Notes under the pieces: model-generated
What the model saw: only the letters and a program-made list of their open reading frames with translations
What the model was told of the DNA's origin: nothing
The model's database searches: none
Shown: piece after piece, positions 1 to 64,000 of the stretch
Layout: the number at the start of each line of letters is the position of its first letter
Numbering within the stretch: the stretch's first letter is position 1
Position numbers and translations under genes: made by a program
Assembly (NCBI GenBank): GCA_025603075.1
Contig: MU626301.1
Coordinates: forward strand, 1 to 64,000
DNA from: Neoconidiobolus thromboides FSU 785
Taxonomy: Eukaryota; Fungi; Entomophthoromycota
Length of the DNA stretch: 64,000 nucleotides
Reading direction: 5' to 3'

Positions 1-402
1 AGTAGTCATTGTAATTTCGCCAGACACTGCTAGTTTGCCTAAAGTTTTAGCCGCTAATATCATCACTTTTTCATCGTTACAAGGTAAAGCTAACTTCAAA
101 CTATTGATATAACGTACTTTATGAGGAAAAGTTATTTCTGTATTATTTTCAATGATTTTATTAATCGCTTGAATACCACCTAGTTTCTCATTAATGTCAT
201 TACTTTTTATTAAATCCGTAATTCGAATATTAATATCTCGTTCAATTTCAGCAAATGTAGAAGGTAGACAATCTTGACTTACTTCATCATAAAATTCCCG
301 TAATACATCCCCCGCTTTATTTCGAGTATCTTCGGATTTACTCTTTAAATTGTGAAATATTTTTACTAATGTTTCCTGACTTCGAGTAGTAGAATTGGTC
401 AT
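1..402 (-). CDS. TOR: TOR kinase, N-terminal HEAT region (5' partial; gene runs off the window start)
   Basis: My minus-strand translation from ATG at 402 is open to the edge: MTNSTTRSQETLVKIFHNLKSKSEDTRNKAG...DLIKSNDINEKLGGIQAINKII...LPCNDEKVMILAAKTLGKLAVSG. This matches the TOR N-terminus (LKSRNEETRAKAA...SSDANERKGGILAI...LPSNDPVVMEMASKAIGRLA). It is absent from the ORF track because there is no in-window stop. Confidence 0.85.
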   Translation of the reverse strand, partial: MTNSTTRSQETLVKIFHNLKSKSEDTRNKAGDVLREFYDEVSQDCLPSTFAEIERDINIRITDLIKSNDINEKLGGIQAINKIIENNTEITFPHKVRYINSLKLALPCNDEKVMILAAKTLGKLAVSGEITMTT

Positions 403-524
403 TATGTTTTTATTAAAAAAACTATAAAATTTTTAAAAATTATGGCTTTGTATTTTTATTTTTTAAAATTACATAATTTTCAAGTTTGCAAGTGATTTGA
501 TATAATTTTAAATTTTATAAAATC

Positions 525-3024
525 TTAAATGTTTGAATTTTTATTTATATCAGATTCAAAAGAAGATTTAAGATTACGAGCTTTAACTAAGAATAAAATC
601 AATAAGTAATTATAAAAAAATAAATAAAAAATACCACAACAATCTGGAATTAAGAATTTTGCTTGATCCCATTGAGGTAAACGTTTTTGTGTTTGATCTA
701 ATCCCGTTAAATCATTTTGGTCATGGCATTCAGCTAAAATAGCTAAACATTCCAATAATATTGTTGAAAAATCAAAGTGAAGTAAATATTTTTCACATGG
801 TATAGTAGGTGTAAATCGTTTTGTATCTATATACCCAGTAAGTTTTGCTTTGTTTTTTAACATCATTTTTTGCAATGAACAATTGTTATAAGCAGCAACA
901 ATTAGATTGATTAGCTTATAATGATACTCACTAATTGATTTTAACGTATCCATCCTATTTATATGTTAATTATAAGTATTTGTAGTATATTAGTATCCCT
1001 ACTTTTGTGTTTCATTTAATGAAGTAAATCGTTTTTCATTTAAGGCAATATTATCTGTTATTTCAATTTCATTTGCTAAATTATTAAGATCTATTTCATT
1101 AACTTTATCTTTTTCAATTTTATCATGAAATGATTCTAAAGCTAACTCAAATTGAAAAGCTAATAGTTTTTTCATAAATAATACCAGTGGGAATAATAAG
1201 AATTCATTAATATGCTATATAAAAATAAAGAATAATATTAATATTTTATTATTATTATCTCATTACTATAATATTATTATTACTTACCACTTTTAATTCT
1301 TCTTTTAAACCAAATAAATAAGACAAATAACTTGAATGCGAATGATGTATTTTTGTAATTAAAGACATTACTTTGGTAAATAAAGTTAAACACTATATAT
1401 ATATAAACACCAAAATAAATATCATTTATCATAATAAATTACCTGTAGTATAGTAAAATTAGACAAATAAGAATGTAATAACTTGGATAAATTAATACTC
1501 AATAAACTCATTTTATCTTTATTTAATATTATTTTATCCGTTATTTTTTTATCATTTACTACTGATTTTATTAATTCTATTGTTGTTAATATTATTGAAT
1601 TATTAATTTTAATAGCTTTATCTATCTTTTCATTGCTCTTTTCATTTTTCTTTTTTTTATCCTTTGTATTTTCATTTTCTTTACTCTCGTTATCTTCTAT
1701 TTTAATACTTCCATTAATTTTTTCTTTTTCTTTTTCTTTTTCTTCTTCACTAATACAATCTTCAACAATATCATCTTCCGATTCCACACCACTCTCACTA
1801 TTACTTTCACTATTACTTTCAATGATATTTCCAATATGTCCTTCATCAATATTATCAACCTCATCTTGATTTTCTCTTTTATTCTTCATTTTCTTTTCTT
1901 CATTTTCATTCTTTTCATTAATTAATATAAAATTTTCATTTTCATCTACTACATTTTCAAATTTTAATAATTTAATCAAACAATCATCTTCAAATAAAGG
2001 TGAAAAACTAAACAAAAAACAAAAATTAAATATATATAATAATAGCAAATAAATAGAATCTTCACCTTGAATAGTTTAAATTAGTACAATAAATAGCAAC
2101 TGAATTTAAAAACACTAAAGCTTCAATAACAGTTTGCTGTTGTATCTTAACTTGTTCTATAAAACCTTCATCATTATTTGATTCGTCTTGGTTGTTAAAT
2201 CGCATTAATAAAGATTTAATTAATTTTATCACCATGTAAATACTTGCTATTAAATTTCACTCAATTATGTTATGATAAAACAATGATTATTAAATACTTA
2301 CTACTCTCTAACATCACTTCTCCAAATAAGGCACCAACTTTACAAATAATAAAATTACACGAATAACATATAATACTAAAATCATTGTACTATATAAAAA
2401 GGTAAATGGTAATATAATATATATATACAATTACCCTTCTAAACCCCTCTGCAGCTAACAAAAGACGGCTTAATAACTCAATAAATAAACTCAATTTAAC
2501 TTTAATTTTATCTTTATTAGATTTTTTATTATCACCAATAACTCTTAATAATTTAATAATTTGAACTAAATATTGAACACCTTCCTGTTGATAGTCTATG
2601 TATCTTTCATTTGACTCACTATTTTGATAAACTAAATTTAAATCTTTTATGAACTTCATTAAAAATAATTTATATAGATAAGCTTACTTTTATCAAATAA
2701 TAAGAATTGATAAAAATCAATACTTTGTTTTAATAACTTGGAGTAGTTACTTTTTGATACTTTCAATTGACCTATTGTTTTTATTAATTTTGTTCTCCAT
2801 ATCTCGAATTTAGTCTCATCAAGTCTTTCTATTTTTCTATCTTTTTCTTTCAAAAAGATGAAATTTCCAATAGATGATAATAATTTGTTGATTATTATGT
2901 CTGTTTTTAAATGAAAATAATCCTCTTTTCCTTTTATTGCTTGTTTTTTATTACCTCGTTGTTTAATATTATGACCATTACTATTATGTTTATCAAATAA
3001 TACTCTTTTCATTTCTTTTTTCAC
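525..3024 (-). CDS. Multi-exon hypothetical protein with a central acidic/lysine-rich low-complexity segment
   Basis: Co-oriented ORFs 2659-3024, 2390-2659, 1422-2048 and 525-953 are separated by short AT-rich GT-AG introns. No family recognised. Confidence 0.65.
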
Positions 3025-3142
3025 AACTAAATAAATTTAAAAAAGGTAAATTTTGTTTTCGTTAAATTTAGATTTAAAATTCAAGACTTAGCTCTTTTTC
3101 TCAAAAAAACTTAAAATTGAATAACAAATAATAACTTCAATT

Positions 3143-4144
3143 ATGAGTGTGTGTCAAACCCTAGCTAACACATTAAACATTGCACCAATTTACTATAAGA
3201 AATTCGACAAATTAATCAACTATTCATTAGGTTTAAAATTACAAGAACGTTTATATCAATTACGTAAAAACAGTATAAAAAATCAAGATTCCACTTTACC
3301 TTCATTAAATAACAATCTATTATTGTTACTTGAACATCCACCAACTTTCACTGAAGGAAAACGTCAGAAAAATAATGATATTGATGTTGAAAATAAAGTC
3401 AAAAGCCTAGGCGCGGATTATTATTTGGTAAGAAAAAGATACAGTGATTGAGTTTATTATATAGAGATATTAATGACAATAATAATTAAAAGACATCTCG
3501 TGGAGGCCAAACTACATATCATGGACCTGGTCAATTGGTGGGTTATCCAATTTTTTATTTAAAGGATTATAAAGTAAAATAGATAATTAAAATAATTATT
3601 TTATTTTATTTTATTAACAAAGCCTAGTTAAGCACTCGGTGTTATGTTAAAAAAATCGAAACTTTACTATGTAATATATGTTCTGAATTATCTTTAAAAC
3701 CAGAACTTAATGAGCATACTGGAGTTTGGTTAGGAAAAAATAAAGTAGCAGCCATAGGTAATTATAATATAATGTTTTTAATAATATCGTTAATGTTTTT
3801 AATTAAGGCATATTAATACGACAATATATAACCAATCATGGATTTGCATTAAATATTAATAACGATTTAAATTGGTATAATAATATAATACCTTGCGGTA
3901 TTCTAGATAAAGATAGAGGTGTTACTAACTTAGAGATAGAATTAAATAGAAAAAGTAAGTTATCACTTAATATAAATATAAAAATAATGTTTTTATCTTT
4001 TTTGTTAGTTATTGTTGAAGATATATTACCATTAATATTAAAACATGTTTCTTTATCGTTTACTGGTGTTGAAAATAGTTTAGTTTCTCTAGATAAATAT
4101 CACCCTGAATTAAATCAACTTATTGATTCTTGGTCACTGGAATA
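3143..4144 (+). CDS. LIP2: Lipoyl(octanoyl) transferase LipB/LIP2, multi-exon
   Basis: Motifs across exons: [61 protein letters not shown]. Stop TAA ends at 4144. Confidence 0.93.
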
Positions 4145-4727
4145 AAACCAAAGTGATACTATTAATATAACACTATGTTTCTTTTTATTGTAAAGAATAA
4201 ATTAGAAAAATAAATAACTATTATCAAGAATAATATAGACTAGTTTAAAGTTCAGTTCCGATTTTATCTAATTTTGATTTTTAGCAAAAATTACAATTAA
4301 GCATTAAGTATCATAAAAATATTCCATAAACTAGTTTTATAATTTTAGTTATATATATTTTTAATATAAATTATTTATTAACTTTTAATTTAAAATTATA
4401 TAACAATGTTAAACAAATGCTATAATATTTGATTAAATTTAAAAAAATTATTAATTTGTGTAGCTAAGTTTAAGCTAACTTAAGCTTCAAAATAAAATTC
4501 GATAATTGCAATTTTTGTCTATTTTTTATGTGATAAACCTTTTTAAAATAGTAGTCAAATAGTAAATAAAAAACATTTAAATATAAATGTATAAAAACTT
4601 AGTTCTAATTTTGTTCAATTTGAATTTTTAGCAAAAACTACAAATTGTGTACTAAATGTTATAAAAATAGTTTTTTTATTTAATTTAAAATTCTATATTA
4701 GAATGTATTATTCAGTATTTAATTAAG

Positions 4728-4832
4728 ATATAGAGGTAATTTTTTGGTTTCATCACCTTTTCCATTTTCAAATGCCATTTGAGTGAAAAGATTGGTAGTA
4801 AAATTCTTAAATGAAAAAATACATCCTCATAT
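4728..4832 (-). mobile_element. MITE family A copy (diverged)
   Basis: ATATAGAGGT...TTCATCACCTTTTCCATTTT...AGTAAAATTCTTAAA...ACATCCTCATAT is the reverse orientation of the consensus. Strand is relative to the 46093 copy. Confidence 0.8.
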
Positions 4833-5138
4833 TTTTAAAACTTACACTACATGAAAAATGGACAAAAAAGTGAAATTAAAATATTTACTTAAGTTTTAAT
4901 TAGGATTTTAAACTTACCTAATATACTTGAAATACTATCTATTGGTATTTTAAATCACGTATTTCATTTTAATTGAACTAAAAATTTAGAAATAAATATT
5001 ATTGGTTATAAGTGAATCATTTTAATTTAATCATATAAAGTTGACCAATTTTATACATTATTAGTAAACTAATTTTGATATTAAATAATTTATTTTTTTA
5101 TTAAAACATAACTCAAGATAATAGCAAATAAAAAAAGA

Positions 5139-6436
5139 ATGTTAAACTACCTTTCAACGATTGATTATTATTGGGCTATTAAGCATTTGTCCATAGCAGT
5201 TGGTGTATTGAGTTCTTTAGCTTTTGGTGGTATTTATTACTTTCAATCCAGTTTAATTTATCTTCCTAATTTGCCACAAAACTCAAGAAAGAAGGTAATG
5301 ATAAACAATATAATCATATATATATGATTTAGAACTAGTTGATTTATAATTACTTTAGATTGATGAACCATCCAAATATAATTTACCATTTGAAGATGTA
5401 GTATTAAGAACAAAAGATGGAGTACGTATTGGAGCTTATCTCATTAAGAGAGAAGATGAAAAAGAATTTGAAAGAGCACCTACTTTAATTTATTTTCATG
5501 TAAATTTATCACCTATTTTTAACATAGAAATAACTAATAAATATTTTTATTTATTTAGGCCAATGCAGGAAACTTTGTAAGATTATTACTATTAGAGATT
5601 AAGCTGATGAAATACTAATAGTTTTTTCTTAAATAGGGAATGAGATTACCTATTGCCGAAGTTATTTATCGTGTTTGTAAATGTAATATATTAATGTTAT
5701 CTTATCGTGGGTAAGTTTTAATTAATAATTCCAATGATTGGTAACATTTATTTATTTCTAATAAAAATAGATATGCTTTTTCAGAAGGTGTTCCCGATGA
5801 AAAAGGTCTTAAATTAGATGCTGAAGTAAGTTAAATGAATTTTATTCTTTTTTTTATATATTTATTTTATGAATAAGGCCGCTTTAGATTATATTCTATC
5901 TCATGATAAATTAAAAAACAATAAAATTGTACTATATGGTCAATCAATTGGTGGTGCTGTTGCTATTGATTTAGCTTCCAAATTTGAAGATAAAGTAAGC
6001 TAATTTATTTCATAATCATATGGTATGATAATAACTTATAATTAGGTCCATGGTTTAGTACTTGAAAATACATTTCTTAGTTTAGTAAGTATAATATTAA
6101 ATTATTGTTAGTTGAATGAATATACTAATAAATACATTAAAATAGCCTAAATTAATTCCATGCGTTATGCCCACTTTAAAATACTTAACCTTTTTATGTC
6201 ATCAAATTTGGGATAGTGAAAAATCAATTAGAAATATTCAATCTTTACCAACTTTATTTTTATCAGGTGCTAAAGATAGTTTAATCCCACCATCTCATAT
6301 GAAATCATTATATGATCAATTACCTTCCAATAAAAAACAATTTCAATCGTTTCCTAATGGAGATCACAATGATACTTTCCTTGCTCCGGAATATTTTAAA
6401 GAAATGGAAGCTTTCTTTTTAAAATTTATTTTATAA
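5139..6436 (+). CDS. BEM46: Alpha/beta hydrolase ABHD13/BEM46 family, multi-exon
   Basis: N-terminal TM segment then YYFQSSLIYLP; exon motifs LIYFHANAGN, LSYRGY, YGQSIGGAVA (nucleophile elbow), LENTFLS, FLSGAKDSLIP, FPNGDHNDT. Confidence 0.9.
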
Positions 6437-6474
6437 AAATAAAAATAAAAATAAAAATAAAAATAAAAATAAAA
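6433..6474. repeat. (TAAAAA)n microsatellite
   Basis: About 7 tandem TAAAAA units immediately after the BEM46 stop. Confidence 0.9.
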
Positions 6475-6519
6475 AGTTTTACTTAATTATTTTATTATTT
6501 TATTAATATTCTAGTTATA

Positions 6520-8462
6520 TTAAATTTGTTTATTATTTAATTTGAGTTCTGCTTCATTTCGAAATTCTTGATTACGAATTTCAATCATACATTGAACATC
6601 CACATATAGAAAAGATAAAAATAAAAATAAATCAAATAATCCTAAAAGAATAAATATATATAAATACAGCATAATATAATATATAATATAAATTACCTTG
6701 AAAATTAACTAATTGTCCTAACAACAAATAAAAGCCATCTCTTTGAATAGCAAACCCAACCAAATTAGCTGTCATTAACATCAATACATTTAATGTACCG
6801 CCAATAGCTCTCAAATATCTGTAATATGATTTATGCTGGAAAATAAATAAATAAATAAAACAATAATATAAATTAAAATACAAATAAATAAATACAAATA
6901 ATAAATTACCTTCCATTTCTTTGATGCTTTAACAGCAATCATTTCAGGTAAGAAAAATAAAGCAATTAACCAACCCCAAGCTAACAAATCTAATTCGGTG
7001 TCATGCCATAAAGCAACAAATGTAAATATAACCCATATATTTAAAAAAGAGTATTTAGCTCCTCCTAATGGTACATATAAATATCTATAATAAAATTATA
7101 TTATTACTAGTATTATAGTATATTATCATATAACATATATTATTAATTAAATTACCTAACTAACCAGCGATTATAAGAACAATGCCAACCCTTCCAAAAA
7201 CCTTGAATTGAATAATTATTAGTCATACATCTACCCATATTTTCAACTGTATCAATGCCATCCATCATCGCCCATAATCGGAAGAATCTCCAAATAATCA
7301 ATAACTAGAATAAAATTATTGTTAAATCATATTATTATATATTATATATTATATATTATATATTATATATTGTAATATTAATATAATAATTACCTTTAAC
7401 CAAATAAACTTCAAACTAAAAAATGAAATCATCAATAATTGATAAGGTGTATAATTTTCAAAATTTTTGGATTTACACAAGGCTTGTACATAAATATAAT
7501 GTAACATAAATTCCATTAATAAAATTACTAAAATTAATCTTATTAAATATTTTCCAATTGTTTTCACTGTTAAATTTGGGTTTTTAAATTTAGTCTAATA
7601 AAAGTTGTTATTATTTATTATTGCTTTTGTTATTAATATAATAGGAAACTTACTTGATATATAAAATCATTAAATGTAATAATTGGACCAGCTAAATATA
7701 ATGGGGGATAAAATAAATAAGTAAAATAATTGACGAAATTATAGCTATTTGCATTTAATTCATATTGAGTTCGTTGTTTACTTGTTGTTAACTAAATTTA
7801 TATTATTATAAATTATATTGATATAATAATAACAATAATACTTACATATTTCTTTTCGTTTAATTTCTCTTCCTCTTCCTCTTGTACTTCCTCTTCGTTA
7901 ATTGAATTAGGCTTCGACCAATAATAATCCATATTAAAAGATATCATTCTTAATGCAGTTATGTTATAATGAATATCCCATCTTGGTAAAAGCCCATTAA
8001 ATTCATCCTATAAAATTCAAACTATTAATAATTAATACTAAAATGAATGTTTATTATTAAATTTACCATAAATTTTAATCCCATAAAAAAGTGTTCAAAT
8101 TTCACTTGTTTACTAAAATAATTACAAAATAACAATGCAGCAATATTAAAAACCCAAGTGAATATAGGATTGAGCACATTTCTTTTACTCAATTTACCCA
8201 ATATATAATTTAAACTTATAAATATAAATAATTTCATCATAGAATAACCGTGTAATGCAAATAATAAGACCATTGAAAATATGCCTGAAAACATAATTTT
8301 ACTATTTAAAAATAAATTTCTTATTCCGTATCCTTTCTTTTTTAAATTGATACTATTGCTAATTAATTGACTTAATAAAACATGAAGTAGCATTAATAAT
8401 ACAATTAATTTATATCGAGAACGAAAACTATTAAATTGTCCATCGCTCAAATCCTAATTATA

Positions 8463-8499
<37 letters not shown>

Positions 8500-8885
8500 A
8501 ACAATTACTTCTTTTCTACCAAACATCCAGCCATCTGATAATCTATCTTTATAAGAATCATAATTGGGATGAGTTTCTAATAAAAATAAAAAATATTTAT
8601 CAGTATCTTCACTAAAATATAAAAATAAGAATAAAAATAAAAATAAAAGTTACCATTAGATAAATCAATAACAGAATAAAACATATATATAACAGAGCCT
8701 AGTAAATAAGCATAATAAAAATAATATTCATAAGTATTATATAATGGTTTAGGTAAGTTTTTATATTTGCTTTCCCTCAAATCATTACTATTATTCATTG
8801 CATTATTATTTCCGTTTCTAATTTCATTAATCTCTTTACTGTTTTTTAATCCCATTTCTATATCTTCTATTGATTTAGTTTCCAT
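6520..8885 (-). CDS. GUP1: MBOAT family O-acyltransferase, GUP1/HHAT-like, multi-exon
   Basis: Exon motifs [38 protein letters not shown] (catalytic His), [20 protein letters not shown], and C-terminal VQCMIEIR. Confidence 0.9.
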
Positions 8886-9217
8886 GTAATGATGTTGATA
8901 AAATTAGAAAACAATAATTACTTAATACTTTTTTCTGAAAGTTACTCCACTTTTTTTGACCTTAATTTGAAAATGGAGAGTTATTCAACCAATCATTTTT
9001 TAATGAGAGTGGCATTTCTTTTAAATGACTGAAACTAGTAACTAGTAAATTTTATTTTAAAAAAAATTATTTTATTTTATTTTATTTTATTTTATTTTCA
9101 TTCGAAAAACTATCTAGTTCATAAATTTTAAATATTTTTACAAAGTGATAATCTTTACTATAAACTACTATTTGATATATTTATAAAAACAAACAAATAT
9201 ATTTCATATTAAGATAA

Positions 9218-9322
9218 ATATGGGAATGTGTTTTTGTATTTAACAATTTTATCAACAGCTTTTTCGTCTAAATAGCGCTTAAAGATGGAAAAAATGGTGA
9301 AACCAAAAAAACATCTCCATAT
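9218..9322 (+). mobile_element. MITE family A copy
   Basis: ATATGGGAATGTG...AAATAGCGCTTAAAGATGGAAAAA...ACATCTCCATAT. Confidence 0.85.
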
Positions 9323-10318
9323 ATTAAAAATAATAGTTTATCAACAAAGTATAAAAAATACTATTAATTATAATATATAAAAATTAAGTGAGGATGGATG
9401 TGTTTTTTTGTTAAGGATCTTATTGACAATCAATAAATACTAAAATAATATTTTATATGTATACAGTAATACAAAGTTAGTTAGAAATAATGTTATTATT
9501 AAATTAAGCTATTTGAATATAAAAGATAATCCTTATTATTGTTATTATTCAAAGCTAAAGTCTTAAAAAAATCATAGAAAATTTATCTATTAAATTTAAT
9601 TTATTTATTACTAAATATATAAACTATATATGAGTTATACATAGATTATACATAAATTATATACTTTGATTATATGCTATACATAAAGTAAGATTGGATT
9701 AAGCTAATTATAAAACTAGCAATAGTATTGAAATTTTGAATTGTTAAATACAGGTATTGATTTTAGTTATAACTTTATAGCTTTTTTATTACTTGTTACA
9801 CTCATAGTTAAAAATAGAAGTCAAATAGCCAGGAATGTTTTTTTTGGTTTCTGTGAAATATCGTTTTGTCAGCCCTATGGTTAATTATAACATAATAACC
9901 GCCTAAGCTGTTGTGTTCTTGAGCTTAGAGACAATCAATTCTATGCTCTTATTTTGATCTACTATGAGAATTTCTAGCTTCATTTCAAAGAATATTATCC
10001 TCTCTTATTGATATGTATACTTGTCAAAGTATAAAAGAGATTCTAAAATATAGTAGCTCGAGGCTCTTTAACTGAATTATTCCCCGATAGCTCGAACATT
10101 TAATAAAGCCACCAAGTTTTCTTAATAGTATTTTACCTAGATTTTACATTAGTATTGTCTATTTTATTTGTTCTGCATAGTCTTTAGTCTATTTCGTCCT
10201 ATTTTTCGTAATCTAATCCTATCTTAATCACATAAACTAAGACCTTTCGACTTATGGGGTAGTCAACCAACCAAGAACTGCTTTTGACTCCAATCGCTGA
10301 GTACCAGATTTCACAGTC

Positions 10319-10394
10319 CCATTACTTTTTCTATTTTTTGACTGGTCTTTGAGCGAAAAAATTGTCAGTAAAATTTTTAAACAAAAAATACATA
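10319..10394 (-). mobile_element. MITE family A remnant (left end lost)
   Basis: CATTACTTTTTCTATTTTTT...AAAAATTGTCAGTAAAATTTTTAAACAAAAAATACAT aligns to the reverse consensus. Confidence 0.65.
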
Positions 10395-10996
10395 CTTACA
10401 ATAAATTGTATAAAATTTTAATACTAAATTGAGCTAGTATAAAATAAAATAATTAAAATAAAAAATACTTCATTTTTTTAATCCTTTAAAAATAGTTAAG
10501 TCTTAGATTTACTTTTTATTAAACAGCTTTTTTTATAATTTCAAGGATGAAATTAATTGGCTTTAGTATTTTAAACATTTAAAGCTTTAAGCTTTTAAAA
10601 GTAAAAAAAATAAAAAATAATTTTAATTTTTAATACTTGTAGAATTACAAAAAAATCCTAAAGTAAAAATAAATAAATAGCTATAAATGATTTCAAATAT
10701 TATACTTTATTATACTTTGTCTTTAATTTTCAATATTTAATTAACTTGCAATAATTTACGACGTTTTTAAATCATCATAGCTAAAGCAAGAAAAAAATTT
10801 AAACTGTTATTATAAGTTCAATAAAAGTGGAAATTCCAAGTAACCTGAGGGAAGTTTTAATATTGTTTACTTTTGTTAAAACTAAATCAAAAAATTTTCC
10901 TATTTGCTTAAGTCATTACTATAACTATGATATGATGAAAATACTTTATTTAAAATAGCTAAATCATAATTGAGTGATATAATATTATTCAGGAAG

Positions 10997-11100
10997 ACAC
11001 AAAAAGAGGATAATTTCAGAGACTCCGCACTAAAGAAGATTAGCTAAATTAGCTAAAAAGCTTTTTAGTGCGGAGTCCCTGAAAATATCTTTTCCTGTGA
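10997..11100. repeat. Long inverted repeat/hairpin, unrelated to MITE family A
   Basis: Inner arms TTCAGAGACTCCGCACTAAA(G)AAG and CTTTTTAGTGCGGAGTCCCTGAA are near-perfect complements and extend imperfectly to about 45 bp. The spacer holds two TTAGCTAA palindromes. Confidence 0.85.
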
Positions 11101-11734
11101 AATTCAATCGAAGCTTGAAATTAAATACCAAATACCAAATACCAAATATCAAAAGCTTTTCAACTGCTTATTTTATTTAAGAATACTTATACAACTAATG
11201 AATAATATGAAGACTTTATACGACAGAATGGTATCCATAAATAACTCATTATTTTTTTTCCTTTATATAATGCATCTTCACTTAAGTAGAAGTTGTCTTT
11301 CAAAGTTTTAATAATAAAGTAAATAATAAAGTATATTATATTTAAAGAGTAACGTTATTCAAACACAGCGGTATTAATTTTAATTTTAATTTAATAAATT
11401 TTTTAACAAAGAAAATAGAACAAATTACTACTGCTTTCAAGATACTTTTTTATAAATTCCGAAATAAGATAATATATATAAAGTAATATCATAGATTTCT
11501 TTAATTATATTATAAATCATTTTGAATAACTAAAGTAGTAAAAGAATAATCGATATGGAATTTGACAAAGAATAAAGTAAGTTCTTTTAGTGATTAGGGT
11601 CCTTGGCTTCTAGACTATAAATACTATTTGTAATCAACACCCATATAAATTATTTTAATATCTTTTAATATTATCCTTTATCCCATTGTTTATATATCTT
11701 AATTTATAAGAAAAAAGTATTAGAATTTAATAAA

Positions 11735-12925
11735 ATGATTTTCAATGTCAAATCCGTCTCTCTAACAATCTTAGGACTTGTGACTTTCATCACCAGTCAA
11801 GATCTACCATTCTGCAAAACAGAAGATATTAGGGTTCGTAAAAATATTAAAGATCTAAGTGATGATCAATTAGAACGTTATTTTGGTGCAGTAAAGAAAT
11901 TAAATAGTGCTCCAAGACCCAATGTATGGGATAATTTTACTAGAATGCACGTTGATTACTTCCCACAGGTACATAACACTCAATTCTTTTTAGTATGGCA
12001 TCGTTATTTTTTGTATTTTATGGAAAAAGAATTACAAAAAATTGATCCTTCAGTTACTATTCCATACTGGGATTGGACTGTTGATAGCGAGGAGCCTAAT
12101 AATGATTCCATTTATAGTGATAAATATTTTGGAAAAGTAAATGGTAACGATAGATGTATTAATAGTGGGCCATTTAAAGATTTTAAAGTCTTAGATTTGT
12201 ATAGTCCAAATGGAGATGAAATTTGTTTAAGACGCAATAAAATATTTACCCAACAAGTAACTGGCGGACCTGAAATGGAAAATCTCTATTTAAATAGTGC
12301 CCCTATTGGTCAATTTTCTATAGATCTTGAAGGTGTACCACATAGTCGTATTCACAATGGTATTGGTGGGGATTTTGCTACCGGCGTTTCACCTAGTAAC
12401 CCTATCTTTTATTCTCACCATGCTTTTGTTGATAAATTATGGTTTGATTACCAAATGCGTTATCCTGAAACTATGGATGAATATGCTTTAAATCGTCGTA
12501 CTCCAGTTGCTCCTTGGGGTTTTCCAGTTCTTCAAGGAATTGATACTTCAGATCGTCTATGCTATGTTTATAAACAAGAACATTTCTCATGGACCACACA
12601 AGATATATCTTCTCGTTCTGCTTTCATACCTGATTTTACACCAGAACCATATACAGTACCATCCAGCGTTACCACAATTGAAGAATTAGTTAAACATGAT
12701 GTTGCTTTTGTTACTAGAAATTTTGAGTTAGTTGATATTAACATTCCTAAAGCTTTAGTAAATAATCCATCTTTACTTTCTTCTGCTCCTGGGGAACCAC
12801 CAGTCAAATTAATAGATGTAGAATTCATTGCAAAAATGAAATTGAACTATTCAAATATTCGCGAAAATGAGTTACGTGAATTAGAATTTAAAAATTTTAT
12901 GAAAGAAATTGGGAGTGTTCAATAA
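11735..12925 (+). CDS. Secreted tyrosinase / type-3 dicopper oxidase, intronless
   Basis: Signal-peptide-like N-terminus; CuA H-x7-H-x8-H (MHVDYFPQVHNTQFFLVWHR); PYWDW; CuB PHSRIH...PSNPIFYSHHAFVD; YVY motif followed by a C-terminal extension. Confidence 0.93.
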   Translation: MIFNVKSVSLTILGLVTFITSQDLPFCKTEDIRVRKNIKDLSDDQLERYFGAVKKLNSAPRPNVWDNFTRMHVDYFPQVHNTQFFLVWHRYFLYFMEKELQKIDPSVTIPYWDWTVDSEEPNNDSIYSDKYFGKVNGNDRCINSGPFKDFKVLDLYSPNGDEICLRRNKIFTQQVTGGPEMENLYLNSAPIGQFSIDLEGVPHSRIHNGIGGDFATGVSPSNPIFYSHHAFVDKLWFDYQMRYPETMDEYALNRRTPVAPWGFPVLQGIDTSDRLCYVYKQEHFSWTTQDISSRSAFIPDFTPEPYTVPSSVTTIEELVKHDVAFVTRNFELVDINIPKALVNNPSLLSSAPGEPPVKLIDVEFIAKMKLNYSNIRENELRELEFKNFMKEIGSVQ

Positions 12926-13425
12926 TATCTTATTAAATAAATGATCTTTATACCTACATGGATTTTAGTCTTTACATTTGCTTAATTTCAATATATATTT
13001 TATACTTTTTATTTATCATTTTATTTATTACTGTTACTTTTAGTACAAATACTTCTAAAATTTAATATATTCAATGCCTGTATCACCTTCAAAAACATAG
13101 TTTGGTTTCTTTTTAATTTCATTTAAAGCTATTTTAGGTGACTCCAAATGTTACAAATATATTAATAAGGTTTATAAATGATAGAACTATTTCAAACTAA
13201 AGGTATGTACTTCAATGTTTTAAATGATTATGTTCCATTAGGATATTATCTTTTAAAATTAAAAAGAATTAAATTTTTTAATATTGTATTAAGAAAATAG
13301 TATCAAAACTAAAATTCTAAAAAATATTTAGTGAATAAAAAATTTGAAATAAAATAAAAAATGAAATGAAATAAAAATTCAATTAGTATCATATTTTTGG
13401 ATGATAAGAACAATAACACATAAAT

Positions 13426-13528
13426 ATATAGGGATGTCTTTTTTGGCTTCATTTTTTCCATTTTTAACCACTACTTAAGCGGAAAATTCATTAGTAAAAT
13501 TCTTAAACACAAAAATACATCCCCATAT
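13426..13528 (-). mobile_element. MITE family A copy
   Basis: ATATAGGGATGTCTTTTTTGGCTTCATT...AGTAAAATTCTTAAACACAAAAATACATCCCCATAT. Confidence 0.9.
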
Positions 13529-14368
13529 AATACTTTTTAAATTACAGCTGCTGGAGTTTTATTGTGGATCTTGTTAATTAATAATAAAATTTTGCTAAAA
13601 CTATACTAAAACAAAGACTATGCTTCAAACATAATTGAATTTAAAAATTGTCATAAATCAAGTTGTAATAGCGTTATAACTAACTATAGAGATTTAGCTT
13701 AAGAAAAATCTTCAATAAATTAATAAATGAGTAAGTTTAAAAGCTTGATTTGAATTAAAATAAATTTTTCCAATTTTGCTTTTTATCCATTTTCTATTTA
13801 GTACAAAATTTCTAAGAAACTATTAGACAAAACTGATAGAAAACACTTTTGTACAGCTAATCCCAAAATTAAGTAAAAGAGCAGTTATTTTGTAGTACTT
13901 AGTTTGATTTGCAATTTTTACTAAAAACTAGAGCTAGACAAATTTGAACCAAGCTTTTAAACTCATATTTAAATTGCTACTTCATATTTAAAAATTGAAG
14001 CCAAAATAAATTACCCAGATATCAAAAAACGTTTTAACATTAAGGATTATTCACCCTTAATCGAATATAAAGTATTACCAATAAAGCATTCAAAATAAAG
14101 TATATTAATAATTCCATATGCTTCTAGTAGTTGGACATTAAAATTTTTAAACGTGTTATTTACTTAAAATAGCTAAGGCAACAGCCAATGACATCCAAAT
14201 AGCCGAATAAACCTAACAAAAAAAATAAAAAATAAAAAATAAAAAATTTAACAGTTAAAAAAGAAGTTAAAAAAACATCAACTATATCATTATACTAATA
14301 ATATTAAACACTAAACAATAGACCTAACTTTCTTTACCTATTAATTATATTATACATATAAAAATAAA

Positions 14369-15127
14369 ATGATTTTTTATTTATTAGTATCACTGTTATT
14401 TTATATTACACTAGCACAAGCTCATAGTAACCTAAGGTACCCAATACCACGAGGCAACACCAAGTATAGCAGTTATTGTTCTAGAGGTTTAGGCTGTGAG
14501 GGCCCTTGTGACTCTTCAAGATCCGAGTCTGCTTTTCTAAAGCCCTTCTATCCCAAAAAAGTAATAAAACGTGGCGAAAAGATACGCGTTGAATGGCTTC
14601 GTCAAAATCACCCAGGTGGCTTTATAAGATTAGCATTTGTCCCTTTTGATCAATCAGATGACGCTAATGCATTTGATAATAACGTGATCAAGTTTGTATG
14701 TTATGAGACAAATTGTGGAGAAACTGAAAGAGATGGACGTTTAGGCCACCTCAATGGGAGAGGAGATGGATTATGTTCAACTTATGTGACAGTTCCAGAT
14801 AATTTACCAGATGGACCTATCACTATGCAATGGATTTGGTTTGGTGGCGGGATATTCTTTGCTGTTCAAGACACTGGATTTGCAAATTATTATAATTGCG
14901 CAGATATGGAATTGATTGGCGGTAATGAGTTTAATGCGACTCATAAGTATACGGCTTCATTTCAAGGTGGAGATGTTGCAAACATAGACACTAATCAGTG
15001 TAGATATTGGGGCAGAAATAGTGTCCATCAATGTCCAGAAGGCTCAGAGAATGGGGATTCCTGTGGTAGATTGGTGATAAAAAATGGTATACCGGATTAT
15101 CCTAATTTGTTATTTGAGGAAAAATAA
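14369..15127 (+). CDS. Secreted His-brace LPMO-like copper protein, intronless
   Basis: The signal peptide ends at ..LAQA, leaving His as residue 1 (HSNLRYPIPR). A second His lies in WLRQNHPGGF. TMQWIW and YYNCAD match the QWxW and aromatic-x-x-C-A-D end of the LPMO fold. 10 Cys. Confidence 0.8.
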   Translation: MIFYLLVSLLFYITLAQAHSNLRYPIPRGNTKYSSYCSRGLGCEGPCDSSRSESAFLKPFYPKKVIKRGEKIRVEWLRQNHPGGFIRLAFVPFDQSDDANAFDNNVIKFVCYETNCGETERDGRLGHLNGRGDGLCSTYVTVPDNLPDGPITMQWIWFGGGIFFAVQDTGFANYYNCADMELIGGNEFNATHKYTASFQGGDVANIDTNQCRYWGRNSVHQCPEGSENGDSCGRLVIKNGIPDYPNLLFEEK

Positions 15128-15235
15128 AATAATACTATATACTTATTAATATTATTATTGTTTATTATTATGTACTTAAATTTAAAGGTTTTTTTAACTA
15201 AATTATTTTGTTCTTGAAAAAACAAAAATAGGATA

Positions 15236-17360
15236 GAATGAGCTACCAAACAATATTATTTCAGTATCAAGTGATATTGAAGAAACAAAAGCAAGAGCAG
15301 AAAAAACAGAAGTAAAATTGAAGAAAGAATTTATTGATGAAAAGACAAATAAAGATAAGGAAATTGACGTAATTTTGATACAGTCCGCTAAAGTAGAAAA
15401 AGAAGTAGTTGTAGGTAATTTAAATTAATTTAAGCCTTAAATGGATCTGAGGAAAAAAGAAAAAACAAAGAGTTATCCAAATTTTCTGAAACTACTGTAT
15501 ATACGTTTAATTGCCCGGTATACCTGTGTTTGTACCATTATTGTCGAGCTTGTATGCAAAGGGTAGGTATTAGGAATGTATTGATTTGTAAAAGGTGTAA
15601 ATACAGTTATCATATTGCATGTATGAAAAAAAAATTGGTCAATATTTTTGATAGAAGATGGTAATGAAACTATCAATATTGTTTTTCAGCTATAATAAAA
15701 TTAACGATTAGATTGTGTGAATATGGGGATGTTTTTTTACGTTTAAGGATTTTACTAAGAATTTTTCCGCTCAAATAGTGGAAAAAGGTGGAAAAAGTAA
15801 TGAAGCCAAAAAAAAACACTCCCATATTGTGAATTTAAATACAAAATCTCAAGTAACCAAACCTGCTTCTTTTACACCGGGAAATTCGAAAAACATCTTT
15901 CAGGTTCTGGTTGGAAGAAAACATTGGATTTATCTTATAACAAGCTGTACAAGCAATCAAATCATTTATATACTAAAATTGTATTTATTTATTATTCGTT
16001 TTTCTATACATGGAATCAGCCAAACTAATACACATCCTGGTTATTGGATTGTATTAGGTAGTGGTTGCGGATTCGATAGCGATAACTGTCAAGAATTTAT
16101 TTATATAGGACAAGGGGGTTTTGATACCAAAGGTCACAAAATTGAACATCAAAAGCTTACGGGAGCAAATATGGGACTAGCATCAACGTACAACTTCATA
16201 TTAAATGTTCAAGGTTCTGTTGCAATAAATTGGACTAAAAGCTCACCAGTTCGAGTGTTTTGAGGTGGAAGGCTTTATGTTAAATTCCTAAAATATACTC
16301 CAAAAGTGAATATAGATACGATGAGATATATAAACTAGTACAATATTATAAGCTTTAAAATCCATCAAACGGATATAACATTTGGCAATTTGAATTCAAA
16401 AGACATGATATTGAATCTGCTCCATGGATAGAAGAAGGGAAACAATTTATGAAAGAAAATGACATTACATTTGACCAAACAGATCCTATTATACCCAGAA
16501 AACCTACAGCTCCAAGAAAAAGAAAACCTATTATTATGCTAAAGTTTATTCCTCACAAGAATTTAAATCTTGCATTCATACCAGTTGTATTTAATAATGG
16601 CAACAGTAGTACTATAGATAATAACGGAGTTGACATTGATCCTAATAATATTGTGGGAACTATCAATGACTATAATGGTTTTAATGGGACTATGAGAGGT
16701 AGTAATAACAACAATAATACTATAGGAGCTAACAGTAGCTATAATAATAGTGATGTAATTAACAATGGTTACAATGTTGATAATAATAAGCATGGTGTTA
16801 ATATTGTTAATAATAATACATATGATTTTAGTTTTGATAGTATACTCAGATATAATACTTATGATCATAATGCTTATAACCGCAATAGCAAACGTAACAA
16901 TATATTTAATTCAAATGTTAATCTTTTATATAGTAATGGTTTAAGTTTCTCAACAATTGATTCCAACTTGAATCCCTAGGTTAATAATAACACATACAAC
17001 AATGGTATTATAAATAACGATGATATATATAACAATGGTATTATAAATAATAGTATTATATATAATAGTGACACAGTTAGCACTACTAAAAGTGCTAAAT
17101 ACGTGATGCCACTATTACTTGAAGATTTGATCGAATTGGATTAGAATAATCAACTAAAATGGAATCAAACAATGATTAAAGAATTCATAAGCACTGTTCA
17201 AAACACTCTTGCATGTCCATTTTGCTCCTCCTTTTTGAATTATAAGAAAGTAATAAGTACCAGGTGTCATCATTACTCATGTCATTCTTGTTAACTAGAA
17301 ACCTAAAGGTCCAACTTACTACATGTCCTGAGTCTTTATTACCTTTGTATCCCGAGTTAT
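15236..17360 (+). pseudogene. Decayed UHRF1/VIM-like PHD-SRA(YDG)-RING gene
   Basis: PHD at 15542: CRAC..LICKRC..YHIAC, then W/LCEYC after intron splicing and MITE removal. SRA 15880-16440: HGI..YWIVLGSG..D.D....FIYIGQGG...QKLTGANMGLA...PVRVF*G...KYTP..RYDEIYK..W.F.FKR.D..SAPW. Asn-rich linker. RING near 17215-17330: CPFC..CHHYSCHSC..TTCP. Contains in-frame stops and frameshifts. Confidence 0.85.
15721..15827 (+). mobile_element. MITE family A copy inserted in the PHD-coding exon
   Basis: ATATGGGGATGTTTTTTTAC...GTAATGAAGCCAAAAAAAAACACTCCCATAT. Confidence 0.92.
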
Positions 17361-17399
17361 AGAATCACGATTTGGGCTTTACTACAAATTGTAATTATG

Positions 17400-17506
17400 A
17401 TATGAGGATGTGTTTTTGTTTTTAAGAATTTTACTAACAAATTTTCCGTTTAAATAGTGCTTAAAAAATGGAAAAGTAATGAAGTTAAAAAAAACACTCC
17501 CATTAT
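17400..17506 (+). mobile_element. MITE family A copy
   Basis: ATATGAGGATGTG...TTTAAGAATTTTACTAACAA...AAATAGTGCTTAAAAAATGGAAAAGTAATGAAG...CACTCCCAT. Confidence 0.9.
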
Positions 17507-17723
17507 AGAGAAAGAAAGTTAATGAAATCAAGCTGTTATTTTTCCAAGATTTTAAAGTTATTGTCGTCATATATGTAAAAAATAGTATATAATTATTAGC
17601 GTCTTTATAAAGCTTCAAATAAGACTGCTTCATCGGCATCTATTTCATATTTGAATTCTAATGAACTGAAAAAATTCCTAAAAAATAAATTAATGCCTAA
17701 AATAATAATAATTTACACAAGTT

Positions 17724-19106
17724 TTACTTTGGAAAATAGTTTGAACTTTGGCCAAATGAATAAAATAATGTGACATTTTCATTCAGTTTTATTTCATTTT
17801 TAATTGTTTGATCAAAATAGACAGCCTCTTTATTAGGCGCCTTATCAATAATCATCTGCATCAGCTTAATATAACTTTTACTATTCAAATTAAAGTGTGT
17901 GAATTGAATAAACTGTAAATTTAGTAAATCTAAATGGATATCCAAGCTTTCAATTTCTTTAGCATTAAATAAATGACTACAATTAGACAGATGTAGCCAC
18001 CTTAAGCTTGGCAAACATAAAGCCAGCCACTCCAAACAATATTTTTTGATTTTGACTCCTTTCAATTCAATGTGTTTCAATCGAAATAATATGGGTACCT
18101 CTTTAAATATTTTGTCATCAAATATGCAGTCACTTAATGACAGTGCGGACAATAACTTTAATTCAGTAACCAATTTTACTAAAAAATCATTATCTAAGTT
18201 GGCTTGATAAAGCGCTAGCAGTTTTAAATGTTTTAATAAGAATAAGCTGTTATCAATTTGTCTATTGAAATAGGGTCGCATATTTAGTTTTACCAATGGG
18301 CTTTTCCAATCTTTTAAAATATCTTGATTAATTGCTACACGACTCTCATAGCTTGTTTCAGGACTAAAATTTAAAGCCTCAAGGTTAGGAAAACTATTAC
18401 TATCAATCAATTGAAACTCCTCATCTTCTATTTCATTAAATATTAATATTTCCGATAAGGATAAATGTAACAAATTATCCATTTTAATCTTATTCAATGT
18501 TTGTACATGTCCTAAATAAAATTTCCCATACAACTCCAGCCATTTTAAACTCTGCAGTTTGTGTATGGTATGTATTAACTCATGGTTGATGTTACTTACA
18601 TTTAAATATAAGTATGTTAGGTTTGTTAAACATGTTAATGGCTTTAACAGCTCATTTAATATGGTTGTAAACCCTATAAAGGCGCAATCTAACTTCAGTA
18701 TCTCTAGTTTAGTAAACAAAGTAAAATCAAAGTATTCAGGCTCAATCGCAAAGTCATCATCTTTCCAACAGAAGCTTTTAATATTTAGTAAATAAGTAAC
18801 AATACTTTGAAATGACTCGATATTAATAGGCCCTGAAAGCTGTAAGTGTTCAATTGATGGGCAATGCCTTATGATTTCTCCAAGTGAACGTGTTGAAAAG
18901 TAGGTGTTAAATTTTAAAATTTTGATATACTTTCCACAAGTATTCAAGTATGGTGGTATTGAACTAGAATCAAAATCTACTGTCTTCCAAAACTTTCTTT
19001 TTGTTTCAAGGCGTATATATTGATTCAGCTGATGGTATATAACCTTTTCTTTAGCTGGTAAATACGAGTATATTTTCCAATGTATAAAGTAAGGTAGTAT
19101 ATCCAT
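17724..19106 (-). CDS. F-box/leucine-rich-repeat (RNI-like) protein, intronless
   Basis: The likely ATG at 19106 gives an F-box-like start (MDILPYFIHWKIYSYLP), followed by many LxxLxL repeats (LEILKLD, LTYLYLN, LKWLELY, LRWLHLS). Confidence 0.8.
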   Translation of the reverse strand: MDILPYFIHWKIYSYLPAKEKVIYHQLNQYIRLETKRKFWKTVDFDSSSIPPYLNTCGKYIKILKFNTYFSTRSLGEIIRHCPSIEHLQLSGPINIESFQSIVTYLLNIKSFCWKDDDFAIEPEYFDFTLFTKLEILKLDCAFIGFTTILNELLKPLTCLTNLTYLYLNVSNINHELIHTIHKLQSLKWLELYGKFYLGHVQTLNKIKMDNLLHLSLSEILIFNEIEDEEFQLIDSNSFPNLEALNFSPETSYESRVAINQDILKDWKSPLVKLNMRPYFNRQIDNSLFLLKHLKLLALYQANLDNDFLVKLVTELKLLSALSLSDCIFDDKIFKEVPILFRLKHIELKGVKIKKYCLEWLALCLPSLRWLHLSNCSHLFNAKEIESLDIHLDLLNLQFIQFTHFNLNSKSYIKLMQMIIDKAPNKEAVYFDQTIKNEIKLNENVTLFYSFGQSSNYFPK

Positions 19107-19282
19107 AATCAAATAATAAAAATAAATGAAAAATATAAAAAATGTCAAATTAGAAAAATCAAAAATTTTGATTTTTTTTTATCTCTATTTTCATTCGTCA
19201 AGCTCTTGACCCAATAAAATTTAAGCATTACTTGAATAAAAATTAAAAGCTCTGAAATCATTTAACTTATCTTTATAATCTA

Positions 19283-22200
19283 ATGACAGCTACAAAAAGA
19301 GGTAGAGGACGTGGTAGAGGTCGTGGAAGAGGAAAATCAAGCTCATCTCAGGAATCTGAAAACAATTCGACACAGAACAATGTCAGTGAGCTAAAGGCTG
19401 AAACCGAGTCGAGTAACTTAACCGCAGCTGCTTCACCAAAATTGGAAACAGTGATGGAGGATGTAGGTCCAAACGGGGATCAAAAGGAGAAGGATAAAGA
19501 AGTAAAGGCTATTATGAAGGAAAAAGAAGAAAGTGAAGACGAAGAAAATGAGGTTGAAATCAATAAAAACAATAAACGAATCTCTGTAAAAAAAGAAAAA
19601 AAAGTATATACAACTGCACTTCCAAAACATATAGATTCTGCTGAGATTGAATTTTCAACATCCAACTTAGAGGAAGGAATAGACTCTAGCATAGTAGAGA
19701 TAGCAGAAAGTGAATGGTTACATAAAGAAAGTGAGGTTAAAGGAAAAAGAAAGAAAGAAAAAAAATTTGATAACAAAAAAGTAGACAAATTATTTTCTAA
19801 AGTGATAGAAAGTGGAAGTATTGATGCTAAAAAGGTAGCTTCTTTGGAGTTTGAAGCTTGTCTTGAGAAAGTAAGTTTTTTAAATGTTGAGTCAAATTTT
19901 TATTAAAATTTTTAAAGTTTTTATGGCCCAATTATGTACCAGCTACAAGCTCAAACGCTCATATTTTATTGATGATTCTAATTATTAACCAAAAATTAAC
20001 AGATCAAGCCGCTTTATCGCCTTGGGGTAAGTAATTTACAATTGATTTAAATGAGACTAAAACATAAATAGAATTACTTGAAGCAGATCCGAAAAAGTAT
20101 TCTGAATTGTTCTATAAAGCCATGGCTTTGAATCTTTACGACGCTAATACAAAGGATAAAAAGTATATGAAAAATTTACCTAAATTAGTTTATTTTCAAG
20201 TTAAAATTGCCTTGTTGAGGTTTTTTACGTTTTCTTTTCAAAGTTTAGATAACTCTTTGGTGCGTGAACAATGTTTAAAGTAATTTATTTTTTAATTTAA
20301 CTTGTCATCTTAATTCAAGTATAGATTAACAACAATCTCCATCTGGCACAATCTTTGTAGTGAAGCAAGGAGAGAAGAAGAGATTGCCAAATCAGCTCAG
20401 CTCAAAAGGCTTTGGAAGCATAGCGAGAAAAAGTTTAATTCGAAAGGTAATTTTGCAAATTTTGCAAATTTTTATGCTAAACTGTTTTTTAGACGAAGAA
20501 GAGAAGAAAAACTTAATCAAAGATCGTACTTTTCTTTCAGATTTGGTAAAGTTGTTTGTTAAAAGCTTATATTCGATTGATCCAAGCGAAGGTTATGCTG
20601 TAGATGAAGAAGAAGAAGCATTAATACTTTATTGTGAAAGGATGATGGAGTTTTTAATTGATTTGATTTCGCAATTACCAACTAGAAGATTTTTTAATAC
20701 TTTATTAAAAGACCATTATTTATTAAATTATTGCAAAGAATCTCCACTTACAAAGTCAGTTATCAAAGGGTAAGTATAATGTTGTAATTTACTATTATAA
20801 TATATGCTAATTTTATTTTTAGTCAAAAATTCAATCAATTATTAGCTGATTTTGAATTTTACACGCATTTTGAAATCAATGATTTTACTGGTCAAAGCTT
20901 AAACAAAGATCTAGTAACAGAAACACTTTACAAAGATGTTCATCAATTTGTTTTAATTTGCTTCAAGCATTTCGAAGAAGAGTTGAAAAGTTTGATATTG
21001 AGTCATGTATCTGCGCTTACTAATAGAGATGTTTTACTAAAACATTTAAGATTATTATCAATAGAAGACTTAATTAAACTATGTGGCTATCTTAATATGC
21101 GCACGGAACCTATTACTTTAATAGAAAGTGAAAAGGAAGATTATTATAGTAAGCAATTTTTATTAAATTGTTTGGCATTACGTTATGAGAAAAGAAAATC
21201 GCAGTTGGATTTAATAAACTCGTACCCTTTATTCCCTAACGAAAGTGCAATATTTGATCAAAGTATTATAGATAATCAATTTTATAATGGTGAGTTTCCT
21301 TTAGCTTTACCTAAACTCAACCTTCAATTTCTTACCTTACATGATTATTTAATACGTAACTTCCAATTATTCCGATTGGATGCTTATTACGAGATTAGAC
21401 AAGATATTGAAGATGCCATAAAAAGATTATCCCCCAGATACATACCTTCTGAAAATGCTACTGCTTTTTCAGGTTGGGCTAGAATGGCTTGTGAAATTAA
21501 TAGACTTTCTATTACAGATATTAAAAAGCCAAAATTAGGTCAAATCACCCCCTCTAGGGTTATAGCTGACATACAACTAGATTTGGGCAGATATACAGAA
21601 TCAATCCGAAATGAATGGAAATCATTAAAGCAGCATGATATTTTATTTTTATTAACAATTCAAGCTACAACTGATAGCAGTAAGCCATACATTGAGGGAA
21701 GTTCATTTCAAGATCATTTTGGTATTACAACCGTACGTGGGTGTGAAGTAATAGATATTTTAGATGATGAAGGTAAGCCCGTGAATGAAGTAGGTAAACC
21801 AAGATTAGAAGATCCAAATGCTGTAATGCAAGCACCTTTAAGAACAATTCGAGTAGATTTAGATCCTAATCAATACCAAAATGATCTTTCATTATCAAAT
21901 GGTCATACAATTTACCAAAGTTTTAATATCGTATTAAGACGTAAACCTAAAGATAACAATTTCAAAGCTGTTTCACAAACTATACGCGATCTTATGCAAA
22001 GTGAATTGATTGTACCTGATTGGCTGAAGAGTATTGTCTTAGGTTATGGGGATCCAAGTGGAGCCCATTATAGTAACTTTGAATTAAATAATGATGAGTT
22101 TTACTTTAATGATACCTTTATTGATTTTGATCATATAAAAGAGAGTTTCCCTAATACAAGCATTGTAGCTTTAAATGAAAATATGATACCACCCTTTGTA

Positions 22201-24244
22201 TTAAAGTTTCCCTCTATCTCGGAACCTCCAAGCAAAAAGCAAAAAGGGGAAAGCAACTTAATATCAACTGTGTTTTCAAATCAAAATAAACTTGAATTTA
22301 AGTCACACAAAGCACTCAAAAAAGGACCATATACTTCAGATGAACCTCATAAAAATCAAATAAGATTTACCCCAACTCAAATCGAAGCTATCTATTCCGG
22401 CTGTAATAAAGGATTAAGTTTAATTGTAGGACCGCCCGGTACCGGTAAAACAGATGTTGCTGTACAGATCATTTCTAATTTATATCACAATCATCCTAAG
22501 CAAAAAGTATTATTAGTCACCCACTCAAATCAAGCACTTAATCAACTTTTTACAAAGATTGCAGCACTTGATATTGACCCACGCCATTTATTACGTTTAG
22601 GTCATGGGCATGAAGAGCTGGATATGGAGGAATCATTTTCTAAGTACGGGAGAGTCAACTCATTCTTAGAGCAAAGAATAACTCTTTTAGAACAGGTCAA
22701 TAGACTAGTTAAAGTATTTGAATTAGAAGGCGACCATGCTCATTCCTGTGAATCAGCTTTACACTTCTATCAAGAATATGTGGAACCTAAATGGGATGAG
22801 TACTTGAAGTTATTAGGTATATCTAATAATCAAAATAGCAAAATATCTGATAGCATCACCTCTTCTTTCATCGCTAATAACTTTCCATTTACCGGGTTTT
22901 TTATTGATGCTCCAAAGCCTTTAGTTCCAGAGGATAAAGAAGAAGCTGTAGAAGCTATCTTTGGTTGCTATAGGCATATCACCCACCTTTTTGACCAAAT
23001 TAAAACCATATATCCATTTGAACTTTTACGTAGCAGTAAAGATAGGGCCGACTATTTGTTAGTTAAAGAAGCAAGGATTGTAGCAATGACATGTACACAT
23101 GCAGCTTTGAAAAGAAGAGAGTTAGTTAGATTAGGGTTTACATATGAAAATCTTATTTTAGAGGAAGCAGCTCAAATATTGGAGATTGAGACTTTTATTC
23201 CACTTGTTTTACAAGAAACCCCACTAGATCAAGAAGCCCATTTACAAAGAGTAGTACTTATTGGTGATCATAAACAACTTCCACCTGTAGTCAGAAACCT
23301 TGCATTCCAAAAGTATGGTAACATGGGTCAATCCTTATTTTCACGTTTGATAAGATTGGGTGTGCCTAAAATACAGTTAGATTCCCAAGGTAGATCTAGA
23401 CCACAGATAGCTGATCTCTATAGGTATAGATACCCTGGTTTAGGTGATCTTTCCCATTTAACTCAAGGTGCCTTTAAGCTTGCAAATTCTGGGTTTGCCC
23501 ATCCATTCCAATTTATAAATGTTAATGAAGGGCAAGGCGAAACTTGCCCCGTACCATTTTTTTACCAAAATTTAGTAGAAGCGGAATATGTGGTAGCCAT
23601 GTACCAATATATGCGATTGATTGGGTAATTTTAGTTAATCTTTTAAGTTATACTTATTTATTAATTATTTTGTAGTTATCCAGCATCTAAAATAACAATC
23701 TTAGCCACCTATAATGGACAAATCTCATTGATTAAAGATATTATTTCAGTAAGATGTTCTAAGAACCCATTACTTGGCAATCCAGCTAAGATTAGTACAG
23801 TAGATAAATATCAAGGAGAACAAAATGACTGTAAGTTTAATTTGAATTTATAAAAATAAACAACATTGACATTATTTAGATATTTTATTGTCATTAGTTA
23901 GAACTAAGGCAGTTGGTCATCTTAGAGATATACGTCGTATGACTGTAGCACTTTCTAGAGCTAAACTTGGATTATATGTGTTTGGGAATAAAAACTTGTT
24001 TATGTCCTGCTCTGAGTTGCAACAAAGTATTGCGCCTTTCTTTCAAAATAAAGGGGATAAATTGGTATTGGTTAAAGAAGAGAGTTACCCAACTGATAGA
24101 GAAGTAACTAATACTCCATCTGGACAACAGATCTCTGGATTAAAAGAAATGGGTATTTTAGTTCATGAAATGTTGAAAGAACAAATGGAGTCTCAATCAT
24201 CAGCATTAGACGAGACAAATAATGAGGTACCAATGGAAGATTAA
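19283..24244 (+). CDS. AQR: Intron-binding spliceosomal RNA helicase Aquarius (Cwf11), multi-exon
   Basis: [54 protein letters not shown] (Walker A), [53 protein letters not shown]. Confidence 0.96.
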
Positions 24245-24469
24245 ACTAGTCTTTAAATATTCAAAATGGATATACAAATACATCATTGAATTCAAGCCAA
24301 GTGCAGAATAATTACAAATTGACTCTTCTTTTTTAATCTTTTTATACACCTTTCTTACTTAAAAAAGATCAAAATAAAATAAAGATTTAAAATTGGAAAG
24401 ATTTAAAAGTTTCTATTACAAATAATTTAATTTTTTAAAATTAGTTTAATTAAATTATCAATTTCGTAT

Positions 24470-25871
24470 TCATTCTTTATCCTCTAAAACCTTAACTTCA
24501 CTCCGTGGTTTGTTTTGATTAATTGTGTTATAAATACTCAATGCCTAGAGATTTACGTTAACAATGAGAAATAAAATTGAAACATTAAATTTACCTGTGC
24601 GACCATACTTCCAACATCGTGGGATGAAGCAGGCACTACCACAGCTGTGCCTTTTTTAGCCAATTGTCCAAATGCTTCAACATATTTCTCAGCAACGGTT
24701 AGAGAAACTGCATCGGAACCCCCCTTGTTTTGTATACTTTTGGAAACCTTCTCAATTCCTGCGGCAGTGGCGGTAGCCCTCAATAAGATAGCATCTGACT
24801 CACCCTTAGCTTGGTTGATTTGTTGCATTTGAGAAGCTTCGGACTCTAAAATAAGTGCCTGTTTATGACCTTCAGCTACATTGATTTCGGCTTGACGACG
24901 ACCTATAGCTTTATTTAATATCTATCTCGGTCATAAAAAAAAAACTTACCTTCGGATTCCAAAATCTGAGCTCTTTTTGATCTCTCTGCAGAAACAAGTG
25001 AATGCATAGCTTGGACAACATTTTCTGGTGGGTGGATATCTCTAATTTCATATCTCAAACAACGGATTCCCCAAGACTCTGAAGCTGCGTTAATAGCTTC
25101 AACAATGTTGGAGTTAAGTCTGTTACGCTCAGCTAAAGTTAAGTCTAAAGTCATTTGACCAATTTCAGCTCTCATAGTAGTTTGTGCTAGTTGAGCAATG
25201 GAAAAATGGGCATCTTCAACACCATAAGAGGCCTTGGGTTAATGTTAATATCTTTTTGGAAAAAAAGGTTTTAGATTAAAACTTACCTTATAAGGGTCAA
25301 CTACTTTGTAATACAAGACACCATCCAAACGTAAGGTGACATTATCTTTTTAAGATTTAACAAAATGAAATGATAATTAAAGTGAAATTAAAATACCTTG
25401 CGTAATAGCGGTTTGAGTTGGGATGGCTACAGCCAACTCTTTTAACACATGGACATATTTGATACGATCCAGAACAGGAATAAGGAAGCAAAGCCCAGGT
25501 TCTAAAACAGTATGGAATTTACCCATCCTTTCAACGATCCAGGCTTCTTGTTGAGGTACGAATTTAACAATCTGAAAATATTCATTTAATATTATAATTA
25601 ACCAACAATTTACTACTTACTGTGTTTAAAGGTAACCTCTTTTGAGTTGCAGCAGGAAGTGTTACGTTGGAGCTACCTTCTGAAAAGTAGCGTGGTGGGC
25701 GGTCTTGGCCTGAGCTAAGATATTTTGGATAATACGAGTTTATAAGTACTCTGGTTAATGGTAAAGCTTTACGGGTAATTGAGCTATATGAAAGTTTCTT
25801 AAATGCGAACGTTAAATTCTGAAGTTAAATATATATTATGAACTTACTGGAGTTATTCGATTTGCTAACAT
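24470..25871 (-). CDS. STOML2: Stomatin-like protein 2 (SPFH/Band 7, mitochondrial), multi-exon
   Basis: VPQQEAWIVERMGKFH, LAQTTMRAEIG, WGIRCLRYEIRDIHPP, AERSKRAQILESEG, VAEKYVEAFGQLAK. ATG at 25871, TGA at 24470. Confidence 0.92.
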
Positions 25872-26899
25872 TTTTTTTGTGATTATCATTTTGGAAGAGA
25901 TAGGTTTTTATATTCTTTGAGTTTTTTTTTAAATTATTATGACATAATCGAATTTTGCTATAATAGCAAGCGCAGAAATTCAATTAATTTGTAATTTTAA
26001 ATAGGGCGGTCGAATAAACTTTCTAATTGTCATAAGAAAAATAACTTTTAATTAATAGGAAACCTTTGATCGTATCATAAGAAGGATCAATAGTTTATTT
26101 CTTGTAATATAGAACAAAAAAAGTTATACAAGGACATTGCGCAGTCATTTTAATTTTTATAAAGATCATAATAGAATAGCAAACAAGGCTGCTAATATTA
26201 AATCAATCAATCAAAACCCCTCATAAACTAAAGTAAATCTAAGAGAGATGATACCTATGGATAATTCTCTATAAAAATCGTATAATAAATTATTAAAATT
26301 TGATTCATTTACCTACAACTTTCTTTGAGCTTTTATATAGATTAAATGCTATAAAATTATTAAATATACCATTTTACTCTAATTCAATTTGAATAAATTC
26401 AGTTATAGCCTCATTAGACCTAATATATTTTCATATAACTATTTAGTAAATTCAATAAGAGTCAAACATTAAATCCTAATTATATAGAACAGAAGAATGA
26501 ATAAATTAATAGCTGTGATACATACGACGTACATATTTATTGCTAAGTTTTAATAATAAAATTGTTTTTATCAATTTGTTAATTGAATATTCTATATTAA
26601 CTAGAAATAAACCGTTCTACTACATAAAATGATAGTGCTAGTAAAATATAACCCTTATTGGTTATTAAAAATGGGCGGCAAAATGGTATCGGTGTTGACT
26701 TTTAAATGTTTGTTATTTTTTATGTTAATAATTATTATTTAATCAAAAACACATTCCCTTTATGATAATATTCTTAATTCAATTTTATAAAGTCATAATT
26801 TTATGTAAAGGAGGGAACTATCACGTTATTTTAAAATAATTTTGCTTTTAGTTTAAAATGACATTGGAGTTCAATTAGTGTCAATTATTTTATTATAAG

Positions 26900-27004
26900 A
26901 TATAAGGGTGATTTCTTAGTTTCATCACTTTTTCCATTTTTTAAGCACTATTTGAGTAGATAATAAATGCTAGTAAAATTCTTAAAAAATACATCCCCCC
27001 ATAT
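26900..27004 (-). mobile_element. MITE family A copy
   Basis: ATATAAGGGTG...TTCATCACTTTTTCCATTTTTTAAGCACTATTTGAG...AGTAAAATTCTTAAAAAATACATCCCC..ATAT. Confidence 0.85.
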
Positions 27005-27099
27005 ATTCAAACTACTAAACCAAGAAAATTGTTTAATCTACACTATTTAAATAAATATTTGTCTAAGATTATAAACAATGTTATAAAATTCAATTTATG

Positions 27100-28260
27100 A
27101 AGATTATAAAAAGTATAGTAGTTATCAATATAGATTCATCGAAGAAAATCGTCTATTAATAAAACATATGGATGTAGATTTCACCTCTGTTAAGGATCCA
27201 ATTGTTCAAATTTAATGTCTATAAATTATTTCAACTTTCTTTTTAGTTTTGATAACGATGATGAAAGGAGCTTTATATTGTTAAAATTAAAAAAACTGAC
27301 TGTAACTGGCTACAGTTATCGCCATACTTTTAAGTTATTCAAAAGTCATTTGAATTAAGTTAAAATATTCGAACTTATTGTGGACAATATGACTATTGAG
27401 GAGATTTTATTTATAAAGGATATTATTAAATATCTAGATCTAAACAAATTAAATGTCTTTAAAACAAATGTAGATGAAGGACTTTGCCTTGATGGATTAG
27501 AAATTATAAAAAAGGAATTTAATAGATTAAAGGTATTACATTTAATGGCAAGTATAATTTATAGTAATTATGATGAATTTAGTCCTGACTTTAGTTTTAC
27601 ATCTAATGTAGATTTAGAAATTAGCGAAGGAATAAATTTCGACATCGAAGAGTTAGGGAATTTAAAACAACTAAGAAGTATCAAATTGATATATTATTAT
27701 AGTGTACTTTTGAGTCCTAATGACAATGTTGAACATGATATGGAGATATGTTTTTGTATTTAAGAATTTTACTACAAATTTTTCTGCTCAAATAATGTCT
27801 AAAAGATGGAAAAAGTAGTGAAGCCAAAAAAAACCCTCATGTTGTAAATCTAGCAGAGAGTAGTAATATCTATACTTTAGCTTATTTTAGTTTCATACAT
27901 TAAAGTCAATAATACTTTTTTAAAACTATCATCATTAAAAGAAATTTATATTAGCAAATCTCTCTGATTCCTAATATTCAAACCCTTCGGTTTCATAAAC
28001 TTGATTTAAGCGTTAGAAATATATATAAGAAACTATCTTTGAATAGTGATGAATTGAATAAAAAATACAATTTACTTCAATGTAACTTATATAAAAAAAA
28101 TCAAAATTGTTATTTTATATTACATTTAAAAAGATTAGATATTTCTTATTCCTCTTCCTAAACCTCAAAGTATTGACTATTAAGAACTTTCATCTAAAAG
28201 GTAAATATATAAAGACTGGTTATAAACTAATGACTTTTTTGTTTTTTATTACACCTAGTA
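27100..28260 (+). pseudogene. Decayed LRR (F-box/RNI-like) gene interrupted by a MITE
   Basis: LRR-like fragments (LNKLNVF, FNRLKVLHL, LKQLRSIKL) lie before the MITE at 27738, and LSSLKEIYIS and LNLKVLTI lie after it. Stops and frame breaks separate the fragments. Confidence 0.55.
27738..27842 (+). mobile_element. MITE family A copy
   Basis: ATATGGAGATATG...TAAGAATTTTACTACAAATT...GATGGAAAAAGTAGTGAAGCCAAAAAAAACCCTCATGT. Confidence 0.85.
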
Positions 28261-28778
28261 CTAAGGAAACGAAGGTAGCTATTTGTAAGAATCTAGACAA
28301 TATCTCTTATGTTTAATTGGTTGAAGTTATAAAAATGATTTTAGCTTTTCTTGAAGTTTGATGCTTATGATTCATTATCTAAATTTCATAACTTTTTGAT
28401 ATAGTCAAAGTTAATCCCAACCGCTAAAAAATTGAAGATTAAATCATACATAAGGTGGTTTAATCTTAATAATTAAATTTAATCCTAATAAAAATTTAAT
28501 GATTGATTAATTAATTACAATAAATTAATCAGGTGCTCTCAAATATAAAAACTATAGCATTTTAAATGAATAGTAATAAAATAGAATATACAATGAGAAA
28601 ACAATTCCAACAACATGGTAAAGAAAATTAAAAAATAATTATATTAAAATACACATTAATTTAAAATACATAACATTTTATTAAAGTTCCATATTCGAAC
28701 TTAATATAGAAAAGGTAAGGGGAAGGTAATTTTTTGAAACTAGGCTCATTAAAAATGATACTAGTAGATAAAGGGAAA

Positions 28779-29303
28779 TTAATTAGATTTTGATCTTAAT
28801 TTTGGTAAGCAATGAGGAGCAGATCTTAATAAAAGTAAAGAATGAATAACATCCACTTCATCTGGAGTTAATGTATTTGGAAGTTCAGAAGGAGTAGCAG
28901 TAGTGGTAGTAATTGAACTTACAGTAATTGAAGTAGCTGTAGTAGTTGTAGTGGCAGTATTGATTTTGCTTTTATTTTCTTTATCATTACTATTAGTATC
29001 TATCTCATCATCTTCATCATCAATCGTTTGTTCTTTAAATAATCTTTTTTGTAACCTTAAATAACATTGTTGTTGAATCCAATCTTCTTTATAATACCCA
29101 TAGATCTCTAAACTACGTTTACGTACCCTAGCTTTTAAATCATTCATACGATTGGCTTGTGGATTTTTATTACGATTTCTTTGCTTACGGAGCCGCGCTT
29201 TACGTCTTTTTTCTTCTTTTGCAGACTCATCATTTTGGTTACGTGAAGTTTTCTTGGTTGTATCAAGGGCATTTGGTGGTTCTTCATGGGTAATAAACGA
29301 CAT
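28779..29303 (-). CDS. Small basic hypothetical protein, intronless (possible nucleic-acid-binding factor)
   Basis: 174-aa ORF with higher GC than its flanks: an Arg/Lys-rich helix (EEKRRKARLRKQRNRNK), then an acidic/Thr-rich linker and a DVIHSLLLL motif. Confidence 0.6.
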   Translation of the reverse strand: MSFITHEEPPNALDTTKKTSRNQNDESAKEEKRRKARLRKQRNRNKNPQANRMNDLKARVRKRSLEIYGYYKEDWIQQQCYLRLQKRLFKEQTIDDEDDEIDTNSNDKENKSKINTATTTTTATSITVSSITTTTATPSELPNTLTPDEVDVIHSLLLLRSAPHCLPKLRSKSN

Positions 29304-29357
29304 AGCTGAAAGGTAGTTACAAATTGACTCAAATTTAAACTGTGGCTAGGTAAACTA

Positions 29358-29554
29358 CCAATTCAGTTGAAAACCAGATGGGGAAATGGACTTTAAAAAA
29401 CAAAGTTAAATCTTGGAATTGGATTGAATTTGAGTATTAATATGGATTTTGCCTACTTTTTTTCTCTAAACTTTATTTGACAGTCACGAAAATTGTTGGG
29501 GTTAAAGTGATTGGCTCCCATCAAGCCATTAGAGTTGTAATGAAAGATGATTGG
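29358..29554 (-). promoter_or_regulatory. Cluster of CCAAT boxes upstream of the 29303 ORF
   Basis: CCAAT/ATTGG at 29358, 29418, 29510 and 29550; the last two are identical GATTGGCT 8-mers 40 bp apart. Confidence 0.35.
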
Positions 29555-30499
29555 CTGACGATGAGAATCATAAGATGCTGTGCTTTAGAAATTTCTAGAA
29601 TTTATATTAGTAAACTACTTAAGGATAACCCTTATGATCTTATAAACTAGGTCAGACTTACTCACTATTATTGCTACAAAAATTTAATGAAATCCATGCT
29701 TTAATACATTGTATTATTACTTATTTTTAAGTTAATAGTATTTTTTATTTTATTTTAACTAAAATATGTTATCTAAGACTTGATTTAATTTATGGGATAG
29801 ATTATCTATGATGTAAATTTGGGGTGGTCAACTTCAATTACAAATTAGTAAATACCAGAAAAGTTGAAAAATTAAAGATTAGATTTTATATCAAAGATAA
29901 TATATTATAAAACTATAATATACATATACAATAATCTAAGTACCTTTTTGTAGCACTATTGTATTATAGTGGCGTGAGAGATTATGTTCATAAATTTAAT
30001 AATAATTTTATTATTTATTTAAGCCTGTTATTATTCTTATTAAAATTAAACTAATTAAGCTATATTATTAAGTTTCTAATTTAATTAAACTTTGTTTTAA
30101 AGTGATAGTGTAACAAAATAATTCTGGTAGTAAAATTAATAGATTTTATATATTACCATTTAATAATTATGATGTTTATTTATGTAATAATAATTATATA
30201 TCGAATATAAATAACTCTAACAATTGATAGGATTATAAACTAAAACAATAAATCTAATTATAAAATATTCTAAATATAAAACTTTGAATTAAGCTAAATA
30301 CCATCTTGTTATTACAACTTCATTCAATTAAATATAGGAACTTTTTCTAATTAATTATAAGTAGAGCAGCTATATTTACATTTGTGATAGATATAATAAA
30401 TAACAAAGCAATATTAAAGCTAGAATTGATTTTTTGTGTGTTCACCTTTTAACTACTTGGTTGAAACTATTTGTAAATTTTTTGTGCTAAAATGTAGTT

Positions 30500-31362
30500 G
30501 TTATAACCCAATTATGAAGAGAAGGAATTAATCAATTAAAAATCAAACCTAGACACTAATTCTACTAATAATCTTCCTATTCAAGTAGCACTTCAAGAAG
30601 TGGAAAAAGTGATGAAACTAATTATTAAAATTCAAACATAAAAATTCTCAAAACATCTTCAGATAGTAATTGAGAGAATTTTTAAGTTTTTTAAAAAATC
30701 AATAGAATTCAGATCTTTGTTTTATTGGGCTAAATTAGATTAGCTTAATACATTATTTTAATACTAGCAAGAAAAGTTAAGATGAATTTAAGGTTGTTTG
30801 TATTCAAAGAGTTAATAAATCGAAAATAAGCACTAATTTTGAGCTCCACCAATGAGATTCCTTATAATATCACTTACCAAAATTGTCCATTTCAAAAATA
30901 AAATCAATTCTAATATACTTTTGATTTCTTTACAAAATAAAATGATTTTGATTTTAGTTTATTTTACTCATCATTTGTATCAACCTGATTTTCATTTATT
31001 TGATATTTACAATAGTGTATATTTATATTATATATCTCAAAATTTTATCAATTCTTCTGATGAAAAAATCATTCAAGATGCTATTAATATGTATACATTA
31101 GCTTATATTAATATTGAGTTTTTTTTTAATAATTGTTATTGATAAACAGTCTTTTATAGATGATACACTGAAGTTAATTTATTCCGAAAAACATAGTAAG
31201 GATATCATTACCTTTCGATGTTATTCGGAGTATTTAAATGATATATATGCAGCTTATGAGTTTGACAATGATTTTGATGAAGGTATTAAATTGGAATTTA
31301 AAAAACAAAATTATAATGACAAATATAAGAAAAATGTAGAATTGGGCAGTTATCAAAAATAG
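30500..31362 (+). pseudogene. Possible decayed coding region
   Basis: Broken ORF fragments (30852-31142, 31114-31362) with protein-like composition. No family recognised. Confidence 0.25.
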
Positions 31363-31700
31363 ATTATAATTCATAATAATGAAATTTATCTTCCTTTCAT
31401 GCTTTGTATATTAAAGCTTTAATATTGAATTTTTTAATAAAATATTGATTATACTGTACTATTGTTTGTTTTTGGTGTTGTTTTATTATTAAATGAACTA
31501 AATCAAGGAATGAAATAATATTTTAACGAATTGAGCTCAAACATAATATCAAACAATAATCTAAATTTTATCTTCAATAGTAACTCATTTATTAACCTCA
31601 TCCTAATTTGTTAAAAAAAATACATTTTATCTTCTGCTCCACTTACTATAAACTCATGTTAAAAATTTTATTCCATTCGGAATGCCTATCATTTTTAGTT

Positions 31701-32378
31701 TTATTCCCTCTTTTCTTTTTTAACCTGAATACCATTCTCCTCTTCTTCTCCCTTTCTTTTGTTTACATTCCTATTATTATCATTATTTAACAATTCCATA
31801 TAGCCATCAACAATTTTAGGATCACATTCTAAAGCTCTTATACAATTTAACTAGAGAAATAAAGTATTATAATAGAAAGAAAGAATTAAAATGGTTAAAA
31901 TATTATATCTATATAAAAAGAAATAAAATAAAAGACTTACCAATAAAATATGCATTTGGTCACATACATTTTCAAAATACTTATAATCTTCTAATATGTT
32001 GCTTATTTTATCGGTTAAAAATTCATCATATTCTTCTTTGGTTAAAGTGCTAAAAGATGATAAATTTATTAATATAAATCCACTTTCTCTTTTTTATAAC
32101 TCCTTATAAAAGAAGTACTTACCCATTCTTATAATTTAAGGTATCTTCCGCTATCTTTGTAGTTAAGTTTATGACATTCTAAATTGATTAATTTTATTAT
32201 GTTATATTAAATCTTAATTGAGTGTTATAAATGTTAAATTTACTTCAAATATAATATTTAACTCTTTAACTTCTTTTAGTAATGGTCCATTAGTTTCCTC
32301 ATTACTTGTATTAGAATCTCCAGAATCAGTATGGTCTAAATCAATAGTTGATAAATCAATATTTGTAATGGAAGACAT
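31701..32378 (-). CDS. Small multi-exon protein, weakly Mediator Med29/Med2-like
   Basis: ATG at 32378, canonical GTAAGT introns, TAA at 31701. The spliced segment KISNILEDYKYFENVCDQMHILLLNCIRALE resembles the Med29 F..xCDQ..L motif. The identity is uncertain. Confidence 0.55.
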
Positions 32379-32499
32379 TTGAAATGGTGATTTTATTAAA
32401 GTTGAAACGAGATAAAGTGAAATTAAGTTTTTGAACTTAAAGAATAATCAAAATTAAATAAACGTTTGAAATAAAAATTAACTTTTTAACAAAATCAAA

Positions 32500-35400
32500 A
32501 TGAAATCAAAAACTAAAAGAAAACAAAAGGACACAAATAAGCCAACAAAAGATACATTTGAACCTAATTTTATCACTCATGGTTCCACAGGCCAATTGAA
32601 TTTTAATATTGATTTATTAGCTAATAAACAAGAAAATGTTATCAATTTAAATTTTAAAAATCAATCAAAAGGTAATTTAAATTGAAATTTAATTCAAATT
32701 TAAATTAATTAAATAAAAGGGAATATTGAATATTACAAGCCAAGCACTGATATAGTAAAACTATATCCCAGTATCCGTCCTAATAAGCCAAGAAGATTTT
32801 TAAAACCGAATAAAAAAGAATTAAAAACTATGGTAATTTAAATTAATTCACTTGATATCTAATGGTTTATATTTTTATTTAGATAAATTCAATACCTTCT
32901 TTAAGAGATGATTTATGTTTTTCAAAAGATTTGATTACCGATTATCTATTAGAAGAAGAAATTAATACTTTCAATAATACATTATTTGACCCAATATTGG
33001 GTAATCAGTTATGTTTATTTACTATTAATAATCATAAATTACTTGCTTTTCCAGATGGTCAATTGGCTTTAGATTTGCGTAGGTAACTTTCATTAATATA
33101 TTATTTATATTATTTATATTATTTATATTATTATAAATAAGCACATAAACTGATATATAATATTCGTACTATTAGGTATAGAACTATTAGATTCCAACTT
33201 AGAAATGAATAAAAAAAAGAAGTCAATAATAGTTTATAAATCAAATACAAGAATCTTACAAATTAATAATCAAAATAATTTAATTTGTATTCGAACAATG
33301 TCTGGATTTATAATAATTGAAATTGATATTATAAAAGATAAAATTATTATAAAAAATAAACAAGAATTTCCAGTACAAGAGAGTATCTTTGATATTAATT
33401 TTAATCCATTAATTCAAGATGAAATTATTACAATGGATAATAAATTAAATATTAAATTATTTGATATTTCATTAGATGATAAAAGGTATTTGAATTATTA
33501 TACTATATTATATTATATTATATTATATTATATTATATTATATTATATTATATTATATCATTATTTTAATTTATTTTATTAATGTATTTATTTCTAGTAA
33601 TCAACTGATTCAATCCCCTTGGGAAAATTATAATGAATTAAATCAAAGCATTCGATCTTTAGGTAATTGTAGAATCATACAAAATCCAAGAACTTTTATA
33701 GTTGGAAATCAAAAATCATTATTTATATTAGATAGTAGAGTAAGTAACTAATATTATTGATATTATTATTAATAACAATGATAATATTATTTTATCTTGT
33801 TAGACTCATTTACCTAAGATGCAAACAATCGAAGTTAAAAAAAGTGATTTATATTATGGATTTGATACACATCAAAATAAATATACAATAGCGACATCCA
33901 ATCAAAATGGATATAGTATATATGATTTAAGATATTTTAAAAAGCAAGTATTTCATTGGAAATATTCAATTAATTCTATTGCTAGACCTAATATTCAATT
34001 TCATTATAAAAATCAATTATTAAGAGATACAGGTAATACTACCATTATTATTAAATCTATTATAACTAATATTAATAATATTACTATATTAGATTGTTTA
34101 AGTACATGGGGTAATTATGGGGACATCAATATTCATCCAATAACATTTGATGATGAAACTATTAATATAACAATGGATCCATTTAGTATTAACAACTACT
34201 ATAAATATAATAGTTATAATGAAGACAACAATAATTTATTAAGTAGTGAATTAAGTTATTACCCAAATAATACATTAGCTCATCAACAATATTGGCAAAA
34301 TCCAACTGTACCTTTCTTAAATGGAGTTTCTTTATTAAGTAAAGAAAACCATAATGATAATAATAAACAAATATTTGAAGTATTTACTTATTTTGAAGAT
34401 GGTAGTATTTATAAAGTTGACTATGAAAAGTATAACGTAGATGAGAGTCATAATGAAACTATTGTTAATAATATTAGTAATGAAATTAATGTGACGGATA
34501 ATTTAACAAATAATGAAATTGAGTTACAGAAAAATGCAATAAATAAAATGGTAAATAACATTCCTTTTGAATATGCCCATACAGTGGATTTAAATCAGTT
34601 TGTGGATGGTAAGTTTAAACTGCTATTTACTAATATTATTATTTACTAATATTATTACTTTTAGAATGTATTGCTGAAAGTTTAAAATTATGTAATATAA
34701 TTAAAGATGAAGACGAAGATGAACAAAATAGGAATTCAAATGGAATATCGAATATAAAATTAAATGGTATAATAAATCCAATTTCAAGGTAAATTATTTG
34801 ATTTATTATAATTTAATGTAATTACTTAATTATTTAATTAGATATGAATTAGATGATGATGATAATAATAATAATATAAACATAACTGAAATTAATACTC
34901 CGCCTACAATAACAACTCAAAATCAAACCATATTGACAACAAAATCTTTATTTACTAATACAACCCCGGATCTGGAATTAACACAATATAAACTCCCTTT
35001 AACTCCTAATCCTTCAATAGACTCTACACAATCACATAATATTAATACATTTACAACCAAATCTACTAATTTGTTATCTACACATTTAAAACAAAGTTTA
35101 ATAACTTATCAAATCGAACCTAATAAATTGACCCAGAATATTAATGAAATTATACAACCTACAGAAACTTATGAAAAATTAGAATTAGTTTGGAATAATA
35201 ACGAAGTTTCAGATGCTACTGATGGAGAAGTTGAAAATGAAGAAGAAGAAGGGAATTATGATAATAGTATAAGAGATGAGGAAGAAAGCGAAGTTAATGT
35301 TGATAATAGAAATAATATATTACCACCTGTTATTAGTTCACAAAAAAATAAAGTTATATCACAAGTAATTAATTCTCAAAAGAAACATTACAATACTAGA

Positions 35401-35598
35401 TTAAGTCAATTTAACAATGAAAATACTAATAACAATTATTCGTCACAAATTAGTGTAGTTGAAAATAGATTTAAAGAACCTACAATGACTCAACCATTAC
35501 CTTATTTATCTCAATTAAAATTAGAGCCAATGTCTAATTCTCAGCCGTTATCAAGAGCAACAACAATACGTAAAAAAGTTCGGAAATCTGGATTTTAA
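32500..35598 (+). CDS. RRN6: RNA polymerase I core factor subunit Rrn6/TAF1C-like, multi-exon
   Basis: Beta-propeller-like exons (IFDINFNP, LYILDSR, YSIYDLRY) followed by an S/Q-rich tail ending ..SQPLS..RKKVRKSGF*, as typical of fungal Rrn6 C-termini. Confidence 0.65.
33504..33558. repeat. (TATAT)n microsatellite in an intron
   Basis: About 11 tandem TATAT units. A similar tract lies at about 7328-7370 in a GUP1 intron. Confidence 0.9.
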
Positions 35599-35817
35599 AA
35601 CAATATATGGATTTGTATATTTTTGATATGTTTATATAGAGAATTTAAATCTATTTTTTTATAATAAAAAATAAACTTAATTTATGAGATCATTCGAGCG
35701 TTAATAATTCTTATTTTTATATAAAACAAAAAGTATATAAAATAAGAATTTAAAATAAATAAACATTCTTTTAAATATTTTATAAGTTTATATATTCTCT
35801 TTCTTTTCTTTTTCATT

Positions 35818-36408
35818 TTATGGTAATTTTAAAAATTGGATTTCTATATGAATACTAGAAACATTCCTTACTCTTGTTTCAATATCTTCTTCCTAAATAA
35901 TAATAATAAGTTTAATAATCATGTAATCTTAGACTAAAAATAAATCCTTTACCTCATCTTCAGGTGTTAAATCTTCAATCACCTTTGTTGTATCTGTAGT
36001 AATTTTTAATTGTGGTTTAAATTCTTCAAATTGGGTTTCTAGCATTAAGGCCAACTGAACTGTATTTAAAGTACAAGAACCAAGACCATGTAAAGATAAT
36101 TTTGGTAATCTATTTATAATTAAAATAAAATAAAATGAAATCAATAGAAACAAAAACAAAAATAATATTAAATATCATAAATACTATTTACCTTTTTTCA
36201 ATTAATCCTTTTTTAACTTGTAAATATAAATACTTCAACTTAGTTTTTTTTGTAATATAAATATCCTCTAAAGTTTGACTTGGCTTTACGGGTAATCGAC
36301 TATTGATTTCAAGGATTCCAGAGGGCTAACTCTATTAGCAAACTTTTCAAGTTTTTTAAAATATCAATTTACTTTCTGTTTTCTCGGTATTACTTGTTGT
36401 TTTGGCAT
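35818..36408 (-). CDS. POP7: RNase P/MRP subunit Pop7/Rpp20 (Alba fold), multi-exon
   Basis: Spliced product MPKQQ...SRLPVKP...LSLHGLGSCTLNTVQLAL...TTDTTKVIEDLTPEDE...RVRNVSSIHIEI matches Rpp20 (IYIHGLG.AI..AI.IAL; TSTVELVDELEPE; RNNSAIHI). Confidence 0.85.
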
Positions 36409-37037
36409 TTGACTTTGTTATGAAGTTAAAAATGTAATGTTTGGAGATTTTAAAGTGGGATTAAATTAATTGAAATACAAAATCTATTTAAATCAATAAA
36501 TCGAATTTATTTTAAAAAAAGAGTAAATTAAATAGAAATTTTAAGAAATAATATACTTTAATTAGAATTTTTTTATATAAAATTAATTATAGTACCAGCT
36601 TAATAAAAGCATTTAATTATCTCATAAATAAATCTAATTCTTAGTTGAAATTTCACTACAATTTTTAAAAATAGATTAAAACTAAAGTCTAAAAGATAAG
36701 AAGATTAAATGATTAAAAGAATGTTTTAAGTTATTTACCTTTTATCTCTATTAAAAAGTGATTCTAATTTAATGAGCTCAACAATTGAAAGAAAAGGTAT
36801 TTAAGATTAGTGATACTTAAATAACTGAAGCATTAAAAATTTATTTTTATTTTATAAAAAATCAATACGTAACTCTAAAGCTATCACTATTTAAAGCTCA
36901 AAAAAATTAATAATTGAAGTATTTATTATTCTCTTTTTTAAAATAAATGATATCAATAATAATAAAAGATGAAAGCAAAAGAAGAAACACAATATCAATT
37001 TTTATTATATAAAAATAAACAGGTGATAATTCATAAT

Positions 37038-40000
37038 ATGGTTAGTTGTAAGCTTTCTTTTTTTTGAATGTAATAGAATAAATAGAATTAATCTATTGTT
37101 TTTTTTAGTTCGTGTTGAAAATGCTGTAGGTATAATTGATGTCGTTAAGGTTTGGAAAAGGGAATTTATCAGTAGTAAATTAAATTATTTTGATAAAATT
37201 GTAATTTTATTATAAATGTTGATTATAGACGGTTCAAAAAATAATGATATTTTTCTTAAGTTGTGTAATGCTATATTTAAACATTCAAATGAGAGTATGA
37301 AAGTTTATCAGAAGTATTTTGAAAAGATAAAATTAAAATTAGAATTAAGATTAAAAGGAAATTTATATAGTAGATTTTATCAGAAGCTTTTAAAATGAAA
37401 GTTCAGTAAGTTCTTTGGAATTTTAATCTAACTTTAGTTGGTCTATCAAAGTGTATATAAAGTTAGTTATGAAATAGTGGAGGACTTAAAGGGATTTAAT
37501 AAAATGGAGATGCAAAAATGTATTTATTTTATTGGAGATAATTAAGTTAATAAAGAATATTTGAATTCGTTTAGTATAATTAGTCTATTTCGTGTTATTG
37601 GTAATAGTTTTTATTTAATGATATAAATATATCAATAATATGTTAGAATCTTATATTGAACCAAGAAAAAATAAACAGTTAGAATTCACTAATGCAATAA
37701 ATTAAAAATAAATTAAGTTAACAACAAATTTAATAGCTAATGTTCAATAGATGCTTTTATGGAGAGGATATGATATCAAGAATAAATCAAATTTAAAGGT
37801 AAGTAAACTTAGAGATAGTACTAATATTAATGAACAAACTCATAAGATCGCTATTTTAGAAAAACAAACGACTAACTTTACTAAAGTAATATTTATTTTA
37901 TTTTTATTTAATATTGTAATTTTGAAGGTAGATAGAAAGTAAGGACTTATTTATAATCGTATAAATATTATTATACCAGTGTAGGATAGAAATCCCTAAA
38001 ACTCCTATTAATTTATATGAAGGTAGTAACAATTTATAATATTCATTTACATGATTAACAATAAATAAATAGATGCACTTATAGCAAATACAACTAACAA
38101 ACACAATTGAATTTGATATTATTAATACTAGATCATTAGATGAATATCATAAAAGTGATTTTATTGTTTATTTTATTTAAAATTATAATTATAGCTATTT
38201 ACGTGGTATTGAAGATGATCGAGGTTGGAAAACAGTCAATAACATTAATCCTTAAGAATAAGATCTCTTTGAGTTAGCTTGGAATGAAACTCCAACAAAC
38301 AATAAAACAAACATTGGTAATAGTTTTCAACCTGGTGACAATGGTAAACAATCATAATGGCAATAAGTAATATAATATTTATTTAATAAATAGTTTAAAA
38401 CCATGGAACATTTCAAAAGATGAGTTTGTTGATCCTAAAAATAGTTATAATTCTCTAAATGATCAGAGGGAAAATAAGTGAAATCCTTTTGATTCAAGTA
38501 ATAAATCTAATGTTAGGTTAGAACCTCAAGCCGATGAACTTAAATTAACAAATTAGAATAGTTGAAATCAACGAAAAAGGACTAGTTTTCATTAAGACAA
38601 TGATTAAAGTGCATGGTATAATAACAATCAAAGAAATCGAGGAGCCTAGAGTAAGAATAGTTGAAATAATCAAAAGACTCAGGGCAATAATATTACTCAA
38701 AAAAATCAAGGGAATTGAGGTGATATTAATATTCAAGGAAGCCAAACGAATTAAGTAACAATATCCGAACTGGGAATCAAGACATTCAGTGAAATTGGAG
38801 GAATAGTCATCAGGCTGAGAATCATGACACCCAAGGAAGTTTAGGCAACAGTAAACAAGGAAATTGTGGTAGTTATAAGTCTCATAATCAAATTGACCAA
38901 GGAAATTGAGATAGCACTCATTTTCAAAGCCAAACTAACCAAGATACTTGGAGTAGTAACGCCTAAACTGGAAACAATAATCAGCAGGGAAGTTAGGGAT
39001 CTAAACCCAAAGGTGGAAATACTTGAAGTAACGATAGTCAAATTTCCTATCAAAATGATACTCAAAACCAAACAAATGCTGATACCAATTTTAAACCAAG
39101 AGATGTCCAAGACAATCAAATAAGATGGAATGATAATCAAAGCCCTGATTAACCTGAAGAGGTAATAACCCAAATTTTAAGTCAGGCAGTGCCCAAAGTA
39201 ATCAAGGAACTTAGAATAATAATGATTCGCACCAAAATCAAAGAGACAGCAATCCCAATTCTAGCCTAAGGGGCAATACCTGAGGTAATTATAGAGGAAA
39301 TAGAGGAATAAATAGTAAAAGAAGGGGCGACTATAATCGTAGTTTCAATGATCAAGGTAATAATACTGAGGAATGGGGTGATAAGCCTAGATCAAAGATA
39401 GATTGGAGCAGAAGTTTGAACGTAGCAGGAAGTAGTTAAAACATTAACAAAACCAATCTACAAGGCTGGGGTAATAGTCAATCGAATCCAGTAACTAAAA
39501 TCAAAATAGAGAGTAATTGAGCTAAGAGTGATAGTAAAATATGAAACGACATAGGAGACTGGGGTAATGATTAACTGAATACAAGCAAGCAGGATGGTAA
39601 TTGAACTAGTAACGTCAAGTTTGAAAAAATGGAAATTTAACAAAGCAACTAGACTAATAATAATAATGCTACAGCGAACACCCAAAGAGATAACTGGACT
39701 AATAGCAATCAGTCTGAAAAGGAGAATACTTAAGGAGGTAATTGGACCTGTAATAGTTAACCTGTAAGAGTGGATACCCAGTGAAGAAATTGGGCTGATA
39801 ATCCTGAGCCCAAAAAAGTGGACACTTAAAAAGACAACCAGTCTGACAATTTTCAATCTAAAAGAATAAATTCTTGCGAAGATAATTGGTTTAATAATAA
39901 TAATGTTATCGCAGATACTGTATTAGAAGATTGGACTTCAAGGGTTAAAATAGAAAAACGATCTAATAATGAGCAGTCCGGGCAACCAAGTACTCAAAAA

Positions 40001-40520
40001 AGTAATTGGAATAACAAAAATATTATTTCAAATACTGTACAAGGAGATTGGGCTCTAAAAGTCAAAAAGGAAAAGTGGATAGTACTGAACAACTCAAGAA
40101 AAAAGATACAAAAGCAGATAATTGAGGTAATATTATTATTATTATTATTGAAAGTACTAGAGGAAATTGGACTTCAAAAGCAAAAATGGAAAAGGCTGAT
40201 AACTAAAAACAACTCAAGGAAGAAAATATGTAAGCAAATAGTTATAATAAAAATACTAATATTACAGAGACTGTATAAAGTTCATGGACCTCAAAAGTTA
40301 ATTAACCTAAAAAACTAAATGCTGGACAAAGTAGAAATAACGATATTAATACTACGGAAACTACTAAAGGATTATGGACCTCAAAAGTCAAGAAAGAACG
40401 AAGGTGGTATGGTGACCTGGAGAGTAATATTACTATAAATATGAAATCTATAGAAAGCTTGAATATGGATGATTTGGATGATAATGATGATATCTTAGAA
40501 CTAGATTTAAATTGCTGAAA
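37038..40520 (+). pseudogene. Decayed gene with a globular N-terminus and a long N/Q/S-rich Trp-repeat (WG/NW, Ago-hook-like) tail
   Basis: ATG at 37038, then a canonical intron 37048-37108 and in-frame continuation into ORF 37216. From about 38200 the frame reads DRGWK, PWN, GN*G, GS*G, EEWGDK, QGWGN, GDWGN, GGNWT, RNWAD plus an RG-rich patch, with many stops and frameshifts near 38755, 39156 and 40075. Confidence 0.75.
39890..40420 (+). repeat. Five imperfect coding tandem repeats of about 117 bp (39 aa)
   Basis: The core TGGAC(T/C)TCAA / W-T-S-K-V has its Trp codons at 39932, 40049, 40168, 40285 and 40375 (spacings 117, 119, 117, 90). Confidence 0.8.
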
Positions 40521-40682
40521 TTTATTCTTAGATGAAAGGTATTCTAGAAAAATAAAAATGATAATGATCAAAATAGTGGGAAAAAGGACAAAGATTTGAA
40601 AAACAAAAGAGGATCTCGAGAGCAGTGAGGCAATGATTATCAGGATGGGGAAGATAATTGATCAATCGAGATTTTAAGTTAG

Positions 40683-40797
40683 TATGGGGATATGTTTTTT
40701 TGTTTAAGAATTTTACCAACAATTTTTCTATTTTTAAGCGCTGTTTGAACAGAAAAATTGTTGGTAAAATTCTTAAACATAAAAATACATCCCCATA
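40683..40797. mobile_element. MITE family A palindromic (fold-back) derivative
   Basis: 47-bp arms 40683-40729 and 40751-40797 are inverted repeats around the family's central AAGCGCT segment. Confidence 0.9.
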
Positions 40798-41472
40798 TAT
40801 TATTATATTTTAGTGTTTGAAAAATATAATAGAATATTAAGTTGCTTTTTATACCATTCTATTATTATTTGATAGTAAATTATTTATTAAATTAAAAGGG
40901 TAATATAAAGTTTGATTTCAATATATATAATTTTATTATTATTATAAATAAGGAATGCTCTTTTTAACTCAATGGAGTAAGTCATTAGTAGCAATCATAG
41001 TCATTTTAAAAAGAACCTATTAAGAACTGTTATTTCCTTTTTCTATAAGTTACATACTCTTGACTTTTACTAATTCTATCGCTTTAAACCTTAATTTATC
41101 TCTTAAGTTTCTTAATTTTAATACTTGGCATTACTTAGTTTAAAATTTTAAAAATAAATATTGTATGTTTTGATTTCAAAATATTACACAATATAAAACA
41201 TGTAACACCTTGTTATCCAAAAAGCAACTTATTCTAATCAAGAAATTCCATAAATTTATGTTAAGTTTATACGATTAAACTTATTTAAAATCTATAAAGT
41301 ACCTACTCTGATTAGTTATAAAATATAAATAGTATTCATCTAATAATATATAATATAATAAGTATTATAATAATAAATAATAATACAATTATAACAAGTG
41401 AAAAATTAAGTAATAATAATATAAGTTTACTTTATACAAAGATTTATTAAACAGATAATAAAATAGATTAAA

Positions 41473-42552
41473 TTAATTGTCACGTTTTACAACATGAATG
41501 ATATTAGGAGATTCATCAGTTAATACAGTATCAAATACATAATCCCAAACTTTAGAAGTTATACCAAATCCAACTTGATAATTAGAATGATGATGTGCCA
41601 TATGATACGATTTCATTTCTTTAAAATAATTAAAAAATATATGACCATGATGAACATAGTAATGAACTAAATCATAACATATGTAACCAAATACTCCACC
41701 AGATAACAAAGCAAATCTTATTCCATCTAAAGAACTATCGTTTAAAATTAAAGATACTATTTTATATAAAGGTAAGCCTAAAGCAACACCAAGTACAGGT
41801 GGTAATACTAATCGCATTCTATCCATTGGAATATAGTGATGAACACCGTGCAAAAGAAAATGTACAAATAAAAAGAAAGGAGTATCAGGTACTAAATCAT
41901 CTAAATGAAATAGAAATCGGTGGATTGAATATTCAATTAATGTAAATATAAATATACCCCCAATAAAACAATAACCCATAATATTATTGGCTGTATTTAA
42001 ATTATAAGAAAGTAATAAAAAATAGAAGCATACAGGTAACCAAAAGGTAGGTATAACATACCAAGCAGTACGAGTTAACATTTCTAAAAATGGACTTGAA
42101 AAAAAGATAGGAGATTCTTTTGTATAACGTGGGGTATGTACTTGTTTTAAATAAAATTCTTTTGAAAAGTTATTAAAAAACATTTGTTCAAATAAAGCAC
42201 CATTTAAATCTAAAAACTTTTCTTCTTTTAAATCTTTACTTATATCCGTATAAGTATGATTTCCTTTATGCGCAAAACTATCTGCTTTACCACCTGCTTC
42301 TCTAACTTCCCCAATTAAAAATTCATCTAATATATTGTGGGCATTCTCTGAGTGTCTATAACTGATTGGATCATTGAATATATTTGTTATATCTTTACCA
42401 CCATATTTTAATATTAAATCTTCACCCCCTGGATGGTCTTCTGCAAATTCGGTAACATCATAAATTTTACCTTTATAAATAACCCAACAGGAATGAGTGG
42501 TATTATGTAGTTTAACTTCTTCAGGCGTATATGCTTGTAATACACTAATCAT
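41473..42552 (-). CDS. SCS7: Sphingolipid fatty acid alpha-hydroxylase (cytochrome b5 + FA hydroxylase), intronless
   Basis: Cytochrome b5 domain (CWVIYKGKIYDVTEFAEDHPGG) and His boxes (EYSIHRFLFH, LHGVHH, YDLVHYYVHH, HMAHH). Likely ATG at 42552. Confidence 0.95.
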   Translation of the reverse strand: MISVLQAYTPEEVKLHNTTHSCWVIYKGKIYDVTEFAEDHPGGEDLILKYGGKDITNIFNDPISYRHSENAHNILDEFLIGEVREAGGKADSFAHKGNHTYTDISKDLKEEKFLDLNGALFEQMFFNNFSKEFYLKQVHTPRYTKESPIFFSSPFLEMLTRTAWYVIPTFWLPVCFYFLLLSYNLNTANNIMGYCFIGGIFIFTLIEYSIHRFLFHLDDLVPDTPFFLFVHFLLHGVHHYIPMDRMRLVLPPVLGVALGLPLYKIVSLILNDSSLDGIRFALLSGGVFGYICYDLVHYYVHHGHIFFNYFKEMKSYHMAHHHSNYQVGFGITSKVWDYVFDTVLTDESPNIIHVVKRDN

Positions 42553-44158
42553 CGTAAGATATAAATATTTTAACTCTTTTAAAATTTTCACCTTTGTATT
42601 TTGATTTACCTTATATACTTTCAGTTAGAGGAAAATTTATTAACCAATGAAATGAGCTATTAACACCCAGTTGGAATAATTATCTTAAACCGATACCCTT
42701 AACTAGCCACTTTATTAAATCAAAATTTACCTCTAATTCTACTACAAAACAGTTATTAAAAGAGAGAGAATAATTTAACTATATAATTATTACATACTGT
42801 TAAAGTGTATCTTCTGTATATAGTATATATAAAAATATATATATTCATAATATTGTGAATATTTAATGTTTTATTTTAAATAAAGGATTACGGAACAACT
42901 ACGTAAATTGGATTATCCTCTAATAATTTCTGATTTCTAATGTTTATCCTGCATTTATAAAAAAACCAAAATTTACCCCAACAAAAGTAACAAATTGATT
43001 GGTAATTAATTTCATGAATCAAAATGAAGCAGTTATGAGATCATTAGGGACTATGAGCTAAGAATTGAACCTAAAGTTAAGAATTACTAATTTTGGGGTG
43101 GAGCATGGTTAGCTAAATTAATAAAAATATTTTTTATCATTCCTATTTTTTGGAATATTTTATTAAGCATTTAAGGAAGTTAAATAAATTAGTAATTCAA
43201 ATTGAAAAAAGTTCTTTCTCACCCTGTTAAATTTTATTACAAATTGTTCAATATTTGTTACTCATATTATGTTGCCAAGTACCAAAAAAATGTAGTAACT
43301 CTTTTTATAAAAAAATAAATACAATAGCTTATCAATAAAAGAATTACACATTTATTTTTTTATCTATAAAGAAAAAGATGGGATCTGATGGATAAATAGG
43401 ACCCAAAACTTTGAATTTTGCGATAAAAATTTATTGAGGATTACCCTTTTTTATTAACACTTTTGAAGTTTACTTAAGAATAAATTTATCTTTCGATCAT
43501 TTCAATTCTCATTATTTATCATTCTGCTTTATTTTACGCAGTATTTTAAATTTTAAGGTTAGCTTTATGGGAAAGTTGATCTGTATATTAATCACTCAAT
43601 AATTTCAATTGTAAAAAATAAATGGCAGAAATTTTAATATATTATATAATACTAAAATTAAAATAAAGATATCAGCTAAATTAATATATCTATTTATATT
43701 ACTAAGATTAATTTTTAATATAAAATTAAAAAATTGAAACTTTAAAATAGATAAATGGAATGAACTTTGGCTTTAAAATATGGCATTTAATATGAGCTAA
43801 CTTTAAATTCTTTTTGTTTTTAGCAAGAGCCGAATTAGGTTTAAAACATTTTAATTTGAACAAATTATAAATCGGAACTTAATCTATTTTGATGTATTTG
43901 TCATTCATTTTACTTAACTGTATTATAGAGCTTTTGAGGTATGACTAATATGCTCATTTCATTCAAGTCTTATATTAGAGCTAAGGGATTTATAAATAAT
44001 CCGTATAAATGTCATATATTTTATTATAAATTTCATAAAAATTTTGCTCAATATTCTAGATGTTAACTAAAAGCTAGTTTTTTTTATCCTAAAATTAGCC
44101 TAAAATAAAAAAAGTTGGGAATTAAAATCATCCAAGAGTTGATAAGTAAAATTTTAGA

Positions 44159-44265
44159 ATATGGGGATGTTTTTTTTGGCTTCATTACTTTTTCCATTTT
44201 TTAAGCGCTATTTGAGTGCAAAAATTGTTAGTAAAATTCTTAAACATAAAAATACATTCCCATAT
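44159..44265 (-). mobile_element. MITE family A copy (well conserved)
   Basis: ATATGGGGATGTTTTTTTTGGCTTCATTACTTTTTCCATTTTTTAAGCGCTATTTGAG...TTAAACATAAAAATACATTCCCATAT. Confidence 0.92.
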
Positions 44266-44321
44266 TAAACATGTTTGAATATTTACTATAATGAACGTGT
44301 ATTAAAAAAATAATAAAAATA

Positions 44322-44392
44322 TGCGTAAACTGGGAATCGAACCCAGGCCACTTCTTTGGAAGAGAAGTATTCTACCTCTATACTATTTACGC
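44322..44392 (-). tRNA. tRNA-Gly (TCC)
   Basis: GCGTAAA acceptor stem pairs with TTTACGC+A; anticodon arm CTTCT-CTTCCAA-AGAAG; T arm CTGGG-TTCGATT-CCCAG; no intron. Confidence 0.95.
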
Positions 44393-44842
44393 TCAACATA
44401 ACATATAAATTAAAATAAATAAAGATTAAAATTATTTTCTGGAGTTTTATTGATTATTTTAATTCTAATATTGGAAATCCTTTTGCTTTGTAATAACGCA
44501 CCTTTTTTAATATATAGTCATTTAGTAACCCAAATAGGTTTCTATTATTAGATTGATTACATATATGTTACGTTAGAACGAAGGATGTTAATAAAGTTAT
44601 TTATCACTGAAAGATCACAACATCCAAAATATTATAAATTCTTATTATTTTATATCAAATCAAACTATATTTTTAATCACTATATTTTTAATCACTATAT
44701 TAAATTCAAACTTATTATGTTATTGGGTTTTAAATATCAGTAAAAAATATATTTCTCTTTTTTTAAAATAAAAATGTTTGAATTTAATAAATCTATTTTA
44801 AATAATATTCATCCCACATAGTTGGTATGAATTATTTACCAT

Positions 44843-44944
44843 TTGTGTTTTTTTTGACTTCATTACTTTTCCATCTTTTAAGCACTACTTAAAAATGAAA
44901 AAATTGTTAGTAAAATTCTTAAACACAACAATACATTCCCATAT
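44843..44944 (-). mobile_element. MITE family A copy (left terminus eroded)
   Basis: TTTGACTTCATTACTTTTCCATCTTTTAAGCACTACTT...GTTAGTAAAATTCTTAAACACAACAATACATTCCCATAT. Confidence 0.85.
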
Positions 44945-45345
44945 CTTATTTTTTCCCCTCATGTCAAGCATAAGAAAATTGTTTCCATATTCTTATTAGA
45001 CCTAGAGTATTATTGTTTGACTACTGATTACTTTCCCTTCATAATTCAAAATTATGTTAATATTCTTAGCTATATCACTTGTTTTTTATTTTGTTTGTCA
45101 TGATTTATAATATGAATGTTCCTAACTTTTACTTTATTAATTGCTTTTGGTGTCATAAATAAATAGTACTTTATTTAGATAGATATCAAAAAATCAAATA
45201 GTTGTAATTGACCAAACTGATATTATAACATACTTATATAATAAAAAACTTTTCAAAAATAGTTACAAATATTTTTCATTTTTATTTTTTGCTTTCAAAT
45301 TATATAATTTTATTAGGTGTTTTAATAAAGACAAAATAAATTATA

Positions 45346-45451
45346 ATATGGGGATGTATTTTTCTGTTTAAGAATTTTACTAACAATTTTTGCACTCAAA
45401 TAGCGCTTAAAATATAGAAAAATTTCTAAACAGAAAAACACATCCCCATAT
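45346..45451 (+). mobile_element. MITE family A copy with TIR extended to about 32 bp
   Basis: Left ATATGGGGATGTATTTTTCTGTTTAAGAATTT; the right end AAATTTCTAAACAGAAAAACACATCCCCATAT is its near-complement. Confidence 0.92.
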
Positions 45452-46092
45452 GTTATATGTTAAGTTACTTTAATGTTAGGATCGAAAGTGTCGATGATTA
45501 AGAAGTCAGTATTAATCTAAAAAAATATGCAATACACGAAAACAAAAATAGCTTGAATTTTTATATTGAAAACAAGTGTCAGGTGTACTCATCTAAATCC
45601 AATGGTAATTATAGCATTTTAATATTATCCACATTATTTAGGAAAGTAAATTTATTTAATTATTTTAATTGGTTTATTACATTTTAGTGTAATTATTAAA
45701 TATCAAGTTCATTATATTTTCATTTATTTTACCATCTTACTTAACGGGATATATTTAAGTATTTAATATTATCTCAATCGACTTATTAGATTCCAAACAT
45801 TTTAAATTTTATCTGTTCTACTATAAATTCCTATATTTTTACTCAAATAACATCATGAGATAGGTATTAAATCTTTACTTGAATACAAAATCTTTAAACT
45901 TTAATAATACTATTGGTACTTTTAACAGCAATACCTTTCGTAACTTATTATAAATGAATCTACCCTAATGGCCGAGTCTATCTATATTGTTTCCTGGGAT
46001 CTTCTAATGAACAGGTTTAGGTACGTTCCAATTAGCTTTTTCACTAATCTAATGCTTATCTATGTTCCTAGATAACCCTTTATAATAGTAGT

Positions 46093-46197
46093 ATATGGGG
46101 ATGTATTTTTGTGTTTAAGAATTTTACTAATGATTTTCCACGTAAATAGCGCTTAAAAACGGAAAAAATAATGAAGTTAAAAAAAACATTCCCATAT
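46093..46197 (+). mobile_element. MITE family A copy (reference orientation)
   Basis: ATATGGGGATGTATTTTTGTGTTTAAGAATTTTACTAA...AAATAGCGCTTAAAAACGGAAAAAATAATGAAGTTAAAAAAAACATTCCCATAT. Confidence 0.92.
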
Positions 46198-47308
46198 AGT
46201 TGGTTAAATTTTCAGATTTCTAATACTAATACTTTTTTTGAAAACAAAGCCATGTTGTAACCTTTAGTTTTTTCTTAATACAGTTTATTTTATTGATTAT
46301 TCCAAAGGTTGTAAAACAGCTTCTATAGTATTGAGCTCTTTTTTTAGACCTAATTATTAAATCAATATATTCATCAAATCCATTAGCTTTTATTTAATAA
46401 AAAAAACTAACAAATATTAGCATTACAAAGAGATATATTAATAAAAATCTCAAGGAAGTTAGAAATGTTATTATTTTTGATATGGATGTCAGTAAGTATT
46501 GAAATAAATATTAAAAACAGTAACAAATTATCACCTTTTGTGTATAAAAATCATAGTGATAAAAGTAATTTGAGAAACTAGATTACTTGAAATATCATCA
46601 ACACTAAACGTTATATTTGTTGATAGTAAATATCATAGATTTATGTTATAGTTTTGAGTGTATGATACCGAGGTTTTCACTTTAACAAATTAATTCTAGT
46701 TTAACCCTATTGATATATTTAATAATGAAGTATCAAATGTAGATTAAAACAAGGGTTACAAACTGTTTAAATAATATCAAAAATTTATATTAGAAATTTC
46801 TTTATAGCCAGTTTTAGGGTTAAATAACATCACTTTCGAATTTAAATTATAAGAAATAATACTAATAAGGTACAGGTAGAGGGTGTACGGATAGCTTTTT
46901 CTATATTTTATTATGTTTTTACCTGAGCTATGATGAATAACTAAATATAACATCATAAAATTTAAAACTAGTCTGGATATTCAAAATCATGGTTTCCAAA
47001 TTTATCCCACAACTTTATTAAAAAGGAAATTCTTAACACAAAATTGTCACTATCATATGATCGGTACTATTGTATACTTACTTCTATACTATCTACTTTA
47101 AATTTCAATTTTTATTAGATGGGAAACGGTGAGTTAGAGTAACAGTCATTCAGAATATGTTTGTTCTATTCAATAGATCAAATTTAAGTTAGTGACTCAT
47201 AGTACCTTGGTCATAAAAATACAAAATAAAATAAACTAAACTAAATTAAAACTTTAATTTTGCAAATTAAAACTATTAAAACTTTATTAAATTTCATCAT
47301 TTTCTTTC

Positions 47309-48170
47309 ATGTATAGAGTCAAATTAGTAAACTTTAAAAATACAACAAAATATTTTAATTTTAGGTAATTCAAAAAGTTCGTTATATATATTTGAATCTA
47401 ACCGTTTGTTGAGATCTCTTTCTAACTTAAATAATGAACCGAAAATAAGGGAATCAGTAGTAGATATATGTGCTTTAAATTATGACGATTTATTCAGTCC
47501 TTCAAGTATCAGTGCAATAAGCAAGCGATTATCTATAAGTTCTTCACAACGACCAGCATTTCGCTTCAAATATGATAAGACTCAAATAGTTTCAGAAGCT
47601 TCAGTACTGATGCTGTTATGTAGTGTAGATAAAGTGCCCTCAGTTCTTTTCACAGTTCGAACAAAAAACTTATCTTCTCATCCTGGTGAAATTAGTTTTC
47701 CTGGGGGTAAAAGAGATGAATCAGATGATACTTTATTAGCAACTTGTTTAAGAGAAACTTATGAAGAGATAGGCATACCTTCTGATTTAATCCATATTTT
47801 AGGGCAGTATTCTCCTTTACCTAATTGGAAGGGAAACCTGAAAGTATATCCATATGTGGGAATCATACTGAAAGAGCTTAATCATTGTGGAAATGAATTA
47901 AAGATTCACACCGAATCAGTTAAAGGGGAAGAAAATTTACTTGATTTAAAGTTAAATAAGGATGAAGTCGATAATTACTTTACAATACCAATTAACGATT
48001 TATTGAAAAAAGAAAGCATAGAAACATGGGACTCGCCTCGTGGTTCACCAAATAAGGTGCCTAGATATCGTACGCCAGAATATATTGATGGTACTATATG
48101 GGGATTAACTGGGTTCATCTTACATGGCGTGTTAGAGATTTGCTTTAAAGAAAGATATCTCAAATCTTAA
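47309..48170 (+). CDS. Nudix CoA pyrophosphatase (NUDT8/PCD1-like)
   Basis: LFTVRTKNLSSHPGEISFPGGKRDESDDTLLATCLRETYEEIG (UPF0035 motif + Nudix box) and IWGLTG. The real ATG is probably 47309, with one intron before the track's TTG; the basic N-terminus suggests mitochondrial targeting. Confidence 0.9.
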
Positions 48171-48444
48171 GTTTTTTAATCTTTATTTATTTTACATTAT
48201 AATATCTTAAGTGATTAAACTAATTAAAGCATAAAGTAGTTTAAATATTGTAATTTTTGAAATAGTATGTAGCAAGCATTATTATTGTTTAATAGCCAAA
48301 ATTTATGTCACAATATTAATTAAAATTTTATTAGACAATATACTATTTTAGTAATTTTGAAAATTTGTCCTAAGTATTATGGGAACTTTCAATTTGAGGA
48401 ATTAAAATTATACCGAATAAAATTCAAAATTTTATTTTTTAAAA

Positions 48445-50103
48445 ATGGGAAAAGCAGAAAGGGCCAGTGTAACAAAAAAAAACTTGGGATTTCGACATGA
48501 TCCTTTACATGTTGATATCACAAATGAAGAAGGAACCAAGCTTTATGCTAAACCAGTTAAAAATCGAGCTAAGTTTGTAGCTAAGGCCAATAAAGGTGAA
48601 AAAGAGGATGATGTAAGCTAATTTGAAACTGTTTAATTAAACCTAATTTTATTTAGGAATATATTGACCCTAAAATCTCGAAAAAAATCTTAAAGTTGGC
48701 TCGTGAGCAACAAGAGGAGTTCCAAGAGAGTGAAGATGAAGACGAGTACGATAGAATAGCGTATGTAATATTAAATGTTTGTTTTAATAACATATAACAA
48801 TATTATATTAGTGGAAAAGATGAAGAAATTTATGAAGAGGAGGAAGAGGAAGAAATCGAAGAAGTTGAGTTAGATTATTATGGTGATTCCATGGATATTG
48901 AGGTATATTGGATATTTATTTTACTATATACGATATCAAATTCATATTATAAAAGGAATTGGATCAAGCTGATGTTAATGCAATGAATAAATTTTTACCA
49001 GAAGCTCCAGGAGAACGTATAAATTTAGCTGATCTTATCCGTGCTAAACTTGAGCAATACGATAATGCTCAAGCTCGTGCCAATGAGACTAAAGGTAAAG
49101 AGCATTAAAAATAGTTGTATTTAACTAATAGCAGTATAGATACATCAGCTCCCACTCCTCCAGGAATCAATCCTAAAGTAGCTGAAGTTTATTCAAAGTA
49201 CATAAAATTAATTCTAAAATTTTAAAGATTAACTTATTGTTTAGAGTTGGACTTTTATTATCACGTTATAAGTCTGGTAAGCTTCCAAAAGCTTTCAAGA
49301 TTATACCTTCTCTATCCAATTGGGAAGATATTCTTTATCTTACTCGTCCAGAAAAATGGACACCTCATGCTTTTTATGAAGCCACAAGGATCTTCGCTTC
49401 CAATCTTAAAAGTAGGCAATCTCAAAGATTTTTCCATTATGTTTTACTAGATAGAGTAAGAATGGATATTCAAGAATCTAAAAAATTATCCCCACATCTT
49501 TATATGGCTATTAAAAAGGCTTTATTCAAACCTGCCTCCTTTTTTAAAGGATTTTTATTTCCACTTTGTGAAGTAAGACTATATTTATATTTATTCAACA
49601 AAGTATTAAATTATAATAGTCAGGCACATGTACTCTTCGTGAAGCAGTTATTATTGGCTCTGTACTAACTAAAGTTTCTGTACCAATGCTTCACTCTGCA
49701 GCAGCATTATTACGTTTAGCTGAGATGGAATATTCCGGAGCCAATTCTTTATTCATCCGTTTACTTTTGGATAAAAAATATGCACTTCCATATAAAGTTA
49801 TTGATGCTTTGGTGTTCCATTTTGTACGTATGAAAGATGAAGAAGAAGCATTACCAGTCTTATGGCATCAAGCTTTTTTGGTGTTTGCTCAAAGGTAATA
49901 GATCTTTAATGTATTTAATGCAGTATTAATGTAATATGATAAGATATAAACAAGATATAACTCCAGAACAAAAAGATGCTTTATTTGAAGTGCTTCGTAA
50001 ACAAAATCATCATACCATCACCCCAGAAATTCGTAGAGAATTAGTTAGCTCCACTTCGAGAGGTGAAATTATGCAAGAAGATGACATGATGATGTCTGAC
50101 TAA
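48445..50103 (+). CDS. ENP1: Bystin (40S biogenesis factor Enp1), multi-exon
   Basis: [95 protein letters not shown]. Confidence 0.96.
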
Positions 50104-51931
50104 TCCAACTAACTTTTTAATTTTAAGTTGTTTTATAGAATAAATATATTATAAATATAGGGTTTTATGGTAAATTTTAAAGAATCAGTTGTTATTAAAA
50201 CATACAAGTTGACTTTTTAATGTTAATACCATATAATGATACTTCAAAATGTTAATCTAAAGCTGTATTCATATTTTTATGGCTATAATTTCAGATTTTC
50301 ATTATATAAGTTTAAGTTATTAAAACAAGGATAAAGATTAACTTATGAGTAATAATAGCAATACTATTATTTTGTTGATAGGCTTTACATGAAATTAAAA
50401 ATTGTCAATTTACAACCACTATCTTGTTCTGTTGTTAACTTAGTTGCTTGCCTGCTTTAGGTAAGATATTATTATGGTACTATTCTGATAAGACGTAGCA
50501 ATTTAAGGGTATTATTGACTGGTTTATTAGTATGTAAGATATTTAAGAGTTTAATGGTGATTATTATTTTTCAAAATTTAAGCTTTATAAAAAATGGACA
50601 AAAGGTTGGAACAAAAAAATATTTTAATATAGTAACTAGATGATTTTGTATATTATAAAAGCTAAAATAGTTAGCTAAATTTCTAATATTTTAATCAATA
50701 AGTATATTTTACCGTATAAAATGCCATTAATATTTTAAAATTATTATAATAAAATCACATAGCATCTTTTATTTAGGCTATAAATCTATAAAGTCAAAGT
50801 TGACTATTTTTTCTTTTTCAAATTATTACTAGCTAAATCTAGCCATTCTTTTCATATCAAACATTGTTAAGTTATGTTTTAACGATATATCTTTTAATCA
50901 TTTTCAAGTTATGATTTCAACATTAGGTCAGAATTATACAATAGCACTAATTAATTTAAGTTATTTTTTTATTTTCACTATTAATCTATAATATTTTTTA
51001 CTGTAATAAGGATATATATAAAATGAAATAATATAAATTGAAAAAATAATATGGGCAAAATAACAGATAGAAATAGAATAGGAGGCTAAATAGAAAAAAA
51101 TGTTCTCAAAAAGACCATTCCAAATCTGATAAAAAACTTGAATAATAAAAGTATGCGGTATTTTATAAGGGTTAAATAGGAATGTTCACAATATAAAAAT
51201 AGAAAATACAAATCTTCGCTAAAAATGACAAGTCCACATCCAATTAAGTAGTTATTTTTTATCTTTAGGAAATAAGGGAGAGGAGGTTTGAGAAAATACT
51301 AGAAAATTATGGAATAATAATTAATTGTTTCTTTGAATTCTATTGTTGAAAAAATATGTAATATTAAATTTAGTCCGCTAGATTTTAATTCATACAGTGG
51401 AATATCTACTTCAAAAGGAACGGAATATTAAAAAATTATATAAAACTAAAGCATACATAAAAACATATCCATTGATGTTATAGAACTATGCTATAAGTTA
51501 CAAAATTAGGCTGTTAATTTTTAAGCAGGTGATGAAAGTAAAATTTCGATATATTATCCCTAAGTTTCATAAATCAGCTGGTTATAAAAAAGAAGGATAT
51601 TTTGTAAGATGGTTTTTGAGACTGTTTTCGTGTAAAAATGTGAATATTTATTGCTTGTTAAAAGAGACTATTGCTAAGAAAAAAATCAAATAAAAATTTA
51701 AGTCAAGTACAGTTTAAGAAATAAGATTGCAATAAACACACCATGAATATAAATAAAAAGGAGTAAAACTTTATTTTGATATTTTGAATAAGAGTACAAG
51801 TAAATGAAAGAAGGTTTTGCAATGATAAAGCCAGGTAGAACTTTTAAGAAATAGAGTAGCTTTAAACATTAAACATAGCAAGCAAAGTGGTATGAAATTT
51901 TTAAAATAAATAGTTTTGCTTTAGCTACATT

Positions 51932-52947
51932 TTACGCCTTAACCATATAACTTTGGCCGTTACTGGCTTGGAAGCGGTTACCTAACTTATTATCACCTAT
52001 GACATCTCCTTGCTTATTAACTTCTATACCACTTAAGTCGCGGCAAGAGAAGCGGTTTGTTTGAATACTCTCTTTAATAGAGTCCATAGTGACTAGCTGT
52101 CCTTGATATATAGTTAGATCACGTGATGGGTCGATACCTTAAGTTATTTATTAAATTGGTTGATTTTAAAATACGACAATATCTATACCTGAAAGGTGTT
52201 GTAAACTAGGTGTTTGAGCAGTAAGTAACTCAAACTTTTGTCTAAGATCTTCAATGTCTATCTGTAAAGAAATATTTTCTTTTTGTTTGTTAGCCAACTC
52301 TTGATGAAGGGCTGAAATGTTTTCATCGTACATCTTAACCTTATCTTCAAGACCATTAATGTATTCTATATTGAGTTAGACATTTACCATATGATTCTTA
52401 CTAGCTTATTACCTTTTCTTCTTAGTCTGAAATTTCTAGCAGAAATTTTGTTCCTAATTTGACGACGTTCTTTTGGACCTGCCTTTTCAATCTGTTCTTG
52501 ATCCTCAGGTGATAAGATAAGATCTGCTCGAATATGACAATTATCACCATACTTAGATTTATCTTTTTTAGTTCGGTTACTACCATTGAACTCACTATCA
52601 AAAGTGGCTGTAGTACCAGGAGAACCAGCATCCATTTGAGCAGTCATGTCTTCAACTATGGGTGGTAACGCGGAGTTATCCAAAGAGAAAAAGTTAGGCT
52701 GAATAAGATTCTGATTTAATGTTGGTTCAGGGATGAAAAGGCTATTAATAAAAAGATCCACCATTTCTTGGTTTTGAATCTCATTCCCATTTGGGTCTTG
52801 GTTAATTATATTGCTTATATTCATAGTGTTATCATCAAGGTAATCGGTATGAATGTATTTATCAAAAGCGTTGCCATTGTTGGGGCTTACACTGGATGGT
52901 ACTTCGTCATCAATATTCTCTCTTTTGATGTTGTTTGGACTGGACAT
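51932..52947 (-). CDS. bZIP transcription factor, 3 exons
   Basis: The spliced basic region KERRQIRNKISARNFRLRRKEYINGLEDKV is followed by a leucine zipper (NISALHQELANKQKENISLQIDIEDLRQK). TAA at 51932. Confidence 0.88.
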
Positions 52948-52997
52948 TCTTAAATTTTATAAAATAAAGTGTTTGTAAAAGATATATAGCAAGTAGG

Positions 52998-53130
52998 ATT
53001 GGTTAAATGAAAGCAATTTTGTAGATTTCGTTAGTTTATATATCACTGCGCTGGACTTTGAACTTTTCTAAGCAAAAGATTGGCTAGAAATGAAACCAAT
53101 TAAATGTTTTTACTAAATTCCTTGCCCAAT
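52998..53130 (-). promoter_or_regulatory. CCAAT-box cluster upstream of the bZIP gene
   Basis: ATTGG at 52998 and 53079 and CCAAT at 53096 and 53126, all within 200 bp of the ATG. Confidence 0.35.
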
Positions 53131-55785
53131 TGAATTTATAAGCTTAAAATTATAGTAAAAGGTGTTTTATGTAAACTTGATATCCACAGGTACAACTGTA
53201 TAGAATATGATATTTTTATATTATATGGTATAAGTGTTAACTCGTACTGCCATTGAACGCTTTATAGTGTAGTATTATATATCGGAAAATTAAGCTCTGA
53301 TGCCTAGTTTAAATAGAAATCTGGTTTAAGATGACTTAACTATTTTTGCATTATTCAACAGGAAGTTTATAAACATTTTGTCAATTCCCACCAATTACTT
53401 TGAGGGAGATTGTTTTTTTGTTGCATGAGGTGTGGCAAAAATGATTAAGGGGTAAAGTCATCAAAAAATCGTGGATGATCTCACCATAATATAAAGAGTA
53501 CTTCAATGTCAATATTAAATATAAAAAACTATATAAACTTAGTTTAATACTATAAATTTGTCTTTGTAAATTTAAAGAACACCTAGTTCTATATTTTCGA
53601 TCTTTACCTTTGAAATTGTAATTCTAAGGGATTATTTATGATTTAAAAATTAAGTAGTAAGGATAATGATTTAACATAACAAGAAAAGCTTATAATATTA
53701 TTTTTGATTGGTCCTATCTCTTTAAAACTTTATTTATTAACTGTAAGCTCCTTATGTTTATTGGAATAGAACTTCAATGGCTAATTTTCCTGAACTTAAA
53801 AATAAACTAACTATTATCAAGATACTTTATATAACTAGAATTATATTATAGTATTTAAATAAATAAACATAAATAAAAACGAGGTCTTTGCTAACAATGT
53901 ATGCAACAAGTTTTAAAGTGAGATTGCTAAATGAAGTAATTTAGATAAAATTTAAACTAAGCTGCATATTGGTTTGAAATGCCATTCCTTTAAACCAATA
54001 ATCTTCCTACTCGTAACATTGTCTAAGGAAAACAAAATGCTACTTTGAAACACAGATATACGACAAATAAACACACCACTTTTTGTGGGAATGAAAAATA
54101 GTAGCGTTAATATTAAATATATTGATCGGTTTTTGTGGTATTAGAAAGTTAACTGCATGGTGTGATATTACTAAAATATTTAAATATTTTCTTACATAAT
54201 TTGATTAAATTTATAAGGCTTATTCTAGATACTATGATGGCCTTTTGTTCAAATTTTATGAAGTAGTTTTCAGTTTTTTGACCAGTTTTGACTAGTTTTT
54301 GAAATTCATATTTAAAACTAAATGCTCAATTTCTTAAGATACCTAAAGTTATGTTAGTGGCACTTAATAGTAATTAATGAATAAGTGGATTAAAAGTGGG
54401 ATATTAAAGAATATTAATATTAATAGAATCCAGTTATCATAATAATATATAATGTGAATATTTTAATAACTAATGAGAAGCTTATTTTTTTAGTAGAAAT
54501 CCTTGATTTTTTATTATGTAATATTTTTTTAGTTAAAATAAGCAAAAATACATTGATTCATAAAGTAAATAGAGAGTACATAAATAAAAGAATTAAATGT
54601 ATGATGTAAATACAATAATTTACCTTAAACTGAATTCCTATTTAGCTGTAACTATGTATTATTTATTTAAAAAGCACTTATATGATGAAAAAACATTTAG
54701 ACTGGGGTTTCTAAGAATTTAACTAAATTTTAAACCTTAAAATGGACAAATTATTGAAAAAAATGTTACTGTATTAATACAATACAAAAAAGAAGTTTAG
54801 GATATATTAGATATCTCTGAAATTCATTTGTATTATAATTTGTTATATTTAACCATCTTAATTAAAATAATTGATACAAAAGTACATAAATCAATTTATA
54901 AAAGCTAACTTATTAGTTTAAAAGATTTTATTAAGAGATTATTTTAAAATTTGTAATTTTGTAATTTGATGATTATTCTTTTATTAATTAATATAGCAAT
55001 TTAATCAACTTTCAAATTGATGACAAATAATTTTTCATATAAAACATGGCTTCTTATTTACCATCCTGTTATCATCTAAATATATTGTATTCAGATACAT
55101 CAAATATTTTTTTTCTGTTAATATTGGGCTTTATAAAATTCATATTACAATTATCCTTTACATGATGGTAAAGTACAGTATAAAATTGAAACTCAGTTTT
55201 ATAAAATAATATCCCTATTATACAAATTTGGTATATTTAAAAGATTCTAATAGATATAGCAATTAATACTCTCAGTCTACTAGTTTTATAAAAAAGAAAA
55301 AAAAATACTGTATAAGGCTAAAAAGTATATATATATAAATTTACATTACAGTAGGAAATGAATTTTAATAAATTATATAGATGAAGCATTAACTTTTATT
55401 GAATTTGATACTAAGAGAATTATAAAAATCATGTTTAAACATCAAACTAATGGTAACAACAGGGATATCTTAAATATTTAAAGCTTTTGGAGTTGTAAAT
55501 GTAGAAGGCTATTAAAAATTTTGAAGTGGCTCTCATTAATAAAAAGTTTATTCCCACATAAAGTTAATATTATGAAAACTAAAAACCAAAATAACCTTTG
55601 ATGATTGGCTATTCAATTCAAAAGTAGCCAAAAGCACGTAACATGAGGCAAAAATAAGATGGCTTAAAAAAGTAAGAAAAAAATAAAACTAGATTTTAAT
55701 TTTCTATTGTAAGTTCAAAAGGGCTAAGAATTTTAATACTCGATTTTTAATTTTATTTCTTTAGTGTTTCTAAATCTAAATAAAA

Positions 55786-57890
<2,105 letters not shown>

Positions 57891-58289
57891 AAAAGAGACC
57901 AATTTCTTTTTTTCGATGTCTTTATAACTATTTGTCTGATTTTATAAAGTGATTAAATCTTTTTAAATATAACTAGTTATGTCTTTTATATCATGAATTG
58001 TGTAATTATCACTTAGTAGGATTGTTATATATTTAAAGTATTAGATTAGATGAGATAGAGTTAGTCATTCTTTTCATAAAAATATATTTTAACCAATCAA
58101 AATAACTATAAGCCGCTAATTTTGATTAAACTTACCTAATTTGTCTATGATTTAGCGAAATACTAAAAAATTAAGCTACGTCAGATGACTATTTATTATT
58201 TTTAAAAGAAATGGGTTAAGTGATATAAATAAGCAAGATTTGTTGTTTCAAGCACTTTTTTATTTCAATTTTAACTTAAAAAATATATC

Positions 58290-59958
58290 ATGAAAGTAGT
58301 AAACAATATTTTAAAGTAATGAAATAAATTGACATGATACCAATAGGCAATTATACCAAGTTTTGAAGAAGCACGGAAATTGATCGAAAGTCAACCTGAT
58401 GGCAATATATTACCAGTTTATAAGATTATTTTTGCAGATCTGTTAAATCCATTTGCAGCTTATCTTAAATTAGTTGACTATTATAAAGATAAATCAAAGT
58501 ATCCTGGCTACTCTTTTTTGTTTGAGTCCGTTAAAAGTGATGAAAAGATTGGTAGATATTCTTTAATCGGATGCGGTAAGTTTAAATCTAATTGATTTAA
58601 AGTTAATAATTCACTGAATTATATTTTTCTATAGACCCATATAAGATAGTGATTAGTGGTGAAGACAAAGAGATCAAAGGAGATCCATTGATTGAAATCG
58701 AAAAGTATTTAAGCCAATATAACTATATTTCAGTAAATGGGCTGCCTGAATTTACGGGTAATTTGTTAATGATAAAATGTAACAATTATTAATATTAAAC
58801 TTATTTTAAGGCGGTGCTGTAGGGTATATATCATTTGATTGTGTTAAATATTTTGAACCACGTACAGCAAGAAAATTAAAGGATCCATTAGGAATACCCG
58901 AATCTGTACATATGTATTGTAAAAATGTGATTATATTTGATCATTTATTTCAAAAGATAAATGTAATAACTCATATAAAAGGGGACTTAAAAGATAGCCA
59001 AGTGTTTAAAAGTGAGTATGAAAATGCCTTATTGAAATTAGATGAAATGGTGGAGGCATTAACTTGTGATGGAGTACCATTACCGGATCAAGTTCCTATT
59101 ACTGAAACTAACTTATCATTTAAGTCCAATGTTGGTAAAGAAGGTTACGAGAATTTTGTCAATATCCTTAAGGATAACATTAAGAATGGGGAAATTATTC
59201 AAGCTGTGCCATCTCAGCGTTTATCTCGTCCAACACAGCTACATCCATTCAATGTATATCGTTATTTAAGAACAGTAAATCCATCTCCTTATTTATTTTA
59301 TTTGGATTGTGCTGATTTCCAAGTGGTGGGCGCCTCCCCTGAAATGTTAGTTAAAGTGGATTTAGATAACAAAGTTTATACTCATCCCATTGCTGGCACC
59401 AGACGTCGTGGAAAAACAGCTGCCGAAGATTTAGCACTGGAAAAGGATTTGTTAAGTGATATTAAAGAAACTTCTGAACATGTAATGTTGGTTGACTTAG
59501 GTCGTAATGACGTTAATCGGGTAGCTCAGCCTGGTACTGTTAAAGTGGATTCTCTTATGCATATTGAGAAATACAGTCACGTAATGCATATCGTATCGAA
59601 TGTATCGGGTACCTTAAGGGAAGAATGTAATAGGTTTGATGCTTTCCGCTCAGTTTTTCCAGCTGGAACTGTGTCTGGAGCACCAAAGGTAAGGGCTTTA
59701 GAATTGATTGGTGAACTTGAAGGAGAAAAGAGGGGAATTTATGCAGGCTCTGTTGGTCATTTTGATTATTCAGGTGGTATGGATACTTGTATTGCTATTA
59801 GAACTATGCTGTTTAAGGACGGCTATGTTCACCTCCAGGCGGGTGGAGGTATTGTTTATGATTCTGTACCATTGGACGAGTACAATGAAACCTTAGCTAA
59901 ATTATCTTCTAATTTAGCTACGATTGAAAAAGCAGAGTATTATTATATGAATGAATAA
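58290..59958 (+). CDS. TRP2: Anthranilate synthase component I
   Basis: SFLFESV..IGRYS, GGAVGYISFD, IQAVPSQR, LRTVNPSPYLFY, PIAGTRRRG, EHVMLVDLGRND, FPAGTVSGAPKVRA, QAGGGIVYDS. Confidence 0.96.
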
Positions 59959-60050
59959 ATAAATAAATAAATAAATTTCAATAAAGAATAAATATAAAAT
60001 TTGGATTTTAATCTTTATCGAAAATAACACAAAGCTTTGGTATAATTTTT

Positions 60051-62356
60051 TTACATTCTAAAAACACCAAAAGTATTATCAGTTCTTGTAGAAGGGTTAT
60101 TAAGTGCAGCAGATAAACCAAGGCCAAGTACAGTACGAGTATCTTGTGGACGAATTACACCATCATCCCATAATCTAGCGGAAGAAAAGTAAGGATGGCC
60201 TTCCTTTTCATATTGTTCTTGAATTGGCGCTTTAAATTTAGCCTCTTCATCCTCTGACCAACTTTGCCCCTTCTTTTCCATAGCATCCCTTTTAACTTGG
60301 GATAATACACCAGCAGCTTGTTCACCACCCATAACAGAGATACGTGCGTTTGGCCACATCCATAAAAATCTTGGAGAATAAGCTCTACCACACATACCGT
60401 AATTACCAGCGCCAAAACTTCCACCAATTAACACAGTAAATTTAGGTACTTGAGCGCAGGCTACTGCTGTTACCATCTTAGCACCATGTTTTGCTATACC
60501 TCCAGCTTCGGCTGAGGAACCAACCATAAACCCGGTGATATTTTGTAAAAATACCAATGGGATGTTACGTTGAGAACATAATTGAATAAAATGGGCAGCT
60601 TTCATAGCGGATTCAGCAAATAATACGCCATTGTTGGCTACAATACCTACTGGATAACCATGTATACGTGCAAAACCTAAGAAAGTGATTGATAAGTTGT
60701 TAAGAAATTGTACTATTCATTTAATAATTACCTGTTACAACAGTTGTGCCATATAATTCTTTAAATTCATTAAATTCAGAGCCATCAACAATACGTGCAA
60801 TAACTTCTTTAACATCAAATGGCTTTCTAAGATTATCACCAACAATACCACCCAATTCTTCAATGGAATATAAAGGTTCCTTAACACTCTCAATTGTAAG
60901 CTAAAAGCATGTTAATAATAATAAATCAAACTTATCTTAACGTTACCTTGTGTTCCTTCTTACGATTGAGAGTAGTTACAACTCTACGTGCAATAGATAA
61001 AGCATGTGCATCATCATTAGCATAATGGTCTGTAACACCAGAGGTACGGCCTAAAATAAATCATCAATTTAACTAATACAATACAAAAGTAAACAGCAAT
61101 AATACAATGTAAATCAGCACCGCCAAGATCTTCAGCAGAAACTACTTCACCAGTAGCAGCTTTAACTAATGGCGGGCCACCCAAAAAGATGGTGCCTTGT
61201 TTAGCTACAATAATAGACTCATCGGCCATAGCTGGTACATAAGCACCACCAGCAGTACATGAACCCATAACAACAGCTATTTGTGGAATACCTTCTGCAG
61301 ACATAGTAGCCTTAAATTATAATTTAGTTGATTATATATGGTATGTTTAGTGTATATTTACTTGGTTGAAGAAGATTCTACCAAAGTGTTCTTTATCTGG
61401 AAATACATCGGCTTGGTTTGGTAAATTAGCACCTCCAGAATCGACTACGAAAACAATTAGTATCAATAAATAATATATATACATATTTTATATTACCTAA
61501 GTAAATGCAAGGTAACTTATTTTCACGTGCGATTTCTTGAGCACGTAAATGTTTCTTAACTAAAATAACGTTAATATAATGATATTTTTAAAATATAATA
61601 GTAAATTACCAGTAATAGGGTAATAAGTACCACCCTTTTAGAACACAAAATTAAATATGTAATAAGTGAATAATAATATTTTTTACCTTAACAGTTGGAT
61701 CATTGGCTACGATCATACATTCAACACTATTATATTTTATATTTTACTGTTATTATATTCTGTATTAAGATGTATATAAAATTACCCTTGTACTCTACCA
61801 ATACCAGTAATAATACCACCAGCTGGTACATCTTCCTTGTATAATTTATAACCTGCTAATGCAGAAAGTTCAAGAAATGGGGAGCTAAATAAAAATATTA
61901 AATATATATGTTAAAATGTGATTAAAAACAATTACCCATTATCCAATAAACGTGCGATACTATTTTATAAAGACAAAAAAATAGTTCAATATTAGTTGTT
62001 GTTTTTAGTAGTAGCGAAATTATGTGTTTACCGATCTCTTGGTAACAATTTATTCCTTGAAAGATGACGTTGACGAGAGGCTTCACCACCACCTGAAGTA
62101 TTATAAAAAAATTGCCTATTATTTCCATATATATTTAATTACCTAAAGCCACTTTTTCACAGTCGTTTTCCAAGTCTTTAACCAACTTTTCCATTCTATG
62201 AGCATTCTCTTTAAATTGTTCAGAATGGATTTCCACTTTAGTAGTTAATACATTAGGCTCGTTATAAGTATGAAACTTTAAAGAGTTAATAGTTGAATTT
62301 ATTAAACCTTTTGAATTGATTGTTCTATTAATTAATTTTAAATTTCTTAATAACAT
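60051..62356 (-). CDS. MCCC2: 3-methylcrotonyl-CoA carboxylase beta (carboxyltransferase) subunit, multi-exon
   Basis: [91 protein letters not shown]. Confidence 0.96.
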
Positions 62357-63053
62357 TTTAATAGTTGTTGTTTTCTTTTATGTTAAAAAATAAAAATATT
62401 AAAAAAAAATCAATGGCTATTTATTCTTTGCTTTTCGATACATCATCGAATTTAGTGTTTTTATTTTTACAAAAATGACACGAAATTTTAGTAATAGTTA
62501 TAAAGTAAAACATTAAATATTAGAATTTTATATTTACGCTTCATAACTTCCTTCGATATAGCGAAAGGTTAAGTATGAATGTAGACTATATATACATACG
62601 AATACTACTACTATTATCGACCATAGCTACTGCTCATTATCTATGTTAAATAAACAGCATATTCTTGCACTTTAGCAATCCCCTAATAGCATAACCTTAT
62701 TTTTATACATATTACTCTTTAATTGGTTTTATTTTATTTTTATTTTTATAAATTATTAAACATAACCAATCCTCGAGTTTATTTATAATTTGACTTTAGT
62801 TTTAAATCTCGGATTTTTATTGGTGTGATAAATTATTAGAAAATTAAATTAAGATCAAAGTTTATTAAAAATAAGGCATGGGAATCTTTTCACTTTATTA
62901 TTTTTGTTTAGTTTTTATACTACATAGGATTAAACAAAATATAATTAGTACTGGATTAAAAAAGAAACTCATGCTATATTATTTGAATATGAAATTTGGT
63001 TTCAAGTATTTCAATTTAAAATGGAAGCTGAAAATATATTTAAGAGTTTAACT

Positions 63054-63140
63054 GAGAGTGCTTTTAGCTTCATTATTTTTTCTATTTTAAGTGCTATTTA
63101 AGTGGAAAATTGTAATAATCCTTATACAAAAAAATACATA
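63054..63140 (-). mobile_element. MITE family A remnant
   Basis: TTAGCTTCATTATTTTTTCTATTTTAAGTGCTATTTAAGTGGAAAATTG...ACAAAAAAATACAT aligns to the reverse consensus; termini eroded. Confidence 0.65.
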
Positions 63141-63409
63141 ACTATTAGTTTTTTGGAATTTTAAGCTGATCGGTAGTTGATCGAAACATAAGTGAAAAGA
63201 CATCCTTGTCTATTTTAAAAAGTAAACTCTTTCAAAAATAGTGGACAGTGTCTCATCAAAGAGGCACATCGTTCTTTTCAGCTAATTTTTGCAACTACTA
63301 TTTGCAATCATCAATTAATTAAATTCTAGCAAATCAATTTATGACACTAAAATCAAAAATGATTACTTAAATAAACTTAAAAAAACAATCAAACCTATTT
63401 TAAATAAAC

Positions 63410-64000
63410 ATGGGTTACGGTTTAGTTACAACTTATTTAGTAGGCTGGATAGTCGTATTCGGCTCTTTTGTATTCTTTTACCATAAAAATAAAGCTTTGG
63501 GTAACTTTCATTCTTTTTATTTTTTATGCTTTATTTAGCGTTTGATTATTAGCAAGTAGCAAATTAGAGCCTTGGTTCGGTGAAAATAAATATAAAGAAT
63601 TATATATCAAATTATTATCAGCAGATCCTCCAGTTGATGATTACTTATTAAAAGCGGCTTTATTACGTCGTGCTATGACAGTCGTTGAACGTGTATTGAA
63701 AATGCGTGAACAAAAGCCACCACTTTCACAATTGTTAAAAAATGGCTCTATTGGAGAAGATGTTTGGAATTCCTTTTTATTAGCTGAAGCTGAGCTTGAG
63801 ACTGAAGTTGTCGAAGTAATGGAAGAAGCGGATACCTTTAATGAAGGCTGGGGCCAATCAATCTATCAAACTGCTTCTGAAATGCATGGTCATGACCGTG
63901 CTCGTAGCCACCAGATGGAAGTTGAACGACTCAGGTCCTCAGAACGTGAAGTAAATAAAAAGATAGTTCAATGGAAAGAAGAGATGGATGAAAGTCTTAG
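63410..64000 (+). CDS. SEC66: Sec62/63 complex subunit Sec66 (Sec71), 3' partial
   Basis: N-terminal TM (YLVGWIVVFGSFVFFY), one intron, then LEPWF..., LLKAALLRRAM..V.R, LLKNGSIGEDVW, E..EA..F.EGWGQSIYQTASEM. Runs off the window end. Confidence 0.9.

Follow-up and report, generated by a model that had tools for sequence, protein, structure and literature searches.

Fragmentary open reading frames in a stretch of Neoconidiobolus thromboides DNA (26% GC) raise the question of whether they conceal a gene for a methyl-DNA reader and, if so, whether that gene can still make its product. We found a colinear relic of a PHD, SRA and RING gene on the + strand at 15434-17362 of the window (the whole 64-kb stretch that was analyzed), which we regard, with a probability of roughly 0.9, as a non-processed pseudogene of an Entomophthoromycotina UHRF1-type gene. 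A preliminary description of the sequence had proposed a dead UHRF1-type methyl-DNA reader in an early-diverging fungus, and the domains, relatives and lesions set out below support it; the UHRF1 order of PHD, SRA and RING is recovered on the + strand by Pfam, by a family profile and by tblastn. The locus is otherwise an ordinary pseudogene, which adds a dead member to an already known family. Its parts are as follows:

15237..15413, + strand: possible N-terminal exon, Lys/Glu-rich, with no profile match and uncertain membership in the gene
15434..15660, + strand: PHD exon, with a pre-PHD Cys pair and the finger up to a split Trp codon (C-x2-C...C-x2-C-x4-H-x2-C); Pfam PHD and family profile
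15661..15711, + strand: intron A (GTAATG...TTAG, 51 nt), which splits the PHD Trp codon in phase 2; comparison with the Entomophthora muscae gene
15712..15946, + strand: exon 2, from the last PHD knuckle, (W)-L-C-E-Y-C, through a short linker to the SRA start (YTGKF...GSGW...LSYNK), with the MITE inside it
15724..15826, + strand: MITE of 101 nt (15724-15824) plus a duplicated TA, with inverted ends TGGGGATGT / ACACTCCCA
15947..15995, + strand: putative intron B relic, 49 nt, with a GT start, a TACTAAA branch-like motif and a T-rich tract; borders approximate
15996..16480, + strand: SRA/YDG core; Pfam, family profile and tblastn
16481..17114, + strand: linker of largely low-complexity, Asn-rich sequence, interrupted in frame by TAG at 16977-16979
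17115..17362, + strand: pre-RING helix and RING finger, with a terminal TAG at 17360-17362; family profile

A profile made from 24 intact UHRF1-type proteins was searched against 3,318 six-frame pieces of the 64-kb window, and only five of these match at E < 0.001, all on the + strand at the relic and in domain order, which excludes chance. The whole relic, with an X put at each break, scores 198 bits against this profile, and the X-joined domains score 21 (PHD), 147 (SRA) and 36 bits (pre-RING plus RING; E 5e-10). In a Pfam scan of the stop-free + strand pieces, which the preliminary description had put forward as a check on all three domains, the PHD finger (24.2 bits, E 3.4e-5, cutoff 24, on 15434-15661) and SAD_SRA (27.9 bits, E 2.2e-6, on the single piece 15721-16260) were recovered, the latter under its gathering score of 30.7 because the SRA domain is split. 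The check failed for the RING piece, which has no significant match to the Pfam RING models (zf-RING_5, E 0.17); the family profile recognizes its first half (E 1.5e-5) and places a conserved D..N..W helix ahead of this C-terminal RING. The same profile gives E 6e-8 for the PHD piece and E 4e-19, 8e-4 and 2.5e-8 for the three SRA pieces. The pieces 16264-16335, 16284-16355 and 17246-17359 and those of the N-terminal and linker regions have no Pfam match. A tblastn search of the window with the E. muscae protein returned a colinear series of five segments:

15527-15652, + strand: PHD, 55% identity to E. muscae over 42 residues
15873-15959, + strand: SRA start
15997-16356, + strand: SRA core
16296-16547, + strand: SRA end
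17115-17318, + strand: pre-RING and RING

The preliminary description had called the copy full-length, which does not hold in the animal sense: nothing in the 64-kb window matches profile positions 1-136, which were scanned for the UBL and tandem Tudor domains, the upstream gene lies only ~300 nt from the relic, and the E. muscae relative P0004 has PHD, SRA and RING only.

The exon structure is read against the E. muscae gene, in which one intron interrupts the PHD Trp codon in phase 2 (TG|GTATGA...AAG|G) and the other comes directly before RPSIAGIHG. Intron A is identical to the first of these in place and phase, and the intron B relic lies within one codon of the second; with these two positions kept, the relic is a genomic copy and not a retrocopy. 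The fragmentary frames that the preliminary description had noted are thus only in part a matter of damage: the stops and frameshifts are damage, and two of the interruptions are conserved intron positions. The TAA TGA right after the PHD Trp (15662-15667) was accordingly rejected as a lesion, as it falls inside intron A, and so was the change of frame at 15947-15996, where E. muscae has an intron. A 29-nt intron at 15661-15689 was also considered and rejected in favor of the 51-nt one. We read 15947-15995 as a probable intron with a lost acceptor, as it has no AG, and the codon split by intron A is now TG|A, a stop. Introns of ~50 nt are normal locally, as seen in the F-box neighbor, whose intron at 17677-17726 is removed in RNA (an F-box/LRR gene on the minus strand, with a GenBank model at 17605-19106). 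The Lys/Glu-rich stretch at 15237-15413 has no in-frame start codon and joins the PHD exon out of frame, and its link to the relic is one that we infer.

One disruption is the MITE, which interrupts the C-E-Y-C motif within its Tyr codon, divides the PHD finger at its last zinc knuckle, shifts the frame and adds a stop at 15776. Once it and one TA are removed, the sequence reads TGT GAA TAT TGT, and with intron A also taken out the PHD end becomes W-L-C-E-Y-C, which is the W-x-C-x2-C knuckle of the family. The element has at least 13 matches in the 64-kb window, with copies of ~100 nt and inverted ends TGGGGATGT...ACATCCCCA at the following places:

15724-15824: the copy in the relic
17403-17502
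44161-44262
13428-13525
46096-46194
45349-45448
others in the same window

The inspected copies start with TGGGGATGT or something very near it; the majority have a form of CCCCA at the end, and the majority also have TA flanks. Such TA flanks and inverted ends are typical of Tc1/mariner-derived elements, to which this family would by these features belong. A 7-bp target-site duplication (TGTGAAT) was considered for the copy in the relic and rejected in view of the TA duplication at most other inspected copies. The summed word depth of the MITE is very high in all the sequencing runs compared below.

Beyond the MITE, the lesions that the preliminary description had singled out are all present. 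The invariant Arg of PVRVxR in the SRA domain is replaced by TGA at 16261-16263; the frameshift placed near 16310 is a -1 shift in the A-run 16302-16305 (about 16303); and the RING region has a TAG at 17142-17144 and a TAA with a frameshift at 17291-17294. To these are added a TAA at 16356-16358 within the SRA core, the TAG in the Asn-rich linker and the change of the last RING zinc ligand from Cys to Ser (TCT, 17333-17335). Among the residues invariant in the family, 35 of 49 are kept and 14 lost, and half of the near-invariant ones (16/32) are kept. In the columns that we put at the 5mC pocket, one Tyr has become Cys and a Thr has become Ile, with the Asp and a second Tyr kept; these columns would be those of human Y466, D469, Y478 and T479, so that the lost invariant residues presumably include some of the pocket lining. 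No open frame able to give the protein is left, and with the MITE, at least five stops, two frameshifts and a lost acceptor, the N. thromboides copy is no longer able to encode a reader. Of the changes that we reconstruct at conserved sites, most are G>A and C>T (with the last three rows of the table of sites excluded). This excess is not diagnostic of deamination of 5mC or of a RIP-like process as opposed to ordinary AT-biased decay, because conserved residues use GC-rich codons in a genome of 26% GC. The observed/expected ratio of CpG is ~0.6 in genes and spacers alike and gives no specific sign of past methylation.

A phmmer search with the SRA piece against 1.84 billion representatives gave 20 matches, the best of which are UBL/PHD-SRA-RING proteins of early-diverging fungi (e.g., Entophlyctis, Spiromyces, Massospora, E. 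muscae 'uhrf1', Linnemannia and Kickxella). A phylogenetic tree places the relic in a clade with E. muscae and Massospora cicadina (100% SH-aLRT), on an end branch whose length, 4.47, is about eight times the median (0.53), and, because this branch is long, its exact place within the Entomophthorales clade is unsure. Between the relic and the E. muscae locus, only the UHRF1-type gene itself matches. Proteins of this type are annotated in Basidiobolus, Rhizophagus, Ambispora, Geosiphon, Podila, Allomyces, chytrids and Entomophthorales, and the presence or absence of UHRF1 and its co-evolution with DNMT1 have been surveyed in 180 eukaryotes (PMC10538959); the view that such machinery is poorly described in early-diverging fungi was thus overstated. 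We also noted an apparently intact SRA plus RING gene beside RPN2 and Gar1 in a Logan contig of another eukaryote (L002, 7001-8144, run SRR5823420). The relic could, in principle, be a decayed extra paralogue, with another UHRF1-type copy still at work and no loss of a pathway implied, and two copies do occur in relatives, namely Massospora (P0003, P0037) and Entophlyctis. We consider this improbable, since the N. thromboides proteome is in the database and yet no UHRF1-type protein of this species is found among the protein-search matches. With Entomophthorales UHRF1 queries against annotated proteins, the matches include no intact protein of this type from either N. thromboides or Conidiobolus coronatus, and the sole N. 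thromboides protein matched is K502DRAFT_364285, which lies at the relic locus.

In GenBank, where record MU626301.1 of assembly GCA_025603075.1 has the same coordinates as the window, two models named "hypothetical protein" overlie portions of the relic. The first, K502DRAFT_364285 (362 aa), joins an LPMO-like ORF (14369-15073) to 15237-15413, used as exon 2, and to about 16057-16263, where it ends at the TGA of the relic SRA; it is a chimera of a gene for a secreted His-brace LPMO-like protein and two pseudogene fragments. An exact look-up of the LPMO-like ORF gave no match, because the GenBank model differs. The second model is a 176-aa ORF at 16449-16979, inside the relic. The public annotation at this locus can thus be corrected to one chimeric model and one mere ORF within a pseudogene. 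Elsewhere in the window, an intronless tyrosinase at 11735-12925 has, after Entomophthoromycotina and Syncephalis, its next-best matches in Streptomyces MelC2 (31-35% identity over 54-58% of the query), and by these matches the family may be of old bacterial origin.

We compared Logan contigs from four runs (DNA runs X1, X2 and X4, and RNA run X3) with the window over 14300-19300. In the RNA run, the relic is covered by colinear, unspliced contigs at 15339-15722 (depth 3.6), which retains intron A, and 15789-17475 (depth 12.4), which retains intron B. The depth is 67 at the F-box neighbor, with its 50-nt intron removed, and 10 at the LPMO-like neighbor, and the spacers 15128-15338 and 19094-19300 are essentially empty. 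On the basis of these contigs, the relic is probably weakly transcribed and not processed, and their low depth and lack of splicing would fit leaky transcription of a dead gene; they could also reflect a low-level transcript with an RNA-level role, or DNA carry-over. That the relic is kept for a role of its RNA or of truncated proteins, with the 176-aa ORF and the 362-aa model as products, would agree with the existence of the GenBank models and with an RNA depth near that of the LPMO-like neighbor (12 vs 10). We nevertheless hold it to be very unlikely: the first donor of the 362-aa model (15073) is read through by RNA contig 14358-15127, which leaves that splice with no support, the 176-aa ORF has no family match and consists largely of Asn-rich, low-complexity sequence, and a halved SRA domain would be unable to fold as one.

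The DNA runs bear on whether the lesions are real. Over 15799-17442, run X1, which may be the source, shows 0 differences; run X2, from a separate study, has 1 substitution and 0 gaps; and run X4, which carries a third label, differs by 5 substitutions and by 18 nt inserted behind 17175. Together with the RNA contigs of X3 (0 differences), all of them keep the stops and frameshifts from 15799 on, and, because these contigs carry them, the lesions in that part are not assembly errors. The long contigs begin inside the MITE, at 15799 (DNA) or 15789 (RNA), and leave its left junction unspanned. Among the differences, X4 reads GG at 16309-16310 and thereby encodes the near-invariant Gly that is replaced by Glu in the window, and its pre-RING insertion (TTAAAGAATACGATAATT) is an in-frame near-duplication of adjacent sequence. 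Run X2 also has a minor second contig over 15239-15407, in the putative N-terminal exon (depth ~10 of 31, with four small indels), which is either an allele or a close paralogue. An intact gene whose stops and frameshifts are errors of assembly or sequencing is scarcely credible: two of the frameshifts do lie in or beside short homopolymer runs, but X2 and X4, which come from separate studies, and the RNA contigs reproduce every lesion over 15799-17442, and the stops hit conserved codons beside many missense losses. We give equally little credence to a functional gene from which splicing or recoding takes out the apparent lesions, since, although two of them are indeed intron positions and ~50-nt introns are normal, the other stops fall where the alignment to intact relatives runs residue by residue (at R291, in the loop after YKLV.YW and in the RING), the RNA contigs are colinear with the DNA and have no joints, the MITE separates two paired zinc ligands, removal of intron A yields TG|A and an AG is missing from intron B.

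Reading the relic as a non-processed pseudogene, we can ask what was lost and when. In animal UHRF1, the SRA domain binds hemimethylated CpG and flips out the 5-methylcytosine, the PHD finger reads the histone H3 tail, and the RING ubiquitinates H3, which recruits and activates DNMT1. What we infer of the ancestral function comes solely from homology to this protein: the ancestral SRA would have bound hemimethylated CpG with its 5-methylcytosine flipped out, the PHD finger would have been a reader of the H3 tail, and H3 ubiquitination by the RING would have recruited and activated a DNMT1-type maintenance methyltransferase. To our knowledge, no fungal PHD-SRA-RING protein of the Entomophthorales clade has been functionally tested. 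As the X1, X2 and X4 isolates share the lesions from 15799 on, the gene died before they diverged. The lineage appears to be losing its DNA-methylation maintenance system, of which the relic is a trace. We tentatively posit, at slightly less than even odds, that the relic is one of several UHRF1-type and DNMT1/Dim-2-type fossils in this genome, the whole CG-methylation maintenance module having been lost so recently that every part is still readable. Were this so, one could work out, in a fungus, when and in what order reader and writer were lost together. The joint loss of DNMT1 and UHRF1 is a pattern known across eukaryotes (PMC10538959); it is usually seen as presence and absence, and a readable relic offers a datable trace of it in the Conidiobolus lineage. 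The prediction that follows is little or no maintained CG methylation in N. thromboides. No literature on 5mC in either Conidiobolus or Neoconidiobolus was found. In Zoopagomycota, 5mC has been reported to be scarce (PMC11258239).

Among known systems, the UHRF1-type proteins of Entomophthorales have ~36-41% identity to the relic over the SRA and 55% over the PHD. E. muscae KAJ9064824/KAJ9064825, annotated as 'E3 ubiquitin-protein ligase uhrf1', share its PHD-SRA-RING architecture without UBL or tandem Tudor, and the E. muscae gene shares its intron positions and phase at the PHD Trp and before RPSIAGIHG, whereas the models of M. cicadina (KAI0216826 and the 381-aa P0037) show SRA and RING only. 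The relic differs from these proteins in being broken by a MITE, stops and frameshifts and in having lost 14 of the 49 invariant residues. The DNMT1 cofactor of animals, UHRF1 (UBL-TTD-PHD-SRA-RING), has the same order of PHD, SRA and RING, and its SRA motifs YTGxGG, PVRVxR, RYDGxYK and RRDD..PxPW align with those of the relic, which differs in being non-functional and in having no detectable UBL or tandem Tudor. The plant VIM/ORTHRUS proteins (PHD-RING-SRA-RING) resemble it in an SRA with a C-terminal RING and appear as distant database matches, scoring far below fungal and animal proteins in the protein search; they have a RING between PHD and SRA, where the relic has a linker of ~25 codons without one, so that the VIM half of the initial UHRF1/VIM assignment does not stand. 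The Uhrf1 homologue of Cryptococcus neoformans is, like the ancestor of the relic, a fungal SRA-domain protein, in its case a partner of a maintenance methyltransferase; it is without PHD and RING, both of which the N. thromboides relic had. Functional study in fungi has, according to a 2026 review (PMC13297926), been confined to this stripped-down homologue, which assists Dnmt5 (PMC13297926; bioRxiv 10.1101/149385).

Follow-up and report, generated by a model that had tools for sequence, protein, structure and literature searches.

The locus at 37038-40518 on the forward strand of the window (the whole stretch of Neoconidiobolus thromboides FSU 785 DNA analysed here, the first 64 kb of contig MU626301.1) was a spliced protein-coding gene. 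Its present state is best explained as that of a transcribed, long-dead unitary pseudogene decaying by ordinary mutation, a reading to which we give a probability of about 80%. As in other unitary (non-processed) pseudogenes, introns are kept, disabling mutations have accumulated and the variants among strains are neutral. Judged from searches with its stop-free pieces, the gene appears to be without detectable relatives. The first-pass annotation of this DNA had described a fossil gene at this place, and we indeed found a real spliced coding gene which is now full of stops.

Structure and transcription of the former gene

RNA contigs of the public run X3 revealed forward-strand splicing at GT..AG ends, with four introns bridged by contigs and a fifth, intron 3, inferred (table 1). 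The start codon and canonical first intron proposed earlier were confirmed, the latter being skipped in the RNA contigs. On the other hand, the picture of a gene with only this intron has to be replaced by one with five introns and four, perhaps five, -1 frameshifts. A thin unspliced contig covers 37769-37885, overlapping inferred intron 3. The upstream intergenic bin 36600-36746 has zero coverage in X3 and X6 and is covered by the DNA runs. Thus, promoter and splice sites still work and yield a spliced RNA of about 3.4 kb. The locus is single-copy by depth in the DNA runs and is present in all four sampled strains. Its neighbours on the two sides are the Rpp20 and fatty-acid 2-hydroxylase genes.

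The long open reading frames in this region are hydrophobic shadow ORFs only, as the first-pass annotation had stated, and the true frame is recognized by its shortage of stops. In the N-terminal part a single frame emerges only after splicing; it carries 14 stops, compared with 35.4 +/- 5.7 in shuffled sequences (lowest shuffle 17), and the remaining two frames contain 32 and 56. The tail has 34 stop codons, the terminal TGA included, where 60 +/- 7 would be expected. The tail is about 700-750 codons long, in agreement with the earlier estimate. The locus had also been called unannotated, which does not hold for 39666-40518, a segment covered by a GenBank model of 184 amino acids. This model (K502DRAFT_348220) joins parts of the true frame to parts of shadow frames, and we flag it as wrong.

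Table 1. Features of the former gene and its surroundings (positions in the window)
Feature	Positions	Strand	Evidence
Exon 1, comprising the 5' leader and the ATG (37038-37040)	36996-37047	+	X3 RNA contig, 52 letters upstream of the 37047/37109 joint
Intron 1, 61 nt, GT..AG (GTAAGC..TAG)	37048-37108	+	Joint 37047>37109 in a spliced X3 contig; ends checked
Exon 2; earliest in-frame stop TAA 37213-37215 (codon 39)	37109-37600	+	
Intron 2, 46 nt, GT..AG	37601-37646	+	X3 joint 37599>37646, cut +1
Exon 3	37647-37798	+	X3 record 1
Intron 3 (inferred), 137 nt, GTAAGT..AG	37799-37935	+	X3 contigs end at 37798 and start at 37936, no bridging contig; frame runs on
Exon 4	37936-38022	+	X3 record 3
Intron 4, 50 nt, GT..AG	38023-38072	+	X3 joint 38020>38071, cut +2
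Exon 5, last part of the N-terminal region; 337 codons from the ATG form a single frame with 14 stops	38073-38343	+	
Intron 5, 50 nt, GT..AG; frame shifts -1 at the junction	38344-38393	+	X3 record 3, pieces 38071-38342 and 38393-40716
Exon 6	38394-40716	+	X3 record 3, colinear with the genome, no differences, no gaps
Ex-coding tail, 703 codons and TGA; polar, Asn-rich	38395-40518	+	
Zone of -1 frame change no. 2	38752-38765	+	Frame comparison
Zone of -1 frame change no. 3	39150-39165	+	Frame comparison
RG-rich patch	39266-39345	+	Translation
GenBank model K502DRAFT_348220, 184-aa hypothetical protein; true and shadow frames mixed	39666-40518	+	
Degenerate tandem repeat, unit about 117 nt (39 aa); five units well defined (from 39893 on), a sixth poorly aligned (39776-39892)	39776-40440	+	
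Frame change no. 4: A5 run, 1-nt deletion in this strain only (X4, X5 and X6 carry one A more)	40066-40070	+	
TGA after ..ILELDLNC, taken as the original stop; GenBank model also ends here	40516-40518	+	
Possible ex-coding continuation in another frame, similar in flavour, two TGA at Trp-like places, TAG end just before the MITE	40548-40679	+	Translation
High-copy palindromic MITE at the transcript 3' end, outside the gene	40683-40800	.	Thousands-fold excess depth in every run; numerous copies in the window

Disabling mutations and strain variation

The disabling load amounts to 47 in-frame stops and four, perhaps five, -1 frameshifts over about 1040 codons. With a stop after 38 residues, 46 further stops and these frameshifts, a full-length protein is impossible, and the RNA is presumably degraded by nonsense-mediated decay. 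The stops probably arose by ordinary A/T-biased point mutation in a sequence with many codons that a single change turns into a stop: TGG gave TGA or TAG and then TAA; CAA, AAA and GAA gave TAA.

The gene had been thought to have died recently. This does not agree with the number of stops and frameshifts, with the loss of about half of the Trp codons, or with the comparison of strains. In the list of variants for the three other sampled strains, which are 0.3-0.8% divergent, no more than four codons involve a stop. These are 39520 (TGA here, TGG in X6), 39127 (TGG here, TAG in X4/X5), 38753 (TAA here, TGA in X6) and 39926 (GAA here, TAA in X5). The remaining stops appear common to all sampled strains. 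The variants include 11 synonymous and 19 non-synonymous changes, with 31% synonymous expected under neutrality. Stops appear and vanish singly among strains, which is a neutral pattern, and their polymorphism indicates that decay is ongoing in each strain.

The locus resembles transcribed unitary pseudogenes in its retained spliced introns, active promoter, many nonsense and frameshift mutations, neutral polymorphism and lack of an intact copy. It differs from others in that its parent has no known relatives and its ratio of stops to frameshifts is unusually high, the latter because the sequence is rich in Trp/Gln codons and the genome is strongly AT-biased. A pattern of stops confined to Trp and Gln places is what GC-to-AT mutation is expected to leave in such an AT-rich genome, and it signals neither recoding nor a special process.

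Nevertheless, so high a ratio leaves room for a burst of base substitutions, and a first alternative is that hypermutation (either RIP-like C-to-T change in a duplicate or deamination of methylated cytosines) killed the gene, instead of slow neutral decay. Many stops beside few frameshifts and wholly intact splice sites would be consistent with such an event, as would TGA and TAG at Trp places and some TAA at Gln places, all of which correspond to G-to-A or C-to-T changes; RIP-like indices have also been reported for some Entomophthorales. However, the RIP indices of the locus (TA/AT 0.98 and (CA+TG)/(AC+GT) 1.11) fall within the range of intact neighbours, and the commonest change, TGG to TGA, lies outside the CpA context. 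In the repeat array of the tail, three of the four TAA codons align with AAA or GAA (Lys/Glu) of other units, which makes them transversions, and the fourth aligns with Gln. In addition, single stops are still arising in separate strains, and the single-copy locus has no second copy or paralogue within the 64-kb window. We consider a burst unlikely.

Slow decay of a dead gene also has to be compared with the possibility that the spliced RNA itself has a role, as a long non-coding RNA derived from a pseudogene, and is retained for it. The GT..AG ends of all five introns are intact despite heavy G and C loss elsewhere, which is somewhat unexpected under pure neutral decay, and the RNA could be under selection. 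The RNA is still made and accurately spliced even though roughly one in four, or more, of the G positions in Trp codons have mutated, and the locus has been retained in every sampled strain. But persistent transcription of dead genes is common, the strain variants look neutral, another strain has freely accumulated indels in its promoter and intron 1, and a search of the window for conserved RNA families detected only one tRNA. A functional RNA is thus an improbable explanation, more so than a burst.

We give almost no credence to a living gene in which the stops would count as sense codons, owing to an altered code, to suppressor tRNAs or to RNA editing at certain stages, as might be imagined from the TGA and TAG codons at Trp-type places: neighbouring genes use the standard code, the RNA contigs carry no changed letters, four or five frameshifts remain, TAA occupies Lys and Glu places (and one Gln place) in the repeat array, and new stops and a new frameshift occur in single strains among otherwise neutral variants. 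Two versions were rejected specifically. A ciliate-like code (TAA/TAG as Gln, TGA as Trp) was rejected, as neighbouring conserved genes are clean in the standard code, with uninterrupted ORFs of 250-881 amino acids, and the frameshifts would persist. A-to-I editing turns UGA and UAG into UGG in some ascomycetes; rescue of the stops by such editing was rejected in view of the frameshifts, the TAA codons at Lys/Glu places and the unchanged contigs, which are assemblies from a single run in which rare edited molecules and expression level are invisible.

Search for relatives

Only stop-free pieces of 26-184 residues served as queries for homology searches, which could have overlooked an orthologue that is intact but diverged, or an N-terminal fold that is already known. 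Ten pieces gave no match in Pfam at E up to 10, including UBA, RRM, PAM2 or other domains of silencing proteins, and three N-terminal pieces gave chance matches or nothing in a sequence search of the PDB. In a representative set of 1.84 billion proteins, the sole match of a 60-residue N-terminal piece was a 2418-residue junk repeat protein with 38 weak stretches, which we regard as spurious. The same applies to the result of a metagenome scan, a single 21-residue Lys-rich match that does not extend. One N-terminal and one tail piece gave look-alike scores of at most 0.83, or none, in the ESM Atlas. A word search with a 162-residue stop-free stretch and the 184-residue GenBank model returned only K502DRAFT_348220 itself. 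By eye, the N-terminal domain was considered to be Est1/SMG7-like and later ENTH/ANTH-like; no tool supported either assignment, and both serve as leads only.

Composition of the tail and possible former function

The tail contains 38 Trp-type sites (20 TGG, 13 TGA and 5 TAG), besides 15 TAA codons. With TGA and TAG counted, Trp makes up 5.4% of the tail, compared with 0.96% in a set of 12 intact ORFs from the window; mutation has already struck about half of the Trp codons. Successive sites are 10-20 residues apart (median 16, coefficient of variation 0.53) and flanked by small and polar residues. TGA and TAG occupy contexts like those of intact Trp, and in the alignment of the repeat units, whose core reads ..TV..[DNS]-W-T-S-K-V-K.EK, TGG and TGA fall in one column. 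The tail further contains Asn (17.8%), Ser (10.4%), Lys (8.1%), Asp (7.7%), Gln (7.1%), Gly (5.8%) and Ile (4.8%), and its scarce residues include Cys (0.6%), Phe (1.4%), His (0.9%), Met (0.7%) and Tyr (1.1%).

The individual motifs listed by the first-pass annotation could all be located. The intact Trp codons are placed exactly (TGG at 39374 in EEWGD, 39467 in QGWGN and 39560 in GDWGN), the eroded sites GN-stop-G, GS-stop-G, GSLG and GNCG are present, and so is the RG patch. Its description of the tail as a WG/NW repeat needs correction as to the neighbours of Trp. The majority of sites are NW, DW, SW or TW, with Asn preceding 14 of the 38 (P = 0.004), whereas WG or GW occurs at only 7 of them, 3 intact and 4 eroded (18%, vs 11% expected from composition).

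The ancestral protein probably began with a helical domain of about 270 residues. The tail behind it, some 750 residues long, was polar and probably disordered, and consisted partly of repeats of 31-39 residues, with a Trp about every 16 residues between small polar ones. Our best guess, to which we would give even odds, is that it was a multivalent scaffold whose evenly spaced Trp residues docked in hydrophobic pockets of partner proteins or drove the formation of condensates. Argonaute would be one possible partner of several, others being CCR4-NOT and clathrin/AP-2 adaptors.

The narrower reading proposed earlier is that the gene is the relic of a lineage-specific RNA-silencing scaffold, recently dead, whose WG/GW tail bound Argonaute in the manner of GW182, Tas3 and NRPE1. 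Such WG/GW domains are rich in Gly, Ser and Trp, then in Asn, Asp and Glu, and poor in Cys, Phe, His, Met and Tyr (PMC2910046). The enrichment of Trp, Ser, Asn and Asp in the tail and its low content of Cys, Phe, His, Met and Tyr agree with this composition. The frequency, spacing and small polar flanks of Trp also speak for the reading, and Entomophthorales including N. thromboides are reported to keep an Argonaute (bioRxiv 10.1101/2023.09.13.557621). However, Gly ranks among the two highest-scoring residues in WG/GW domains (PMC2910046), and here it is neither frequent in the tail nor, at most sites, in contact with Trp. Moreover, none of the stop-free pieces searched has a Pfam domain or a relative of any silencing protein, and the age of the decay contradicts the recent death. 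The long disordered polar region with many spaced Trp among small residues is shared with GW182/TNRC6, Schizosaccharomyces pombe Tas3 and plant NRPE1 and SPT5L. Unlike in these proteins, the tail is not Gly-rich and has mostly NW or DW in place of GW/WG; no UBA, RRM, PAM2, KOW or polymerase domain and no sequence relation turned up in the pieces searched, and the gene is dead. The Argonaute-hook reading is only weakly suggested, and as a whole we consider it unlikely, to about the same degree as a burst.

A related possibility, which we consider a little more doubtful still, is that the locus is the relic of a W-motif scaffold of the Conidiobolus lineage, which would have worked like GW182, recruiting Argonaute and/or CCR4-NOT by spaced Trp in a disordered tail, and which N. 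thromboides would have lost at about the time when it lost UHRF1 and DNMT1, its genes for 5mC maintenance. We know of no Argonaute hook in early-diverging fungi.

Another candidate for the ancestor is an endocytic clathrin adaptor of the ENTH/ANTH type (epsin or AP180-like), in which the Trp motifs, one NPF and ILELDL would be adaptor- or clathrin-binding motifs. By eye, a helix of the form K-x-[IV]-x-L-L-x-x-L-I-x-x-G-S near residues 35-50, split by the first stop, is reminiscent of such proteins. So is the general layout of Epsin/AP180 adaptors: a helical N-terminal domain, then an extended tail that carries motifs and ends in an acidic stretch rich in Leu (L-x-L-D here). In contrast to these adaptors, no piece matched ENTH, ANTH or VHS in Pfam (E up to 10), the PDB or the 1.84-billion-protein search, DPW motifs number zero and NPF occurs once. 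In addition, such domains have their lipid-binding site within the N-terminal 40-60 residues, a part that the present protein would lack. We regard this ancestry as very doubtful, more so than the Argonaute readings.

As it stands, the locus is one more transcribed pseudogene and of little importance. Should an orthologue have survived intact in a sister species, the Trp-studded tail of that protein would make an inexpensive test case for scaffolds based on W motifs in early-diverging fungi. Prion-like sticker-and-spacer domains of the FUS and hnRNPA1 type may be comparable: the tail likewise has evenly spaced aromatic residues within a spacer rich in Asn, Ser and Gln; it would differ from them in that the sticker is Trp, not Tyr or Phe, and in its abundant Lys and Asp.

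Former coding frame and transcript

The locus (window 37038-40518, + strand) is the unitary pseudogene of an orphan gene, dead for a long time but transcribed and spliced. That it was formerly a coding gene can be seen from its reading frame. Once five introns are removed, the first 337 codons lie in one frame only, which contains 14 stops versus 32 and 56 in the other two frames; shuffles of this N-terminal part gave 35.4 +/- 5.7 stops with a minimum of 17. The frame of the Trp-studded tail has 34 stop codons including the terminal TGA (60 +/- 7 in shuffles) and, as in coding sequence, its codons have a purine-first periodicity. The best frame path is 1041 codons long and is interrupted by 47 internal stops (24 TAA, 9 TAG and 14 TGA), the earliest at codon 39, and by four frame changes, every one -1.

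The first-pass annotation had described a fossil gene overlaid by hydrophobic shadow ORFs, and both were confirmed. Its ATG at 37038 and first intron are present, as are intact WG motifs at 39374, 39467 and 39560, eroded GN*G, GS*G, GSLG and GNCG sites and an RG patch (near 39266-39345). Coding sequence may once have extended beyond the presumed stop at 40518, possibly with a fifth frame change after it: in 40548-40679, another frame keeps the K/N/D/G-rich style of the tail, with two TGA at Trp-like places, and the frame continuing past 40518 ends at a TAG (40677) three bases before a MITE.

Splicing was followed in the contigs of run X3, whose organism label is identical to that of the probable source sample. 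The upstream intergenic bin 36600-36746 is left uncovered by these contigs and by X6 but is covered in the DNA runs, which identifies X3 as RNA and the locus as transcribed and spliced. In the last exon, from 38393/38394 to at least 40716, an RNA contig runs colinear with the genome and has 0 differing letters. In another strain, X4, two versions of 36725-37204 (promoter, exon 1 and intron 1) occur at equal depth. One is near-identical, and the other differs at 55 letters and has 14 gaps; the pair suggests that this isolate contains two haplotypes or nuclei.

Features of the pseudogene, variants in three other strains (X4, X5, X6) and neighbouring genes (window coordinates)
Feature	Position	Strand	Description
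Intron 1	37048-37108	+	GT..AG, bridged by X3 contigs
Intron 2	37601-37646	+	GT..AG, bridged by X3 contigs
Intron 3	37799-37935	+	Inferred: contig ends right before GTAAGT, next starts right after AG
Intron 4	38023-38072	+	GT..AG, bridged by X3 contigs
Intron 5	38344-38393	+	GT..AG, bridged by X3 contigs
Frame change 1	Intron-5 junction	+	-1
Frame change 2	Near 38757	+	-1
Frame change 3	Near 39159	+	-1
Frame change 4	A-run 40066-40070	+	-1
Variant	38753		TAA; TGA in X6
Variant	39127		TGG; TAG in X4/X5
Variant	39520		TGA; TGG in X6
Variant	39926		GAA; TAA in X5
Variant	40066-40070		A-run shorter by one; one extra A in X4, X5, X6
Neighbour	31701-32378	-	GenBank call, 149-aa protein without family
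Neighbour	33819-35598	+	GenBank call, 536-aa Asn-rich protein without Pfam family
Neighbour	35818-36408	-	GenBank call, Rpp20 (RNase P/MRP subunit); shares a 630-bp upstream region with the pseudogene

Origin of the stops and age of the decay

The genome of Neoconidiobolus thromboides is very AT-rich, with ~20-22% GC in intergenic regions versus 29-40% in the intact ORFs measured. Comparison of sites within the pseudogene revealed that TGA and TAG occupy the same contexts (GN-G, NS-N, NT-G) as intact Trp (GNWT, DNWT, GDWG), and that the left neighbour of Trp-type sites (TGG, TGA and TAG in the tail) is Asn in 14 of 38 cases (P = 0.004). Within a single column of the repeat array, TGG in one unit is followed by TGA in the adjacent one. 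One repeat TAA is aligned with CAA and three with AAA or GAA, indicating that transversions are part of the mutation spectrum. RIP indices of the locus (TA/AT 0.98, (CA+TG)/(AC+GT) 1.11) are inside the range of intact neighbours; some Entomophthorales have been reported, with caveats, to show RIP-like indices (10.1101/2023.09.13.557621).

Considering the Trp contexts, the repeat alignment and the ordinary RIP indices, the stops at Trp and Gln places show the pattern that ordinary GC-to-AT-biased mutation produces in a Trp/Gln/Lys-rich sequence. As a rough estimate from one-step precursors with transition-biased weights, ~40% of new stops would come from TGG and ~40% from CAA, CAG and CGA. Such mutation would account for the Trp/Gln pattern of stops seen in this genome. 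A burst of base substitutions that killed the gene is a minor alternative, to which the high stop-to-frameshift ratio and the intact splice sites lend some weight. A ciliate-type code, which TAA/TAG in Gln-like positions and TGA in Trp-like ones might suggest, is ruled out: the conserved neighbour genes are uninterrupted ORFs (up to 881 residues) in the standard code, which is thus the code of the genome.

The gene had been thought to have died recently, which is not the case. Contigs of X4, X5 and X6 (DNA or RNA) are 0.3-0.8% divergent from the locus. Only four of the variants listed affect a stop codon (73 further variants lie beyond the list), and thus the remaining stops appear, among the variants listed, to be common to the four strains. 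In the former coding frame, 11 of 30 variants listed are synonymous, versus 31% predicted under neutrality (P = 0.30). These results indicate that the gene was dead long before the strains separated and that it drifts neutrally. Decay is still in progress in the strains. Third codon positions of intact genes are already at the intergenic GC level and therefore cannot date the decay.

The ancestral protein and its relatives

The tail (703 codons, window 38395-40518) is rich in polar residues (N 17.8, S 10.4, K 8.1, D 7.7, Q 7.1, T 6.8 and G 5.8%), and its final third consists of a degenerate tandem repeat with a unit of 117 nt (39 residues). Its 38 Trp-type sites (5.4%; in 12 intact ORFs of the window, Trp makes up 0.96%) are spaced more evenly than random (median 16, CV 0.53), and Gly adjoins only 7 of them. 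In WG/GW Argonaute-binding domains, W and G are top-scoring, followed by N, S, A and D, and L, I, M, Y and C are poorly represented (PMC2910046). The tail resembles these domains in its W, S, N and D enrichment and in the same scarce residues, but differs in Gly and in the share of WG/GW pairs. The Argonaute hook proposed in the first-pass annotation appears to be a weak analogy. Trp short linear motifs are bound by Argonaute, CCR4-NOT and clathrin-adaptor appendages, and the small polar flanks in the tail seem to fit this general class. By eye, the N-terminal part may resemble Est1/SMG7 or ENTH/ANTH, but no search with its pieces supported either likeness.

Relatives were sought with stop-free pieces only (26-184 residues). 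Ten pieces had no match in Pfam, three had no relative among PDB sequences, and no relative was found in the ESM Atlas. Among 1.84 billion representatives, a 60-residue N-terminal piece had no relative, its sole match being a junk repeat protein; a metagenome scan likewise gave no relative, with one spurious 21-residue match. Two word searches returned nothing except the GenBank model P0002. Because word search is blind to proteins longer than 1.75 times the query, only the one representative search could have detected an intact orthologue of ~1000 residues.

In X4 and X5, a contig at single-copy depth joins 39562-like to 37883-like letters, separated by 34 unrelated ones. Its source may be a different locus that shares a short similarity and might be a relative of the gene. 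Summed contig depth in these DNA runs is 4-9x single-copy at 37335-37481 and 37776-37922, no second copy of which occurs in the window; AT-rich sequence at other genomic places, matching in part, may account for the excess.

GenBank model and adjoining MITE

The window corresponds to the first 64 kb of contig MU626301.1 (assembly GCA_025603075.1). GenBank sequence around the fatty-acid 2-hydroxylase gene next to the locus matches window 31473-52552 exactly, as its reverse complement. The only database protein encoded within the pseudogene is K502DRAFT_348220 (P0002, 184 aa, window 39666-40518), named hypothetical protein and assigned to Neoconidiobolus thromboides FSU 785. This model begins in a shadow frame, continues across the strain-specific frameshift to a second stretch in a shadow frame and bypasses stops by means of invented introns, mixing true-frame and shadow-frame pieces. 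It is a gene-prediction artefact built on the pseudogene, and is corrected by the present analysis.

The transcript contig ends at a palindromic MITE (40683-40800), which has at least 10 further copies in the window and, in each of the four runs, a depth thousands of times that of single-copy sequence.
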